A stretch of DNA of 64,000 nucleotides from an uncultured Chloroflexia bacterium (GCA_963703345.1 OY969814.1:1792001-1856000), one strand, 5' to 3'. Shown: positions 1 through 64,000, numbered from the stretch's first letter. Numbers and translations: made by a program. Notes: generated by a model not told the origin, from the sequence alone.

Positions 1-2
1 TC

Positions 3-791
3 GCCCTTCCTTCGACCACGTCGACCGTGCTTTACTTCAACGACGCCTGGCCATCGCTTCAGGACAAGAAGGTGAGGCAGGCGCTGGCCTACGCGACGAA
101 CCGGCAGGGCATTATCTCAGACATCCTCCAGGACCAGGGGGTAGAGGCCGACAGTGCCATTGCCGCCGGCACCTGGTCCTATTACCCGGTGCTCGACCGC
201 TATGCCTACGACCCCAATCAGGCGGCGACACTCCTCGACGAGGCCGGCTGGACACTTCAGCCAAACGGCATCCGCGCCAAGGACGGAGTGGAGTTGCGCT
301 TTCGCATCATAACGAACGACGATGCGTTGCGAACGGCGGCGGCGGACGACATCGCCCGGTCCTGGTCGGCGCTGGGAATTCCGACGGACGTGTCTGTACA
401 GGGGCCGACGACGCTGCTGCGCGACATGCTGTTGCCGCACGATTTCATCGTCGCTATCTACGGCTTCGACGGCGGGCCGGACCCTGACCCTTATCCCGCC
501 TACCACAGCTCGCAGGCGAGGCCCGGCGGCGAGAATCTCTCCGGCTTCAGCGATCCGACGGTCGACCTCCTCCTCCAGAACGCGCGGCAAAGCAGCGACG
601 CAGAGGCGCGAAAGGCGCTGTACCGTCAGTTCCAGGAGGTGTTCGCCGGCGAACTGCCGAACCTTCCCCTCTACCAGCGCACGTTCACCTATGCCGTGGA
701 CAAGCATCTCCAAGGCGTGGCGCCGGCGGTCCTGTTCGACTCGAGCTCTCGCTTCTGCCAGGTAAACGAGTGGCGACTGGAGGGCGGCTAG
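3..791 (+). CDS. ABC transporter peptide/oligopeptide substrate-binding protein (family 5), 5'-truncated by the window edge
   Basis: SBP_bac_5-like motifs 'KKVRQALAYATNRQGII', 'YDPNQAATLLDEAGW', 'ARKALYRQFQEVFAGELPNLPLY'; frame is open to the window start. Confidence 0.85.
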   Translation, partial: ALPSTTSTVLYFNDAWPSLQDKKVRQALAYATNRQGIISDILQDQGVEADSAIAAGTWSYYPVLDRYAYDPNQAATLLDEAGWTLQPNGIRAKDGVELRFRIITNDDALRTAAADDIARSWSALGIPTDVSVQGPTTLLRDMLLPHDFIVAIYGFDGGPDPDPYPAYHSSQARPGGENLSGFSDPTVDLLLQNARQSSDAEARKALYRQFQEVFAGELPNLPLYQRTFTYAVDKHLQGVAPAVLFDSSSRFCQVNEWRLEGG

Positions 792-792
792 C

Positions 793-1647
793 GTGCCGCC
801 GGACCCGCCGGTAATCACCCTCACGACCGATTTCGGCGTCTCGGACCACTACGTTGGCGTGATGAAGGGCGTCATCCTCTCGATCAACCCTCGCGCAACT
901 ATCGTCGACATCACGCATCAGGTACAGCCGCAGCGCGTTGAAGAGGGCGCCTTCCTGCTCGGAGCGGCCTGGCCGCACTTTCCGCCGGGCAGCGTTCACG
1001 TCGTTGTCGTCGACCCCGGTGTCGGCACGGACCGGCCGGCGCTGGCGCTGTCGACGCCGTCGGCCTTCTTCGTCGGACCGGACAACGGCGTCCTTTCAGC
1101 CGCCTTGCCGGACAGCGCTCGCCCGCGCGGCCTTCGCCCGCTCCCGAGGTCGGTGGAGCTTCCGGAAGGGTACAATGCCGTCGCCATCAGCAATCCCGGC
1201 TACCTGCGACAGCCTGTGAGCGCCACCTTCCACGCCCGCGACGTCTTCGCGCCGGTGGCGGCTCACCTCTCTTTGGGCGCGAGCCTCGATAGCTTCGGCG
1301 TAAAGGCGTCTACGATGCGGGCGCTGCCGCCGTTCAAGGCGGTCCGGAAGAGCGACGGGACTCTCGAGGGGCGCGTCGTCCACATCGATCAGTTTGGCAA
1401 CCTGATCACGACCATCCGCGGGACGGACATCGCCAAGAGCGACGTGACTGTGGAGATAGCCGGGGCCAGTATCCACGGCATCGCAAGGACCTACGGCACG
1501 GGCGAGGAGATGGTTGCGGTTATCGGCAGCAGCGGCTATCTGGAGATAGCGCTTCCGCTGGGCAGCGCGGAGCAACTGCTGGACGCGGAGTTGGACGCGC
1601 CTGTGGGCGTGCGGCCGGTCATCGTGCGGACGAAGCGGTCGCAGTAA
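793..1647 (+). CDS. SAM hydroxide adenosyltransferase (DUF62; chlorinase/fluorinase-like family)
   Basis: 'ITLTTDFG', 'VVDPGVGTDR', 'GPDNG', 'TFHARDVFAP', 'HIDQFGNLIT'; Asp-Arg-His triad of the hydrolase branch. Confidence 0.88.
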   Translation: MPPDPPVITLTTDFGVSDHYVGVMKGVILSINPRATIVDITHQVQPQRVEEGAFLLGAAWPHFPPGSVHVVVVDPGVGTDRPALALSTPSAFFVGPDNGVLSAALPDSARPRGLRPLPRSVELPEGYNAVAISNPGYLRQPVSATFHARDVFAPVAAHLSLGASLDSFGVKASTMRALPPFKAVRKSDGTLEGRVVHIDQFGNLITTIRGTDIAKSDVTVEIAGASIHGIARTYGTGEEMVAVIGSSGYLEIALPLGSAEQLLDAELDAPVGVRPVIVRTKRSQ

Positions 1648-1659
1648 GCTTCCGAACCC

Positions 1660-2451
1660 CTACGGCATCAGCATGACGGGCACGGCGAAAAGGTTGATGA
1701 CGCTGCCATCCTCGGGGCTCAGGCTGTAGCCCTCTATGGTCCCCTGCTGTGCCCCTCCCGACAGCGAGAACTTGAGATCCTGAGAGAACGTCCCTTTTGC
1801 CGGCGCACCCTCGGATGCCATGACGTGCGCGCTTGCGAGCTCGTTGCCTGTTGAGTCCTTGACGGCGACCGTTAGCGACGCCTCGAAAACAGAGGCGGTG
1901 CCGCTTATCGTGACGGGACTCTGCACAATAGAGCCGCACAACGGCGAATCGATGACTATGTTCGGCTCTTCGCCGGACACTTTTATGGGAACAACGGCCT
2001 CGCCGGCAACGCTGCCATCCTTTGGGCTAAGGCTGAGGACATGGACGCGAGCGGCCTCGGCCAGAGGCGGAGTAAAGGGCGGCGGCGGGAAAGCAAGCGT
2101 CACTTCGAAGGTGCCGGTCCCGGGCGCGCCTTGGCTGGCAGTAGTGGTAACGCGGCAGAATGTGCGGTCACCTTTGGAGCTTTCTATGGCGACAGTGAGC
2201 GCCCCTTCGAAGACGCTGGCGGTGCCGGAAACCGTTATCGGCACAGAGACGACCTCATCGTTCTGCGGCTTGTCAATCGTTATGGCGCCGGGTTGAACGG
2301 TCTCCTCGGGCGACGGCGTGCCGGCCACCGTCGGCGCCGTCGGCGTTTTCGGCGTCACGTCCGCCTTCTTGCTGCTGCCGCAGGCCGTCAGTACCATTAC
2401 TGAGGCGACCGACAGAACGAATATTGCCGCCAGATGGGTAGCCTTAGTCAT
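1660..2451 (-). CDS. Lipoprotein with two Gmad2-type immunoglobulin-like domains
   Basis: Lipobox 'LTAC', P/T linker, two copies of 'P(I/V)T(V/I)SGTASVFE...GAP..GTF'; start placed at ATG 2451. Confidence 0.75.
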   Translation of the reverse strand: MTKATHLAAIFVLSVASVMVLTACGSSKKADVTPKTPTAPTVAGTPSPEETVQPGAITIDKPQNDEVVSVPITVSGTASVFEGALTVAIESSKGDRTFCRVTTTASQGAPGTGTFEVTLAFPPPPFTPPLAEAARVHVLSLSPKDGSVAGEAVVPIKVSGEEPNIVIDSPLCGSIVQSPVTISGTASVFEASLTVAVKDSTGNELASAHVMASEGAPAKGTFSQDLKFSLSGGAQQGTIEGYSLSPEDGSVINLFAVPVMLMP

Positions 2452-2532
2452 GTTCTCCACCTCTTTTCGCCACCATAGTATAATCCGCCTCGTCAACACG
2501 TAACAACTTTCTTATCGACTGCGGAGGGAGAA

Positions 2533-3486
2533 TTGCGTATCGTCTTTCTCGGAACGTCTGAGTTCGCGCTTCCGGCGCTGGAGCGGCTGGTCAGCAGCGA
2601 TTACGAGGTGGTGGGCGTCTACACGCAGCCGGACCGACCGGCGGGTCGCGGCCGACGTGAGCGGGCGTCGGCGGTGAAGGAGACGGCGGTGCAACATCGC
2701 CTGGCGGTCTTCCAGCCGTCGCGACTGGGGGCGCCCGAGGCGATGGCGGATCTGGCCGAGCTGCGACCGGACGTGATGGTCGCCGCCGCGTACGGCCAGA
2801 TCCTGCGGCAGACGGTGCTGGACCTGCCGCCGTACGGCGTGCTGAACATCCATCCCTCTCTCCTGCCGCGTTACCGCGGCGCATCCCCCGTGGCCGCGGC
2901 GATTCTGAATGGCGACGAGGAGACGGGAGTGACGATCATGCGAATGGTCCTGGCGCTCGACGAGGGGCCGATTCTTAGCCAGCGGAAGGTCCCCATCGAG
3001 GCGCAGGACACGACCGGCAGTCTGACGCATCGCCTCGCTGAGGAAGGTGCAGACCTGCTGATGGCGATGCTGCCGGGTTATGTCAACGGAACACTTGCGC
3101 CCGTGCCCCAGGACGATTCTCTCGCCAGCTACGTGTCGATGGTGAAGAAGGAGGACGGTATCATCGACTGGCGATTGCCGGCATCGCAGATCTGGCGGCA
3201 GGTACGGGCGTACAACCCCTGGCCCATCGCCTTTACGCATCTCGACGGCGCTATACTACAGATTCGCGAGGCCTGGCCGCTCAAAGGCGACGCCGCAGGG
3301 CCGGCCGGGACGATCGTACCTGCGCCATCGGACGCCGAAGGGCCGGCGAGCGAAGCGGGCTTCGCGGTGCAGACGGGCGAAGGGCTGCTGGCGGTGATTC
3401 GTGTCCAGAAGCAAGGTCGGCAGGCGCTTCCGGCGAAGGAGTTCGCGCGCGGCGAGCGAGGGCTGCTGGGGCGACGAATGGGCTGA
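2533..3486 (+). CDS. fmt: Methionyl-tRNA formyltransferase
   Basis: 'MRIVFLGT', 'YTQPDRPAGRG', 'NIHPSLLPRYRGASP', 'RAYNPWP'. Confidence 0.96.
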   Translation: MRIVFLGTSEFALPALERLVSSDYEVVGVYTQPDRPAGRGRRERASAVKETAVQHRLAVFQPSRLGAPEAMADLAELRPDVMVAAAYGQILRQTVLDLPPYGVLNIHPSLLPRYRGASPVAAAILNGDEETGVTIMRMVLALDEGPILSQRKVPIEAQDTTGSLTHRLAEEGADLLMAMLPGYVNGTLAPVPQDDSLASYVSMVKKEDGIIDWRLPASQIWRQVRAYNPWPIAFTHLDGAILQIREAWPLKGDAAGPAGTIVPAPSDAEGPASEAGFAVQTGEGLLAVIRVQKQGRQALPAKEFARGERGLLGRRMG

Positions 3487-3489
3487 ACT

Positions 3490-3510
3490 CCTGCCTGCCG
3501 GGCAAGCAGG
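3490..3510. repeat. Short imperfect palindrome CCTGCCTGCC-G-GGCAAGCAGG
   Basis: Inverted repeat just after the fmt stop; ACTC occurs at both ends. Confidence 0.55.
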
Positions 3511-3540
3511 ACTCCCCATCTGTTGAACTCCCGGCCCGAG

Positions 3541-3568
3541 CGCCGAGGCTGGAAAGCCTCGGCTACGT
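3541..3568. repeat. GTAG-type REP-like palindrome (copy 1)
   Basis: cgccgaggctggaaagcctcggctacgt is identical over 28 bp to 37467-37494; its GTAG supplies the rplY stop codon. Confidence 0.75.
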
Positions 3569-4234
3569 TGTTTCGGGCCTACCGGGCTCTTTCTTGGACT
3601 CCGCGGTCTCTGCTGCTTCGCCCTCTTCCGCGGCAGCCTCTTCGGCGGGTCCAGCCGCTTCGGCTTCGACGACCTTGCGCGGCGGCGCGACGCTGGCGAT
3701 GACCGATTCGGGATCGGTCAGCAGGTGGACTTTGGGATCGATCGCGAGATCGCGGACGTGGACGGAGGCGTAGAACGAGGCGAGCCCTGAGATATCGACT
3801 TCCACGTGCGGCGGAATATCGGCGGGCAGCGCTTCGACGCTGATGGAGTCGAGCCCTTGAAGCAGGATGCCGCCCAGGTCTTCAACGGCGGGCGCTTTGC
3901 CGATGAGGAGAAGCGGCACGTCCGCCTTCATCTTCTCGGCGAGGGACACCTGGTAGAAGTCGACGTGCAGTACCGTGTCGTTGAGGACGTCGCGCTGGAT
4001 GTGACGGACCATGACGGGTCGCGCAGTCTTCTCGCCCTCGATGCTCAGCGACAGGATGGCGTTGCGCTCGATCTTCTTCAGGGCGTGCGCGAGGATGAGG
4101 CTATCGACCTGCACGGCCTGCGATTCGAGACGGTGGCCGAAGATGTTAGCGGGCGTTGTGCCACCGCGCCGGAGGGCGCGCACTTTCTTGCCGAGAACGG
4201 ACCGGCGCGAGACCGTCAGTTGCACTTGGTCCAC
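3563..4234 (-). CDS. rplY: 50S ribosomal protein L25/general stress protein Ctc
   Basis: 'GKKVRALRRGGTTPANIFG', 'LHVDFYQV', 'ALPADIPPHVEVDIS', acidic tail; GTG start at 4234 with AGGAG RBS. Confidence 0.93.
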   Translation of the reverse strand: MDQVQLTVSRRSVLGKKVRALRRGGTTPANIFGHRLESQAVQVDSLILAHALKKIERNAILSLSIEGEKTARPVMVRHIQRDVLNDTVLHVDFYQVSLAEKMKADVPLLLIGKAPAVEDLGGILLQGLDSISVEALPADIPPHVEVDISGLASFYASVHVRDLAIDPKVHLLTDPESVIASVAPPRKVVEAEAAGPAEEAAAEEGEAAETAESKKEPGRPETT

Positions 4235-4247
4235 GATACTGCTCCTA

Positions 4248-4646
4248 CTAGCGGCCGAACAGGCGGCCGACGGACTTGACAAGCCATCTCCCGAAGAAGA
4301 AGCCGGCCCCGAGAGCGAAGGCGCTTGGCACGGTAAGGACGGGTCGCACGTTGCCGCCGCGGAGGGACGGCGTGACGAGCAGCCCGACGTGAACCCCATC
4401 CGCGGAGACCTCCCGTCCGACGACCAGCAGGGCGCCTCCCTGAGTTAGCGACACCCGCTCTCCCTTGACCGAGCCGACGCTGCTCTGCCGCACGTCGGCG
4501 TCGGCGGCGAACAGGTTCTGCACCGCCGACTGCGTCACAGTCACCTGGCCGCCGGACAAGACGCGGACGGCGCTCTGAGTTATGTCCAGCCGTTCCCGCG
4601 GCAACTCGTCGAATGGGGGCTCTTGCACCCGCTGCCTCCTCTGCAC
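4248..4646 (-). CDS. Hypothetical protein with short beta-repeat-like motifs and a C-terminal hydrophobic segment
   Basis: Repeated 'TQSAV/QSSV/TQGG' units; stop abuts the rplY RBS. Confidence 0.55.
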   Translation of the reverse strand: MQRRQRVQEPPFDELPRERLDITQSAVRVLSGGQVTVTQSAVQNLFAADADVRQSSVGSVKGERVSLTQGGALLVVGREVSADGVHVGLLVTPSLRGGNVRPVLTVPSAFALGAGFFFGRWLVKSVGRLFGR

Positions 4647-4725
4647 ACGCAGGCCAGCGTCCGGGGGACTAAATGAAGTTATCAGAATGTCGGCTCGCCC
4701 GTCAAGGAGGAGGGACGCGACTCGA

Positions 4726-6480
4726 CTAGGCAGCCTGTTCCTCGAACTGGGTCAGGAAGCGGTCGATGACGCGCAGGAAGGCGTCAACGGCGTCCGGGTC
4801 GAACTGGCTGCCGGAGTTCGCTGTGATCTCCTTCAGCGCCGCCTCGTGCGAGATCGCCTTGCGATAGGGGCGGTCGGAGGTCATGGCGTCGTACGCGTCG
4901 ACTACGGTGAAGATTCGCGCCTCCAGGGGAATGCGGTCGGCGGCGAGTCCGAAGGGATAGCCGCGGCCGTCGTAGCGCTCGTGATGGTACATTAGTATGG
5001 GCAGCGCGCCCTCGAGGAAGCCGACTTTGGACACGAGGACTCCCGCCAGAAGCGGGTGCTTCTGCATGGTCTGCCACTCGCGACGGGAGAGCGTCGCCGG
5101 TTTTCGCAGGATTGCATCTGGGACGCCTATCTTGCCGACGTCGTGGAGCAGGGCGCCGCGTTCGATGTCGATGAGCTTCTCCTCGGGCACCTGCATCTCG
5201 CGGGCGATAGCGACGGTCAGCTTCGCGACGCGCTCGGAGTGGCCTTCCGTGGCGGCGTCCTTGGCATCGAGCGCGGCGGAGAGCGCCTTGAGCGTGGCGT
5301 CATAGCTCAGCTCGAGCTCGCCGGCGTAGGCGCGGACCCTGGCGAAGAGGTTGGCCTGCTCGACTGCCATCGCCGCCTGGCCGGCCAGCTCTTCTAACAT
5401 CGTCACCTCGGCGCGGCCGAATCCATTCGCCGAGGAGCGTCGTAGGACTGCTATTACGCCGGTGGCTTTGCTGCGCAGCTTCATCGGCACGCAAAGGATA
5501 GCCATGGGCTGCTGCTCGACGTCCACGCCGAATACGCGCCGATAGTCCGCCCGCCAGTTCCGCAACACGTTCGTCTCGCCGGTCGCCAGGACGCGATGAA
5601 ACAGCCACTCCTGGACCTCGCGATTGTGAAGTGCCACCGTGTCGCGCTTTTCGTCGTGGCTTGCGCGCGCGGCCAGCGCTCGCGACTCGGGGTCGACGAG
5701 ACAGACGACGCTGTACTGTCCCTGAACAAGCAGCGTCGCATCTCGGACGATCTGGCTCAGAACCTCCTGCGTGTCCAGCGATGAACGAACGTGCTCGCCC
5801 GTCTGGTAAAGGTACGTTAGGCGGGCGTGGTCCTGGGCGAGGACGCGCGTGACACCCCAGGCTCCCGCCTGCAAGACCGCGTACAGCGCAAGTAGTCCTA
5901 CAGCGATCTCGACGTAGAGCAAACGCTGCGCTGAGGCGATGCTGGAAGCGACTGCGGCGTAGTCCTGGTGAATCTCGACTGCCGCGGCGACCTGTCGGCC
6001 ACTCGAGTAGAGCGGCGCATAGACGTCGAGGACGGGCCCTTTCCGAGCGATGCCGCCATCGCCGCTGGAGCCGGCATCCAGCACTGTGCCGCTCGTCTTG
6101 TCGCCCAGCGCGTCGAGAATCGCCTGCTGGTCGGAAGGGGTCCGGCCTATTTCCGATGAATCAGTAGAATAGACCGTCTGGCCCTGCCGGTTGTAGACGC
6201 GCAATCGCTGCGTCTGGCCGGAGAGAACGAAGCGGGCAACCGTCTGTTGAAGCTGGTCGTAGGCCGGGCCGGACAGGGGCGTCGAGAGGTCCAGGGCGGC
6301 GACCTGCGGCTGCAAGACGGCGACGACGGAAGCGGCCGCGGTGTCAGCGGTCGATGTCCTCACTTGCGTCTCGATCTCGCGTCCGGCCAGGAGTGCGAGC
6401 GCCACGCCTGCAAGCACGAACGCGATGAGGCTCAGTGTGGCGAAGGGATAGAGGATATCGCCCTTGACGCTTCTTGGCAT
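4726..6480 (-). CDS. Membrane-anchored GAF + HD-GYP cyclic-dinucleotide phosphodiesterase
   Basis: Two TM segments, GAF region, 'GHSERV', 'LHDVGKIG', 'HHERYDGRGYP', 'DAMTSDRPYR'. Confidence 0.9.
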   Translation of the reverse strand: MPRSVKGDILYPFATLSLIAFVLAGVALALLAGREIETQVRTSTADTAAASVVAVLQPQVAALDLSTPLSGPAYDQLQQTVARFVLSGQTQRLRVYNRQGQTVYSTDSSEIGRTPSDQQAILDALGDKTSGTVLDAGSSGDGGIARKGPVLDVYAPLYSSGRQVAAAVEIHQDYAAVASSIASAQRLLYVEIAVGLLALYAVLQAGAWGVTRVLAQDHARLTYLYQTGEHVRSSLDTQEVLSQIVRDATLLVQGQYSVVCLVDPESRALAARASHDEKRDTVALHNREVQEWLFHRVLATGETNVLRNWRADYRRVFGVDVEQQPMAILCVPMKLRSKATGVIAVLRRSSANGFGRAEVTMLEELAGQAAMAVEQANLFARVRAYAGELELSYDATLKALSAALDAKDAATEGHSERVAKLTVAIAREMQVPEEKLIDIERGALLHDVGKIGVPDAILRKPATLSRREWQTMQKHPLLAGVLVSKVGFLEGALPILMYHHERYDGRGYPFGLAADRIPLEARIFTVVDAYDAMTSDRPYRKAISHEAALKEITANSGSQFDPDAVDAFLRVIDRFLTQFEEQAA

Positions 6481-6604
6481 GGCAATCCTAACGAGTACGG
6501 CGCGCGCCTCCGTTCATATAGGTATCGGCCGGACCCGATGGAACCTTTATGATGGCGGGGGCCGATGGTGATACAGGTGACCGCCTCCAGCCGCCAGTGC
6601 TAAG

Positions 6605-7459
6605 ATGAATACAACTTGTCTGAAGGAGAGCGCCTTGACGTTGGACGAGAAACAGGCGGAGTTGCGCCGGCTGCTGCGCGAGATCGGCTCAACGGTCGTG
6701 GCGTTTTCCGGCGGCGTCGACAGCGCTCTTCTCGCCGCCGTCGCCCGCGAGGTGCTGGACGGTCGCGCGCTGGCCGTGACGGCGCTATCGCCGGCGGTCC
6801 CGGCATCGGAAGTGGAAGCGGCGCGCGAACTGGCGGCAGCCATCGGCGTGCGGCACATAATCGTCGAGACGGCAGAGATGGAATCGCCGGCGTACCGGCG
6901 GAACGACACCGACCGCTGCTATCACTGCAAGAGCGAGCTGTTTCACCGTCTGCGGGCGCTGGCGGACGAGCAGGGGCTGGCGTGGGTTGTCGAAGGCAGC
7001 AACGTGGACGACGAGGGCGACTTTCGCCCGGGAAGGCGCGCCGCTTCGGAGCAGGGCGTGCGGTCGCCGCTGCGAGAGGCGGGCCTGACGAAGGAAGAGA
7101 TACGGGCGCTATCGCGGGAGCGCGGTATGCAGACGTGGGACAAGCCGTCGATGGCGTGCCTGGCGTCCCGCATTCCCTACGGGACGCCGATCAACCGCGA
7201 GGCGCTCGCCCAGATAGAGGCGGCGGAAGAACTGCTGCGATCGCTGGGGCTGCGTCAGCTCCGCGTGCGCCATCACGGCACGCTCGCGCGCATCGAGGTG
7301 GAGGTCGGCGGCATGCCGACGTTCCTGGACGACGAGACGCGGCGCCGCGTCGTCGAAGGGCTGAAGTCGCTGGGGTACACGTACGTGACACTGGACCTGG
7401 CGGGCTTCCGTAGCGGCAGCATGAACGAGGCGATTCGCGGGTCAGCCGAGTCGTCCTAG
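6605..7459 (+). CDS. larE: ATP-dependent sulfur transferase, LarE family
   Basis: PP-loop 'SGGVDS', 'RCYHCK', 'FRPGRRA', 'ACLASRIPYG', 'GFRSGSMN'; start may be the TTG near 6641. Confidence 0.88.
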   Translation: MNTTCLKESALTLDEKQAELRRLLREIGSTVVAFSGGVDSALLAAVAREVLDGRALAVTALSPAVPASEVEAARELAAAIGVRHIIVETAEMESPAYRRNDTDRCYHCKSELFHRLRALADEQGLAWVVEGSNVDDEGDFRPGRRAASEQGVRSPLREAGLTKEEIRALSRERGMQTWDKPSMACLASRIPYGTPINREALAQIEAAEELLRSLGLRQLRVRHHGTLARIEVEVGGMPTFLDDETRRRVVEGLKSLGYTYVTLDLAGFRSGSMNEAIRGSAESS

Positions 7460-7497
7460 GCGCGGGACCTGACAAACATCAAGCTTCTGAAGATGGA

Positions 7498-7533
7498 GCA
7501 ACGGGTCGCCCGTGGACCAAGGCGACCCGTTGC
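7498..7533. terminator. 13-bp hairpin between convergent genes
   Basis: gcaacgggtcgcc-N10-ggcgacccgttgc; no clear U-tract. Confidence 0.55.
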
Positions 7534-7595
7534 GTCGCGGGGTATGTTGCCTGCTCTCGCGAGGTCGGACGAGAGACAAAGCCCAAATCAGATAG

Positions 7596-8342
7596 CTACA
7601 TGAAGCTCATGCCCATGCCCGAGCGGTTGCGCTGCATTCCGCCGTGCCACATGGGCGAGTTGCTGTTCTGACCGTTGCTCTCCGGCGTGGCGGAAGGCGT
7701 CTTGGACGTGTCGCGCTTTTGGTCGATGATCTGGTCTAGCTTGCTGCTCAGGTTGCTCTTGATCTGGTCGGCGCGCGTTTGGGTGATCTTGCCATCGGTC
7801 ACGGCCTTGTCGACCTGCTGATCGACGGCGGTGGTGATGTCGCTCTTCAGGTCATCGCGGGAGACGCCCTGCGCGGAGGCGATCTCCGCCAGGCTCTTTC
7901 CGCTCTTGAGCTGGTCCTGGATCTGCTGCGGCGTGAGGTTGAGCTTACCGGCGACCGCCTGGACTATGCTCTGGAGGCTGGCGCCGAACTCGCCCTTCCC
8001 CATCATGCCGAATCCGCCGAACCTACCGCCCATACCCAGTAGGCCAGGGAAGTTCCCGTTCTGAATCTCCTGGTTGAGCTTGTCGGCCTGCTGCTGGGTG
8101 ATGGTGCCGTCCTTCAGCATCTGGTCTACCGTGTCGCTGGCGGCACCCTGGACGTCGGTCTTGAGCTGGTCGGAGGAGATACCGAGGCGGGTGGCGAGGA
8201 AGCCGAGGAACTGGTCTACCCTGGTGCTCGAGCCCGATCCGCCGCTACCGCCTCCCTGTGCCAGCGCAACGCCCGTTAGGACTCCCGCCACGACTACGGC
8301 GAGCAACGCGAAAGGCAGAACGAACTTCAGTACCCTCTTCAT
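7596..8342 (-). CDS. Secreted helical-repeat hypothetical protein
   Basis: Signal peptide ending 'ALAQ', repeated 'DG(T/K)ITQ..AD', 'GKSLAEIA'; AGGAG RBS. Confidence 0.75.
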   Translation of the reverse strand: MKRVLKFVLPFALLAVVVAGVLTGVALAQGGGSGGSGSSTRVDQFLGFLATRLGISSDQLKTDVQGAASDTVDQMLKDGTITQQQADKLNQEIQNGNFPGLLGMGGRFGGFGMMGKGEFGASLQSIVQAVAGKLNLTPQQIQDQLKSGKSLAEIASAQGVSRDDLKSDITTAVDQQVDKAVTDGKITQTRADQIKSNLSSKLDQIIDQKRDTSKTPSATPESNGQNSNSPMWHGGMQRNRSGMGMSFM

Positions 8343-8461
8343 CACGCTTCTCCTTACATACAGCACAAAGCTACAACACAAAGCTTAAGGAGGCACGGCT
8401 AAGGCGTCAATAAGGATGTGTAAAAAAACGGTTAAGACCGCTGCTGAGGTAGTCGTAGAGG

Positions 8462-10036
8462 CTAGATTCGAGCACGGCGGACGGAGAAGATGTCGGGGAC
8501 GGTGGTTAGCTCCTGGACGACTTCATCGGAGGGCGCGCTATCGAGGCCGAGCACCATCATCGCTTTGCCGCGCTCGCCGGCGACGCGCATGGAGTTGATG
8601 TTGACGTTGTGCTTGCCCAGGATCATGCCGACGGTGCCGATCATGCCGGGCCGGTCGACGTTGTTGCAGATGAGCAGGTGGCCGGCGCCCGGCGACACGT
8701 CGACCCAGAACTCGTTGATCTGGACGATGTGCGGCCCGTCGTGGCCCATCGTCCCGGAGACGGTGGTCATCCCGTCTTTCGTCGCGGCGCGCACCTGCAG
8801 GAGGTTGCTGAAGATGCCCTCATAGGCGCCCTTGCGCTCGCTTATCCGCAGGCCGCGGTGCTCGGCGACCAGGTTGGCGTTGACGATAGTAACGTTCTCT
8901 TCGCTGACCGGCTCCAGCAGGCCTTTGATGACGGCGGCTTTGAGCGGCGTCACGTCGTGGTCGGCGATCTCGCCCAGGTACTCCACTTCGACCGCACTTA
9001 GCTGACCAGCGCTGAGCTGAGTGGCCAGCGACGCCGTCATAATGGCGACGTTGACGTAAGGCCCGATGATCGCCATCGTCTCCGGCGGCAGGAGCGGCGC
9101 GTTCACGGCGTAGGCGGGCGGCTGGCCGCGGAAGACGGCCGCTATCTGATCGGCGACGTTGACGGCGACGCGCTCCTGCGCCTCGGCCGTAGACGCGCCC
9201 AGGTGCGGCGTAACGATGATGCGGTCGCTCTTGAAGAGGATGTTGTCCTGCGCCGGCTCCTTGCTGAACACGTCGAAGGCGGCACCGGCGACGCGTCCCT
9301 CTTCGACGGCGTTGTACAGCGCCTCTTCGTCGACGATGCCGCCGCGCGCGACGTTGATTATGCGGACGCAGGGCTTCACGAGCCGCAGCTCTTTCTCGCC
9401 GATGAGGCCGCGCGTCTGTGGCGTGAGCGCGGTATGGATGGCGATGTAGTCGGCGCGCTGGAGCAGCTCTTCGAGCGAGACCATCTCGACGATGAGCGCC
9501 TGCGCCCGCTCTTCAGAGACGAATGGGTCGCAGGCGATGATGTGCATGTCCAGGCCGCGCGCCCGCTTCGCCACTTCGGAGCCGATCTGACCGAGGCCGA
9601 TTATGCCCAGCGTCTTGCCGCGCACTTCGACGCCCATGAAGCGCTGCCGCTCCCACTTTCCGGCCTTGAGGGCGGCGTTGGCCTGCGGGATGTAACGCGA
9701 GAGCGCGAGCATGAGGGCGATGGCGTGCTCAGCGGCGGAGATTGAATTCCCCAGGGGCGCGTTGACGACGATGATGCCGCGTCGAGTGGCGGCGTCGAGG
9801 TCGATGTTGTCGACGCCGGCGCCGGCGCGGCCGATCACCTGCAGTCGCCTCGCCGCGTCGATAACGGGCGCAGTGACCTTCGTCTCGCTGCGGACGACGA
9901 GGGCGTCGTACTCGCCGATGATGCTTATCAGCTCCTCGACAGGGATGCCGAGCTTGACGTCGACCTGGGCGCAGCGCTGTAAGGCGGCGATGCCGTCCTG
10001 CGAGATCGGATCGGTAACGAGAACCTTGCGGTCCAT
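8462..10036 (-). CDS. serA: D-3-phosphoglycerate dehydrogenase (with ACT domain)
   Basis: 'GRAGAGVDNID', 'GLGQIG', 'NVARGG', 'TPHLGASTAEAQ', C-terminal 'DRPGMIG'. Confidence 0.95.
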   Translation of the reverse strand: MDRKVLVTDPISQDGIAALQRCAQVDVKLGIPVEELISIIGEYDALVVRSETKVTAPVIDAARRLQVIGRAGAGVDNIDLDAATRRGIIVVNAPLGNSISAAEHAIALMLALSRYIPQANAALKAGKWERQRFMGVEVRGKTLGIIGLGQIGSEVAKRARGLDMHIIACDPFVSEERAQALIVEMVSLEELLQRADYIAIHTALTPQTRGLIGEKELRLVKPCVRIINVARGGIVDEEALYNAVEEGRVAGAAFDVFSKEPAQDNILFKSDRIIVTPHLGASTAEAQERVAVNVADQIAAVFRGQPPAYAVNAPLLPPETMAIIGPYVNVAIMTASLATQLSAGQLSAVEVEYLGEIADHDVTPLKAAVIKGLLEPVSEENVTIVNANLVAEHRGLRISERKGAYEGIFSNLLQVRAATKDGMTTVSGTMGHDGPHIVQINEFWVDVSPGAGHLLICNNVDRPGMIGTVGMILGKHNVNINSMRVAGERGKAMMVLGLDSAPSDEVVQELTTVPDIFSVRRARI

Positions 10037-10058
10037 TCTTCCTTTCGCCGGAAGCAGT

Positions 10059-11156
10059 TTAGACGGCGGCGGCCGCGAATCCGACCCTCGGCAGCGCCAG
10101 CTTCAGGGCGTCGAGGCAGGCGGTGATGTCGGCGTCGCTGACGAGGCCGAGGTGGCCGATGCGGAAGATCTTGCCCGCTAGAGCCGCCTGTCCGCCGGCG
10201 AGGACCGTATCGTACTCCTCGCGCATTAGCTTGACGAGCGCCTTGCCGTCGACGCCTTCCGGCACCTTGACGGCGGTGACGGTGTTGGAGGCGAACTTCT
10301 CGTCGGCCAGCAACTTCAGCCCGAGCGCCTTCACGCCATCGCGGGTGAGCTTGCCGATGCGCTGGTGCCGGGCGAAAATGCCGGGCAGGCCTTCGGCAAG
10401 CATCATCTTGAGAGCGACGTCGAGGGCGAAGAAGACGGAGATGGCGGGAGTCCAGGGCGTCTGGTCGGTCTCCATGTACTTCTTCGCCTTCCCCACATCG
10501 AAGTAGTAGCGCGGCATCTTTGCCACGTCGTAGGCCTTCCAGGCGCGTTCGCTCACCGAGATCATGGCCAGCGCCGGCGGCACCATCCAGCCCTTCTGCG
10601 ACCCGGTGACGACGACGTCGAGGTCCCAGGCGTCGACCGGGCAGGGCACGGCGCTGAGGCTGCTGACAGCGTCGACGATCACTAAGGCGTTGTGCTTGCG
10701 GGCGACGGCGGCCAGCTCCTTCAGGGGGTTGGTCACGCCGGTGGAGGTCTCGTTGTGCGTGAATAGGACGGCCTTGTAGCCGGGCGCGGCGGCAAGCGCC
10801 TTGTCGAGCTCCGCGGGATCGGCGGCGGTGCCCCAGGCGAAAGGCAGCTTCGTCACGTCGGCGCCGTAGGTCTTGGCGATGTCGGCGAAGCGGTCGCCGA
10901 AAGCGCCGATCGACACGACGAGCACGCGGTCGCCGGGCGAGAGGAAGTTGACGACGGCGGTCTCCATGCCGCCGGTGCCGGAGGTGGTGAGGATGAAGAC
11001 GTCGTTTTCGGTCTCGAAGACCTTCTTGACGCCGGCAGTGAGTCGCTGCAGTATGCCGCCGAACTCAGGGCCGCGGTGGTTGATCATCTGGCGGGACATC
11101 GCCTTCAGGGCTTCGTCGGCACAGGGAGTCGGTCCGGGGATTCGCAGGTTCGTCAT
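10059..11156 (-). CDS. Class V PLP aminotransferase (alanine-glyoxylate/serine-pyruvate family)
   Basis: 'IPGPT', 'HNETSTGV', 'VDAVSS', 'TGSQKG', 'FRIGHLG'; start ATG 11156 with GGAGG RBS. Confidence 0.92.
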   Translation of the reverse strand: MTNLRIPGPTPCADEALKAMSRQMINHRGPEFGGILQRLTAGVKKVFETENDVFILTTSGTGGMETAVVNFLSPGDRVLVVSIGAFGDRFADIAKTYGADVTKLPFAWGTAADPAELDKALAAAPGYKAVLFTHNETSTGVTNPLKELAAVARKHNALVIVDAVSSLSAVPCPVDAWDLDVVVTGSQKGWMVPPALAMISVSERAWKAYDVAKMPRYYFDVGKAKKYMETDQTPWTPAISVFFALDVALKMMLAEGLPGIFARHQRIGKLTRDGVKALGLKLLADEKFASNTVTAVKVPEGVDGKALVKLMREEYDTVLAGGQAALAGKIFRIGHLGLVSDADITACLDALKLALPRVGFAAAAV

Positions 11157-11269
11157 GGCTGCCTCCGTGTGTAGTGTGACTTCATGGTAGTCATTAGTGA
11201 AAATTGGATCAAGTGAATGGACTGCCGACTGTGTTAGAATAGCTGATACTCCAATCGAAGGGAAGCGCC

Positions 11270-12649
11270 GTGACAAGCCCCTATCGCCGGTTGCCCAGCG
11301 TCGAGCGCCTGCTGAGCGACGAGCGACTCAGCGGCTTCAGAGACGTCTACGCGCCGCACATCGTCGTCGAAATGGCGCGCGAGGAGCTGGAGCGCATCAG
11401 GGCGGCCATCGCCGGAGGCAAGGCAGCGCCGTCGTACGAGGAGATCGTCGCTTCGCTCGTCGACCGGCTGAAAGCGGCGACGACGCCCGGCCTGCGGCGC
11501 GTGATCAACGCAACGGGCGTAATCATCCACACCAACCTCGGCCGCGCGCCGCTTTCGGCGGAGGCGATGGCCGCCATGAGCGCCGTCAGCGGCGGCTACA
11601 GCAACCTTGAGTTCGATCTTGCGGAAGGCGAACGCAGCAACCGCCACGTCCACGTCGAATCGCTGCTCCGCCGGCTGACCGGTGCGGAAGCGGCGCTGGC
11701 GGTCAACAACAACGCCGCTGCCCTCCTCCTGGCGCTGTCGGCGCTCGCGCGTGAAAGAGAGGTCGTCATCTCCCGCGGCCAGCTCGTCGAGATCGGCGGC
11801 GGCTTTCGGATACCGGAGATCATGGCAGAGAGCGGCGCCCGCCTCGTCGAAGTGGGCACGACGAATCGCACCTACCTGCGCGACTACGAGGCCGCCATCA
11901 CGGAGAGGACGGCGGCCTTCCTGCACGTCCACACGAGCAACTTCCGCATGGTCGGCTTCACGGAGTCGGTATCGACGGCGGCGCTGGCGCGGCTGGCGCA
12001 CGAACGCGGGCTGCTGCTGCTGGACGATCCGGGCAGCGGCTGCCTGCTAGATACGACGCAGTTCGGCCTGGGCAAGGAGCCGACGCTCCAGGAGACCCTC
12101 GCGGCGGGTGCGGACCTGGTCTTCTCATCCGGCGACAAGCTGCTCGGCGGGCCGCAGGCGGGCATCGCGCTGGGCCGGCGCGAGCTCGTCGAGACGCTGA
12201 AGAAGCACCCGCTGGCGCGTTCGGGACGGCTGGACAAGGGCGCGATTGCGGCGCTGGCGGCGACGCTTCTGCATTATGTAAAGCAGGAGGCCACCGAGAA
12301 GGTGCCCGTCTGGCGGATGATCGCCCTGCCGGCAGCGGAGATCGAGGGGCGCGCGAAGGCGTGGGCGAAAGCGCTGGCGAAGGCGGCGCGCGTCGTCGAC
12401 GGCCGGTCGATGGTCGGCGGCGGCAGCTTGCCGGAGGAAAGCTTGCCGACGAAGCTGCTGGCGCTCGGCGGCGACTCGCTGGACGTCACGTCGCTTGCCC
12501 GACGGCTGCGGCTCGGCGATCCGCCGGTCGTTGCGCGAGTGGAACGCGATACGCTGCTCCTCGATCCGCGCACGGTCAACCCGAGCGAGGACGCGCAGGT
12601 CGTCGCCGCGCTGCAAACCGCGATACGTACTTCCCCAACGCCTGACTGA
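11270..12649 (+). CDS. selA: L-seryl-tRNA(Sec) selenium transferase
   Basis: 'VINATGVIIHTNLGRAPL', 'VNNNAAA', 'SRGQLVEIGGGFRIP', 'EVGTTNRT', 'SGDKLLGGPQAG'. Confidence 0.96.
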   Translation: MTSPYRRLPSVERLLSDERLSGFRDVYAPHIVVEMAREELERIRAAIAGGKAAPSYEEIVASLVDRLKAATTPGLRRVINATGVIIHTNLGRAPLSAEAMAAMSAVSGGYSNLEFDLAEGERSNRHVHVESLLRRLTGAEAALAVNNNAAALLLALSALAREREVVISRGQLVEIGGGFRIPEIMAESGARLVEVGTTNRTYLRDYEAAITERTAAFLHVHTSNFRMVGFTESVSTAALARLAHERGLLLLDDPGSGCLLDTTQFGLGKEPTLQETLAAGADLVFSSGDKLLGGPQAGIALGRRELVETLKKHPLARSGRLDKGAIAALAATLLHYVKQEATEKVPVWRMIALPAAEIEGRAKAWAKALAKAARVVDGRSMVGGGSLPEESLPTKLLALGGDSLDVTSLARRLRLGDPPVVARVERDTLLLDPRTVNPSEDAQVVAALQTAIRTSPTPD

Positions 12650-12723
12650 TCCACCATCGAGCGGAAAACGACTGAGCCCCGATATTGTGGGGGCCCAGTT
12701 GTTCAGCGCGACCCGTTCTCAGT

Positions 12724-15192
12724 TCAGTGGTTGCCAAAGGGGTTAATCGGACAACCAGCCTCGTTCGCGGCCTCAAACATGTTCGTTGTCGCCGCATAGT
12801 CGCCGCTGTCGAACGCCGCTTGGAAGGCGGCAATTACCTCCGCCGGCGTATCGATTGCCGGTGGAGGAGAGGTGTAAGGGTTGGTGGCATTCAAGAGAGC
12901 CGCGACGGCCTGCCGGCCCAAGGCGCTCAAGCCACCGCCACCGTACCAAAGGACGTGAAGCAACGGAGGGTCTCCGGCAAACGCATTACGCCCAAACACG
13001 CGGTTGAAGGAATCTGACGGCCTATAGAGCGTCTCCAGCCAGGGCCAGGTCCATCGCCTCCAGAAGCCAAGCGAGCAACCGGTCACTCGTGAGGGTGTTG
13101 TGGCCGGCGTGGGCGTTGCCGTCTTCGTTGGTTTCGGCGTTACCGTTTGACACGGCGGTTTTGGCGTTGGCGTCGCCGTCTTCGTCTTCATCGCCGTCGG
13201 CGTAGATGTCTTCGTTGGTTTCGGCGTTGCCGTCTGACACGGCGGTTTTGGCGTTGGCGTCGCCGTCTTCGTCTTCGTCGGGGTCGGACTCGCCGTATCC
13301 GTCGGCGTCGGCGTAGCGGTATCCGTAGGCGTCTGAGTGGCAGTGTCGGTCGGCGTTGGCGTCCACGTGTCCGTCGGCGTGTTCGTCGGCGTGTTCGTCG
13401 GCGTGTTCGTCGGCGTGTTCGTCGGCGTGTTCGTCGGTGTGTTCGTCGGCGTATTCGTCGGCGTGTTCGTCGGCGTATTCGTCGGCGTGTCCGTCGGCGT
13501 GTTCGTCGGCGTGTTCGTGATCGTCGGCGTGTTGGTCGGCGTGATCGTCGGCGTGTCCGTCGGCGTGTTCGTCGGCGTGTTCGTGATCGTCGGTGTGTCC
13601 GTCGGCGTGTTCGTGATCGTCGGCGTGTTCGTCGGCGTGTTCGTGATCGTCGGCGTGTTGGTCGGCGTGATCGTCGGCGTGTTCGTCGGTGTGTTCGTCG
13701 GCGTGTTCGTGATCGTCGGCGTGTTGGTCGGCGTGATCGTCGGCGTGTTCGTCGGTGTAATCGTCGGCGTGTTCGTGATCGTCGGCGTGTTGGTCGGCGT
13801 GATCGTCGGCGTGTTCGTCGGTGTGTTCGTCGGCGTAATCGTCGGCGTGTTCGTGATCGTCGGCGTGTTGGTCGGCGTGATCGTCGGCGTGTTCGTCGGT
13901 GTGTTCGTCGGCGTAATCGTCGGCGTGTTCGTCGGCGTGTTCGTCGGCGTCGCTGTAGCGGTATTCGTCGGGGTGGGAGTAGGCAGGCAATTGTAGAAGT
14001 CAAGATCACTGCTGTTGCCGTCGGCCGCAACCGTCCGCTCGTAGCAGACACCATAGGGCAGATGCAAGCCGGTACCGCTGGAAGGCGTTGGGGCGCTCTG
14101 TATGCGACCGGGCTGCGCCGACAGGTCCTCGCAGATGGCGTAAGTGCCGGACGGCACGTTCTCGAAAGTGTAGACGCCCGTGTTGTCGGTGGTTGTTTCC
14201 CCCGCCAGCGTTTCGCCGGGAAGCTGCAGCAGCTTGATGGGCACGCCGGCGAGCGGCGAATTGATTCCGGCACTGCCGTCGCAGTTCTGATCGTCGTACT
14301 TGTGGCCGGAGAGGTTGACGCAGATGTCCGCCATCTCCAGCGATATCTCACTGTAGATGTCAGGAAGCGTCGAAGCGTCCTGGACGATACGCGTGTAGCC
14401 GGGGCTCTTGGCGATGTCCGTGAGAAGGGAGGTGTCAAGCTCGTCGGGGTTGCACGACATGGGATCGCAGGGCAGGTGATAGGCGCCGCATGTCGAGCTG
14501 CCGATGCCGACGGTGTAGACGGTGTCAGCGGCGGCGTGAAGGCCCGGGATGGCGTTCTCTGTGTCCGCTCGCCTCTGATGAGTCGCGTCGCAGGTTGTGC
14601 CGTAAGTAGGATCGCCGTCGGCGTAATTTCTGCCGTCTGAGAGGACGACGACGGCCTTGTAGGAGCCGTTAGGGCCGCCATGGACGTGCGCATTCAGGTC
14701 ATTCGTCGCCCTCGTGAGGGCGGGAGCGATGTAGGTGTCGGTTTGTGGCGGAGGATTGGTGATTCCGTTGACTGCCGCACGAATGGCGTCGGCGTCGCTG
14801 CTGAAAGGGATGACGAGATTGATGGGCGCCCCTCCGTCGAAAGTCATCACCTCGACGTGGTCGTTGCCCAGGCTGTGACCGGAGGGCCCGCCGGCAATCG
14901 CGTCGACAAGCGTTACCGCGGCTATCTTAGCCCAGTAAAGGCGGGTCTTTGGCGGGCTGCCGCTGTAGTTGGTGATCATGCTGCCTGTCCGGTCGATGAT
15001 GATGACCACGTCGAGGTCGGCCGGGACGAGACATTGAGCCGGCGGAGTCGCATCAACGACTCCCGCGGACTGCGACATGGTGGCCGCGCTGCCCCTGGCC
15101 GAGTTGACGATACATAAGGCGACAACCGCGGCAAGCACTATGATGAACGAGGGCACAACTAATCGAGCCCGGAGAAGCTTCTTGCGACTCAT
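12724..15192 (-). CDS. Secreted protein: vWA domain, SdrD/CnaB-like Ig domain, long Pro/Thr repeat linker, C-terminal 'GCSLGFW' domain
   Basis: Signal peptide; MIDAS-like 'IIIDRTGSM' and 'VVLSDGRN'; '[13 protein letters not shown]...[23 protein letters not shown]'; (TPTN/TPTI)n. Confidence 0.85.
13100..13980 (-). repeat. Coding tandem repeat (mainly 12/18-bp units) encoding a TPTN/TPTI linker
   Basis: gtcggcgtgttc / gtgatcgtcggcgtgtt units; duplicated '[15 protein letters not shown]' block. Confidence 0.92.
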
Positions 15193-15435
15193 TTTTCGCT
15201 CCTCTTCCCATAAGGACGCACTGAATGACTTCTCCGGGGCGGGGGCAGGAGCAAGCCTGGTCGGGGATTCTTGCTTGCCTATTAAAGCACAAATTCTCTC
15301 GTATGTCTATACGGCCATCGCCGTCCGAAGCTGAACATGACCACTTTCTTCGTGTTGGGAGGCAAAGACGGAGGCCGGCGCCGGCCGCGACAGATTCGGC
15401 GAGCAGCAACGCCTCGCGGAGGCGAGAGATGGAGG

Positions 15436-15451
15436 ACTGGCTCCCCGAGCA
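15436..15451 (-). repeat. Copy of the tRNA-Asn 3' end (att-like site)
   Basis: actggctccccgagca is identical to 18381-18396; 14 bp match the tRNA-Asn 3' end at 18704-18717. Confidence 0.7.
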
Positions 15452-15505
15452 CCAGGGAGGGGCGCCAGTTGTTACCGGCGAGGCCCTAACTTCTCACGCG
15501 CGACC

Positions 15506-16069
15506 GATCTGATCATCGCCGACACGGGCAACAACGTCGTCCGCTGGGTCCACGGCCCTTCCGGCCTGATCGGTACCCTTGCCGGCACGGGAACCGCCGG
15601 TTTCTCCGGCGACGGCGGCGTTGCCGTTCAGGCCAAGCTCAACGGCCCGGAGGCCCTGGCGTCCGATGGTTCCCTCGCTGTCCTCATCGCCGATACTCAG
15701 AACAACCGGCTGCGCCGCGTCACCTTCGGTGATGCCACGATCACCACCGTCGCCGGCGGCGGCAGCGGCTGCGATGCGAATCAGACGGCGCCCTACGACG
15801 GCTGCCCGGCGACGGACGCTGTCCTCGATCATCCAGCGGGAGTCGCTCTCGGAAGTTGCCAGACCTCGGATACCGGCAGTCAGGCTATCCGCGGAATCGA
15901 TTCGTGCACCGGGTTGCCCGTCGGCGGCTTCACCGGCTCGACAGGTTGCACATACGGCACGACGGCCACTATCGACGTTGTATTCATGCTCCTTCCTCTC
16001 GGGCTGGTCCTCAGCCGAAGGCGCATCAGATCCATGTTCGGACAGATTCGGAGGGTGAGCAAGCTATGA
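15506..16069 (+). pseudogene. 5'-truncated NHL-repeat surface protein with C-terminal TM anchor (not in ORF track)
   Basis: Hand translation: DLIIADTGNNVVRWV...LAGTGTAGFSGDGG...LNGPEALA...LIADTQNNRLRRV...ITTVAGGG...PVGG...VVFMLLPLGLVLSRRRIR; no start codon; TGA overlaps the next ATG (ATGA). Confidence 0.8.
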
Positions 16070-18072
16070 GCTTCGTCAGGCGCGGGGCCCGAACCGTCTT
16101 GGCGTTCGCAATCTCGGCAGCCGTCCTTGGTGCGGCCGCAAGCGCCCTAATGGCGGTATTCCCCGCATCGGGAAGGACGGCCGTCGCCACCACCCCCTAC
16201 CCTACGCCGGCTCTGAAGTGGGACGTGTCCATGTCGGACAAGATACCCACTCCCGCTATAACATGCCCGCAGCAGCCGCCGGGGGACAATGATGGAAACA
16301 TCGACCCGGGCGAGTCTCCCAACGTGACCAACGAGTTTTGGATTCAGCCGAACGGTGGTGTGGGCGGAGCTCAGCCCATGTTTGATAGAGCAAATGTCAT
16401 ATGGATGACGGGGCCGCTTCTTGGGAGCGATGTGACGGCGCCGCAAGACGGCTTGGCCCCCAAGCGGGTCAATACGGTGGGCGCCAAGGTGGGCATGGTC
16501 AGCATTCAGATGCAGTCGAACATGTTCACGGGAACGTTGACCACAAACAACATCGATGATATCGCCAGCGCCGCAGACTCCACGCTTAACGGCCAGCCGC
16601 CGCGCTGTGGAGCCGACGTCACCGGCGACGGCCGTCCGGACACGCTTGCTCTTACGGACTCCTTCGAGCTTTGGAACGCCGCCTTCCACACGGACGGCAG
16701 CGACCCCATCATCGAGTACGGGGAGGCTCAGGCGCCGGACAGTGCATTTCCGTCCGGCTGCGACGTGAGTGGCAGTACTCCGAATCATGCGTGCGCTCCC
16801 CGGGCCATACGCGGACTACCAAGGCCCATACTGGCCCTCGAGACCGCCATGGGCTTGACGTCGGCTTCCAGGGTGAGTCGCGCCTACGGTATCGCCAAGC
16901 TTCCCATCGTCGGCGGCATCACCAGTAATCTCGACGTCAACTTCCTGGTCTACAGCCTGCATAACAAAGGGACAAACGGCTACTTGAGTGTCACCCTCAT
17001 CCAGTATCCGGGCCTGCCCTCAGCAGATCCAACCAACGCGAACTACAACCCGCTGTCGCAGAGCGTCCAGACCTGTCCTCCCTATTGGAGCTCGGCCACC
17101 GTCTACGGCGTCACTTCCAGCCCTGATTTCGATGAGGACGGAGTGTCTGACCTAGCCGTGACGTCGGAGATCAACCGCCTAGTTCAGCCGCAAACGGTGA
17201 CGGGGAAGTCCTACGACTACTACATCGAGACCTCCATGGCCGCCGACTACGACGGCGATGGGATTCCCGCCTATGCCGACCGCTGTCGCACCGATCCCGC
17301 TTCGGGCAGCGCCACCAGCGACAGCGACGGCGACGGCCTATCGGGGACCTGCGACACGAACGGCCAGAACAACACTCCAGCGAGTGGGAGCTGGAAGAGT
17401 AAGCCGCCCTGGGACGACAACCAGGACGTGGACCATGACGGGATCCTGAACTCTGTGGACAACTGCCCGACCGCCTGGAACCCCGACCAGAAGGACACAG
17501 ACGGCGACAGCGTGGGGGATGCCTGTGACCCTGCCCCCACAATCCCGGGCGACGGGCACGGCTACGCTAGCCCGGCCCCCGGCATGTTCGTCCGCTATGT
17601 CGACATCTGCCGGGATCCGTGGACTGTCGGCCAGCCTGAGCTGAGCGGCAGCGGCGACCCCGGTCGACAGTGCTTGAAACAAGACGGCGTGATCACGAAC
17701 TGGCAGGACTCCAATAATGACGGCGTGCCCGACTACCTAGACATGAGATCCTTAACCCCACCCGGCCCCCTTCTGGCTGACTGCCACAGCGATAGCGACC
17801 ACGACGGATTCGTGGATGCAATGGAGGCGGCGCCCACTAATGTGGAGCCCTGTCCGGCATTCGGGTTTGCCAAAGCCAGCGACCCACTCGATGCCTCCTC
17901 TCCAGGAGGTGGGGTAGCTGTTGGCGGGATAGCGGAGCCACCCACCGAATCAGGCTCCTACGCTGAACATGGTTCCGCGCTTCCCTTCAGTGTCCTCGCC
18001 GCGCTCATGCTTCTCGCCGCCGTCGCCGTCCTCATCGCGTTCGGAGACTGGTACCGTCGCCGGCACAACTGA
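16066..18072 (+). CDS. Secreted/surface protein with thrombospondin type-3-like Ca-binding repeats and a C-terminal anchor
   Basis: Signal peptide from ATG 16066; 'DVDHDGILNSVDNCPTAWNPDQKDTDGDSVGDACD'; 'VGGIAEP' + TM + RRRH tail. Confidence 0.82.
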   Translation: MSFVRRGARTVLAFAISAAVLGAAASALMAVFPASGRTAVATTPYPTPALKWDVSMSDKIPTPAITCPQQPPGDNDGNIDPGESPNVTNEFWIQPNGGVGGAQPMFDRANVIWMTGPLLGSDVTAPQDGLAPKRVNTVGAKVGMVSIQMQSNMFTGTLTTNNIDDIASAADSTLNGQPPRCGADVTGDGRPDTLALTDSFELWNAAFHTDGSDPIIEYGEAQAPDSAFPSGCDVSGSTPNHACAPRAIRGLPRPILALETAMGLTSASRVSRAYGIAKLPIVGGITSNLDVNFLVYSLHNKGTNGYLSVTLIQYPGLPSADPTNANYNPLSQSVQTCPPYWSSATVYGVTSSPDFDEDGVSDLAVTSEINRLVQPQTVTGKSYDYYIETSMAADYDGDGIPAYADRCRTDPASGSATSDSDGDGLSGTCDTNGQNNTPASGSWKSKPPWDDNQDVDHDGILNSVDNCPTAWNPDQKDTDGDSVGDACDPAPTIPGDGHGYASPAPGMFVRYVDICRDPWTVGQPELSGSGDPGRQCLKQDGVITNWQDSNNDGVPDYLDMRSLTPPGPLLADCHSDSDHDGFVDAMEAAPTNVEPCPAFGFAKASDPLDASSPGGGVAVGGIAEPPTESGSYAEHGSALPFSVLAALMLLAAVAVLIAFGDWYRRRHN

Positions 18073-18169
18073 AGCTGCCCAATAGCGGAAGCGACCGGAG
18101 ATCCGCCTTCGCGAAGCCCTTCTCGCAGTCGAAGGAGCTCCCCTGTTCCCAGTCCCTGGCCCGCTCGAG

Positions 18170-18424
18170 ATGGGCTTCGTCGCGACGGAGACAGTGCGGA
18201 CGGCTCTTGGCGAGTTCGGCAGGGTTTACGAGTGTCTCACGCCGTACGAGCGGAAGGAACTCGTACGGCTCGTCCTGCGCCGCGTCGAGGTGAACGACCG
18301 ACAGATCGCGATGGAACTGTACCCCTTCGACTTGCCACAAACGGAGGTGGCCCAGAGCAGTTTACGCTCTGAGCCACCAAACTGGCTCCCCGAGCAGGAC
18401 TCGAACCTGCAACCTAGCGGTTAA
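18170..18424 (+). pseudogene. C-terminal remnant of a large serine recombinase, reading into the tRNA-derived att site
   Basis: 'LTPYERKELVRLVLRRVEV' resembles serine-integrase C-termini; ends 'WLPEQDSNLQPSG*', the antisense translation of the tRNA 3' half; no catalytic domain. Confidence 0.6.
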
Positions 18425-18451
18425 TCCGCCTCGGGCGGACCCGCTCTACCG
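18383..18451 (-). repeat. Degenerate tRNA-Asn copy (D-loop to CCA) with hairpin substitution
   Basis: 18383-18424 = 18704-18745 (42 bp) and 18440-18451 = 18752-18763; cagccg is replaced by tccgcctcgggcgga. Confidence 0.9.
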
Positions 18452-18690
18452 CTTAGATGGTCAGCAAGCAAGCGCCGCCCGCGACCGGTCTTCAGTTGGC
18501 GCTCACGGCCCATCGCCTCGCCGCGGCTGGCGAAATGCTCGGAGTAGACTAGATGCCAGGGTCCCCGGCCACGCGTCCAGCCAGCCTCGTCGTTCTGATG
18601 CCGCGCCACACGGCGGTCGATCTCCGCTGTCGAGCCGACGTAGAGGCGTCCCTGCGCATTCCTAAGCACGTAGACGGAGAATCTTGTCAC
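18421..18690 (-). CDS. Stand-alone GIY-YIG nuclease (about 89 aa)
   Basis: 'VYVL...LYVGST...RRVARH...WT...PWHLVYSE....EAMGRERQLK'; GTG start 13 nt after the tRNA-Asn CCA. Confidence 0.88.
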   Translation of the reverse strand: MTRFSVYVLRNAQGRLYVGSTAEIDRRVARHQNDEAGWTRGRGPWHLVYSEHFASRGEAMGRERQLKTGRGRRLLADHLSGRAGPPEAD

Positions 18691-18703
18691 GAGAGGTTGA
18701 GAT

Positions 18704-18779
18704 TGGCTCCCCGAGCAGGACTCGAACCTGCAACCTAGCGGTTAACAGCCGCCCGCTCTACCGATTGAGCTATCGGGGA
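18704..18779 (-). tRNA. tRNA-Asn (GTT)
   Basis: TCCCCGATAGCTCAATCGGTAGAGCGGGCGGCT-GTT-AACCGCTAGGTTGCAGGTTCGAGTCCTGCTCGGGGAGCCA. Confidence 0.96.
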
Positions 18780-18780
18780 G

Positions 18781-19089
18781 CACCCGATATCCATCTATAT
18801 TCCGCTGGCCATCGAGCCACGTCTAGACCTAGCGGTTAATCCGCCTCCGGCGGACCCGCTCTACCGATTGAGCTATCGGGGAGCACCCGATATCCATCTA
18901 TATTCCGCTGGCCATCGAGCCACGTCTAGACCTAGCGGTTAATCCGCCTCCGGCGGACCCGCTCTACCGATTGAGCTATCGGGGAGCACCCGATATCCAT
19001 CTATATTCCGCTGGCCATCGAGCCACGTCTAGACCTAGCGGTTAATCCGCCTCCGGCGGACCCGCTCTACCGATTGAGCTATCGGGGAG
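18781..19089 (-). repeat. Three identical 103-bp tandem units, each a hairpin-interrupted tRNA-Asn 5' fragment plus a 47-nt spacer
   Basis: Units 18781-18883, 18884-18986, 18987-19089. Confidence 0.93.
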
Positions 19090-19107
19090 CACTTCGGCCC
19101 TCTGGCG

Positions 19108-19181
19108 TGGCTGCCGAGCCAGGACTCGAACCTGGACTAAGGGATCCAAAGTCCCTGGTGCTACCATTACACCACTCGGCA
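19108..19181 (-). tRNA. tRNA-Gln (TTG)
   Basis: TGCCGAGTGGTGTAATGGTAGCACCAGGGACT-TTG-GATCCCTTAGTCCAGGTTCGAGTCCTGGCTCGGCAGCCA. Confidence 0.95.
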
Positions 19182-19244
19182 GCGGATGAGTCTATCCGCA
19201 CATCAATGAAGGCGGGTTCTCCCGCCTTCCGCCTGATCGTGAAC

Positions 19245-19333
19245 TGGTGCCGAAGGCCGGGATCGAACCGGCACGAGGGTCGCCCCTCAACAGTTTTTGA
19301 GACTGTCGCGTCTACCTGTTCCGCCACTTCGGC
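19245..19333 (-). tRNA. tRNA-Leu (CAA)
   Basis: GCCGAAGTGGCGGAACAGGTAGACGCGACAGTCT-CAA-AAACTGT, long variable arm, GGTTCGATCCC, CCA end. Confidence 0.95.
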
Positions 19334-19335
19334 TT

Positions 19336-19410
<75 letters not shown>

Positions 19411-19518
19411 CCCCGACTCTGCCGCTGCGAACGCAAGCAGCGTCGCCCTTCACAGAGCGACCCTATTATAGTCAAAGGCAGGTCGCTCGACAAGCAAGCG
19501 GCAGCCGGACACGCGCTG

Positions 19519-20301
19519 CTACCGCCCTTTGTAGACCGGCGGACGCTTCTCGGCGAAGGCCTTCGGGCCCTCCCTGCCGTCCTCAGTGGTGTGGACGAAC
19601 AGGGAGAAGAGTGACTCCAGTCGCAGGCCCTCCATGAGCGGAAGGTCGAGGCCGCGAAGGGCGGCTTCTTTGACGAGGCGGACCGCGATGGGGGCGCTCT
19701 CGTTGATGCGCTGCGCCAGCGCCATCGCTTCCGCCATCAGCTCGCCTCGCGCGACGACGTAGTTTACCAGGCCGATACGGCACGCCTCCTGGGCGTCGAT
19801 TCGCTCGCCGGTGAACATGAGCTGGAGCGCGACGCCGGCCGGGACGACGCGCGGCAAGAGCTGCGTGCCGCCGTTCCCCGGTATGATGCCGCGGGTCACC
19901 TCCGTCAGGGCAAAGGAGGCGCTGTCGGCGGCGATGCGGATGTCGCAGGCAAGCGCCAACTCGAGTCCACCTGCAAGGCAGTAGCCATTCACGGCGGCGA
20001 TGATCGGCTTCCAGAGCTCGATGTTGCGGAGAAGGGAAGCCATCGTCAGGCCGGCAGGGTCGACGCCCGGCTCGCGTTGCAGGTCGCTCATCTCCTTGAG
20101 GTCGGCGCCTGCGGAGAAAGCCTTGTCGCCGGCGCCGGTGAGGACGAGCGTGCGGGCATCCTCGTCGTCGCGGAACCGCAGGAAGGAGTCGCGAAGAGCC
20201 TCGCGCACCTCCGTGTTGATGGCGTTCATCGCCTCCGGCCGGTTGAGCGTAAGGACGACCGTGCGGCCGCGCTTCTCGTAGAGAACGACGGGCATGGGCA
20301 A
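19519..20301 (-). CDS. Enoyl-CoA hydratase/isomerase family protein
   Basis: 'LNRPEAMNA', 'FSAGADLKE', 'AVNGYCLAGGLELALACDIRIA', 'AFAEKRPP'. Confidence 0.92.
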   Translation of the reverse strand: MPMPVVLYEKRGRTVVLTLNRPEAMNAINTEVREALRDSFLRFRDDEDARTLVLTGAGDKAFSAGADLKEMSDLQREPGVDPAGLTMASLLRNIELWKPIIAAVNGYCLAGGLELALACDIRIAADSASFALTEVTRGIIPGNGGTQLLPRVVPAGVALQLMFTGERIDAQEACRIGLVNYVVARGELMAEAMALAQRINESAPIAVRLVKEAALRGLDLPLMEGLRLESLFSLFVHTTEDGREGPKAFAEKRPPVYKGR

Positions 20302-20364
20302 CCTCCTGTCGCCTGTCTGATGTCGAATCGCCGACCCTTGTTGGCGCGCTGCCTTCGCGGGTGC

Positions 20365-20937
20365 CTACCAGTTCTCGGCGAGCAGCTCGAAGTGGGCGCG
20401 GACGTGCTTGCAGGCGGGGCAGACGTCCGGCGGCTCGGTGCTCGTGTGGACGTAGCCGCAGTTGCGGCACTTCCACTGCACGGGCTGGTCCTTCTTGAAG
20501 ACCTTTCCTTCTCGCACGTTCGCGACCAGCTCGTTGTAGCGCTTCTCGTGCTGGCGCTCGGCGACGGACACGGCGCGGAAGGTCTTGGCGATCTCGGGAA
20601 AGCCCTCGTCGAGTGCGGCCTTGGAGAAAGCGGGGTACATCTCGCTGTGCTCATAGCGCTCGCCGGCGGCCGCTTCTTCCAGATTAGCCGCGGTGTCGGC
20701 GATGACGCCGGCGGGGAAGGACCACTTGACTTCGACGGCGCCGCCCTCAAGGTACTTGAAGAACTGCTTGGCGTGCTCGCGTTCGTTATCCGCCGTCTCG
20801 AGGAAGATTTCGGATATCTGCTCGAAGCCTTCCTTGCGCGCCTGCGAGGCGAAGTAGGTGTAGCGGTTCCTGGCCTGCGATTCGCCCGCGAAGGCCGTCA
20901 GCAGGTTGCGTTCCGTGTTCGAACCCTTGAGATCCAT
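20365..20937 (-). CDS. rbr: Rubrerythrin
   Basis: 'AFAGESQARNRY', 'EREHA', C-terminal 'WKCRNCGY...CPACKH'. Confidence 0.94.
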   Translation of the reverse strand: MDLKGSNTERNLLTAFAGESQARNRYTYFASQARKEGFEQISEIFLETADNEREHAKQFFKYLEGGAVEVKWSFPAGVIADTAANLEEAAAGERYEHSEMYPAFSKAALDEGFPEIAKTFRAVSVAERQHEKRYNELVANVREGKVFKKDQPVQWKCRNCGYVHTSTEPPDVCPACKHVRAHFELLAENW

Positions 20938-21078
20938 CGCATGCTCCTTTGGAATGTCGGGCTTCCGTTGCCCGCGGCGGGCTATGGTCCCATTTTACGT
21001 GACGCGGACGCCTCAAGGCGAGCAATCGGACACGGCGGGCGAGGTTGGCGCTCAGCCGCGAAGATCAGGAGACCTGAT

Positions 21079-22185
21079 TTAGCGCGTGTATCGCTCTCTT
21101 GTGGCCGCCTGGCTCTTTGATCGAAGAGACGGCTGAGTAATGAGGCGCTCTCCGCTGATTGACTCGACGATCCGCTCGTAGACTTCAAGGTAGCCGTCGA
21201 CCATGACCGGGACGTCGAAGCGTTCTTCGACGTAGCTTCGGCAGCGCCTGGGGTCGATGTCGCCGATGTGCCGCACTGCCTCCGCCATTCCATCGACGTC
21301 GTCGACCAGGAAGCCGGTCTCGCCGTCCGCAACGATTTCGGGCGCGGCCCCGCGAGCAAAGGCGATGACGGGCGTGCCGCAGGCCATTGCCTCTGGCATT
21401 ACCAGGCCGAACGGCTCTTCCCAACTGATCGGCGCCAGAAGGCAGCGGGCCCTGGCATACAACACTCGCTTCTCCTCGGCGTTGGCTTCGCCGAAGAACC
21501 GCACGAGCCTGCCGTCGATCTGAGGTTCTATCATCGCCTCAAAGTACGCCCGATCAACCGCGTCGACTTTGCCCGCAATAACAAGCGGCATAGAGAGACG
21601 GCGCGCCACTTCGATGGCGAGATGTGTTCCCTTTTCCGGCGAGACGCGGGCCAGGCAGAGTAGGAAGTCCTCCTTGTCCGGGCGGAACGGGTACGTTTGG
21701 ACGTCGATGGCGTTGTGGACTACCCCGGCAAATTGCGCGCTTGGGAAACCGACGAAGCGCTTCGCCTGCGACCAACTGATCGTGTTGTAGAAGCCGTGGT
21801 AGCGCTCCCAAACGAAGCGGCTGTCCGGCGTCAGGTTGCCATGGGTCGTCGTTAGCATGGGTACATCTATGAGGCCGGTGAAGGCCATCAGGATCTCGCC
21901 CGTGTGGTTGTGGACGATGTCGAAGTCCTGGGCATCGCGCAACGCCTCAGCGGCGTGCACCAGCTCGTAAGGAAGAGGATTCTCGATTCCTGTCGCGGTC
22001 CTTAAGCTGCGCGGGTAGACCGAACGCAGCCGCGCCAGGGTGATGGAGTCGCCGGAGGCGCGGAGTACTACGTCATGTCCCCGCCGGACCAGGCCATCCG
22101 CCAGCAAACCCACGATAGCCTCGGTGCCGCCATAGGCTGGGGGCGGGACTCGTTCCGCGAGCGGTGCAACTTGCAGGATTCTCAT
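21079..22185 (-). CDS. Glycosyltransferase family 4
   Basis: 'VPPPAYGGTE', 'RVSPEKG', 'EPFGLVMPEAMACGTPVIA'. Confidence 0.92.
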   Translation of the reverse strand: MRILQVAPLAERVPPPAYGGTEAIVGLLADGLVRRGHDVVLRASGDSITLARLRSVYPRSLRTATGIENPLPYELVHAAEALRDAQDFDIVHNHTGEILMAFTGLIDVPMLTTTHGNLTPDSRFVWERYHGFYNTISWSQAKRFVGFPSAQFAGVVHNAIDVQTYPFRPDKEDFLLCLARVSPEKGTHLAIEVARRLSMPLVIAGKVDAVDRAYFEAMIEPQIDGRLVRFFGEANAEEKRVLYARARCLLAPISWEEPFGLVMPEAMACGTPVIAFARGAAPEIVADGETGFLVDDVDGMAEAVRHIGDIDPRRCRSYVEERFDVPVMVDGYLEVYERIVESISGERLITQPSLRSKSQAATRERYTR

Positions 22186-22331
22186 GTCTTTCTCTGTTTC
22201 TTCCCTCAATTCAAGTATACCCTTCCCCGGTCGCCCGAAGGCTACAGTCGTGTTAAGGAGGGGTTAAATTCAGGGGGCTGCTTGGGGCGAAAGAGTAACG
22301 ACAGGGTCCGGGCTGTGCTGGGGCTACAGGC

Positions 22332-22407
22332 TGGTGCCGAGGGGCGGAATTGAACCGCCGACACCATCATTTTCAGTGATGTGCTCTACCAACTGAGCTA
22401 CCTCGGC
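22332..22407 (-). tRNA. tRNA-Phe (GAA)
   Basis: GCCGAGGTAGCTCAGTTGGTAGAGCACATCACT-GAA-AATGATGGTGTCGGCGGTTCAATTCCGCCCCTCGGCACCA. Confidence 0.96.
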
Positions 22408-22533
22408 ACCGGTTCGACGACAAGGGGCGACGACCGCGGCCGCATGATACGCCAGCCCGATCGCCGGAGTCTATTCAAGCATGCGCGGGGACAGCTGTCA
22501 ACGCCGAAGCGCCGCCGACGCGCTTCCGGTGCC

Positions 22534-23991
22534 TCAGTACCCGACCGAGGCGGGCCCCGGAGGCGGATTCTGCTGTAGAACTAGCGGCGAGCGTGGTGAC
22601 TGCGAGAAGTCGAACTCCTTGAGCAGGTCACCCATGTCCGGTGTTTGATCCCGGGTGCCGGGACGCGGGTCCCACCTGCCGTCGCTCTCACGGTCCATCC
22701 GCCAACTCTTCATGAACAGGTCCTCTATCAGCTTGGCGTAGGCATCGAAGCTGAGCATCTGATTGTCGATAAAGCCTTGCTTGGCGTAGGGGCTTATCAT
22801 CAGCCCGGGGACGCGCAGACCATAGCCGTTGGCATCGACCGTCGGCGGAACGTAGTGGTCATAGAAGCCTCCCCAGTTGCTCCAGGAGATAAAGATTGCC
22901 GTGCTGTCCCAGTCCGGCCCCTGCATTAAGGCGTTGACGAGGCCGGTGACGTACGCCTGGCCGTCGCTAACGAGGGCAGGCGGCTGCTCACTGCTCTGAC
23001 GGTCTGGAGCGACCCAGGACACCGCCGGCAGCTTGCCGTCCCTGGCAGCCTGATAGAAGTTGTCAACCGTTTGTATGTTCCCCATCTGCCCATCTCTCTG
23101 GACAGTCGTAAACCAGGGGAGCGGGTTCCAGACGCCGGGCGTACCGGTGGTCGGTGGTTTGGGGATGCAGACGAGCGGATTGTTCACACAATCGGGCTCG
23201 GTACCATTGGCTACGTAGTAGGCCCAGCTCACGTTCCCGCGGTACAGCAGGTAGGTGAGGTCGGTCCAGGCATAGTTCGGGATCTTCACCGCGCCCTGGG
23301 AGTCGGCCCGCTTAGCGGTCTCGAAATCAGGCGGCAAATCGATCGACCGGAGAGCAGTGACGCAACTTGTGGGATCATTCCTGTGGCTGCATTGGGCGGC
23401 CCATTCCGAGACCAGGTAAAGATGTGCGGCCAGACTGGAGGAGGCAGCCGGTTCGAACATGTGGTCCTGAAGGACGAACTGCTGGGCGTACGTCCAATAG
23501 TTAGGGATCTCGCGGGCGTCGTGATAGCCCATCACGTCCGGTTGACCGTTGTTTGCGCTGCAGTTCGGGTCGTCGGGGAGAGAAGCGCAATCAGCGGTGC
23601 GGCTCGCCAGCTCCTGGCTGATGAAGCCGTCCATCTTGCCACCGTTGATGTCGGCGGCGGCGGCGGCTTCGCTCTGCGGACCGCCCATGTTCTTGTCCTG
23701 TGAGTCGTGATAAGGCTTCTGGCACTGGTTCGTGCGCGGGTCGGGAACGCAGACCGTGGGGACGCCGTTCTGCATCGGAATGCCGTCTGCGGCGGGGAAA
23801 GTGCCAAAATAGGAATCAAAGGAGCGATTCTCCTGCATTATCACGACGACGTGCTTAATCTTGGCACGTGCCGTGTCGAGCAGGGACGGGGCGGCAGTGG
23901 GAAGGACCGGGCCGTTGGAGGTGCAGGCGCCGCTGAGCAGAGCTAAGATAGCCAGAGTAAGAAGGTGTGTTTTCCGCATTTCCGCCCCCAT
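22534..23991 (-). CDS. Phosphoesterase / phospholipase C (AcpA/PlcH-like) family lipoprotein
   Basis: Lipobox 'SGAC', 'IKHVVVIMQENRSFDSYFG', 'GKMDGF', 'GLRVPGLMISPYAKQG'; start uncertain (23979-24027). Confidence 0.85.
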   Translation of the reverse strand: MGAEMRKTHLLTLAILALLSGACTSNGPVLPTAAPSLLDTARAKIKHVVVIMQENRSFDSYFGTFPAADGIPMQNGVPTVCVPDPRTNQCQKPYHDSQDKNMGGPQSEAAAAADINGGKMDGFISQELASRTADCASLPDDPNCSANNGQPDVMGYHDAREIPNYWTYAQQFVLQDHMFEPAASSSLAAHLYLVSEWAAQCSHRNDPTSCVTALRSIDLPPDFETAKRADSQGAVKIPNYAWTDLTYLLYRGNVSWAYYVANGTEPDCVNNPLVCIPKPPTTGTPGVWNPLPWFTTVQRDGQMGNIQTVDNFYQAARDGKLPAVSWVAPDRQSSEQPPALVSDGQAYVTGLVNALMQGPDWDSTAIFISWSNWGGFYDHYVPPTVDANGYGLRVPGLMISPYAKQGFIDNQMLSFDAYAKLIEDLFMKSWRMDRESDGRWDPRPGTRDQTPDMGDLLKEFDFSQSPRSPLVLQQNPPPGPASVGY

Positions 23992-24123
23992 GCTGATTCC
24001 GCCCGTCCCGGGTCGGTCTGCGTCCACACCTCAGGCTACTCAACATAGCGCCTGCGAGTGTGACGGTCAACATGGAGACCACGTCTCGCAGGCGCTGTTT
24101 TCGAACGGAAAAGCGGCTGCTTG

Positions 24124-24939
24124 CTACAACGGCTGTTCGGCCAGGCCGACTTTGCCCAGCATCGCGCCGCCGTCGATGAGAATCTCGGCGCCGGTGGCGT
24201 AGCTGGAAGCGTCGGAAGCCAAATAGATCGCGGCGCCGACGATCTCGTCAACGTTGCCGATGCGGCCCATTGGGGTCAGCTTGGCCATCGCATCCTTCGC
24301 GGCCTTCGCCTCTTCCGGCGGCAGGTTGAACCAGTGGGAGTCCATCATCTTCGTCGTGATGGCGCCGGGGGCGATGGCGTTGACCTGGATGTTGAAGGAG
24401 GCAAGCTCCATGGCGAAGCTCTTCGTGATCATGCGCACGCCGGCTTTGGAGATGCTGTAGACGCTGACGAAGGGCTCCGGCTTGAAGGCGTCGATGGAGG
24501 CGATGTTGACTATCTTGCCGCCGCCTTGCTCCTTCATGAGACGGGCCACGGCCTGGCTGGTGAAATAGACGCCCTTCAGGTTCAGGTTCATGATCGTGTC
24601 CCAAAGGCGCTCATCCGTGTCGAGGACGCTGGCCATGGCTGGGCTGGCGCCGGCGTTGTTGACGAGGATATCGATGCGACCAAAACGCTCTTTGACGGTC
24701 TCCACCATCCGATTGATCTCTTCCATCTTGCCGAGGTGCGACTGGACGACCAGCGCCTCGCCGCCGAAGGCAGCTATCTCGGCAGCGGTCGCGTTGAGGT
24801 CGTCGACCTTGCGGCTGGTGAGCGCCACTTTCGCGCCGGCCCTGGCGAAGCCGACGGCGATTCCTTTGCCGATGCCACGACTGGCGCCGGTAACAATGGC
24901 TGTCTTCCCCTCAAGTGAGAACCGCGAAAGCTCAAACAT
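24124..24939 (-). CDS. SDR family oxidoreductase
   Basis: 'TGASRGIG', 'NNAG', 'YSISK'. Confidence 0.93.
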   Translation of the reverse strand: MFELSRFSLEGKTAIVTGASRGIGKGIAVGFARAGAKVALTSRKVDDLNATAAEIAAFGGEALVVQSHLGKMEEINRMVETVKERFGRIDILVNNAGASPAMASVLDTDERLWDTIMNLNLKGVYFTSQAVARLMKEQGGGKIVNIASIDAFKPEPFVSVYSISKAGVRMITKSFAMELASFNIQVNAIAPGAITTKMMDSHWFNLPPEEAKAAKDAMAKLTPMGRIGNVDEIVGAAIYLASDASSYATGAEILIDGGAMLGKVGLAEQPL

Positions 24940-24977
24940 CGGTCCGTCCTTTCCCGTTTCTGGAATTCATGCCGCTC

Positions 24978-26714
24978 TCAGTCAATTGCGCTCAGTCTCA
25001 TCCGCTTGGCCTTTGCCGCGAACTCAGCGATGTTGCGGCTGATGACGAGCTTGTTGAACTTGCCGACGCTCGTCTTCGGGATGTCGCTGGTGATGAGAAC
25101 GAAGTCCGGGAGCATCCAGCGAGTGATCTTGCCCTTGTCCACGCCTTCCGCCAGGAGGTGGCGGATGACGTCCTCTTCCGTCTCCGTCGCGCCAGGAACG
25201 AAAGTTACCAGAGCCATCGGCCGCTGGCCCCACTTGTCGTCGGGCACGCCAACGATGGCGGCCTCGAGGATGAAGTCGGCCGAGGCGACGATGTTCTCCA
25301 GGAGCACCGTTGGCACCATCTCCGAGCCGCTGCGGATGATGTCGGAGATGCGGTCGGCGATCGTTATGTAGCCTTCCGGGTCCACTTTGGCGACGTCGCC
25401 GGTATGGAACCAGCCGTCGCGCCAGACTTCCGCGGTTCGCTCCGGGTCCTTGTAGTACTTGTCCATGACCCAGGGACCCCTGAGGACGATTTCGCCAATG
25501 GCGGCGTCGTCATGGGGCACGGGCCGCATGTTCTCGTCGACAACCTGCGCCTCGATTCCCGGGACGGCGATGCCGGTCTTGACGGCAAGCTTTTCGCGCT
25601 CTTCTTTCGGGAGGTCGGCGTCGTTCTTCTTGATGAAGGCCATTATGCTGACGGGCGCCGTCTCGGTCATGCCGTAGCCGGAGGCGGCGCGGAAGCCGGG
25701 CAGGAGCTTTTCTGCCTTGTTCTTGAGACCGAGCGAGAGAGCGGCCCCGCCGACAGCGCACGTCTTCAGGCTGGTCAGATCGTATTTCGTAAGGTCCGGG
25801 TACTCGATGAGCATTGCGAGCATCGTGGGCACAAGCGCGGTCATGCTGACCTTCTCGTTCTGGACGAGCTCGCAGAAGCCCTCCACGGTGAACGCGCCGG
25901 GCAGCACGATCCGTGTGCTGGCGAACACCGCCATGTAAGGGGCACCCCAGCCGTGGATGTGGAACATCGGGATGTTCATCAGCGTAACGCCCGCCTCGCC
26001 GAGCAACTCACGTTCCGGGTCGTTGTTGAGGACGCCGGTTGTCACGAGATGCAGGGTCATGAGGTAGAGCGCCCGGTGGGTGAACATCACGCCCTTGGGA
26101 AGACCGGTCGTGCCCGTTGTGTAGCAAAGCGTGGCGTACGTGTCTTCATGCAGCAGCGGCCAGGCGAAGTCGTCCGTCGCCTGCGCGATCAAATCTTCGT
26201 AGCTGTAGAGGTTCTCGATCTTCGACGGCGGTATGCCGGGCCCGTCGGAGATGCAGACGAACTTCTCGACGCAGCCCTTGATGCGGTCGTAGATCTGCTC
26301 GACCAGCGGCAGGAATATGTCGTCGAAGAACAGGACTCTGTCTTCGGCGTGAGTGATCGTGTAGACCATGTGGTCGAGCGAGAGTCGCATGTTGATCGGA
26401 TGGAGGACGGCGCCGTAGCAGGAGACGCCGTAGTACAGCTCGAGGTGGGCGTTGTGATTGAGGGCGATGGTCGCGACTCTGTCGCCGGGCTCGCCGGGCT
26501 TGCCGGGGCGGACGCCGAGAGTCTCAAGGGCGTTGGCCAGTCAACAGGTGCGCCGGTACCACTCCAGCCAGGTGAAGCGATAGGTCTGGCCGGTCCGGAA
26601 GCTGCGATAGACGACGCCGATATCGTCCGGGTAGAGGTTGATGGGCCTGTTCATGAGATTCGTGAGCAAGAGGGGATAGTTTACGCTGTATTCGGGATGG
26701 GGTGCGGTGTCCAT
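24978..26714 (-). pseudogene. Long-chain acyl-CoA synthetase interrupted by one in-frame TGA at 26541-26543
   Basis: ORF-track pieces 26541..27002 and 24978..26390 are in the same frame: ...WYRRTC*LANALETLGVRPG...; 'YTTGTTGLPKG', 'YGMTE', 'GWFHTGD', 'PKTSVGK'. Confidence 0.85.
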
Positions 26715-26876
26715 GGTTCTCTCCCTCGACAGGTCGGCGTGATTCCAGTGCCCGCCGGCGTTCCAAGTCCGGCAGGCGTGACATCGACAACGCCCTTCGT
26801 CGTGTCGATTGTCGCTTCCGGCGGGCTTGACGGCAAGTGGCGCGCTCGCCGGGGGAGCGGCGTGATGTCGGCGCGA

Positions 26877-26913
26877 TGCGTCCGCCTGGGGCGGGTCCGC
26901 CTCGGCGGACGCA
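26877..26913. repeat. Tandem pair of TCCGCC/GGCGG(A) mini-palindromes
   Basis: tgcg-tccgcctggggcggg-tccgcctcggcgga-cgca; same arms as the hairpins in the tRNA fragments. Confidence 0.6.
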
Positions 26914-27077
26914 ACCAGAACGCGATCAACGCACGCCGCCCCTGCCGATCGAACAAGCCATGGATCGGAGTCGCCGCAAACAGGTGACACGATGTCGCCC
27001 ACCGTATATTCTTAGGGAAGACTGGGAAGGAACCGGCCATACTTCCCGCTCTATTCTCCTGACGAAGAGGTGGACAA

Positions 27078-28145
27078 ATGCGCATTGCTGTACTCACAGG
27101 CGGCGGCGACTGCCCCGGTCTCAACGCCGCCATTCGCGCCGTGGCCCAGCGGGGCTGGACGATGGAAGACGAAGTGTGGGGTATCCACAATGGCTGGGCG
27201 GGGCTGCTGGGCGAGGGAGAGATGCACCGCCTGATACCCATGGAGGTGAGAGACATCTTGCACGAAAGCGGGACGATGCTCGGCACCTCTCGCACCAACC
27301 CGGGGCGCAGCGCGGCGGACATGGCGACGGTCGTGGAGAACCTGCGACGTCATAGCATCGATGGCCTCGTGGCGATAGGAGGCGACGACACCCTTAGCGT
27401 CGCCGCAAAGCTGAACGATGCCGGGGTCAAGGTCGTCGGCATACCGAAGACTATCGACAACGACGTGCCGGAGACTGACTTCTGCATCGGCTTCGACACG
27501 GCGACGGGCGTCATTGCCGACGGCCTGGACCGGCTGCTCTCCACCGCCAAGTCGCACGGGCGCATCATGGTGATGGAGGTGATGGGCCGCGACACCGGCT
27601 GGCTGGCGATCGTCGGCGGCATGGCGGGCGGCGCCGACTTCATAGCCATCCCGGAGGTGCCGCTCGAAATCGACTACGTCGTCAACCACGCTCGCCATCG
27701 CATGGAGACGCACCACTTCAGCGTCATGGTCGTCGCTGAGGGGACTCAACTCCAGGGGTTGGACCTTCCGGTCGGAGAAGTCAACGTCTCGGACCAGTTC
27801 GGCCACGTCCGCCTCGTCGAAAGGGGGATCGGCCAGCACGTCGCGGATGAGATCGAGCGGCGAACGGGAATCGACACGCGCGTTACCGTCCTCGGCCACC
27901 TGCAGCGCGGCGGCACTCCGTCTGTGCACGACCGCTACTACTCGACGCTGCTGGGCTCCGCCGCCGTCGATTTCTTGCACCGCGACCTCGCCGGGAACAT
28001 GACGGCGCTGAAGGGCCAGGCCATCGTGCCCGTGCCGCTGGCCTCGATAGCCGGCAAGACGCGCTTCGTTCCGCCCGAGCTCTACGAGATGGGCCAACGG
28101 TTTTTTCGCACCATAGCCGTCCTCGAGAGCATGCCCGATAGATAG
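27078..28145 (+). CDS. pfkA: 6-phosphofructokinase
   Basis: 'TGGGDCPGLNA', 'IGGDDT', 'PKTIDND', 'EVMGRDTG', 'LGHLQRGG'. Confidence 0.93.
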   Translation: MRIAVLTGGGDCPGLNAAIRAVAQRGWTMEDEVWGIHNGWAGLLGEGEMHRLIPMEVRDILHESGTMLGTSRTNPGRSAADMATVVENLRRHSIDGLVAIGGDDTLSVAAKLNDAGVKVVGIPKTIDNDVPETDFCIGFDTATGVIADGLDRLLSTAKSHGRIMVMEVMGRDTGWLAIVGGMAGGADFIAIPEVPLEIDYVVNHARHRMETHHFSVMVVAEGTQLQGLDLPVGEVNVSDQFGHVRLVERGIGQHVADEIERRTGIDTRVTVLGHLQRGGTPSVHDRYYSTLLGSAAVDFLHRDLAGNMTALKGQAIVPVPLASIAGKTRFVPPELYEMGQRFFRTIAVLESMPDR

Positions 28146-28265
28146 GAACGGCGGGCAAACCCGAACGGTCAGGACCGCTGCCCGGCCTGTCGCCACAACC
28201 ACGTGAGCGGGCCCCTCAGCCAGAGCTCCTCCGCATTCAGCCAGAACGGCGAGGGGCGGCAAGCG

Positions 28266-29351
28266 TTATCTCTCGTCTGGCAAGCGCTGAATTCGTCGCA
28301 GAACGACCAGGCTTGCCGCCCCCAGCGCGATAGGCAGCCACAACGCGAAGAAGCGGTAGCCAAGGGCGGCGGCGATGGCTGTGTTCCGGGATACGCCGAA
28401 TGAGACCAGCAGCACGCTCAACGACACCTCGACGAAGCCGAGCCCCGAGGGCGTGACGGCCACCAGCGAAAAGAGCAGCGCGACGGCGTAGGCGGAAAGC
28501 GCCTGCTGGACGTTGATATCGGCGTGGACGGCGTGCGCCATCAGGTAGAGCAGCGCCGCAGCCAGCACCTGGATGCCGAGGGCATGGATGAAGGGCAGCA
28601 GATACTTGCCTGGGCGCTTTCTAACGAAGGTTATCGCCTCGTACAGCTCGTCGGCGGCAACGCGGGTGGAATCGAGGTCGACGACCTGCTCGCGGCGAAC
28701 AAGGAGTGCCAGCAAGTTCACCGCCTTCGCGCCGATGACGTACATCCGCTCCAGTCCCTTCCTGCTGCTCAGAGCGGCCACAGGCACGGCGCCGACGACA
28801 ACGATTATGACGGTGATGATCAGCGAGGCAATGACTTCAGCCTGTGTCAGCGAGCCCTGAAGATAAAGCAGGGCCAGTGCGACGACGAGGACGACGAGGA
28901 AGGCCGCATAGCCCAGAACGTAGGCAGCCATGTAAGCGGCGCCGACGCGGGCCGCCGGCTGATCGCTCCAACGCGCTTCCCGCAAATAGAACGCAATGCC
29001 GCCGATGCCTCCCGTCTTCGACACGAGGTTCACGAAATATGATGCCTGGGTGATGAAGACGAATCGCCAGACAGAGGCGCGCAGGCCGGTCGCCCAGAAC
29101 GTTGTCGCGTAGAAGAGCGTCAGGTTGAGGACGAAGAGTATCTCCACGACGGCGGCCGCGCCCAGATACAGCGGGCGGGCGGAGCGCAACTCGGAGGCGA
29201 TCTGCTTGGCTTCGTTGAGATTCGTGGCTATGACAACGGCGACCAGCAGGAAGAAGGCGAGCCAGATCAGTCGGACCAGGGTGAGGCGCTGCCGGCGTCG
29301 CTGGGACGACGCGTGATGACCCTCGTGCTCCATCATCGATACATGGCTCAC
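28266..29351 (-). CDS. Lysylphosphatidylglycerol synthase TM-domain (flippase-like) membrane protein
   Basis: Multiple TMs; 'TPSGLGFVE', 'AALGYRFFALWLP'. Confidence 0.82.
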   Translation of the reverse strand: MSHVSMMEHEGHHASSQRRRQRLTLVRLIWLAFFLLVAVVIATNLNEAKQIASELRSARPLYLGAAAVVEILFVLNLTLFYATTFWATGLRASVWRFVFITQASYFVNLVSKTGGIGGIAFYLREARWSDQPAARVGAAYMAAYVLGYAAFLVVLVVALALLYLQGSLTQAEVIASLIITVIIVVVGAVPVAALSSRKGLERMYVIGAKAVNLLALLVRREQVVDLDSTRVAADELYEAITFVRKRPGKYLLPFIHALGIQVLAAALLYLMAHAVHADINVQQALSAYAVALLFSLVAVTPSGLGFVEVSLSVLLVSFGVSRNTAIAAALGYRFFALWLPIALGAASLVVLRRIQRLPDER

Positions 29352-29424
29352 GCTTGCAGCTGGGAAAAGCCGGCTGAGAGGAACTCAACCAAATCATAGC
29401 ACAGGCGAATGAGACGGCAGGAGG

Positions 29425-30678
29425 CTAGAGCGCCCGCACGTCGCGGGAGGCGAGGCCGCTAACCAGCGACAGCAGCAGCGCCGCCAGCACGAAGACGGCG
29501 ATCGTGTGCGCTGTCCCCAGGTAGCGGTCGGCAATGAAGCCCATCATGAGGGCGCCGAAGGGATTGAGCCCCTGCGACATCATGTACAGCGCGAGCACCC
29601 GGCCGCGGAACTCGTCCTCGGCGTGGAGTTGAACGAGCATCTGGTTGAACGCCGTGAACGTCACGAAACCAATACCGCCGATGATCAGCAGCAACAGCGA
29701 GAGGAAGTAGCTGCGGGAGAAGGAGAACGCCAGGATCATAAACGCGTAGAAGACTAGCGCCACACTCATGATGAGGCCCTTGTAGCGCACGTTGGCAAAC
29801 CGGGCGACCACAAGACCGCTGCCGAAAGCGCCGATGCCGACGCCGGTCAGCAGCCAACCGTAGCCCCGCGAGCCCACGTGAAGGTAGTTCTTCGCCATGA
29901 TGGGCATTAGCTGGATGTAGGGGTATATGAGCATCGTGGGAATCGCCTGCAGAAGCGTCAGCCGCAGCAGCGCGCGGTGCCGCAGCAGGTAGGCCGTGCC
30001 GCGTCGCATCGCCGTCCACGCCGGCTCAGACGCCACCGCCGCCGTTTGCTCGAGCCGCATCGCGATCAGGCTGGCGATCGCGCATAGGAAGAAGAACGCT
30101 TCGCTGAAGAACGCGCCCGAGATGTTGTAGCCGACCAGGAAGCCGGCAATCCCCGGTCCGACAACCCTCGCCATGTTGTTGACCATCGCGTTCAAGGCAA
30201 CCGCGTTCGGCAGGTGCTCGCGGTCCACGACGTCGTAAACCAGGAACTGCCGGACCGGGTTGTAGACGCTGGCGGAAAGGCCGCCCGTGAAGGCCGTTAT
30301 GTAGAGCTGCCACATCTCGATGCGGCCCATCACGATGAGGATGGCGATGGCGAGAGCGCCCAGGCCGTTGACGGCGGACGCGACACCGGTCAGAAGGCGT
30401 CGGTTGGTGTGCTCGGAGAAACCGCCGACGAACGGCGAGACGAAGATGATGCTGATGCCGCGAATGAACTGGACGAGCCCCAACTGGAAGGGCGAGTCAG
30501 TAAGCTGGGCGACCAGCCAGCCCTGGCCGATCTGCTCCATCCAGAAGGCGAAGCTGGAAGCCGCCGTGCCGCTTAGCAGATAACGAAAGTTGACGATGGA
30601 CAGCGACTGGAAGGCATGCGAGCCGGAAGCGCCCGTGCTCGGCATGGCGCCTTCAGCGGAATCGGCGGATTCGGCCAC
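29425..30678 (-). CDS. MFS transporter
   Basis: About 12 TMs; 'NAVALNAMVNNMARVVGP', 'FRGRVLALY'. Confidence 0.9.
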   Translation of the reverse strand: MAESADSAEGAMPSTGASGSHAFQSLSIVNFRYLLSGTAASSFAFWMEQIGQGWLVAQLTDSPFQLGLVQFIRGISIIFVSPFVGGFSEHTNRRLLTGVASAVNGLGALAIAILIVMGRIEMWQLYITAFTGGLSASVYNPVRQFLVYDVVDREHLPNAVALNAMVNNMARVVGPGIAGFLVGYNISGAFFSEAFFFLCAIASLIAMRLEQTAAVASEPAWTAMRRGTAYLLRHRALLRLTLLQAIPTMLIYPYIQLMPIMAKNYLHVGSRGYGWLLTGVGIGAFGSGLVVARFANVRYKGLIMSVALVFYAFMILAFSFSRSYFLSLLLLIIGGIGFVTFTAFNQMLVQLHAEDEFRGRVLALYMMSQGLNPFGALMMGFIADRYLGTAHTIAVFVLAALLLSLVSGLASRDVRAL

Positions 30679-30746
30679 TGGACGCTCCCCCTTCGGCTAT
30701 GCGTCCATTCTATGCTTCCGCTCCGAAGAGGAGAATCGTCGTGAAG

Positions 30747-31418
30747 TCAGAGGTCGAAGCCGTGCACTGAGTAGCCGAGGTAAGCGAGAGCCAGCCCTCG
30801 CACGAGCTTCCCCAGCATGACGGGCACGAGAAAGCGCCAGAAGCTCATGCGGACCGCCCCGGCGCTGAACCCTGCCACCTCGAAGAGCGGGTTTGGGATC
30901 GCGGCAAGCAAGAAGAGCGTCACGCTGCCATGGTGGGCGAGAAGCCACGTTATGCCGGCGCCCACGCCTTCAACGCTGCGGCGGAACCAGGCCGGGCCGC
31001 CGATGCGACGGCCGTGCGCGAGGTCGCGTCCGACGGAGCCGACGACGTAGGTGGTGATTTCGCCGAGGCCCATGCCCAATCCACCGGCAATACCGACCCG
31101 GAACGCTCCCAGCGACTTGGCGTCGCTGACTATGAGCGCCTGGCCGGCGAGAGTAAGGCCGGGAATGAACAGGAATGAGATCGCTGTGCTCGCCAGGTTG
31201 ACAAAGAAGATGCCGGCGTAGCCCAGCCCCTTGAAGCGCTGCTGGAGGATGAGCACGGCGGCGGCAAAGACGATGAGTACGACGGTGACGATTGCGCCGG
31301 CAACAATACGCCGTCGGCGGTCTTGGACGATCCACTCGGCGAAACGCGTCAACCGGTTCGGTCGGCGGTTTTCGATCTCTGCTTCTCGCTCCACCTTGTT
31401 CTCGGGGCGTTCGTCCAT
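30747..31418 (-). CDS. VTT/DedA-family membrane protein
   Basis: 'GLGEITTYVVG', 'AIPNPLFEVAGFSAG..RMSFWRF...GKLVR'. Confidence 0.78.
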   Translation of the reverse strand: MDERPENKVEREAEIENRRPNRLTRFAEWIVQDRRRRIVAGAIVTVVLIVFAAAVLILQQRFKGLGYAGIFFVNLASTAISFLFIPGLTLAGQALIVSDAKSLGAFRVGIAGGLGMGLGEITTYVVGSVGRDLAHGRRIGGPAWFRRSVEGVGAGITWLLAHHGSVTLFLLAAIPNPLFEVAGFSAGAVRMSFWRFLVPVMLGKLVRGLALAYLGYSVHGFDL

Positions 31419-31570
31419 GAGCGCCTCCCTGCTGTCTGTCTCAGGATACCATCACGAGAGCGTCGAATCGAGGCATGGGAAGGGAAAGGAGAGGCGACCA
31501 GCGTGGGGTCTCACGCTGGTCGCCTGAAAGGGGCGGGCGGGGCAACGCCGATAGGTTCGGAGAGGAGCCG

Positions 31571-33712
31571 TTACTCGCCGCCTACGCCACTCAATATTCC
31601 ATCCTGGTCGGCCGCTTTCTCGGCCGGGGTCTCTTCCGTCGCCTTCTCGGCAACGGTCTCGGTCGCAACCGCTTTCGGCTCCGGCAGGGCCGAGCGCTCC
31701 AGCAGCTCCACGAGGTCGAGAGCTTCCGGCGGCTCTTCCAGGCCAAGGCCGGTCAGTCCGTCTTTGAACATCTGGAGGCAGAACGGACAGGCGGTCAGTA
31801 CTTTGTCGGCGCCCGTGTCCACGGCTTCCTTGGCGCGCAGCCGGTTGACGCGCTGCTCCGGCTCTTCCTCCATCCACATCCGTCCGCCGCCGGCGCCGCA
31901 GCAGATGCCGTCGGCGCCGCAGTGGGCCATCTCCACAAGCTCGACGCCCGGGACGGCGGCAGCCAGCTTGCGCGGCGCGTCGTAGATGCCGTGATAGCGG
32001 CCGAGGTAGCAGGGGTCCTGGTAGGCGACGACCGCCTTGATCTCCTTTGTCAGCTTCAGCCGGCCCTCTTCGACCAGCTTCAGCAGGAACTCCGTGTGGT
32101 GCACAACTTCGAAGTCGCCGCCGAACTGCGGGTACTCGTATTTCAGCGTGTGGTAGCAGTGCGGGCAGGCGGTGATGATCTTCTTGACGTTGTGCCGCTT
32201 CAGGGTCTCGATGTTCTGCTGCGCCTGGCACTGGAACAGGTACTCGTCACCGATTCTCCGCGCCGGGTGGCCGCAGCAGGACTCTTCGTGGCCGAGGATG
32301 CTTATCTTAACGCCGGCGGCATCGAGGACTCGCGCCAGGGCGAGGGCGGCCTTCATGCTGCTCTCCTGGAGAGCGGCGGTGCAGCCGACCCAGAAGAGGA
32401 ACTCCGCGTCGCCGTCGTTGGCGACGTTCTTGACCTCGAAGCCCTCCGTCCAGTCGGTGCGCGAGGCCGAGGCGCCCTTCCAGGGGTGGCCGCGGTCCTG
32501 GACCGAGCGCAGGGCCGCCATGAGCGTCGGCGGGATGTTGCCCTGCTCGAGGACGAGGTTGCGACGCAGCTCTATTATCTTCTTGACGGGCTCGACGAAG
32601 ACGGGGCAGGCCTCTTCGCAGGCGCCGCAGGTCGTGCAGGCCCACAACTCGTCCTCGCTGACCACGCCGCCGGCAAGGAGCGGCACTTCATCCTGCGAGG
32701 GCTGCTTGCCGTTGCGCTTGCCGCGCAGGAGCACAGGCGCCCGCTCGACCATGTGCGCCTTCAACTCCTGGATGACCATCTTCGGCGAAAGCGGCTTGCC
32801 GGTCATGTTGGCCGGGCAGACCTCCTGACAGCGTCCGCAGCGGGTGCAGGCGTCGAGGTCGATGAGGTCTTTCCAGGTCAGGTCCTGGAGCTTCGCGGCG
32901 CCCAGAGCGCCCACGCTCTCCTCTGTTATCTCTATTGGCTTCAGCACTCCCTTGGTGCCTTGTGTGCGCAGGAACATGTTGAGCGGCGAGGCGACTACGT
33001 GGGCCAGCTTGGTGAAGCTGACCACCACGTAGCCCATTCCGCCCATCGATACCAGCATGTGGGTCCACCACAGTGTCTTGTGCAATGTCAGGTCGGCGCT
33101 GTGGCCCAGCGGATGGAAGACGACAGCAAAGGCGAGGCCCACCGGCGACCAGACCGACCAGCCAAGGTGGGCGTCCATCTCCGACGCCGCAATCCGAGCC
33201 CCTTCAACCATGTAGCCGGTGACGATGATGCCGGCCACGAGCCCTAGAGCAACGCCGTCGTCGAGGACGTTGTTCAGCTTCTTGGGCCGGATGACGTAGC
33301 GGCGGTAGGCGGCCATTCCCAGGCCGGCAAGCACGAGCAGGCCGCCGACGTCGAGCATCAGCGACACGCCCAGATAGATGTTGCCCTCCATGAAGTGGTA
33401 GATGTGCTCACTCGTGAAGTCGAGGAAAGGGCCCATGAGGAGCACACCGAAGCCGCCGAAGATGAGCAGGTGCATGACGCCCGCGTACCGGTCGCGGACG
33501 ATGCGCTTGTGCCACAGACCGTCGGCCTTCGTCTTGATAAGGACCGCGCGGATCCTGCCCGGCAGGTCGCGGAGCCTATCGTCCTCGCTGCCCAGCCGCC
33601 ACATTCGCAGGCGGTGGGTGAGGCCGTAGACCGCGGCCACCATGAGCAGGAATCCGAACAGGTATACTAGCTCACCGAACTGGATGTTCCAGAATATCTC
33701 TCGGGAGGGCAT
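31571..33712 (-). CDS. Membrane-bound Fe-S oxidoreductase (HdrD/FadF-like; TM domain + 2x[4Fe-4S] + two CCG domains)
   Basis: 'CTRCGRCQEVCP', 'CTTCGACEEACP', 'ESCCG', 'TACPHC', 'DPCYLGR', 'CCGAGGG', 'TACPFC'. Confidence 0.9.
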   Translation of the reverse strand: MPSREIFWNIQFGELVYLFGFLLMVAAVYGLTHRLRMWRLGSEDDRLRDLPGRIRAVLIKTKADGLWHKRIVRDRYAGVMHLLIFGGFGVLLMGPFLDFTSEHIYHFMEGNIYLGVSLMLDVGGLLVLAGLGMAAYRRYVIRPKKLNNVLDDGVALGLVAGIIVTGYMVEGARIAASEMDAHLGWSVWSPVGLAFAVVFHPLGHSADLTLHKTLWWTHMLVSMGGMGYVVVSFTKLAHVVASPLNMFLRTQGTKGVLKPIEITEESVGALGAAKLQDLTWKDLIDLDACTRCGRCQEVCPANMTGKPLSPKMVIQELKAHMVERAPVLLRGKRNGKQPSQDEVPLLAGGVVSEDELWACTTCGACEEACPVFVEPVKKIIELRRNLVLEQGNIPPTLMAALRSVQDRGHPWKGASASRTDWTEGFEVKNVANDGDAEFLFWVGCTAALQESSMKAALALARVLDAAGVKISILGHEESCCGHPARRIGDEYLFQCQAQQNIETLKRHNVKKIITACPHCYHTLKYEYPQFGGDFEVVHHTEFLLKLVEEGRLKLTKEIKAVVAYQDPCYLGRYHGIYDAPRKLAAAVPGVELVEMAHCGADGICCGAGGGRMWMEEEPEQRVNRLRAKEAVDTGADKVLTACPFCLQMFKDGLTGLGLEEPPEALDLVELLERSALPEPKAVATETVAEKATEETPAEKAADQDGILSGVGGE

Positions 33713-33806
33713 TTGGCACCTCCTTTACTCCTTCAGTCCACCCTCTTCTGCCTGACATCCTCCCTGACAAGCCGATGCTTGCCGTTTCTCCGTTGACCTC
33801 TCCCCG

Positions 33807-34298
33807 TCACGCCTTCGCCTTGGCCGTCGCGGCTTCGAGCCGGGCGTAAACCGGGTTGCCCTTGCTCCGGTACCACCAGCGCATGTACTGGGCCAGCGGC
33901 TCCCAGGACCAGGTGGCGGGAACGCAGGTCACGCCGTGCTCTTCGAGCAGCGCGAGCAGGAAGTCGAGGTCCGTCTTCTTGCAGGCGAGGCGGTCGGTGC
34001 GGTCCACGACCAGCACGTCGAACTTGTGGTCGGCAAGCATGGCGATGAGGCCCGGCCTGTTGAGGCATTCGCCGGTCCAGCCGATGTCCTCGTGGACGTC
34101 GGTTAGCTGCCACTTGTGAGCCTCGGCGCAGGCACAGATGCGGGTCTTCTGGCCGTCGGGCCGTGTCCACTTCTTGCCCATCTCTTCGAAGTCCTGCCTT
34201 ACGTACCCGACGGCACGCGGCTGCTCCTGCCAGATCGTCTGCGGGGCGCCAAGGCTGGTCTTCTCGACACCGGTTGGGGTTCCAGTCATCGTTGTCAT
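33807..34298 (-). CDS. Stand-alone resolvase-like N-terminal domain protein lacking the catalytic serine
   Basis: 'AVGYVRQD', 'EDIGWTG..LNRPGL', 'FDVLVVDRTDRL'; RBS AAGGTG. Confidence 0.7.
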   Translation of the reverse strand: MTTMTGTPTGVEKTSLGAPQTIWQEQPRAVGYVRQDFEEMGKKWTRPDGQKTRICACAEAHKWQLTDVHEDIGWTGECLNRPGLIAMLADHKFDVLVVDRTDRLACKKTDLDFLLALLEEHGVTCVPATWSWEPLAQYMRWWYRSKGNPVYARLEAATAKAKA

Positions 34299-34649
34299 TC
34301 TCTTCACCTTTGCCCTTTCCGTCTTTGTTCTTTGTTCCACCTGTAAGGTACGGCACAAAGGGCTAGGCTGTCGTCCGCCGCGCGCGCTGATTATTGTTAA
34401 GCATTTCGGCGTCCGAACCTCGGCGGCGAAGACGGCAATTGCGCTGGACTAGTCGCTGGACTCGGCAGAGCGCCTTTCGCGGATTGCGGATGGCATGAGC
34501 GGGATAGCGCGACGACGGTGCGCATTTCGCGCAACATCGTTACGTATAGTTGGCGGATGACTATCAGCAGGGTACGGCTGGCGGCTTAGGCTGCCTGCCT
34601 GTAATCTGTATATGGAAAGTCACCCGTCTGGGGCGCGAGGAGAACGAAG

Positions 34650-35336
34650 ATGGACAAGATCCGCATTCTCATAGCCGATGACCACACCCTCGTGCGCGAG
34701 GGCACACGCGAACGCCTGGAGCGGGAAGCGGACTTCGAGGTGGTCGGCGAGGCGGCGGACGGCGAGGAGGCGGTGCGCCTGGCGCAGGAGTTGAAACCGA
34801 ACGTGGCGATAATCGACATCGCCATGCCGAACCTGAACGGCATCGAGGCGACGAAGCAGATCAAGGCCAGCCAACCGGCCACTTCCATCCTCGTCCTCAG
34901 CGCCTATGACAACGACCAGTACATTTATGCCGTGCTGGAAGCCGGCGCCAACGGCTACCTGCTGAAGAACGTGCGCGGCGTCCAGCTCGTCGACGCGATA
35001 CGCGACGTGAGCGCCGGCGAGGTGGTGCTGGACCCACACGTGGCGCGCAAGGTCGTGCAGTGGTTCTCGTCGATGAGCCACGGGAAGAGCGTCGTGGAGG
35101 GGCTGCCGGATCATGTCAGCGACCGTGAGCTTGAGGTGTTGAACTTGGCGGCGAAAGGAATGAGCAACAAGGAGATCGCGTCGGAGCTGGCGCTGAGCGT
35201 GCGCACCGTGCAGTCGCACCTGGGCAACATTTTCGACAAGCTGGGCGTAAGCTCCCGCACGGAAGCGGTGCTGAAGGCCCTCAAAGAAGGCTGGATCTCG
35301 CTCGATGGTGTCTCTACGGGGGACTCGTCGAAATGA
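34650..35336 (+). CDS. NarL/LuxR-family response regulator
   Basis: 'IADDH', 'DIAMP', 'GYLLK', HTH 'GMSNKEIA..L.LSVRTV'. Confidence 0.94.
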   Translation: MDKIRILIADDHTLVREGTRERLEREADFEVVGEAADGEEAVRLAQELKPNVAIIDIAMPNLNGIEATKQIKASQPATSILVLSAYDNDQYIYAVLEAGANGYLLKNVRGVQLVDAIRDVSAGEVVLDPHVARKVVQWFSSMSHGKSVVEGLPDHVSDRELEVLNLAAKGMSNKEIASELALSVRTVQSHLGNIFDKLGVSSRTEAVLKALKEGWISLDGVSTGDSSK

Positions 35337-37372
35337 TACGGACCCTAACCCGAACGAGGGAGATGCTCAGTACTCCGGCGCGCGAGACGCGCTCCTGGCG
35401 GGTGCTGCGGGAGCCGCACTTCTGGATAATCGTCGCGATCATCACCTGCGGCACAATACTCTATTATGCGGACGTTCTTCCCGTCCTCAGCTCCCTCGAA
35501 ACGGTGCTGCACATCGAACTCACGCGTCGTTCTGTGCACCGCATCCTTTCCATTCTGCCCGTCGCGTACGCGGCCTACATATTCGGGCTCCGAGGCGGCC
35601 TATCCACGACGGCGGTAATCACCGCTCTGCTTCTGCCGCGCGTATTCGTGGCCTCAACCGCTCCCGAAGAAGCCGGAATCGAGACAGCGGCGTTCGCCGT
35701 CATGGGCGCCTTCGTTACCTGGCTCATCGACGTTCAAAATCGCGAAAAGGCGCAGCACCGGGGGACCATCGTTTCGTTGGAGTGGACGCAGCGGGAGTTG
35801 CGCTCGCACATCCAGACGGTGGAGAACGAAGAGCGGCGGCTTCAGACCATCAACGCCGTCCTCAACGTCGTCGCCGAGTCGCTGGAGCCGCGGCAGATCC
35901 TGCATCACGCGATGGACAAGGTGCAGGAGGTCATGGGAGTCGAGAAGTCGCTGCTCTACCTGCTGGACGAGGACTCCGACGAGCTGACGCTGGAGGCCTA
36001 TCACGGCATATCGATCGAGTTCGCAGACCTCGCGAAGAGGGTGCGCGTCGGCGAGGGTCTGAACGGACGCGTCGCCCAGACGGGCGAGCCGCTGGTGGCG
36101 GACGGTCGGGCCACGAGCCCGCTGCTGGCAAGCGAGATAGGCCGGCGCGAGAACCTCCAGGCGCAGCTCATCGTGCCTCTAAAGTCGAAGGGCAAGGTGC
36201 TGGGCACTCTTTGCGCCGCGACGAGCGAGCCCAGGGAGTTCGCGAGCGAGGAGATCGAGCTGGCGAGCGCCATCGGCAACGCAATCGGCGTCGCCATCGA
36301 GAACGGGAAGCTATACGAGAAAGAGCGAGAGGCGTCGGAGCAGTTGAGGCAGTCCGAGGAGAACTACCGCGGCCTGTTCGAGAATGCCACCGGCGCGATT
36401 GAAGTGCATGACCTGAACGGCAAGATAGTCAACGCCAACCGCGCGTTCGAAAAGCTCACCGGGTATGATCTGGAAGAGCTGAAGACACTGGACGCGACAA
36501 AGTTCCTGGAGCCGAAAGACGTCAGGGCGGTGGAGGATATGCTGAGGGCGCAATATCGCGGCGAGCCGGTGGAGGCCCTGATCGAGTTCCCGCTCAGGCG
36601 TCGCGACGGCAGCCAGGCGATTGTCGAGCTCATGCCCAGCCTCATTATCCGCAACGGACGGCCGATCGGCGTGCAGTCCATCGTTCGGGACGTCACGGAG
36701 CAGCGGCGAATGCAGGAGAACCTCCGCTACTACGTCTCGCAGGTGCTGAAGGCGCAGGAGAGCGAGCGCCTGCGCATCGCCCGCGAGCTGCACGACGACA
36801 CGGCGCAGGCGTTGACCGGCGTCTCGCGTCGCCTCGACCTGCTGTCGTCAAGCGGGTCGGACGTGCCGGCGGAGGTCGCGCAACGGCTGGACGAGCTGCG
36901 GGAACAGACGGACGCGATCCTCGACGGCGTGCGACGCTTCAGCCAGGACCTGCGGCCGCCGGTGCTCGACGACCTGGGTCTGCTCCCGGCGCTGAAGTGG
37001 CTGCTCATCGCCCTCGATGAGCAGGACGGGATTGCTACGAACACGCGCCTGTTAGGCGAGCCGCGTCGCCTGCCGCGGGAGTCGGAGCTGGCATTGTTCC
37101 GCATCGCGCAGGAAGCGCTGAACAACGTCAGGAAGCATTCGCGCGCTTCGGCCGTGGAGTTGACGCTGGACTTCCGCAGCGACAGCATCGCGATGACGGT
37201 GGCGGACAACGGCAACGGCTTCGAGTTGCCGCCGGCCACGGGCGACCTGGCGCTGTCGGGCAAGCTGGGGCTGATCGGGATGCAGGAGCGAGCGCGGCTC
37301 CTCGGCGGTACGATTGAGATGGAGTCGCAGCCGGGCGAGGGCACGAAGGTCGTCGTGACGGTACCGGGCTAG
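35333..37372 (+). CDS. Sensor histidine kinase (TM + GAF + PAS + HisKA_3 + HATPase)
   Basis: 'ERLRIARELHDDTAQ', 'QEALNNVRKHS', 'DNGNGF', 'GLIGMQER'; overlaps the regulator stop (ATGA). Confidence 0.93.
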   Translation: MIRTLTRTREMLSTPARETRSWRVLREPHFWIIVAIITCGTILYYADVLPVLSSLETVLHIELTRRSVHRILSILPVAYAAYIFGLRGGLSTTAVITALLLPRVFVASTAPEEAGIETAAFAVMGAFVTWLIDVQNREKAQHRGTIVSLEWTQRELRSHIQTVENEERRLQTINAVLNVVAESLEPRQILHHAMDKVQEVMGVEKSLLYLLDEDSDELTLEAYHGISIEFADLAKRVRVGEGLNGRVAQTGEPLVADGRATSPLLASEIGRRENLQAQLIVPLKSKGKVLGTLCAATSEPREFASEEIELASAIGNAIGVAIENGKLYEKEREASEQLRQSEENYRGLFENATGAIEVHDLNGKIVNANRAFEKLTGYDLEELKTLDATKFLEPKDVRAVEDMLRAQYRGEPVEALIEFPLRRRDGSQAIVELMPSLIIRNGRPIGVQSIVRDVTEQRRMQENLRYYVSQVLKAQESERLRIARELHDDTAQALTGVSRRLDLLSSSGSDVPAEVAQRLDELREQTDAILDGVRRFSQDLRPPVLDDLGLLPALKWLLIALDEQDGIATNTRLLGEPRRLPRESELALFRIAQEALNNVRKHSRASAVELTLDFRSDSIAMTVADNGNGFELPPATGDLALSGKLGLIGMQERARLLGGTIEMESQPGEGTKVVVTVPG

Positions 37373-37428
37373 AGTATCCCTGTTTCTCGACCGCGCCCTA
37401 AAGGACGCGGCATCCCTTTTGAAAAGAA

Positions 37429-37494
37429 GTAGGCCAGGCTTTCCAGCCTGGCCGCATTCTTGCTCCCGCCGAGGCTGGAAAGCCTCGGCTACGT
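37429..37494. repeat. Inverted doublet of GTAG-type REP palindromes (REPIN-like)
   Basis: gtaggccaggctttccagcctggcc...cgccgaggctggaaagcctcggctac between convergent genes. Confidence 0.72.
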
Positions 37495-37535
37495 GTTTCC
37501 CCAGCAGACCGCGAACATCCCGCTTCCGTCAGAGT

Positions 37536-38624
37536 CTACACCACGTCGGAGTCCCCGAGGGTTAGGAACCAGTTGTGCAGGTCGTAGGCGGCGTTCGCCT
37601 CGTCGGCGTGGGAGCGCACGACGAAGTGAAGCGGATGCGGCTCCATGAAGCGCGGCGGCATCCAGAAGCCGGAGGCGCGGAACAGCCGGAACTCGTCGGT
37701 GTGACGGAGCGAGAGCGTCGCCAGCATGTCGAGATCGCGGTCTTGGAAGTAAGCGCCGGCGTGGTCGATTAGCAGGCGGCCGGCGGCCCGTCCTTCGCCG
37801 CTCGCTTCGACAACGAGGTCGACGATGAGGCCGGCGGAGAAGCGGCCCAGCGACGCGGCCCGCAAGACGCTTATCGCCCGCACTTTCCCCTCGGACCTTG
37901 CGGCGAAAGCGGCAAAATCTCCCTCAGGCGCGTTTGTATAGCGCCAGTTCAGGTAGGCGGAGTCGCGGACGACGATGAGCGGCGCGCGGTGCTGGACGCG
38001 GCGCCAGAAGACAGCGAACGGCTCGTCGAAGTCCTTCACCTCGTCGATTGCCAGGCCGGGCACTTCTTTCTGCCGAACAGACGGCGGCGTGCGCCAGACG
38101 ACGCGCGCAATCGATGCCGTCCTCGCCAGGACGCGGCTGCCGGTCGTCTTCATCGCCAGGCGCTCAGGATGCAGCGGGCGGATGAGCAGGGAGAGCGCGG
38201 CCACTTCCTTGAACCCGCCCTGATTGACGAGGACCGGGAAGGATGCGTCGTCGGGGAAGGCGTAGCTGAAGGCGATCTTCTCCTCGGCGGCGAGGGCATC
38301 GAGCTTTCGCAGCAGGTCGAGGGGGATGCCGCGGCCTTCAAACTCGGGGTCGATAAGCGGCTTGAGCGTGAGCGCAGCGGTCACGGACTCGCCGGAGAGC
38401 CGCACGCCAACCGGCGCCATGGCGGCGCAGGCGATGAGGCGGCCGGACGCTGCTTCCCGCGCGACCATGCCGATGGCCGGACCGCCGGGGCCCCGCTGCA
38501 TCAGCCACTCGAAGTACGCCTCGCCTGGAGCGCCTTCGGCCAAGACCTTCCGGGCGAGCTCAAGGCAGGCTGCGGCGTCTTCCGGCGTGTACCTCGCGGC
38601 CGTCCAGGTCTCCTCTTGAAGCAC
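37536..38624 (-). CDS. GNAT-family acyltransferase-like protein
   Basis: 'IDPEFEGRG', 'SYAFPD', 'VRDSAYLNWRY', C-terminal 'LGDSD'; GTG start with GGAGG RBS. Confidence 0.75.
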   Translation of the reverse strand: MLQEETWTAARYTPEDAAACLELARKVLAEGAPGEAYFEWLMQRGPGGPAIGMVAREAASGRLIACAAMAPVGVRLSGESVTAALTLKPLIDPEFEGRGIPLDLLRKLDALAAEEKIAFSYAFPDDASFPVLVNQGGFKEVAALSLLIRPLHPERLAMKTTGSRVLARTASIARVVWRTPPSVRQKEVPGLAIDEVKDFDEPFAVFWRRVQHRAPLIVVRDSAYLNWRYTNAPEGDFAAFAARSEGKVRAISVLRAASLGRFSAGLIVDLVVEASGEGRAAGRLLIDHAGAYFQDRDLDMLATLSLRHTDEFRLFRASGFWMPPRFMEPHPLHFVVRSHADEANAAYDLHNWFLTLGDSDVV

Positions 38625-38757
38625 GCTTCGACCTCCGCTCGCTGTGACCGCCGGTATTATAGCATGGCACCCGGTCGATAGCCGTAAGCGGGGCGCGTTG
38701 ACGCTTTTCCGCCGCCGATGCCATACTCGCGGCAGGTCGGCACGAAGAAAGGGGCGC

Positions 38758-39546
38758 ATGATGGAATACGAGGACCTGCTCTACGAAAAGGACGGCGCCA
38801 TTGCCACGATAACGCTGAACCGGCCGGAGGCGCTCAACGCGATCTCGCTGGCGATGCTGAACAGTCTGGCCGCGGCCCTGCGCGAAGTCGACAGGGACCC
38901 GGAGGTGCGGGTAGTCGTCGTCACCGGCGCCGGACGCGGCTTCTGCGCCGGACTGGATCTGAAGGAGATGTTCGGGGCTGCCGCCGGCGGCGCTCCCCTT
39001 GGCATTCGCTTCGATCTGAATAACAGCCCGCCGATGGCGCTGCACACTCTCGACAAGCCGGTCATCTGCTCGCTCAACGGCCCGGCCGCCGGCTACGGCT
39101 TCGACCTGGCGCTCGGCTGCGACGTCCGCATCGCTTCGGAGAAGGCGCGAATGGGCGCGGTGTTCACGCGCCGGGGCATTCTGCCGGAGAGCGGCGGCAC
39201 GTGGATGCTGCCCCGACTGCTCGGCTGGGCGAAGGCCTCGGAGCTTGTCTTCCGCGGTCGTGTCCTCGACGCGCAGGAGTCGCTGGAGCTGGGACTGGTG
39301 AATACGGTGGTCCCGCACGAGCGGCTGGCGGAGGAGACGCGCGCCTGGGCGGAGGAGATCGCCGGCAACGCGCCGCTCGCGGTCCAGGCCGCAAAGCGCC
39401 TGATGCGCCTGGGGCTGGAAGAGAGCTTCGAGGCGAGCGTCCACCACGCTTATCTGCAGCTATTGCCGCTTTTCGGGACGGAGGACTTCAAGGAGGGCGT
39501 GAGCTCGTTCCTGGAGAAGCGTCCGCCGGCGTTCAAGGGCCGCTAG
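38758..39546 (+). CDS. Enoyl-CoA hydratase/isomerase family protein
   Basis: 'TLNRPEALNA', 'FCAGLDL', 'LNGPAAGYGFDLALGCD', 'FLEKRPPAFKGR'. Confidence 0.9.
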   Translation: MMEYEDLLYEKDGAIATITLNRPEALNAISLAMLNSLAAALREVDRDPEVRVVVVTGAGRGFCAGLDLKEMFGAAAGGAPLGIRFDLNNSPPMALHTLDKPVICSLNGPAAGYGFDLALGCDVRIASEKARMGAVFTRRGILPESGGTWMLPRLLGWAKASELVFRGRVLDAQESLELGLVNTVVPHERLAEETRAWAEEIAGNAPLAVQAAKRLMRLGLEESFEASVHHAYLQLLPLFGTEDFKEGVSSFLEKRPPAFKGR

Positions 39547-39730
39547 GGACGTTCACCTCCGTCGACTTCGACGTCGACTCCGGCGGCGCAAGATCTGCGT
39601 GGAGTATCGAGCGAGACGTGGTTTCGGGGGCCGTTCGGGATCCCGAACGGCCCCAAGAATGCGCGCTAGCGCACGTCGTCTCGACCAATCGAACCTGCGA
39701 TGCTTGTCGACAACCGATGAGGAATCGCTC

Positions 39731-40333
39731 CTACTGCCCGCGGCTGTAGGTTCCCATCAACTCCGCCTGCCCGAGGATATGGCCGTTCATCGCCTGGAGG
39801 AGCTGGTCTTCCGTCCAGCCGGGCGTCGAATCGAGCTTGACGTCGAGGGCGTACAGGCGGAAGAAGTAGCGGTGCACGCCGCTGGGCGGGCAGGGGCCGG
39901 TGTAGCCCAGCTTGCCGGCGCCATTCGCCCCGTTCACGCCGCCCGTCGCCGGCCTCTCGTCCGTCGAGACGCCTTCGGGCAGCGCGCGCAACGCCGGCGG
40001 CAGCCCGTAGATGGCCCAGTGGACGAAAGTGCCTGACGGCGCGTCGGGGTCGTCGACCACGAGGGCGAGGCTTTGCGTGCCCGACGGCGGCGCATCCCAT
40101 TGCAGCGGCGGCGATATGCTTTCGCCGTCGCAGGTGTACTTCGCCGGAATCGTTGCCTTCGCGGCGAAGGCCGAGCTCGTCATTGTCATCGTTGCCGGCG
40201 TCATCGTTGTCGCCTCCTTGCTAGCGACCGCGCTGGTCGTTGGCGTGGCTGAGGGCGTGCCACCTCCCCCGCCACACGCAACCCCAAGCGCCAGCCAGAG
40301 AGCAGCGAGGAACAGGATAAACGCCTTTCGCAT
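39731..40333 (-). CDS. YbhB/YbcL (PEBP/Raf kinase inhibitor-like) lipoprotein
   Basis: Lipobox 'GVAC', 'SPPLQW', 'DDPDAP..FVHW', 'YTGPCPP..HRYFFRLYALD'. Confidence 0.9.
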   Translation of the reverse strand: MRKAFILFLAALWLALGVACGGGGGTPSATPTTSAVASKEATTMTPATMTMTSSAFAAKATIPAKYTCDGESISPPLQWDAPPSGTQSLALVVDDPDAPSGTFVHWAIYGLPPALRALPEGVSTDERPATGGVNGANGAGKLGYTGPCPPSGVHRYFFRLYALDVKLDSTPGWTEDQLLQAMNGHILGQAELMGTYSRGQ

Positions 40334-40490
40334 GCCATGCCTCCGCGGATCGTCCTTCGCGATGCTGTTCTCTGCCATTCTACACGAAAAAGCGGAAGCG
40401 AAAACACCGCCACAGAGTGCAATTCCGCGACGACGATGGTATGCTTGAGCGCGTCGGAAAGCAACTGTCGCGATTCGGGGGATTGCGCGA

Positions 40491-41396
40491 ATGGCCCGAA
40501 AAAAAGCCGAGGCCGAGGCGCCACGAAAGAAGAAGTCGCGTCGCCGCAAGCAGTCCTTTAGCCAGAGGGCCGGCAGCATTACGCTGCGCTTCGTCGTGCC
40601 GGGCGTGCTCGTGGCGGCCGCGGTCGCGATAATTGGCGTCTTTCTCGTCGGCCAGAAGACCAGCGAGGCGCCAGAGTTGCGGGCGGCCATCGTCGACCAA
40701 CTGGGCCTCACCGATCCGAACCCGGCCTTCGCCCAGGCCGTGACGCCCGTCTTGCAGCAGGCCGGTTACAGCGTCGACTACTTTCCGCCGGAGCAGGTCA
40801 ACGTCGAGTTCTACCGCCATATTGCGGAGCAAAAGTACACGCTCATCATCTTCAGAGTCCACATCGCCCGCTTCACCGAAGAGGGACTGACGCAGTCGGA
40901 TCCCGTGAAGCGACAGCAGATCATCGACGCCTTCGGCCAAGAGGCCTTCCTCTTCAGCTCTGAGGAGTACGATTCGTCGAAATACGCCGACGAGCGCGCG
41001 CAGTACCGCCTCTTCGCCGTCCGCAACCTCGCTGGCTCCGGCGACAAGCGCTTCTTCGGCATAGCGCCGCAGTTCGTTGAGTCCAGCATGCAAGGCAGCT
41101 TCAACAACACGACAATCGTGCTCATGGGCTGCGACGGCCTGCTCTTCGACACGACGGCGAAGGCGTTCGCGAAGAAGGGCGCCGGCGTCATCATCGGCTG
41201 GAATAGCCTCGTCTCCGCTGAGCACACCGACGCCGCAATACAGAGCCTCCTGCCAAAACTAGTGTCGCAGAAGCTTACCTTCGGCCAGGCAATCAGTCAG
41301 ACGATGGCCGAGGTCGGCAAGGACCCAAGCTACGACAACGCCCTCAAGGTCTATCCCCCGGACGCCGAGAGCCGCACGCTCCTCCAGAGCGGCTAG
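40491..41396 (+). CDS. Hypothetical membrane-anchored protein
   Basis: Basic N-terminus, one TM, globular domain with 'IIFRVH' and 'VLMGC'. Confidence 0.65.
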   Translation: MARKKAEAEAPRKKKSRRRKQSFSQRAGSITLRFVVPGVLVAAAVAIIGVFLVGQKTSEAPELRAAIVDQLGLTDPNPAFAQAVTPVLQQAGYSVDYFPPEQVNVEFYRHIAEQKYTLIIFRVHIARFTEEGLTQSDPVKRQQIIDAFGQEAFLFSSEEYDSSKYADERAQYRLFAVRNLAGSGDKRFFGIAPQFVESSMQGSFNNTTIVLMGCDGLLFDTTAKAFAKKGAGVIIGWNSLVSAEHTDAAIQSLLPKLVSQKLTFGQAISQTMAEVGKDPSYDNALKVYPPDAESRTLLQSG

Positions 41397-42715
41397 TCCA
41401 TCTCTCCCGCCGGCCCTCTCAGCACCGCGCGCGCTCCTTGCGAGCCGCGACGGAGCAGCATCCGCATCGACGGCGCCGCGACAGGAACGAGGGCAACAGT
41501 GAACGAGGCGAAAAGGAGGCAGTTCAAGGCAGCCACGGCGATCGTGAAGGGGGAGCCCGTCCAGCGACCGGCAAAATCGGCAATCGGCGGCGCCACGACG
41601 GCCAGGTTGAAGAAGAAGGCGATGGAGGCAAAGCCGTACAAGGCCCGCCAGCGCGACTCGGCGATGGCCACCGGCAGCATGAAGGCGAGGAACGGGTAGA
41701 GGTAGCGGTCGTGCGTGGAGATGGGCAGGAGATAGAAAGCGAACGAGAGGTAGGCCGCGGCCACCAGGGCGCCGCGAAGGTTGGGACGGGCGTGCAGGTA
41801 GAACAACGCCAGGAAGCCGGCGCAGACCGTCAGCACCAAGCCAATCGTCCGGTAGGTGATGAAGGGGACGACGCCCTGGTCGGGATGAGGATGTAACGAC
41901 AGGTCGGCGAACCACCACAGGTTCCAGGCGGACGCCGACAACCTGCTGTAGTCCGCCTCGAACAGGCTCCGATAGACGCGCAGGATGTTCAGCGCGTCGC
42001 CGTGGAGCAGCCAGGGGCCAAGCCCGACGAGCCAAACGGCCGCCACCGTGAGCACTCCCGACCGCAGGGCGCGCGGACTCTGTCGCCAGGCCAGGTAGAT
42101 GAGCAGCGGCAGGATGATTATCGGATGCGGTTTGACTAGAAAGCCGACCGCCCACATGCCGAAGGCCAGCTTCGTGCGGCCCCTTGCGACGAAGAAGATC
42201 GCCAGCAGCATCGCCATCGTGACGGCCGAGTCCGTCTGCGACCAGACCGCCGAATCGTACAGAACGGCCGGCTGCACGGCGATTACGGCCGCGGCAACAA
42301 GGGCGAGGGCATTGCTCCGCGGAAGGCGAAGCTCCTCAAAGAGGGCGCGGCTGACGGCATAGACGGCGACGATCAGGCCCAGGTCGAACAGAACGGGCGG
42401 CGCCTTGACGAGGAGGCGCAGCCGTATCGCGTCATAGTCCCACGTTCCGCCGATTATGCCGTTGATTTGCGTCAGCAGCCAGAGGACGTAGTGATAGCCA
42501 ACGTAGTCGGTGTCGGTAGTGCGAAAGATGTTGAGGAGGCCGTGCCGGTGGATGGCCACCATCCAGTTCTTCCAGAAGCCCTCGTCGGTGAAGCCTTTGT
42601 CCTGGTAGGCCCAGAGGGGCAGCAGCGGCAGGCGGATCGCGAAGGCGACGACGAGCAGAGCCATGAGATGGAGATGGTTGCGGATGGTCTGGCGGGCGGT
42701 GGCAAGCAGCGTCAT
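41393..42715 (-). CDS. GT-C fold membrane glycosyltransferase (mannosyltransferase-like)
   Basis: Multi-TM; 'VKAPPVLFD', 'YDSAVWSQTDS', 'KPH', 'HDRYLYP'. Confidence 0.8.
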   Translation of the reverse strand: MTLLATARQTIRNHLHLMALLVVAFAIRLPLLPLWAYQDKGFTDEGFWKNWMVAIHRHGLLNIFRTTDTDYVGYHYVLWLLTQINGIIGGTWDYDAIRLRLLVKAPPVLFDLGLIVAVYAVSRALFEELRLPRSNALALVAAAVIAVQPAVLYDSAVWSQTDSAVTMAMLLAIFFVARGRTKLAFGMWAVGFLVKPHPIIILPLLIYLAWRQSPRALRSGVLTVAAVWLVGLGPWLLHGDALNILRVYRSLFEADYSRLSASAWNLWWFADLSLHPHPDQGVVPFITYRTIGLVLTVCAGFLALFYLHARPNLRGALVAAAYLSFAFYLLPISTHDRYLYPFLAFMLPVAIAESRWRALYGFASIAFFFNLAVVAPPIADFAGRWTGSPFTIAVAALNCLLFASFTVALVPVAAPSMRMLLRRGSQGARAVLRGPAGEMD

Positions 42716-42734
42716 GCCGGCTTCCTCATAAGCT

Positions 42735-43298
42735 ATGATAGCAGAGAAGGAGGCGGGCAGGAGCAGCGAAATGTTTACAATCGGACATTCCACGCGTCCC
42801 ATCACCGAGCTGCTCGGTCTGCTGAGAGAGCATGCGGTTAAGCGGGTCGTTGACGTGCGGACCATCCCGCGCTCGCGTCACAACCCGCAGTTCGACATCG
42901 AAACGCTGCCTCAGGCGCTTCTCGCCGCCGACATCGCCTACGAGCACAGGCCATCGCTGGGCGGCCTGCGCCGCGCGCGACGCGACTCGCCGAACGACGG
43001 CTGGCGCAACGCGTCTTTCCGCGGCTTTGCTGACTACATGCAGACGCCGGAGTTCGCGGCGGCGCTGGAGCAACTGATAGCGTCGTCGCGACGGGAATGC
43101 ACGGCGGTCCTCTGCGCTGAGGCTCTGCCCTGGCGCTGTCATCGCTTTCTCATCAGCGACGCCCTGACGGTGCGTGGGGAGGAGGTCGAGCACATAATCG
43201 GCAGCGGCAGCCCGCAGCGGCACCGCCTGACGCCGTGGGCGCGCGTCGAGGACGGGCTCATAACCTACCCGGCGCCGCATCAGGGCGAGGAGTCGTAG
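42735..43298 (+). CDS. DUF488 family protein
   Basis: 'FTIGHSTR', 'VDVRTIPRSRHNPQF', 'CAEALPWRCHRFLI'. Confidence 0.9.
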   Translation: MIAEKEAGRSSEMFTIGHSTRPITELLGLLREHAVKRVVDVRTIPRSRHNPQFDIETLPQALLAADIAYEHRPSLGGLRRARRDSPNDGWRNASFRGFADYMQTPEFAAALEQLIASSRRECTAVLCAEALPWRCHRFLISDALTVRGEEVEHIIGSGSPQRHRLTPWARVEDGLITYPAPHQGEES

Positions 43299-43398
43299 TA
43301 GACCCTGCGCCAGTGGACAAGGCCCGGCGGCTGTGAGATTCTGTAAGGAGAGAGTTGTTGCGCCGGGGGCGCAACAGGCGAAAGCCGCGGAGGCAGAA

Positions 43399-44013
43399 AT
43401 GGTGAAGGAAGACGAACAAGCGACAGCCATCGCGGGGGAAGGCGGCGAGACGGTCAATGAACTCCTGACAGGCTTTCTCAGCCACGATTGGAAGGTCCGG
43501 GAGTCCTCGCGGCTGGGACTGGAGAGTCTGGGAGAGCTGGCGCTTTTCCCGCTCATCGACCTGCTAAACGATCCGGACTGGCACGTTCGCTGGGAGGCGG
43601 CAAAGGCGCTACAGAACATTCGCGATCCGAGGGCGGCGCCGGCGCTCGTCAACACGCTTACGGACTCGCGCTTTGGCGTGCGCTGGCTGGCCTCGGAAGC
43701 GCTGATAGCGCTGAAGGAGGCCGCTCTGGGCCCATTGCTCGACGCGCTGGTCCACCAGGGCGACTCGCTCTGGCTGAGGAGAGGCGCTCATCGCGTGCTG
43801 CGGCAGTTAACGGATGAGCTCCATCGCCCGGAGGTCAGCGAGATCGTGAAGCCGGTGTTGACCGCGCTGGAGAGCATCGAGCCATCAGCGACCGTGGGGG
43901 TTGCGGCGCAAACCGCCCTGGCAGAGCTGCAGCGGCGCGGCGTTCTCGAACGAACTCACTGGCCCCAGGAAGAGGGCGCCGCTACCGAGCCGCCCGCGCT
44001 TCGCAGTCGGTAG
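43399..44013 (+). CDS. HEAT-repeat protein
   Basis: Repeats 'L.DPDWHVRWEAAKAL', 'LTDSRFGVRWLASEAL'. Confidence 0.8.
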   Translation: MVKEDEQATAIAGEGGETVNELLTGFLSHDWKVRESSRLGLESLGELALFPLIDLLNDPDWHVRWEAAKALQNIRDPRAAPALVNTLTDSRFGVRWLASEALIALKEAALGPLLDALVHQGDSLWLRRGAHRVLRQLTDELHRPEVSEIVKPVLTALESIEPSATVGVAAQTALAELQRRGVLERTHWPQEEGAATEPPALRSR

Positions 44014-45350
44014 AGGACCGAGAGCGCTACGCCGGTCGCCGAGAGGATGCCGAAGAGCACTATCGCCTGCTGAACGCCCAGCCTTTCCGCGACGTTGCCG
44101 AGGAGGAAGGCGCCCAGCGGCGTCGTCCCGGCGAAGAGCAGCACGTAAAGGCTCATTATCCTGCCCCTGAGGTGCCCCGGCGAGAGAAGCTGAAGACGCG
44201 TGTTCGCTGAGGCGGTGAAGATGATGCCGGAAACCCCCATCAGCATCAGCAGGAAAAGCGTCAGCGCGTACCAATGCGACAGGCCGACCAGAATCAGCAG
44301 CAGGCTGAACACGCCACCGCCGATCAGAATCTGCTTCTCGCCGGCCCGCCTCGTGTAGGCGATGGCGAGGGCGGCAAGGAGCGATCCGACGCCCAGAGTA
44401 GCGGTCATTGCGCCGAAGCCTATCGAGCCGACGTGCAGGACGAACCGGGCGAGCAGCGGCAGAGCAGTGCTGAAGTTATAGCCGAAGGTGCCGACGAACG
44501 CCATCAGGATCAGGATTAGCAGCACCTGCGGCGTTCGGAAGGCGAAGTCCAGCCCCTCCCGAAGCTGCGTGAACATCCTTCCCCTGCCCTTCTCGACGGG
44601 AAACAGCTCCGCCGGCCGCATCATCATCAGGGCGATGATGACGGGAATGAAGCTGGCGGCGTTCAGGTAGAACGTGCCGGCGACGCCGACGAGAGCGATG
44701 GTGATTCCGCCTATCGCCGGGCCCACGATGCGCGCGGCGTTGAAAAGGGTGCTGTTGAGCGGCACGGCGTTCGGCACCAGGTCTTTGCCAACCATCTCCG
44801 GCACAAACGCCTGCCGCGTCGGGTTGTCGAAGGCGTTGGTTATGCCGAGAGCCGTTGCCAGCAGGTAGACGTGCCAGAGGCGGACGGTGCCCGTCGTGAT
44901 GAGCACGGCAAGCGCGAGCGCCTGCAGCATCGCCGCGGTCTGCGTGACGACGAGAAAGCGCCGCTTGGGCACGCGGTCGGCGAAGACGCCGCCGAAGAGG
45001 ACCAGCAGCGTTATCGGCAGGAACTGCAGCGTCGTAACGGTGCCGACGGCAAACGGCGACTGCGTCAGGTTTAGCACGAGCCACGCCTGCCCCACAGTCT
45101 GCATCCAGGTGCCGCTGAGGGAGATGAGCTGGCCGAACCAGAAGAGCCGGAAATTGCGAACGCTGAGCGCTATGAAGATGTCGCGCACGCTTCGCCCGGC
45201 GGGAGCGAGCCCGGCCTCCACGGCGGAATTGGGCGCGACTCCGTTCAGGGATAGATCTTCGTCTTCCGCGCTCTTCTGAGCATCGTCGTGAGGCGTCATT
45301 CGCTGCGTCCTCGCATGAGGCAGCCCGGATCTTTCGTAGAAAGAAGCCAC
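43956..45350 (-). CDS. MFS transporter
   Basis: 'NFRLFWFGQLISLSGTWMQ', 'DNPTRQAF', 'LRGRIMSLY'; start may be 45299. Confidence 0.9.
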   Translation of the reverse strand: MASFYERSGLPHARTQRMTPHDDAQKSAEDEDLSLNGVAPNSAVEAGLAPAGRSVRDIFIALSVRNFRLFWFGQLISLSGTWMQTVGQAWLVLNLTQSPFAVGTVTTLQFLPITLLVLFGGVFADRVPKRRFLVVTQTAAMLQALALAVLITTGTVRLWHVYLLATALGITNAFDNPTRQAFVPEMVGKDLVPNAVPLNSTLFNAARIVGPAIGGITIALVGVAGTFYLNAASFIPVIIALMMMRPAELFPVEKGRGRMFTQLREGLDFAFRTPQVLLILILMAFVGTFGYNFSTALPLLARFVLHVGSIGFGAMTATLGVGSLLAALAIAYTRRAGEKQILIGGGVFSLLLILVGLSHWYALTLFLLMLMGVSGIIFTASANTRLQLLSPGHLRGRIMSLYVLLFAGTTPLGAFLLGNVAERLGVQQAIVLFGILSATGVALSVLYRLRSAGGSVAAPSSWGQ

Positions 45351-45462
45351 CCCCGCAATTGCGAGGGTAGCCGAAAATCGAAAGAGCCGCCAGCGTTATC
45401 GCACGGGCACGTTCACCGTTTGAAACGGCACGGGCCGTCAACGAATTGGGGCGAAAGACCGT

Positions 45463-46692
45463 CTAGAGGTAGGGCGGCGGCTTCAAGTCCCGCGTCATTC
45501 GGTGGTGCTGTAGGTGGACGACTGTCAGAACGATGGCGACGCCGAGCAGTATGGCGGCGAACTTGAACGGCGCTTCCGGTCCGTACATCTCGCTGACGCG
45601 CCCGCCGGCTGCCTGACCGACTGCACCGCCAAGCCCCTGCACCGCGGCCAGCGATCCAAGAAGGACGCCGCGCGTCTGGACCTGCGTCGCGTCGAGGGCG
45701 GCGGCGCACCAGGCGGGCACGCTGATGGCATAGGCAAGGCCCGCCAGCACCGCCAGGTTGACGGCGATGAACGGACTGTGCGTCAGCGTCAGCGCGAACA
45801 GGCAGAGCGCGGTAACAGCCAGCCCCACGATGAGCGGCAATTGCCTCCCGAAGCGGTCGGCCAGGTGCGAGAAGCGGAAGGCGATGAAGCCCGCGACTGC
45901 CGCCGGCGCGATCAGGAGCAGCGCCATCTGGTGCATCTGGACGTGCAGCACCTGCGTCAAGTACGTTCCAATAGCGGGCGTCTGCACGGCGATGCCCAGG
46001 CTCAAGAAAAGGATGATGGCGGCGAGCATCAGGATGCCGGGCTTCATGATCGAGCGGAAGGCGCTGAGCTGGAGCGCCTCACCCGTCTTCCGAACGATCG
46101 GCACGACCGGCGCGTGGTCCGGCCGCATCGCAACGGCGAGCGCGAGGCCGTTCAACGCCAGGCAGGCGAGGAAGACGGCGGTGTAAGAGACGAAGTCGCC
46201 GAGCATGACGCCGACCATCGCTCCTGCGCCGAGGCCGAGCATCTGCGCGAGGTTCAGGTAGTGCATGACCTGGCCGCGCTTCGCCGGCTCGTTCGTGTCG
46301 CCGACATGGGCCAGGAAGGCGGGCCACATCGTCGCGGCGGCGAGACCGTAGAGGCCGGAGAGGGCCAGGAACAGCGTGCCGTTAGGGAAGAGCATCATCG
46401 CGGCGAGCACTGGTATGCCGACCGCTATTCCGACGGCGAGGACGGGCCGCCTTCCGACTCTATCGGCGATCCAGCCTGCAGGCATCTGCCAGAGGAAGCG
46501 CGCCAGGCTATAGGAAGCGAGCGCGTAGCCCGGGAAGGCGTTGGAAGCGTTGAGGTGCTGCGGCAGGTAGGTCTGGACAAGCGTCAGCATGAAGATGCCC
46601 AGGGAAGCCTGCCAGAGAAAAACGGTGGCCGCCAGCTCGATCAGCCGGCGGCGAGGCATCGTCAGGGAGTAGGAGGGGAAACTGATTCTCAT
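45463..46692 (-). CDS. MFS transporter
   Basis: 'GWIADRVGRR' and 'LADRFGRQ' motif-A copies, about 12 TMs. Confidence 0.88.
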   Translation of the reverse strand: MRISFPSYSLTMPRRRLIELAATVFLWQASLGIFMLTLVQTYLPQHLNASNAFPGYALASYSLARFLWQMPAGWIADRVGRRPVLAVGIAVGIPVLAAMMLFPNGTLFLALSGLYGLAAATMWPAFLAHVGDTNEPAKRGQVMHYLNLAQMLGLGAGAMVGVMLGDFVSYTAVFLACLALNGLALAVAMRPDHAPVVPIVRKTGEALQLSAFRSIMKPGILMLAAIILFLSLGIAVQTPAIGTYLTQVLHVQMHQMALLLIAPAAVAGFIAFRFSHLADRFGRQLPLIVGLAVTALCLFALTLTHSPFIAVNLAVLAGLAYAISVPAWCAAALDATQVQTRGVLLGSLAAVQGLGGAVGQAAGGRVSEMYGPEAPFKFAAILLGVAIVLTVVHLQHHRMTRDLKPPPYL

Positions 46693-47050
46693 ATTCTGTT
46701 ACTCGCCGCTTGTCGCATCGACCCCTCCACCTATAGCATCGGTCGTTTCGCTATTGACCGAAAGGCGGAAACGCCGGAAGCTCCAGCGGCTATGTGCTGC
46801 ATCATTGGAGACCACCACCCATTCACTACCCCCCCCATTGTCGTGAGTGCCGTCCCATTCGGCGGTGCGGGAATCGCAATGAGGAACTGCGCGGGGCGTT
46901 ATTAACTTCTTGCTACCTATTCTACACCCCCTGCCGAGCAAAGCAAGCCTCACTGGGGCCACCGCACTTCCGGTAGATTCGGGCATCGCTACGCCCGAAA
47001 AAATGCTGAGGAGAGTCGTCGCCACTGTGCTGCAGGCGATAACGCGGCGG

Positions 47051-49771
47051 TCAGGCCGCGCGCGCCAGGTCGGAGGACTCCTTGGGTCGCCCCTTGACGA
47101 TTCTGTCGATCTCACCCCTGGCGACGGCGCGCTTGAACGCATCCACGACCACTGGTGAGTACTTCTTGCCCCTGTTCTTGGTTATCTCCTGCATCGCCCG
47201 GACCGGCGGCCACGCGGCCTTGTACGGTCTCCTCGACGTCATGGCGTCGAAGCCGTCAGCCACGGAGACGATCGCGGTGCACAGAGGTATCATGTCGCGG
47301 TGGAGGCCGTCCGGATAGCCTGTCCCGTCCCAGTTCTCGTGATGCCAGCGGGCGATCTGGCGGGCCTTCTTGAACCAGGGGTCAGGTGGAAGCAGCTCCT
47401 CACCCCACATCGGGTGCTTCCTCATGATCCGCCACTCGTCCTCCGAGAGGGCCCCGGGCTTTGTCAGAATGGAGTCGGGGACGCGTAACTTGCCGAGGTC
47501 GTGGAGAAGGGCAGCCACACCGATCTCCTGGGCCTCATCGGGACTAAGGCCGATCTCGAGCGCTATAGCCTCCGAGTAGTGCTCTATTCTGTTCAGGTGG
47601 TTTTCGGTGTACGGGTCGCGGGCCTCGGCGGCCGTCGCCAGCAGGAAGACGATGCTCTCAAACGCCATGCGCTTCTCGGTGCCCGCGCGCTGGCGCTCGA
47701 TGAAAGCGGAGATGCTCTCAGCGGCGAGTCGCAGCAGCTTGACGTCCTCCTCTCGCCAAACGCAGGTGCTGTGCACCGTATCGATGCTGATGGAGCCGAT
47801 GACTCGGCCGCCGGATGTCAGCGATACTACCACGATTGAGTGAACCCCCAGAGACTGCCAGATACTCCTCTCCGCCGCCGCTTCCGGTGGGAGCGTGTCT
47901 ATATCGTTAACGATGATGGGCTCTGCCTGCAACGCCATCCGCGTGGACCACGGGAAGGCAACAGCGTCGAAGTCGTACATGTCGCTGACTTCTTCCGCTT
48001 CGGGCGCGCACCAGCGTGCAACGCAGTGCATTTTGGTCCTGCCCTGCAGCATGAAGATGTGGGCCCGTTCGGCTCCGAAAGCCTCGCCCAATACGCGCAG
48101 GACGAGATTGAGTGCCGAATCCATGTCATCGGAGGCTGCCAGAAGGTTGGAGGCCTGGGCGATCGCGGATTCCATTCTGAGCCTGTCCGCCATCTCCTCC
48201 TCTGCACGCTTCCGGTCGGTGACGTCTTCAATGGTGCCTACGTAGCCGGTGACGATGCCCTCTGGGGAACGAATCGCAATGATGGTCGTGTGCACCCAGC
48301 GCTCTTCTCCGGCCTTGGTCAGTATGCGGTATTCCATGGAGAACTTGCGCCTGTTGCCTATTGCAGCAGCCCCCTCCACCTTCACTGCTTCGCGGTCGTC
48401 GGGGTGGATGTACTTGGTCCATACGCGCCCCAGACCATCTTCAGAATCCCCGCCGATCAGCACCACCGCGTTATCGTTGGCGTAGACGCCGTTGCCCTGC
48501 GCGTCGGAAAGGAAGATGCCGATAGGTGCGGAGGCGCTCAGAGTGCGGAAGCGCTCCTCGCTCTCGCGGAGCGCGTTCTCCGCCTGCTTCCGGCTGGTAA
48601 TGTCCCGAACGGTGCCCACCACAGCGAGCAACTTCCCGTCCCCGTCGCGAACGAAGGCGCGGTCATCGCTGAGCCAGCAGTACTCTCCATCCTTGCGTTT
48701 CCACCGATACTCTATTCCCAAAGCCTTGCGGTCTGCGGCGGCGTTGCCCTTTGCATCGCGCCCGAATGACCCGAATCTTTGCCCGTCCTCCGGGTGGAAC
48801 CTGTTCCTCACCTCGTCAAGTCCCATCGCGGTGACCTCGGCGGGCGTGAACCCGAGCATCTCGGCGCACGACGGGCTCATGTAGTCGTAGGTGCGGGTTT
48901 CGAGATTCAACTTGTAGACAAGATCGCGCGACACATCGAGGACGTCGCGAAAGCGACCCTCCGATTCCCTGAGCTGCGCCGATCCCGTCACCAGCGTCTC
49001 GGTCATCTCGTTGAGATCGCGCGCCAGCGAAGAGGTCTCTTCAAGGCCGCAAACCTTTGCCCTTGCGTCCCAATCGCCCGATATGACTGCCCGGGCATTC
49101 GCCTTGAGTGAAGCGAGCGGGCGCACAAGCGCGACGATGAAGGCGACAAGCGCTGCAAACGCGACGAGGAAGGTCGCGACGCCGAGCCCGATAAGCAGCC
49201 CTAACGCGGTCTGTGAAGAGCGGTCCGCTGCTGCTCGCACGTCTGCCAGCTTGGCTTGCTGGGCACGCGCAAGCTGATTGGCCTGCTTCTCGATAAGCTC
49301 GAACATCGGCCAAAGCGCCGGCGCATACTGAGCGGCCATCTGCATGACGTCTTCCCCGCTAGCGCCCGACGAAATGACCGAGTCTAGCTGCTGATTTAGC
49401 TCCGCGACGGACGCCGCGACCTCATCGAGGCCAGCGATGGCATCGTCTTCGCCGAGAGTGACCATCCCTGCACGAGCTTCAGCAAGCCTGTCTACCGAAA
49501 CGGACCGATTCTGAGCGTACGTGTCGAGCAAGGAAAGCCGTTGGTCTACGTTGACGAACCCCGAAACCAAGAGGACGTTCATGTTCAAGTAGAATTGAGC
49601 GCGGGCGTCATCCAGCGCGGCGACTACGTCGGCCCTGTCTTGCAGCGATCTGCGCACGGCTCTATCGCTCTGCGCGCGCCATGCCGCGACCGCGGCCGTG
49701 GCGCCCAAAAGCACCAGCAAAGCCACGGTGGCAGCTACAGTTAGGCCTCGCGCCGACTTCAGTTTCGACAT
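47051..49771 (-). CDS. TM-HAMP-PAS-PAS-GAF-HD-GYP signalling phosphodiesterase
   Basis: Two TMs, HAMP-like region, two PAS/PAC, GAF, 'LHDLGK', 'HHENWDGTGYP', 'DAMTSRRPYK'. Confidence 0.9.
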   Translation of the reverse strand: MSKLKSARGLTVAATVALLVLLGATAAVAAWRAQSDRAVRRSLQDRADVVAALDDARAQFYLNMNVLLVSGFVNVDQRLSLLDTYAQNRSVSVDRLAEARAGMVTLGEDDAIAGLDEVAASVAELNQQLDSVISSGASGEDVMQMAAQYAPALWPMFELIEKQANQLARAQQAKLADVRAAADRSSQTALGLLIGLGVATFLVAFAALVAFIVALVRPLASLKANARAVISGDWDARAKVCGLEETSSLARDLNEMTETLVTGSAQLRESEGRFRDVLDVSRDLVYKLNLETRTYDYMSPSCAEMLGFTPAEVTAMGLDEVRNRFHPEDGQRFGSFGRDAKGNAAADRKALGIEYRWKRKDGEYCWLSDDRAFVRDGDGKLLAVVGTVRDITSRKQAENALRESEERFRTLSASAPIGIFLSDAQGNGVYANDNAVVLIGGDSEDGLGRVWTKYIHPDDREAVKVEGAAAIGNRRKFSMEYRILTKAGEERWVHTTIIAIRSPEGIVTGYVGTIEDVTDRKRAEEEMADRLRMESAIAQASNLLAASDDMDSALNLVLRVLGEAFGAERAHIFMLQGRTKMHCVARWCAPEAEEVSDMYDFDAVAFPWSTRMALQAEPIIVNDIDTLPPEAAAERSIWQSLGVHSIVVVSLTSGGRVIGSISIDTVHSTCVWREEDVKLLRLAAESISAFIERQRAGTEKRMAFESIVFLLATAAEARDPYTENHLNRIEHYSEAIALEIGLSPDEAQEIGVAALLHDLGKLRVPDSILTKPGALSEDEWRIMRKHPMWGEELLPPDPWFKKARQIARWHHENWDGTGYPDGLHRDMIPLCTAIVSVADGFDAMTSRRPYKAAWPPVRAMQEITKNRGKKYSPVVVDAFKRAVARGEIDRIVKGRPKESSDLARAA

Positions 49772-50061
49772 CTGGCCCGCACGCGACGCGCTCCGGCACG
49801 TCCACTCTCTGCCAAGATGGCTCTCTAGCCTCCCACCTTCGTCTCGCGCTCCCGCAAAGGGCGCACCGGCAGTAGGTCCCAAAATGATGATCGGAAAGGG
49901 CGAGGCGATCAGCAGGGCGGCTCACGACGCCCGGCGCCTTCGTCGGGCACCCTTTCTTCGCCGTCGTGGGGCGACGGCTTCAATGGCGTTTGCCTGATTC
50001 TTGCTGGTAGAATTGAGGCAGAACAACGTCCCCTTTGTAGGAACGAGAAGGAAGGTGTCCG

Positions 50062-51510
50062 ATGTCGCTCAAGACCGGCGAAGAATACGTGAAGTCAATC
50101 AAGAAGCTTAACCTCAAGGCGCACGTGCTGGGCAAAGAGACCGGCGACCTGACGGAGCACCCGCTGGTGGCGCCTTCGGTGCGCGCCGTCGCCGCCACGT
50201 TCGACTGCGCCTACGACGAGTCGAGCCGTGAGCTCTTCCGCGTCCGCTCGTCGCTGACCGGCCAGGAGGTCGCCCGCTTCACCCATCTGCACCAGAGCAC
50301 GGAAGACCTGATGAACAAGGTCATCATGCAGCGTCACTGCGGCAACGTCACTTCCTGCTGCTTCCAGCGCTGCGTCGGCATGGACGCTGCGAACGCCCTC
50401 CTCACCGTCACCTTCGAGTGCGACAAGGCGCACGGCACGGACTACCACCACCGCTTCCGCGACTACTGGGCGCACGTGCAGTCGGAGGACCTGGTCGTCG
50501 ACGGGGCGATGACGGACCCGAAGGGCGACCGCGGCAAGCGTCCGGCGCAGCAGAGCGACCCCGACCTGTACCTGCGCGTCGTTGACCGCCGGAGCGACGG
50601 CATCGTCGTGCGCGGCGCCAAGCTGCACCAGACCGGCATCTTGAACTCGCACGAGATCATCGTCATGCCCACCATCGCCATGCGCGCCGGCGAGGAGGAC
50701 TGGGCGGTCTGCTTCGCCGTGCCGACGAACACGCCGGGCATCCGCTACATCTACGGCCGGCAGGCCAGCGACACGCGCAAGATGGAGCGGCTGAAGCTGG
50801 ACGTGGGCAACGTGCGCTTCGGCGGCCAGGAGGTCATGACGGTGTTCGAGGATGTGTTCGTGCCGAACGAGCGCGTCTTCATGAACGGCGAGGTTGACCA
50901 GTCGGGCAAGCTGGTGGAGCGTTTCGCGGCTTACCACCGGCAGAGCTACGGCGGCTGCAAGGTGGGCGTCGGCGACGTGCTTATCGGCGCGTCCGCCCTC
51001 ATCGCCCGCATGAACGGCGCTGAGAACGCGAGCCACATCCGCGAGAAGCTGGTCGACATGATCCATCTGAACGAGACGATGTTCGCCGCCGGAATCGCCT
51101 GCTCGGCGCTGGGGCACCCGACGGAGGCCGGCAACTACGAGATCGACATGCTGCTGGCGAACGTCTGCAAGCTGAACGTCACGCGCTTCCCGTTCGAGAT
51201 CGCGCGCAACGCCATCGACATCGCCGGCGGGCTGCTGGGCACGATGCCGTCGGCGGAGGACCTGGACGACCCGACGACGGGGCCGTACGTGCGCAAGTAC
51301 CTGGCGGCGTCGGACGCTTACGACGTGACGGACCGGATCAAGGTGATGCGTTTCATCGAGAACCTGGTCTCCGGGGCCGGCGCTGTCGCCTACCTCATCG
51401 AGTCGATGCACGGCGCGGGTCCGCCGGCGGCACAGCGGATAATGATCGGCCGCCAGGGGGACATTGAAGGGAAGATCGAGAAGGCGAAGCGGGTCATCGG
51501 CATCAAATAA
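50062..51510 (+). CDS. abfD: 4-hydroxybutyryl-CoA dehydratase / vinylacetyl-CoA isomerase-like protein
   Basis: 'CFQRCVGMD', 'GAMTDPKGDR', 'YHRQSYGGCK', 'ESMHGAG'; Fe-S ligand pattern Cys-x3-Cys...His...Cys present. Confidence 0.85.
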   Translation: MSLKTGEEYVKSIKKLNLKAHVLGKETGDLTEHPLVAPSVRAVAATFDCAYDESSRELFRVRSSLTGQEVARFTHLHQSTEDLMNKVIMQRHCGNVTSCCFQRCVGMDAANALLTVTFECDKAHGTDYHHRFRDYWAHVQSEDLVVDGAMTDPKGDRGKRPAQQSDPDLYLRVVDRRSDGIVVRGAKLHQTGILNSHEIIVMPTIAMRAGEEDWAVCFAVPTNTPGIRYIYGRQASDTRKMERLKLDVGNVRFGGQEVMTVFEDVFVPNERVFMNGEVDQSGKLVERFAAYHRQSYGGCKVGVGDVLIGASALIARMNGAENASHIREKLVDMIHLNETMFAAGIACSALGHPTEAGNYEIDMLLANVCKLNVTRFPFEIARNAIDIAGGLLGTMPSAEDLDDPTTGPYVRKYLAASDAYDVTDRIKVMRFIENLVSGAGAVAYLIESMHGAGPPAAQRIMIGRQGDIEGKIEKAKRVIGIK

Positions 51511-51679
51511 GGCCGACCGTCACCTCCACCCTCGCAAACCGTTCGCGTTCGCTGACCTAAAGCGAAAAGAGTGCGGCGGAAGCCGGACGAGACCTCCACC
51601 TGATGTTGTGAGGGCAAGAAACGGGCCCGCCTCCAAGCCGGAAGCGGACCCGTCGTTTGTTAGCCTCGACGGCCGCGCG

Positions 51680-52549
51680 CTAGCCGATGCGCGTCGCTCT
51701 CACGACAAGACGGTGGTCATAGTTCCGGGTGTCCGAATTGAACGTGCCGCCGCAGGTGACTATCGTCAGCTCCTCGCTGCCGTCCTTCAACGCGTACTGC
51801 GTGAAGCTGTCCGTGTCGCCGATCCACTGCGTCCAGTCGACGGCGTACCTGACATACGAGCCATCGAGGAGCTGCACGTCGATCTCATCGCCCTGGACGA
51901 GCTCGTTCAGGTACCAGAACACCGCCGTGTAGTGCGGGTGGTAGTCAACGTGGCCGGAGAAGAGGGCATTGGAGCCCCCAAAACCGGAGATTCCGGGGAA
52001 GCCACCCAGTCCGCCGAAGTTCTGGAAGTCGTACCAGACAACGTCGTCCTTGCCGTTGGGAGTCGCCATCGCGCCGTCGGGCCCGACGACGCGCACGTTC
52101 ACCGGCGCGTTGACGCCGATCTTCGGGATAATCATGCGCAGGCCCGTCGGAGTGGCGGAGCCGTCACCGTTACCACAGGCCGCAGTCGTGAAACTGCCGG
52201 CCGCCGAGGTGAACCACTGGTCGTTCACCAGCGTGTTGACGCGCCAGTGAGTCACCATGTTGACCTGGAGTCCGCTTACGCTCCCCGAGTTGGCGTTAGG
52301 GTCCATCGGGCCCACGCTGAAGAACTGTCCGGGCGGGAAGTCGCTGAACCAGCTCACGTCGAGGTACTGGTCGCCTTTCAGGCTGCCGGGTAGCCAGTGA
52401 AACGTCGCGTCGACCATGCCCGGCGTCGAGCTGCAGTACTGGTCGACGGAAATTGCCAGAGGAAACACGCTACAACTGAGCGATGAAAATGCCGTTAAGA
52501 CCAGGCCGGGAATCAATAGAAGCCAGAACGCTTTTCTCATTAATGCCAC
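51680..52549 (-). CDS. Class F sortase with an N-terminal extracellular domain
   Basis: 'IPKIGVNAPV', 'SGHVD', 'LTIVTCGG', 'RLVVRA' (His-Cys-Arg triad). Confidence 0.85.
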   Translation of the reverse strand: MALMRKAFWLLLIPGLVLTAFSSLSCSVFPLAISVDQYCSSTPGMVDATFHWLPGSLKGDQYLDVSWFSDFPPGQFFSVGPMDPNANSGSVSGLQVNMVTHWRVNTLVNDQWFTSAAGSFTTAACGNGDGSATPTGLRMIIPKIGVNAPVNVRVVGPDGAMATPNGKDDVVWYDFQNFGGLGGFPGISGFGGSNALFSGHVDYHPHYTAVFWYLNELVQGDEIDVQLLDGSYVRYAVDWTQWIGDTDSFTQYALKDGSEELTIVTCGGTFNSDTRNYDHRLVVRATRIG

Positions 52550-52774
52550 CCCCCGTCGATTCGTTTCCGGCGGTCATTCCGCCACGGCGCCCGGGCCGTG
52601 AGACCAGCCTTCCCTTGCTGGCCGCTATCCTAGCACTTTGCTGCTCATAAGCAAATACCTCAGGAAGACGAGGCCCGGATTCGCCGAGGAGGCGTCGCGG
52701 CGTCTTGACTCGCTGCGGGCTCGCGGCCGACAATTGACCCACTTTCTAGCCCGACCCAATCATGGAGGAGACCG

Positions 52775-55138
52775 ATGCGTGAAGCTGAAACCGTCCAATC
52801 GTCAATTGGCGAAGCGATGCTGGATGTCGATGGCGCGACCGTGGCGGCCGTGCGCCTGGACCCGTTGCGCTCGTACGTCGACGTGCCCGAGCTGCTGAAG
52901 GAGGTCATCGACCGCGCCGACGAATCGGCCTGGCGGGCGATCGTCGAGCGGATCGACTACACGTACGACTGCCTCGATGGCGCCCTGACGCCTCTTCGCG
53001 AGGAGACGGAGCTCGCCGAGATGCTGCGGAGCGAACTGGCGGCGGGCAAGAAGCTGCTCCTCAAGCCGAATCTCGTCGTCCCCGTCTGCATCGATCCGCG
53101 GGAGCACGGGCGCGGGCTGGGCTACGCCACCTGCACGGCCTGGCCCTTTGTCGCGGCCGTCATGCGCTGGCTGCACGACCGGATGGACGTCTCCTATCAT
53201 CAGATGGCGCTGGGCGAGGCGGCAACGTCGATGGCTGCGGCGGCCGGCTATGGGACGCGCCTTTTCGGCCGGCCGGTCACGCGTGAGGCGGTCATGGAAG
53301 GGCGCATCGACGAGTTCTACGGCGGCTGGGGCTTCTACTTCGTGCGCAAGTACCTGGCAGAATCGCACGACCCATCGCACCGGGACAACCCGATGCGCGG
53401 CTACGACGACAGCGTCGCCGGGAACTACCTGCCGCCGGGCCGCGCGATGGACCGCCTGCCGGTCTACGATCTGAACCGCATCCAGGACGTTCCGGAGCGC
53501 GGGCGTCGGGTGCCGGTGCCGGATGGGGCGAACTTCGAGGCGATAACGCTGCACAAGGCGATCGTCGGCGGCGAGCCGTCGGACCCCGCAGACCGTCGCG
53601 ACTATCCGGGCTGCGTGCTGCTCAGCCTGCCCAAGATGAAGGTGCACAACTTCGCCCTCTTCACCAACGCCATCAAGAACCTGGGCATCGGCCTCTACCC
53701 GATGGAAGCGGCGTCGGACTCCGACCCGGCGAGCACGCGCTGGCTGTACAGCTCGCCGCAACTGGACGTTCCGGGGATGAAGAGCCGCCTGCCGCACCAG
53801 GTGTGGACGGCATCGGTGGACGACCAGACCGGCCGGCCGCATTCCGTCAGGCGGACGGCGGGCATCAACGGGACGATGGTGGACATCATCAAGGCCGTCC
53901 AGTCGCAGGGCGTGCGCGTGCTGAGCATCGTCGACGCCATAGAAACGATCAACATCGATCACACGCTCGACGCGCCGGCGATTCGTGTCCCCGAGGGCTT
54001 CGTCTTCGCCGGCCTCGACGTGGTCGCCCTCGACGTGCTTTGCGCTCGCTACATGTTCAACATGCTGCCGACGACGGAATCGCGCCGGCTCGTGGCGGAG
54101 GGCAAGGCGCAGTCGGAGTGGCTGCAACGGGTGCCGCTGCCGGTGGTCGATGGGCAGAACATCGCTACGGCGGAGGGCTATGACTCGCCGTTGTCGCGCC
54201 ACGTCCTCTTCGAGTACGCGGAAGGAAGGGGCATCGGCGGGCAGGCGTATCACGTCGTCGGCCGGGAAATGTGGCAGGGAGGTCGCCTGGCGTCCGTGCA
54301 GGGGCACCTGGGCAAAGTCGTCGACCGCGAGTTCTCCGAAGTTACGACAAGCACTCTCTACTACGACCAGTTGAAGCTGCTGTGGGACCTGCAGACCACG
54401 GTGATGGGCTACGCTGCCGCGAACGACGCCCTCACCGGCTCCAGCTATCGGCGGCAGTTCCTCGATGCGTTCGACGAGAACGGCGACGGCGTTATCGACT
54501 ACGAAGAGATGGGCCGAAAGGGCATCGTCGATTTTCAGTTGCACGCGGCGGCTTACGGCGTCCACCTGATGGGCAGCGAGGAGTACGGTATGCTGCGCGG
54601 CTCCTTCGCCTTGCGGGCGAACGCGCTGCGCTGGGCCGACGCGGCCTTCAACCCGGACGGGCTGGACTTCCTCAAAGAGTATGTTGACAGCTCGTCGGCG
54701 CTGGTGGGACTGACGCTGTCGCAGATGGAGATCGAGGGCGCTGATCCGTTCGTCCCGTCGATGACGTGGGGCAAGGGCAAGTGGCCGAGCATGCAGATGG
54801 CCCGCTTCATGGCCGTCGGGTCGTTGCTCTACGGCCTCGGCTTCCCCTTCATGACGACGATGGATTCGATATACGGATTCGCCTTCCAGTACGCCGACAA
54901 GGCGTTCAACGGCAGCAGCTACACGGGCGATCTGGAGACGATGAGCGATCCGACTTCGACGGCGGCGGTGGAGTATGTGCAGGCGGTTTCCGCCGGCGCC
55001 GAGCGGCTTCCCTTCCTGCTGTACGTGCCGCAGGGCTTCGGGCAGGTGCTTGGGAAGCCGATTCCGAACGTGGAGGAGACGGCCGACCCGCGCAAGATGC
55101 TGCGGGTGGAGTTCGCCGGCGGCAAGGAGATCTGGTAA
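52775..55138 (+). CDS. Large DUF362-domain protein
   Basis: 'LLLKPNLV', 'ALGEA', 'LPKMKVH...TNAIKNL', 'DVVALD'; EF-hand-like 'DENGDGVIDYEE'. Confidence 0.75.
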   Translation: MREAETVQSSIGEAMLDVDGATVAAVRLDPLRSYVDVPELLKEVIDRADESAWRAIVERIDYTYDCLDGALTPLREETELAEMLRSELAAGKKLLLKPNLVVPVCIDPREHGRGLGYATCTAWPFVAAVMRWLHDRMDVSYHQMALGEAATSMAAAAGYGTRLFGRPVTREAVMEGRIDEFYGGWGFYFVRKYLAESHDPSHRDNPMRGYDDSVAGNYLPPGRAMDRLPVYDLNRIQDVPERGRRVPVPDGANFEAITLHKAIVGGEPSDPADRRDYPGCVLLSLPKMKVHNFALFTNAIKNLGIGLYPMEAASDSDPASTRWLYSSPQLDVPGMKSRLPHQVWTASVDDQTGRPHSVRRTAGINGTMVDIIKAVQSQGVRVLSIVDAIETINIDHTLDAPAIRVPEGFVFAGLDVVALDVLCARYMFNMLPTTESRRLVAEGKAQSEWLQRVPLPVVDGQNIATAEGYDSPLSRHVLFEYAEGRGIGGQAYHVVGREMWQGGRLASVQGHLGKVVDREFSEVTTSTLYYDQLKLLWDLQTTVMGYAAANDALTGSSYRRQFLDAFDENGDGVIDYEEMGRKGIVDFQLHAAAYGVHLMGSEEYGMLRGSFALRANALRWADAAFNPDGLDFLKEYVDSSSALVGLTLSQMEIEGADPFVPSMTWGKGKWPSMQMARFMAVGSLLYGLGFPFMTTMDSIYGFAFQYADKAFNGSSYTGDLETMSDPTSTAAVEYVQAVSAGAERLPFLLYVPQGFGQVLGKPIPNVEETADPRKMLRVEFAGGKEIW

Positions 55139-55214
55139 CAGTTTTTCGGCGCTTCTGCCGATTGATATACTGCCAGGAGGGAACGGGCGGGCACTCCGTC
55201 CGAGTCCGGCCCCC

Positions 55215-55243
55215 TTGACAGCCTCGGAGGTCGGGGCTAGACT
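55215..55243 (+). promoter_or_regulatory. Sigma70-type promoter
   Basis: TTGACA-N17-TAGACT. Confidence 0.7.
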
Positions 55244-55249
55244 GAAGGT

Positions 55250-55520
55250 GAGCCCGGGATGGGATTCCCAATCCGAAAGGAGGAGGTAAGTCTCATGGTA
55301 GAGAACCGGGTTCTCTGGGGGGTGTGGCAGGTTGACTGTTGGGCCCTACCCTGAAAGGGTAGGGCGAAACGGTCGCCGAGTTGGCCCCGTCGCATCAGTG
55401 CTTTGATGGCCACCGTTCTGAATAGGGCGGATCGGCCAGGCGCTGGGGGGCCAGCCCTCGTGGGGGCCTCTCGGGATGAAGATTGCAAGAGCCGCCTTTA
55501 CCGGGCGGCTCTTGTCTTTG
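55250..55520 (+). ncRNA. Candidate structured small RNA, possibly encoding a 19-aa peptide (55295-55354)
   Basis: Own promoter and terminator, several hairpins, strong SD GAAAGGAGGAGGT before ATG 55295. Confidence 0.45.
55486..55520 (+). terminator. Intrinsic terminator (may also serve the convergent GT2 gene)
   Basis: caagagccgcc-tttaccg-ggcggctcttg followed by tctttg. Confidence 0.75.
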
Positions 55521-55543
55521 TCTGCGGTAGGAAAGTTACGCCC

Positions 55544-57316
55544 CTACGCCTTCTCCGTGCACTTGTACTCGAGCCGCTTGCCCAGGATGAGGCGGATCTG
55601 CGAGTCGAGGCCGGGCAGCGCGCCGAAGATGAAAGTTATCGGCGCCATCAAGAACCACTGCCCGAACTGCACTGGGTAGAGCCAGATCGGGAACGTCTTC
55701 GGGCGCGGCGGCCGCATGAACGTGTCGAAGCCAACCATTATAGCCAGCGGGACCATGCAGGGGAAGAGTATCTTCGCGGACATCATGTTGAACCAGCTCG
55801 GAATCATCGGCGTGAGCGCGTCGGGCAGCAAACCCTTGGCGGCCAGGAAGACGAACGCCGCCGGGACAGCGCGTCCGATGGTGATGAGGAACCACTGGCT
55901 CGACCAGAGGACGTGGTTCTCGAAGACGCTCCAGGTGCGCCGATAACGCTGCAGCAGTGATATCTCCGGGTGGGCGAACGCCATCTTTATCGCGTAGGAT
56001 ATGTCGGAGGCGCCCCAGGCGTGCCGCCGCGACTGCTGATAGTGCTCCCAGAAGGTGCGAAAGTAGCCATGCGCCCGGACGCCGTCGTTGCCGACCACCA
56101 GGAAGATCGGCTCCACATCGACGTTGCCGCCGCAGAGGAAGAAGCACTTGAGCATCATGTGCCAGTCTTCGGATATGATGTCCGGGTCCCAGTAGCCGAC
56201 CTCGTCCGCCATGCGCAGGCTGAGGCTGTAGGTGGACTGCGGGAAGCGGATAGCGTACTTGCGGGTCAGCTTGACGAGCTGGTTGAGCCCGCCCAAGGAG
56301 TTGGATAGGCGCAACGGCGCCGGCACGTCCCAGACGTTGTTGTAGAAGAAGATCGGCGCCTGCCAGAAGCGTCGGTAACGCATTCTGCTGGTAGCGAACT
56401 TATAGGTCAGGCAAGCGAAGTAGTTAGGCGGAAACTGCGTGTCGGCGTCGCAGCTTGTGACCGTCACGAGGTCGAGATCGTGGCCCATCTCATCGATGAG
56501 TTTACGTCGGGCGATGCGGGCCGCCCACAGCTCGTTCGAGGACTTGCCGCGTATCTCTCCTTCGATGTCGGGAGGGTGGAAGGTGGGGAAGAAGAGCATG
56601 AAGCGGCCGGCGAACTTCTGCCGCAGCACCTGCGCCTTCTCGGCGGCCCCCGCCTCGGCGCCTTCGAGCGCCAGCACGACGACGAGCTGCTGGCCGCCCA
56701 GCGTCTGGTCCACGAGCGTCTGCAGCGTCGTCGACAGCTTCTCCACGCTCTCTTTATAGCTGGGGATCATGACGATGTGCCGCACTTCCTCCCAGCGCAG
56801 GTACGCCTCGCCGCGCGCCGCCGCTTCGTTGTAGCGCTGGCGCCAGTCGACCTTCTTGTGGCGTCGGAGGATGGCGTGGCCACGGACGACGTGGATGCCG
56901 GTGTTGATGGAGCGCCACGCCCAGTACATGTCGAAGCCGATGAGCATGATCGCCAGCGGAAGCGGCAGGAAGAAGGTGCCCCAGACCAGGGTGCTGATGA
57001 GGAAAAGAGCGCAGGCGCCGGGAAGGATGTCCAGGGCGCGCTGGATGAGGTGGTCGCGTAGCGGGTGAGAGCGCTCCTCTTCGAACGTGTGCGGCCGCGG
57101 GACGGCAATCGTCGTCGGAAGGCTTGCCGCGGTGGCCAGCCCTGCTCCCGGGAGCGGCAACACCAGTTCGCCAAGTTCGACGTCGGATGAAAGGGGGAGG
57201 CGGTTGGGGGCTGCGACGGAGCTTGTGACGCGGTCGATGGCGCCGGATGCAATGCCGGTAGAAAGAAGCGACTCACTGGAGGCGGTCGAGAGGCTCTTCG
57301 CCCTGATCGGTTCCAC
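55544..57316 (-). CDS. Membrane glycosyltransferase family 2
   Basis: 'IPSYKE', 'GKSSN', 'CDAD', 'ISEDW', 'QSRRHAWG', flanking TMs; true start may be downstream. Confidence 0.85.
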   Translation of the reverse strand: MEPIRAKSLSTASSESLLSTGIASGAIDRVTSSVAAPNRLPLSSDVELGELVLPLPGAGLATAASLPTTIAVPRPHTFEEERSHPLRDHLIQRALDILPGACALFLISTLVWGTFFLPLPLAIMLIGFDMYWAWRSINTGIHVVRGHAILRRHKKVDWRQRYNEAAARGEAYLRWEEVRHIVMIPSYKESVEKLSTTLQTLVDQTLGGQQLVVVLALEGAEAGAAEKAQVLRQKFAGRFMLFFPTFHPPDIEGEIRGKSSNELWAARIARRKLIDEMGHDLDLVTVTSCDADTQFPPNYFACLTYKFATSRMRYRRFWQAPIFFYNNVWDVPAPLRLSNSLGGLNQLVKLTRKYAIRFPQSTYSLSLRMADEVGYWDPDIISEDWHMMLKCFFLCGGNVDVEPIFLVVGNDGVRAHGYFRTFWEHYQQSRRHAWGASDISYAIKMAFAHPEISLLQRYRRTWSVFENHVLWSSQWFLITIGRAVPAAFVFLAAKGLLPDALTPMIPSWFNMMSAKILFPCMVPLAIMVGFDTFMRPPRPKTFPIWLYPVQFGQWFLMAPITFIFGALPGLDSQIRLILGKRLEYKCTEKA

Positions 57317-57369
57317 GGCTACTTCCCTGCCCTTCCTGTTTCCACCGCATCCTGCGGACAGACAACGGG

Positions 57370-57408
57370 CAAAGAGAAAAGGTCGTCCCGTTGCGGTCCG
57401 ACCTTTCG
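57370..57408 (-). terminator. Riboswitch expression-platform terminator
   Basis: Minus strand aaaggtcg...cgaccttt followed by tctctttg. Confidence 0.65.
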
Positions 57409-57525
57409 CACGCCTACGAGGTTAGCTGACGGGTTAGGGCTGAAAGGTTGCCCCTCCCGGTAACCCGGGATTAACCCCTCTTCTGGTTCCCCCGTCCCCG
57501 AACAAGCTCGGGCGTTCGGCGGTTA
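57402..57525 (-). ncRNA. Cyclic di-AMP (ydaO/yuaA) riboswitch
   Basis: Minus strand CGCCGAAC...GGGGAACC...GGGGTTAATC...CCCTAACCCGTCAGCTAACCTCGTAGGC matches hallmark ydaO segments. Confidence 0.88.
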
Positions 57526-57538
57526 GGTTGTCAATGTC

Positions 57539-57567
57539 AATTTAGCGATAACACAGCCGGTTGTCAA
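57539..57567 (-). promoter_or_regulatory. Sigma70-type promoter for the riboswitch-GT2 unit
   Basis: Minus strand TTGACA-N17-TAAATT. Confidence 0.65.
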
Positions 57568-57597
57568 GCATCCCGAAACGCCCCGTCGCTCCTCGCT

Positions 57598-58046
57598 GCC
57601 CGGAGCGCGTTACCACAAACCCGGCGAGCGCGTGTCTGAGACGCAGCTTCTGGCAGCCCGGAGCGCGTTACCACAAACGCAGCGAGCGCGTGTCTGAGAC
57701 GCAGCTTCTGGCAGCCCGGAGCGCGTTACCACAAACGCAGCGAGCGCGTGTCTGAGACTTCGCTTCTGGCAGCCCGGAGCGCGTTACCACAAACCCGGCG
57801 AGCGCGTGTCTGAGACTTCGCTTCTGGCAACCCGGAGCGCGTTACCACAAACCCGGCGAGCGCGTGTCTGAGACGCAGCTTCTGGCAACCCGGAGCGCGT
57901 TACCACAAACCCGGCGAGCGCGTGTCTGAGACGCAGCTTCTGGCAGCCCGGAGCGCGTCACCACAAACCCGGCGAGCGCGTGTCTGAGACGCAGCTTCTG
58001 GCAGCCCGGAGCGCGTCACCACAAACCCGGCGAGCGCCTGTCTGAG
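57598..58046. repeat. Non-coding tandem array, about 8 x 58 bp
   Basis: Unit gcccggagcgcgttaccacaaacccggcgagcgcgtgtctgagacgcagcttctggca starting at 57598, 57656, 57714, 57772, 57830, 57888, 57946, 58004 (last partial). Confidence 0.95.
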
Positions 58047-58068
58047 GCGTCCTAGTCGGCAGAAGCGG

Positions 58069-59715
<1,647 letters not shown>

Positions 59716-59843
59716 TGCAGCCTCCCGGGCGTGTCAGCGAATCGGTCTATACGTCTCAGTCTAGCGGCAGCGGCCGCTCTTCGCCAGCGTGCGCCCCCTC
59801 TGCGTCAGAAAGGCGATCAGGACGAGAATAAGCTAGACTGGAC

Positions 59844-60956
59844 GTGATCATCGCGCGGATACGGCTCAGTGGGGACGCGGACGTTTTGGGTGAGCGCAGC
59901 TATCGGATCGTCCTGGCAATTTCCGTGCTTCTGCTGTCGTCGGCGTTGCTGCCGGCCTGCACGGGAAGCGGTGTCGTCCCACTGCCGATTGGACACACTG
60001 CGCCGTTGGCCAATACCTTCGATCCGGCCGCGCCCGGGCCATATCCGGTCGGCGTCACGGAGATCACCTTCGAGCGCAACTCGACGACGACGGGCGAGCC
60101 GCGCGTTCTGAAGACGGTCGTCTGGTATCCCGCGGCCGCCGGCACGGCGAACGAGTCGCCCGACGCGACGTCCAAGGGCGTGCGCGACGCGGCGCTGGCC
60201 CGCGACGCCCTACCTCTACCGATCATTCTCTTCTCGCACGGCAGCGGCGGCACGCCCCTCCAGTCCACCTATTACACTGCTCACCTCGCCAGCCACGGCT
60301 TTGTGGTCGTCGCGCCGCCGCACCCCGGGAACACGCTGAACGACTGCTTCCCTTGCGTCGACATGAAAGCGCTTGCCGATTCGATGCTCAACCGGCCCGA
60401 CGACATGACCTTCGTCCTGAACTCGATGCTGAAGCTGAACGACGACCCGTCATCGCTGTTCTACCAGGCGCTGGACGGCAAGCGCGTCGGCATGAGCGGC
60501 CATTCCTTCGGCGGGCTGACAACGCTGCAACTCGCGGGAGGAGATACGAGCCCGTTCGCGGCCGCGCTCGCGATGGCACCGCCGGCGGGCGCTATGATGG
60601 GCAATCGCCGTTCCTCCGACATTCCGATTATGATCATGGGAGGCGGCCGGGACACCACCTTCCCGCTGAAGCAGCAGCAGGCGTACTTCAACTCGCTGGA
60701 CGGCAGCGAGCCGCGCTTTCTGGTCGCCTTTCCGCGCGGCGGCCACACCGCCTACACCGACATTTGCGTGCCACTGCTCGACACTTGCGGGCCGGCGGCA
60801 ATTGACGAAGAGAAGGCGCACGAGCTGATCGACTTCTACGCCACGGCCTTCTTCAAGACCTACGTCACTGGGGACGAGAGCTACGCCGCCTACCTCGACC
60901 CGTCGCGGGCGTCGGGAGACGCGGACCTCCAGTACGAAGCGCACGTGCCGAACTGA
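59844..60956 (+). CDS. Alpha/beta hydrolase lipoprotein
   Basis: 'GPYPVG', 'FSHGSGG', 'HLASHGFVV', 'GHSFGG', 'GGH'; start uncertain. Confidence 0.85.
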   Translation: MIIARIRLSGDADVLGERSYRIVLAISVLLLSSALLPACTGSGVVPLPIGHTAPLANTFDPAAPGPYPVGVTEITFERNSTTTGEPRVLKTVVWYPAAAGTANESPDATSKGVRDAALARDALPLPIILFSHGSGGTPLQSTYYTAHLASHGFVVVAPPHPGNTLNDCFPCVDMKALADSMLNRPDDMTFVLNSMLKLNDDPSSLFYQALDGKRVGMSGHSFGGLTTLQLAGGDTSPFAAALAMAPPAGAMMGNRRSSDIPIMIMGGGRDTTFPLKQQQAYFNSLDGSEPRFLVAFPRGGHTAYTDICVPLLDTCGPAAIDEEKAHELIDFYATAFFKTYVTGDESYAAYLDPSRASGDADLQYEAHVPN

Positions 60957-60971
60957 TCGGCGCGACAAGCG

Positions 60972-61469
60972 TCAGGAATCGCCGGCTTCGTCCTTCTTCC
61001 CACAACCGCACAGCGAGGTGAGCGCGTCGACGGAGATGGCGCCCGGGCCCGCAAGGCCGAGCGTCGTGGCCCCCGTTGCCAGCGACAGCGGCAGCTCGAA
61101 ACCGCCCTGACCGAAGAAGCCGTTCTTCCAGTGCACCTTCCAGATCGCCGCCGTCATGTTGACGATGATCGGAAGTGCGACCAGGCGCGTCTTGAAGCCG
61201 AGCACGAGGGCCATGCCGCCGAAGAACTCCGTGATGCCGGAGGCATAGGCGGCGGCAAGCGGGTATGGTACGCCCATCGATTCGAGCCCGGCCGCGAACG
61301 CCTGCGGCCCGCCGTTCTCGGTGAAGGCCTGCCAGTTGGGACCGAGCACCTTCAGCGGCCTCTCGGGCACTTTCTTGTCCGGTCCGCCGAAGAGCTTGGG
61401 GTAGCCGTGCGCCATCAGCGTGACGCCGACGTTGAGCCGGAGCAGTAAGAGACCGAGGCTGCGTAGCAT
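60972..61469 (-). CDS. DoxX family membrane protein
   Basis: 'LLLLR..G..LMAHG.PKLFG', 'EFFGG', 'GGFELPL', 'GPGAISVD'. Confidence 0.88.
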   Translation of the reverse strand: MLRSLGLLLLRLNVGVTLMAHGYPKLFGGPDKKVPERPLKVLGPNWQAFTENGGPQAFAAGLESMGVPYPLAAAYASGITEFFGGMALVLGFKTRLVALPIIVNMTAAIWKVHWKNGFFGQGGFELPLSLATGATTLGLAGPGAISVDALTSLCGCGKKDEAGDS

Positions 61470-61502
61470 TCTTGCCCTCCTTTCAGTCCTTGATGGGTTT
61501 CC

Positions 61503-63041
61503 CTAGGAACAATTGTCGCCGGCGGCGCCGAACAGCTCCTCTCTGAGCGCCTTCTTCTGCACCTTGCCCGTCAGCGTCTTGGGCAGGTCGTGGCGGAAGA
61601 CGACCTCTTGCGGCAGCTTGTAGTCGGCGAGGCGCTCGCGACAATAGGCGATGATATCGTCCGCGCTCAGCGTCGCGCCGGGCCAGGGCACGACGACGGC
61701 GACGACGCGTTCGCCCCAGACGTCGTCGCTGCGGCCGAGCACGGTTGCTTCGGCGACCATGGGGTGGGTGAACAGCACCTCCTCGATCTCGCGCGGATAG
61801 ATGTTCTCGCCGCCGCGGATGATCATGTCCTTCTTGCGGTCGACGATGAAGAAGTAGCCGTCTTCGTCCTGGTAGCCCATATCGCCCGTGCGCAACCAGC
61901 CGTCGACGATGGTCTGGGCGGTCGCCTCGGGGTTGTTGTAGTAGCCCTGCATGACGTTGGGGCCTTTGATGACGATTTCCCCGCATTCGCCGCTGGGCAA
62001 CTCCTTCATGTCTTCGTCGACGATCTTCATAGCCTGACCGCGGACCGGCATGCCGATAGAGCCGGCCTTGCGGATGCCCCAGAAGGGGTTAAGCGCCGAG
62101 ACGCAGGTGCCTTCGGTCAGGCCGTAGCCTTCCAGGATGCGCAAACCAAACGTCTCCTCGAAACGCTGCATGATCTCCAGCGGCAGCGGCGCAGCGCCGG
62201 AGATAACGAACTCCACGCTGCTCACGTCCAGCCCTTCCTTGATCGGCGCGCTGAGGAGGATGGCCAGCATTGTCGGCACGGCGCTGAACGTCTGCGGCTT
62301 GTAGCGGTCGACGGTCTCCCAGAAGTCGCTGGGGCTGAACCGCTCCCACATCGCGACGGCGCCGCCGGTGAGGAACTGCGTGAGGCTGGTAATCTGGGCG
62401 TTGGCGTGGAAGAGCGGCAGGATGAGGCCGAGGCAGCCTTCCTGGGGCGAGACGGGAATGAGCTCGGCGGAGGCCATGATATCCCAGACGCAGTTCCAGT
62501 GCGAGATCATGGCGCCCTTCGGCTTGCCTGTCGTGCCCGAGGTGTAGACGATGGCCGCCAGATCGCTTCCGGCTATCTCCACGGGCGCAAGCTCGGCCGG
62601 CTGGGCGAGCAGATTGCTATACGCCGATGCCCCTTCCGTCGCGCCCTCCAGGCACACGACGTGACGGAGCGCCGGGCAGGAGCCGCGAACGGCGTTCACG
62701 GTCGCCATCAGCGCCTCGCTGGTGACGAGAGCGACAGCGCCGGAGTCGCTGAGGACGTGGCGCACTTCGTCGCCCTTGAAGAGAGCGTTGATAGGCCCGA
62801 AGACCGCGCCCAACTTGAGGATGCCGAACCAGACGTAAAAATAATCGGGGCAGTTCGGCAGGTAGACTGATACGACGTCCCCTTTCTGCACGCCCAGCGC
62901 CTTGAGGCCGTTCGCGACCTGGTTGACGCGTTCGTCTAGCTGTCGGTAGGTGATCCGTTCATCGCGCCAGTAGATGCACGTCTCGTCCGCCAGATCCTCG
63001 CGGTACAATTCGACTAGCTCGCGCAGGTTGTTTGGGACCAT
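61503..63041 (-). CDS. Long-chain fatty-acid--CoA ligase family protein
   Basis: 'YTSGTTGKPKG', 'EGYGLTE', 'GWLRTGD', 'DRKKDMIIRGGENIYP', 'PKTLTGK'. Confidence 0.93.
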   Translation of the reverse strand: MVPNNLRELVELYREDLADETCIYWRDERITYRQLDERVNQVANGLKALGVQKGDVVSVYLPNCPDYFYVWFGILKLGAVFGPINALFKGDEVRHVLSDSGAVALVTSEALMATVNAVRGSCPALRHVVCLEGATEGASAYSNLLAQPAELAPVEIAGSDLAAIVYTSGTTGKPKGAMISHWNCVWDIMASAELIPVSPQEGCLGLILPLFHANAQITSLTQFLTGGAVAMWERFSPSDFWETVDRYKPQTFSAVPTMLAILLSAPIKEGLDVSSVEFVISGAAPLPLEIMQRFEETFGLRILEGYGLTEGTCVSALNPFWGIRKAGSIGMPVRGQAMKIVDEDMKELPSGECGEIVIKGPNVMQGYYNNPEATAQTIVDGWLRTGDMGYQDEDGYFFIVDRKKDMIIRGGENIYPREIEEVLFTHPMVAEATVLGRSDDVWGERVVAVVVPWPGATLSADDIIAYCRERLADYKLPQEVVFRHDLPKTLTGKVQKKALREELFGAAGDNCS

Positions 63042-63239
63042 CGTCTGCCTCCCGTTGGGTCACCGTGAGCAGAGTTTACTCCGACAAAAGCGCGTCGTCC
63101 ACGGCGAGCCGTCCGAAGGCACGCGCGGGCCGGGGGTTTCTTTTCGCCTCCCGGCGTAATATCGTATTCCTAAGGGTTCTCCCGACCGCGACTAGGGATT
63201 CTCCTGAGTGCGATCTGCGGGAAAGCGCCGATATTATAG

Positions 63240-63893
63240 ATGCGGCAAGAAAACAACGATATGCTCACCGACATAAGACGTCGCTTAGGTGCGCCAGCGG
63301 AAGAAGGCGCAACACAGGGAGCACGGATGCTCCTGCTGCGTCAACTCGGTCTCCTTCTTGCGGCGACTTCCTGGCCGACCCGCGGCTTCGCCGCTCTGGC
63401 CGTCGGGCTTGTCATCGGCGCGGCATTCCGCTTCCACAACGCCGGCGACGTCGCCCTGGTGGCCGTCTACATAATCGTGCTCGTCATCTGCACGGCAACC
63501 GACATTGCCTGGTACCGCGTCCCCAACGTCGTCACCTACCCGGCGATCGTTCTGGGCCTGCTGGCCGGCTCGTTCATGCCCGGCGGCAGCCCGCGGGCGA
63601 CGCTGGAGGGGGCCGCCACGGCGGGCGGCTTTATGCTCATCGCACTGATAATATCGCGCGGCGCGATGGGTCTCGGCGATGTGAAGCTGGCGCTCTTCTC
63701 CGGCATCGCGGTCGGCTGGCCGCTCGTGGGCAACGTGTTGATGTTGATGGCTCTGACCGGAGGCGCCGCGGCCGTCATTCTCCTGGTCACGCGAGTCAAG
63801 GGCCGGAGGGACCCCATACCGTATGCGCCCTTCATCTCCGCGGCGACGATAGCCGTGATCTTCTGGCAAGGAACGTCGTTCGCGCGATTCTAA
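63240..63893 (+). CDS. A24-family prepilin peptidase
   Basis: 'TDIAWYRVPN' and 'MGLGDVKL' catalytic Asp motifs, 'IPYAPFI'. Confidence 0.85.
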   Translation: MRQENNDMLTDIRRRLGAPAEEGATQGARMLLLRQLGLLLAATSWPTRGFAALAVGLVIGAAFRFHNAGDVALVAVYIIVLVICTATDIAWYRVPNVVTYPAIVLGLLAGSFMPGGSPRATLEGAATAGGFMLIALIISRGAMGLGDVKLALFSGIAVGWPLVGNVLMLMALTGGAAAVILLVTRVKGRRDPIPYAPFISAATIAVIFWQGTSFARF

Positions 63894-64000
63894 GCGCGAT
63901 TGACATAGCTGGCGGCGGGAATCGAAAGGAGCGTGATGTCTCGCAGGGAAGCGAGGCATCCGGATGCAAGCCGGTTCGCCGTCGGTTGTGATCGCTCAGT

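Follow-up and report, generated by a model that had tools for sequence, protein, structure and literature searches.

How could a bacterial tRNA operon come to carry its only intact tRNA-Asn gene inside a block of broken, hairpin-bearing copies of the same gene, beside a gene for a very small GIY-YIG nuclease? The question is raised by a locus in a 64,000-nucleotide window (the whole stretch of DNA that was analysed) from an uncultured Chloroflexia bacterium, the genome of which (G000) is one 2.28-Mb contig of 64% G+C. To judge only by gene content and the names given to homologues, the organism is probably one of the Dehalococcoidia. An earlier note on this DNA had offered two answers, namely that the block is a minimal selfish element or that it yields tRNA-derived guide or decoy RNAs.

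The insertion and its empty alleles

The locus lies on the minus strand, as do all features described below, and runs in the order tRNA-Gly, tRNA-Leu, tRNA-Gln, a 19-nt leader, three 103-nt units, tRNA-Asn(GTT), 13 nt, an 89-codon ORF and a 3' copy of tRNA-Asn. The host operon is Gly-Leu-Gln-Asn, with a sigma-70-like promoter site at 19493-19465 and tRNA-Gln(TTG) (19108..19181) as the host gene directly upstream. The resident Gln-Asn leader (19089..19107) is close in length to the leaders of congeners G002, G003, G006, G007 and G008 (19-21 nt). It is followed by the resident 5' half of tRNA-Asn (nt 1-28; 19061..19088), hairpin plug 1 (TCCGCC-GGA-GGCGGA; 19046..19060), a copy of tRNA-Asn nt 35-47 (19033..19045) and a 47-nt spacer (18986..19032), the four parts of which each unit is composed. 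Unit 2 (18883..18985; hairpin 18943-18957) and unit 3 (18780..18882; hairpin 18840-18854) are exact copies spaced at 103 nt, and a 135-nt repeat family with 100% identity spans 18752-19092. The intact tRNA-Asn(GTT) (18704..18779), the sole one in the genome, and the nuclease gene (18421..18690) come next. The 3' tRNA copy (18383-18454) comprises an element-borne copy of nt 14-28 (14/15 identical; 18440..18454), hairpin plug 4 (TCCGCC-CGA-GGCGGA; 18425..18439) and the resident 3' half (nt 35-76; 18383..18424). Each of the four broken copies lacks CGGCTG (nt 29-34) and has in its place a 15-nt hairpin, TCCGCC-NNN-GGCGGA, with the loop GGA three times in the array and CGA once downstream. The earlier note had given the order from tRNA-Gln to the 3' fragment and the substitution, as well as a broken copy at the normal place after tRNA-Gln with the intact gene inside the block, and our analysis agreed with it base for base.

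Contigs from two independent sequencing runs of other studies (X2 and X4; 8 of the 24 listed runs were compared with the locus) carry the empty allele, joining 18424 to 19061 via the six missing bases. Put together, the two flanks and the six replaced bases match, letter for letter, the intact tRNA-Asn carried inside the insertion. A single plain tRNA-Asn, free of any hairpin, occupies the locus in all eight congeners (a contig end truncates two of these eight loci). Each of the nine genus genomes has just one intact anticodon arm, and in G003, G007 and G008 the flank after the single intact tRNA-Asn is the same as that beyond the resident 3' half in the window. The empty alleles and the flank identity therefore define 18425..19060 as a 636-nt insertion that begins and ends with a hairpin and replaces tRNA-Asn nt 29-34. 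It splits the resident gene into nt 1-28 and nt 35-76, and the only working tRNA-Asn copy lies inside it. A fixed site with occupied and empty alleles is a mark of homing endonucleases, and we consider it very probable that this is a real mobile insertion, a conclusion much surer than any on the mode of cutting.

No recombinase gene was found inside 18425-19060, where the GIY-YIG gene is the sole gene-like ORF. Rfam gave tRNA matches only at the locus, with no group I or II intron at gathering scores; the lack of a ribozyme core match there and the loss of six tRNA bases from the split copy set the insertion apart from introns of both groups. Outside the element, a probable remnant of a recombinase island adjoins the 3' tRNA half; it is also present in the empty-site congeners G003 and G007 and is thus older and separate.

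The three units are 100% identical and the array is spanned by no single read or contig, as would be the case if the units, or the hairpins, had arisen by mis-assembly. Against this, the depth in run X1 was 11.9 for the unit contig, 3.9 for the nuclease gene and 3.4 for the downstream flank, so that the unit stands at about three times its single-copy neighbours, in keeping with three copies. Since X1 is possibly the source sample itself, its depth serves as a check on the assembly and not as a second population. Slightly diverged arrays of two to four units also occur elsewhere (L037, L039, L051, L054, L062 and L078), and an assembly artefact is barely credible.

The nuclease gene and the array

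The predicted 89-aa product is a member of the GIY-YIG superfamily, as had been recognized before: it matches Pfam PF01541 (E=4e-14; 53.1 bits against a cut-off of 22.6) and carries the conserved Tyr, Tyr-x-Gly, Arg, His and Glu. Y7, Y17, G19, R27, H31 and E63 are invariant in the alignment (n=45), and we take these catalytic-type residues to have the roles of their counterparts in I-TevI and UvrC. Neither a second Pfam domain above cut-off nor a DNA-binding extension was found in the protein, and NCBIfam gave no match above cut-off. The nearest solved folds to the predicted structure (pLDDT 84) were UPF0213 (1zg2, E=1e-5) and Slx1; its C-terminal tail, predicted with low confidence, is encoded by the tRNA. 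The ORF overlaps the downstream plugged copy, a point absent from the earlier note, such that the last residues, GRAGPPEAD, are encoded by tRNA nt 17-28 and hairpin 4 and the TAA stop codon is formed by tRNA nt 36-38, in the anticodon loop.

The GTG start lies 13 nt past the tRNA CCA, is shifted relative to the homologues and has no purine-rich ribosome-binding stretch; most loci examined have a leaderless start 9-29 nt after the CCA. Searches for a promoter-like site in the spacer and for a terminator on the transcribed strand were negative. In four metatranscriptome runs, coverage fell on tRNA-like stretches only, mostly those of other organisms, and the body of the nuclease gene was uncovered; the runs are uninformative as to expression.

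These properties could be those of a classical homing endonuclease that recognises the naive anticodon arm and cleaves it as double-stranded DNA, much as SegB cleaves tRNA genes, with the hairpin serving to destroy the site, the spare copies being immune and low expression sparing the live copy. The fixed insertion point with its 6-nt loss, the invariant active-site residues and the leaderless starts are all in keeping with such an enzyme. So is SegB, which, in the accessible portions of the sources, cuts tRNA genes, those of its own phage included, is kept low (PMC2330249), and has an activity that is required for tandem amplification (PMC13096335). Against it, the live tRNA copy of the element is identical to the naive target, and the protein is a bare catalytic domain. 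We regard classical homing as unlikely, and the hairpins described in the next section also tell against it.

The spacer, the origin of which had likewise gone unremarked, consists of a decayed tRNA-Gln 3' end and a leader. Fifteen of its first 21 nt agree with the tRNA-Gln 3' end (4 of 5000 shuffles), with a join through a shared AGGT, and its last 26 nt resemble the 26-nt Gln-Asn leaders of G001 and G004 (16/26) and of G005 (15/26). For the G001/G004 leader, the best of 18 leaders compared, the match corresponds to 4 of 20000 shuffles. The resident leader, at 19 nt, is unlike the leaders of these three congeners, and the likeness of the spacer to theirs and not to the resident one points to a block imported from a related lineage. 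The unit is an old duplication of the stretch from the Gln T-arm to Asn nt 47 that was later, and recently, tripled, and the similarity of the leaders suggests that this duplication probably came from another lineage of the genus.

The second proposal of the earlier note fared less well. In a widened form, transcription of the array from the tRNA operon promoter would give tRNA-like RNAs of ~103 nt, which would act on the nuclease as guides, regulators or decoys, or else the nuclease would be a tRNA-directed RNase. The array and the gene do share one operon behind the sigma-70-like promoter, and the tRNA-derived parts of the units are unmutated despite the decay of the spacer. However, the units are identical and so offer no spacer diversity, whereas CRISPR-like arrays have variable spacers, and the spacer is decayed flanking DNA. 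At other loci the unit varies in length (59-109 nt) and in end point (tRNA nt 42-53), the upstream unit was not seen in 24 of 39 loci, the units fold no better than shuffles beyond z=-1.9, and Rfam recognised nothing but tRNA at the locus. RNA is also not bound by SsnA, a GIY-YIG enzyme discussed below, according to the available text of its description (PMC11893778). Because the spacer is a decayed tRNA-Gln tail followed by a congener-like leader, a guide-RNA role is unlikely and the array would seem to be a scar of dead duplicate DNA; for the RNA-based reading as a whole, the RNase version included, we see very little prospect.

Related loci and hairpins in other genomes

The recurrence of tRNA fragments plugged at a fixed position, which the earlier note had proposed as a check, was borne out by an exact-pattern metagenome scan, which returned 39 loci (33 distinct) with the same plug at the same nucleotide. 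A GIY-YIG gene was present in 28 of them and an intact anticodon arm in 27, while an upstream plugged 5' copy was seen in 15 (two to four copies in five loci); the full layout of the window was found in 7 loci (6 distinct). Of 48 homologues selected on protein sequence only, 25 have the C-terminus GRA[GV]PPx[AV]D, which is a translated D-arm plus hairpin with the stop in the anticodon loop. Three layouts can be distinguished: (a) live tRNA, gene and plugged 3' part; (b) plugged 5' part, gene, duplicated leader and live tRNA; and (c) both ends plugged, as in the window. Gene units can also occur in tandem, as in L020 (three times 334 nt), L033, L046 and L068.

The protein profile matched 6502 clusters at E<=1e-10, other small GIY-YIG families included, and 178 of 401 class genomes at the same threshold (an unpublished genome, G045, is counted only in class-wide tallies). 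We took from the class the 29 best loci apart from G000 and 60 further down the list, of which 88 were usable (L130 was excluded, having no GIY-YIG match on re-search). When these 88 were ranked by protein score, a tRNA lay within 500 nt in 41/44 top, 4/8 middle and 2/36 low loci, and tRNA fragments were present in 39/44, 2/8 and 1/36, respectively. Sorted instead by branch of the protein tree, 42/44 loci of the tRNA-lodged branch, which is weakly supported, were near a tRNA, as against 0/19 of an Ssn-like branch and 2/20 others. The targets extend to other tRNAs, including Ile, Ala, Val, Arg, Met, Ser and Leu besides Asn, and the exact Asn plug is patchy (3/401 phylum genomes).

Another locus of this kind in G000 is at tRNA-Ser(GCT), where there are two genes and the T-loop bears other hairpins; the genome also has a plugged tRNA-Ile fragment without a gene in an rRNA spacer. 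In two Chloroflexota genomes, one of which has no nuclease gene nearby, runs of full-length plugged tRNA-Asn copies with differing loops stand ahead of one live copy, and each plugged copy lies behind what appears by eye to be a TTGACA-17-TAAAAT-like site. A search of genome contigs gave at least one related locus, L001, in a Phycisphaerales MAG, where a frameshifted gene directly follows tRNA-Asn and the downstream part is masked. In phage and plasmid collections we found only distant GIY-YIG proteins (<=42% identity) and saw no vehicle. The first proposal of the earlier note thus gained support from the empty alleles, from the layout in dozens of unrelated loci and from homologues tied to tRNA genes and hairpins: the insertion probably represents one copy of a selfish element that is widespread and lacks its own integrase.

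The hairpin is over-represented well beyond this locus. The window has four copies against 0.06 expected, and in G000 the form with a 3-nt loop has 14 copies, compared with 0-5 at any other loop length between 0 and 11 and three for a reversed control pattern. Ten or more copies (10-98) occur in 35/401 class genomes, mostly without a close nuclease, compared with 3/401 for the control pattern; a short palindrome over-represented genome-wide is also a feature of REP/RAYT systems. At the Asn anticodon arm, plugs have three stem types, TCCGCC, TCCTTC and TCCCGA, in general each with its own nucleases, and this holds also where they are neighbours within one locus (L040 and L043). The TCCGCC hairpin is also found in Arg and Val genes, and its sites, which the earlier note had confined to the anticodon arm, include T-loops and D-loops. 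Where a T-loop holds a second plug, this is of the type seen locally (TCCGCC in 12 loci, TCCTTC in L076 and L079). The same three types, single or double, replace the tips of RNase P helices P12 and P19 in family members, whereas these tips are plain in G007. The stem is constant, in contrast to 15 loop sequences at one site.

We rejected a local template switch, suggested by the identity of the right arm GGCGG to tRNA nt 27-31, as the general cause, because Arg and Val genes, T-loops and RNase P carry this hairpin too, and the Asn site also takes hairpins unrelated to it. Nor, with 15 loops at one site, do single plugs bear out a loop that mirrors the bases it replaced. The hairpins also speak against the classical homing endonuclease introduced above: an immunity mark needs no palindrome with a conserved stem and a free loop, and it need neither differ by nuclease lineage nor occur in RNase P.

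Hairpin classes, assigned by eye, were mapped on a tree of 103 proteins (L093, L099, L118, L143 and L158 were left out as truncated or below 50 bits). Hairpin class required 8 changes, against a shuffled mean of 32 and minimum of 28 (62 rows), tRNA type 13 against 27.6, and hairpin class within Asn loci 5 against 11.7; physical linkage alone would lower such counts. Broadly, hairpin sequence goes with nuclease lineage. A strict coupling of one hairpin per clade was not borne out on the tree: in a quick tree the window's protein, from a TCCGCC locus, sits among TCCTTC-associated proteins, although an alternative grouping it with TCCGCC/Asn proteins was not rejected (p-AU 0.70), and CCCGA hairpins occur in two places.

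It could also be that the hairpins are REP-like hitch-hikers, spread by another enzyme or by replication errors and gathering in redundant tRNA fragments, and that the GIY-YIG gene came in a single time, aboard an island that targets tRNAs, and takes no part in plugging. Dispersed hairpins mostly lack a close nuclease, the island remnant abuts the 3' tRNA half, and 11 of the 39 plugged loci have no GIY-YIG match, several of these lying at a contig edge or with gene remnants. A close nuclease is only weakly enriched in hairpin-rich genomes (7/35 vs 33/366 of the others, p=0.07), and none of the five examined, which are among the richest, has a tRNA-lodged GIY-YIG, so that another enzyme, or a gene since lost, may spread the dispersed copies. 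On the other side, the island remnant is shared by the cassette-free congeners, a search of G000 (95.85% complete) for a Y1 transposase (PF01797) gave no matches, hairpin type and nuclease lineage change together, even at a single tRNA site and within a single locus, and the whole nuclease clade is tRNA-lodged. We think a passive role for the nuclease improbable, and these patterns suggest that the hairpin looks like a mobile partner rather than an arbitrary lesion.

A proposed route of spread and comparison with known systems

We lean slightly towards a hairpin-partnered nickase that plugs tRNA arms, with the survivors being those that keep a duplicate and the block moving by host recombination via the tRNA halves. 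By analogy with Ssn enzymes, the nuclease would bind its own hairpin in single-stranded or extruded DNA and nick nearby, and it would probably also nick the stem-loops of tRNA genes. Repair templated by a hairpin-bearing copy could then swap the loop for the hairpin. Such a plug would be harmless in variable helices (RNase P P12 and P19) and lethal to a tRNA gene, so that, as proposed, only chromosomes with a duplicated gene would survive and each round would leave a dead plugged copy beside a live one. The block with its plugged ends would be copied into a naive allele by gene conversion, with the resident tRNA halves (28 and 42 nt) as left and right homology arms, and a recent round of unequal recombination would have turned one plugged unit into three identical ones. 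For recombination of the RecA type, arms of this length are short.

More tentatively, the family might represent a new class of mobile element, in which an 80-90 aa GIY-YIG nickase and its cognate 15-20 nt hairpin form a lock and key, the hairpin is swapped into the stem-loop tips of structured RNAs (tRNA anticodon, T- and D-loops, RNase P helices), and the gene rides on forced tRNA duplications without transposase or integrase; the lineage-specific hairpins would then define very small orthogonal nucleases. If so, many 'putative endonuclease' genes of uncultured bacteria would be the smallest selfish elements, made of one nuclease domain and a hairpin and living in essential RNA genes without splicing or integrase. 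Many pseudo-tRNAs, odd anticodon calls and RNase P helices tipped with hairpins in assembled genomes would then have an explanation, and the Ssn idea of hairpin-specific cutting of single-stranded DNA would reach a second clade of GIY-YIG enzymes, one in which nature provides several hairpin-enzyme pairs. The locus makes the question testable, as its ends are known exactly, empty alleles exist in nature and one site takes three types of hairpin.

The earlier note knew of no named system with this layout, and our searches of the open literature, which largely excludes subscription papers, turned up no account of tRNA duplicates plugged by hairpins beside a minimal GIY-YIG gene; the layout is real, recurrent and apparently undescribed. 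Islands and prophages that target tRNAs insert in a tRNA gene and leave one intact copy and displaced fragments. They differ from the present insertion, which has no integrase or cargo, replaces 6 nt, bears hairpins in both junction copies, leaves both tRNA halves in place and brings in a whole tRNA. Fungal mitochondria have double-hairpin elements, which are small GC-rich mobile hairpins, and endonuclease ORFs with a replacement gene end that repair the invaded gene; unlike the present locus, these are organellar, with protein-coding targets and larger enzymes. The enzyme of REP/RAYT systems is a Y1 (HUH) transposase able to rejoin DNA. These systems (REPtrons) and IS200/IS605, discussed in one source (PMC11893778), share with the locus short palindromes that are dispersed in the genome and flank the gene of a small hairpin-recognising enzyme. 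A GIY-YIG domain is a hydrolase and so would need host repair, and G000 lacks matches to the palindrome-associated transposase family.

In the rRNA genes of CPR bacteria, GIY-YIG genes are encoded in insertions unlike introns, mostly at the top or base of stem-loops, which their authors regard as unlike ordinary homing (PMC11270868). They share with our locus the placement of GIY-YIG genes in non-intron insertions of structured-RNA genes, but the portions available to us concern rRNA only and describe no duplication of the host gene, hairpin partner or mechanism, and the words 'tRNA', 'hairpin' and 'palindrom' have no occurrences in the main text (PMC11270868). Judging from that text, these insertions may be the same phenomenon in another gene.

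In target and amplification, the closest system is SegB of phages T4 and T6, which, as far as the accessible text goes, makes its cuts inside tRNA genes and causes tandem amplification by way of host recombination (PMC2330249, PMC13096335). Its free-standing GIY-YIG gene likewise lies in a tRNA operon, is co-transcribed with the tRNAs and moves itself along with adjacent tRNA genes (PMC2330249, PMC13096335). In contrast, SegB comes from a phage, is proposed to bind DNA through a C-terminal part and recognises a T-arm motif in double-stranded DNA, and the same portions describe neither a split tRNA gene nor a partner hairpin. Seg-type enzymes join a separate DNA-binding domain to the catalytic one and leave no naive target in the occupied allele; the present protein is 89 aa long, and the inner tRNA equals the empty allele letter for letter. 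The element is thus not Seg-type, because it has no binding domain and retains the naive target.

In enzyme size and hairpin partner, the closest system is Ssn/SRM. As a stand-in for the Ssn clade (cd10448) we used a branch of 19 proteins, which we presume to be Ssn-type from a C-terminal motif; the window's protein falls outside this separate branch (SH-aLRT 99) and shares 35% identity with one SRM-flanked protein of it. A degenerate SRM pattern gave no matches in 18301-19200 on both strands and occurred in 2/44 tRNA-lodged loci; it was present in only 4/19 Ssn-like loci and is thus a weak pattern here. SsnA is a single-domain GIY-YIG protein of about 90 aa, a size matched by the 89 aa here, and its gene is flanked by its own short hairpin repeats (NTS/SRM), according to the available text (PMC11893778). 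There, the enzyme cuts single-stranded DNA adjacent to its own hairpin, the repeat sequence varies between homologues, repeats are also dispersed in genomes, and the authors liken the gene-plus-repeat layout to an insertion sequence (PMC11893778). The main text of that paper contains neither 'tRNA' nor 'CCGCC' (PMC11893778). None of the Ssn-like loci was near a tRNA, whereas the present hairpin takes the place of loops in essential RNA genes and forms part of the coding sequence. The element is not Ssn, because it belongs to a separate clade and has no SRM; it is likest Ssn/SRM in its enzyme size and hairpin partner, likest SegB in its target and amplification, and a member of neither.

Hairpin-bearing loci elsewhere in the genome

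A second cassette (L162) is found in G000, the genome that holds the window, at contig C1 positions 1147894-1148970, where tRNA-Ser(GCT) is flanked by two GIY-YIG genes and the T-loop of the partial tRNA copies holds a 24-nt double hairpin. A locus related to it (L100) is present in the congener G008. A tRNA-Ile 5′ fragment within the 16S-23S spacer (L163; C1:1263520-1263580) bears the hairpin of the tRNA-Asn insertion in place of its anticodon arm and is directly followed by the intact tRNA-Ile; no nuclease gene is present at this locus. Hairpins also occur in the RNase P RNA gene (L161; C1:1654540-1655080), where P12 and P19 hold double hairpins and the downstream stem holds a further one. 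The RNase P RNA hairpins are polymorphic throughout the genus and family.

Dispersed REP-like copies of the hairpin were observed at C1:1818881, 2042075, 2074448, 2074576, 2137080, and 2156782, each forming part of a larger imperfect palindrome. Of these, the copy at C1:1818881 falls inside the window, near position 26882.

Plugged tRNA copies at other loci

Two other Chloroflexota genomes (G723, locus L194; G667, locus L195) contain runs of full-length plugged tRNA-Asn copies, which bear such hairpins, followed by one live copy. The loops of these plugged copies differ, and each copy has a promoter-like site of its own. At L053 (1440-1900), the upstream plugged fragment and the live tRNA-Asn differ in sequence, and L045 has a related spacer and a different live copy; together, these observations indicate that fragments and live tRNA copy can differ in origin. 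ARAGORN labelled plugged copies (L032, L038, L047, L048, and L069) as tRNA-Ser(TGA), tRNA-Cys(GCA), tRNA-Stop(TTA), or unknown, and plugged copies are likely to be a source of false tRNA annotations.

Genetic context in the window

Two genes for large, secreted-looking proteins lie downstream of the tRNA. The product of one (12724-15192, minus strand) combines VWA and SdrD-B domains and contains a long TPT repeat; that of the other (15856-18072, plus strand) has a thrombospondin type 3 repeat. The gene at 11270-12649 (plus strand) is, as we take it from sequence likeness, probably selenocysteine synthase SelA; G000 also has a tRNA-SeC. A c-di-AMP riboswitch (RF00379) lies at 57398-57531 (minus strand).

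An 84-aa ORF remnant (18170-18424, plus strand) runs antisense into the tRNA-Asn 3′ half and ends C-terminally in LPEQDSNLQPSG. Its versions in the congeners G003 and G007 are longer (~90% identity), and a Pfam search of the remnant returned no match. The remnant is probably the scar of an older island, distinct from the cassette, and resembles the C-terminus of serine recombinases that integrate at tRNAs.
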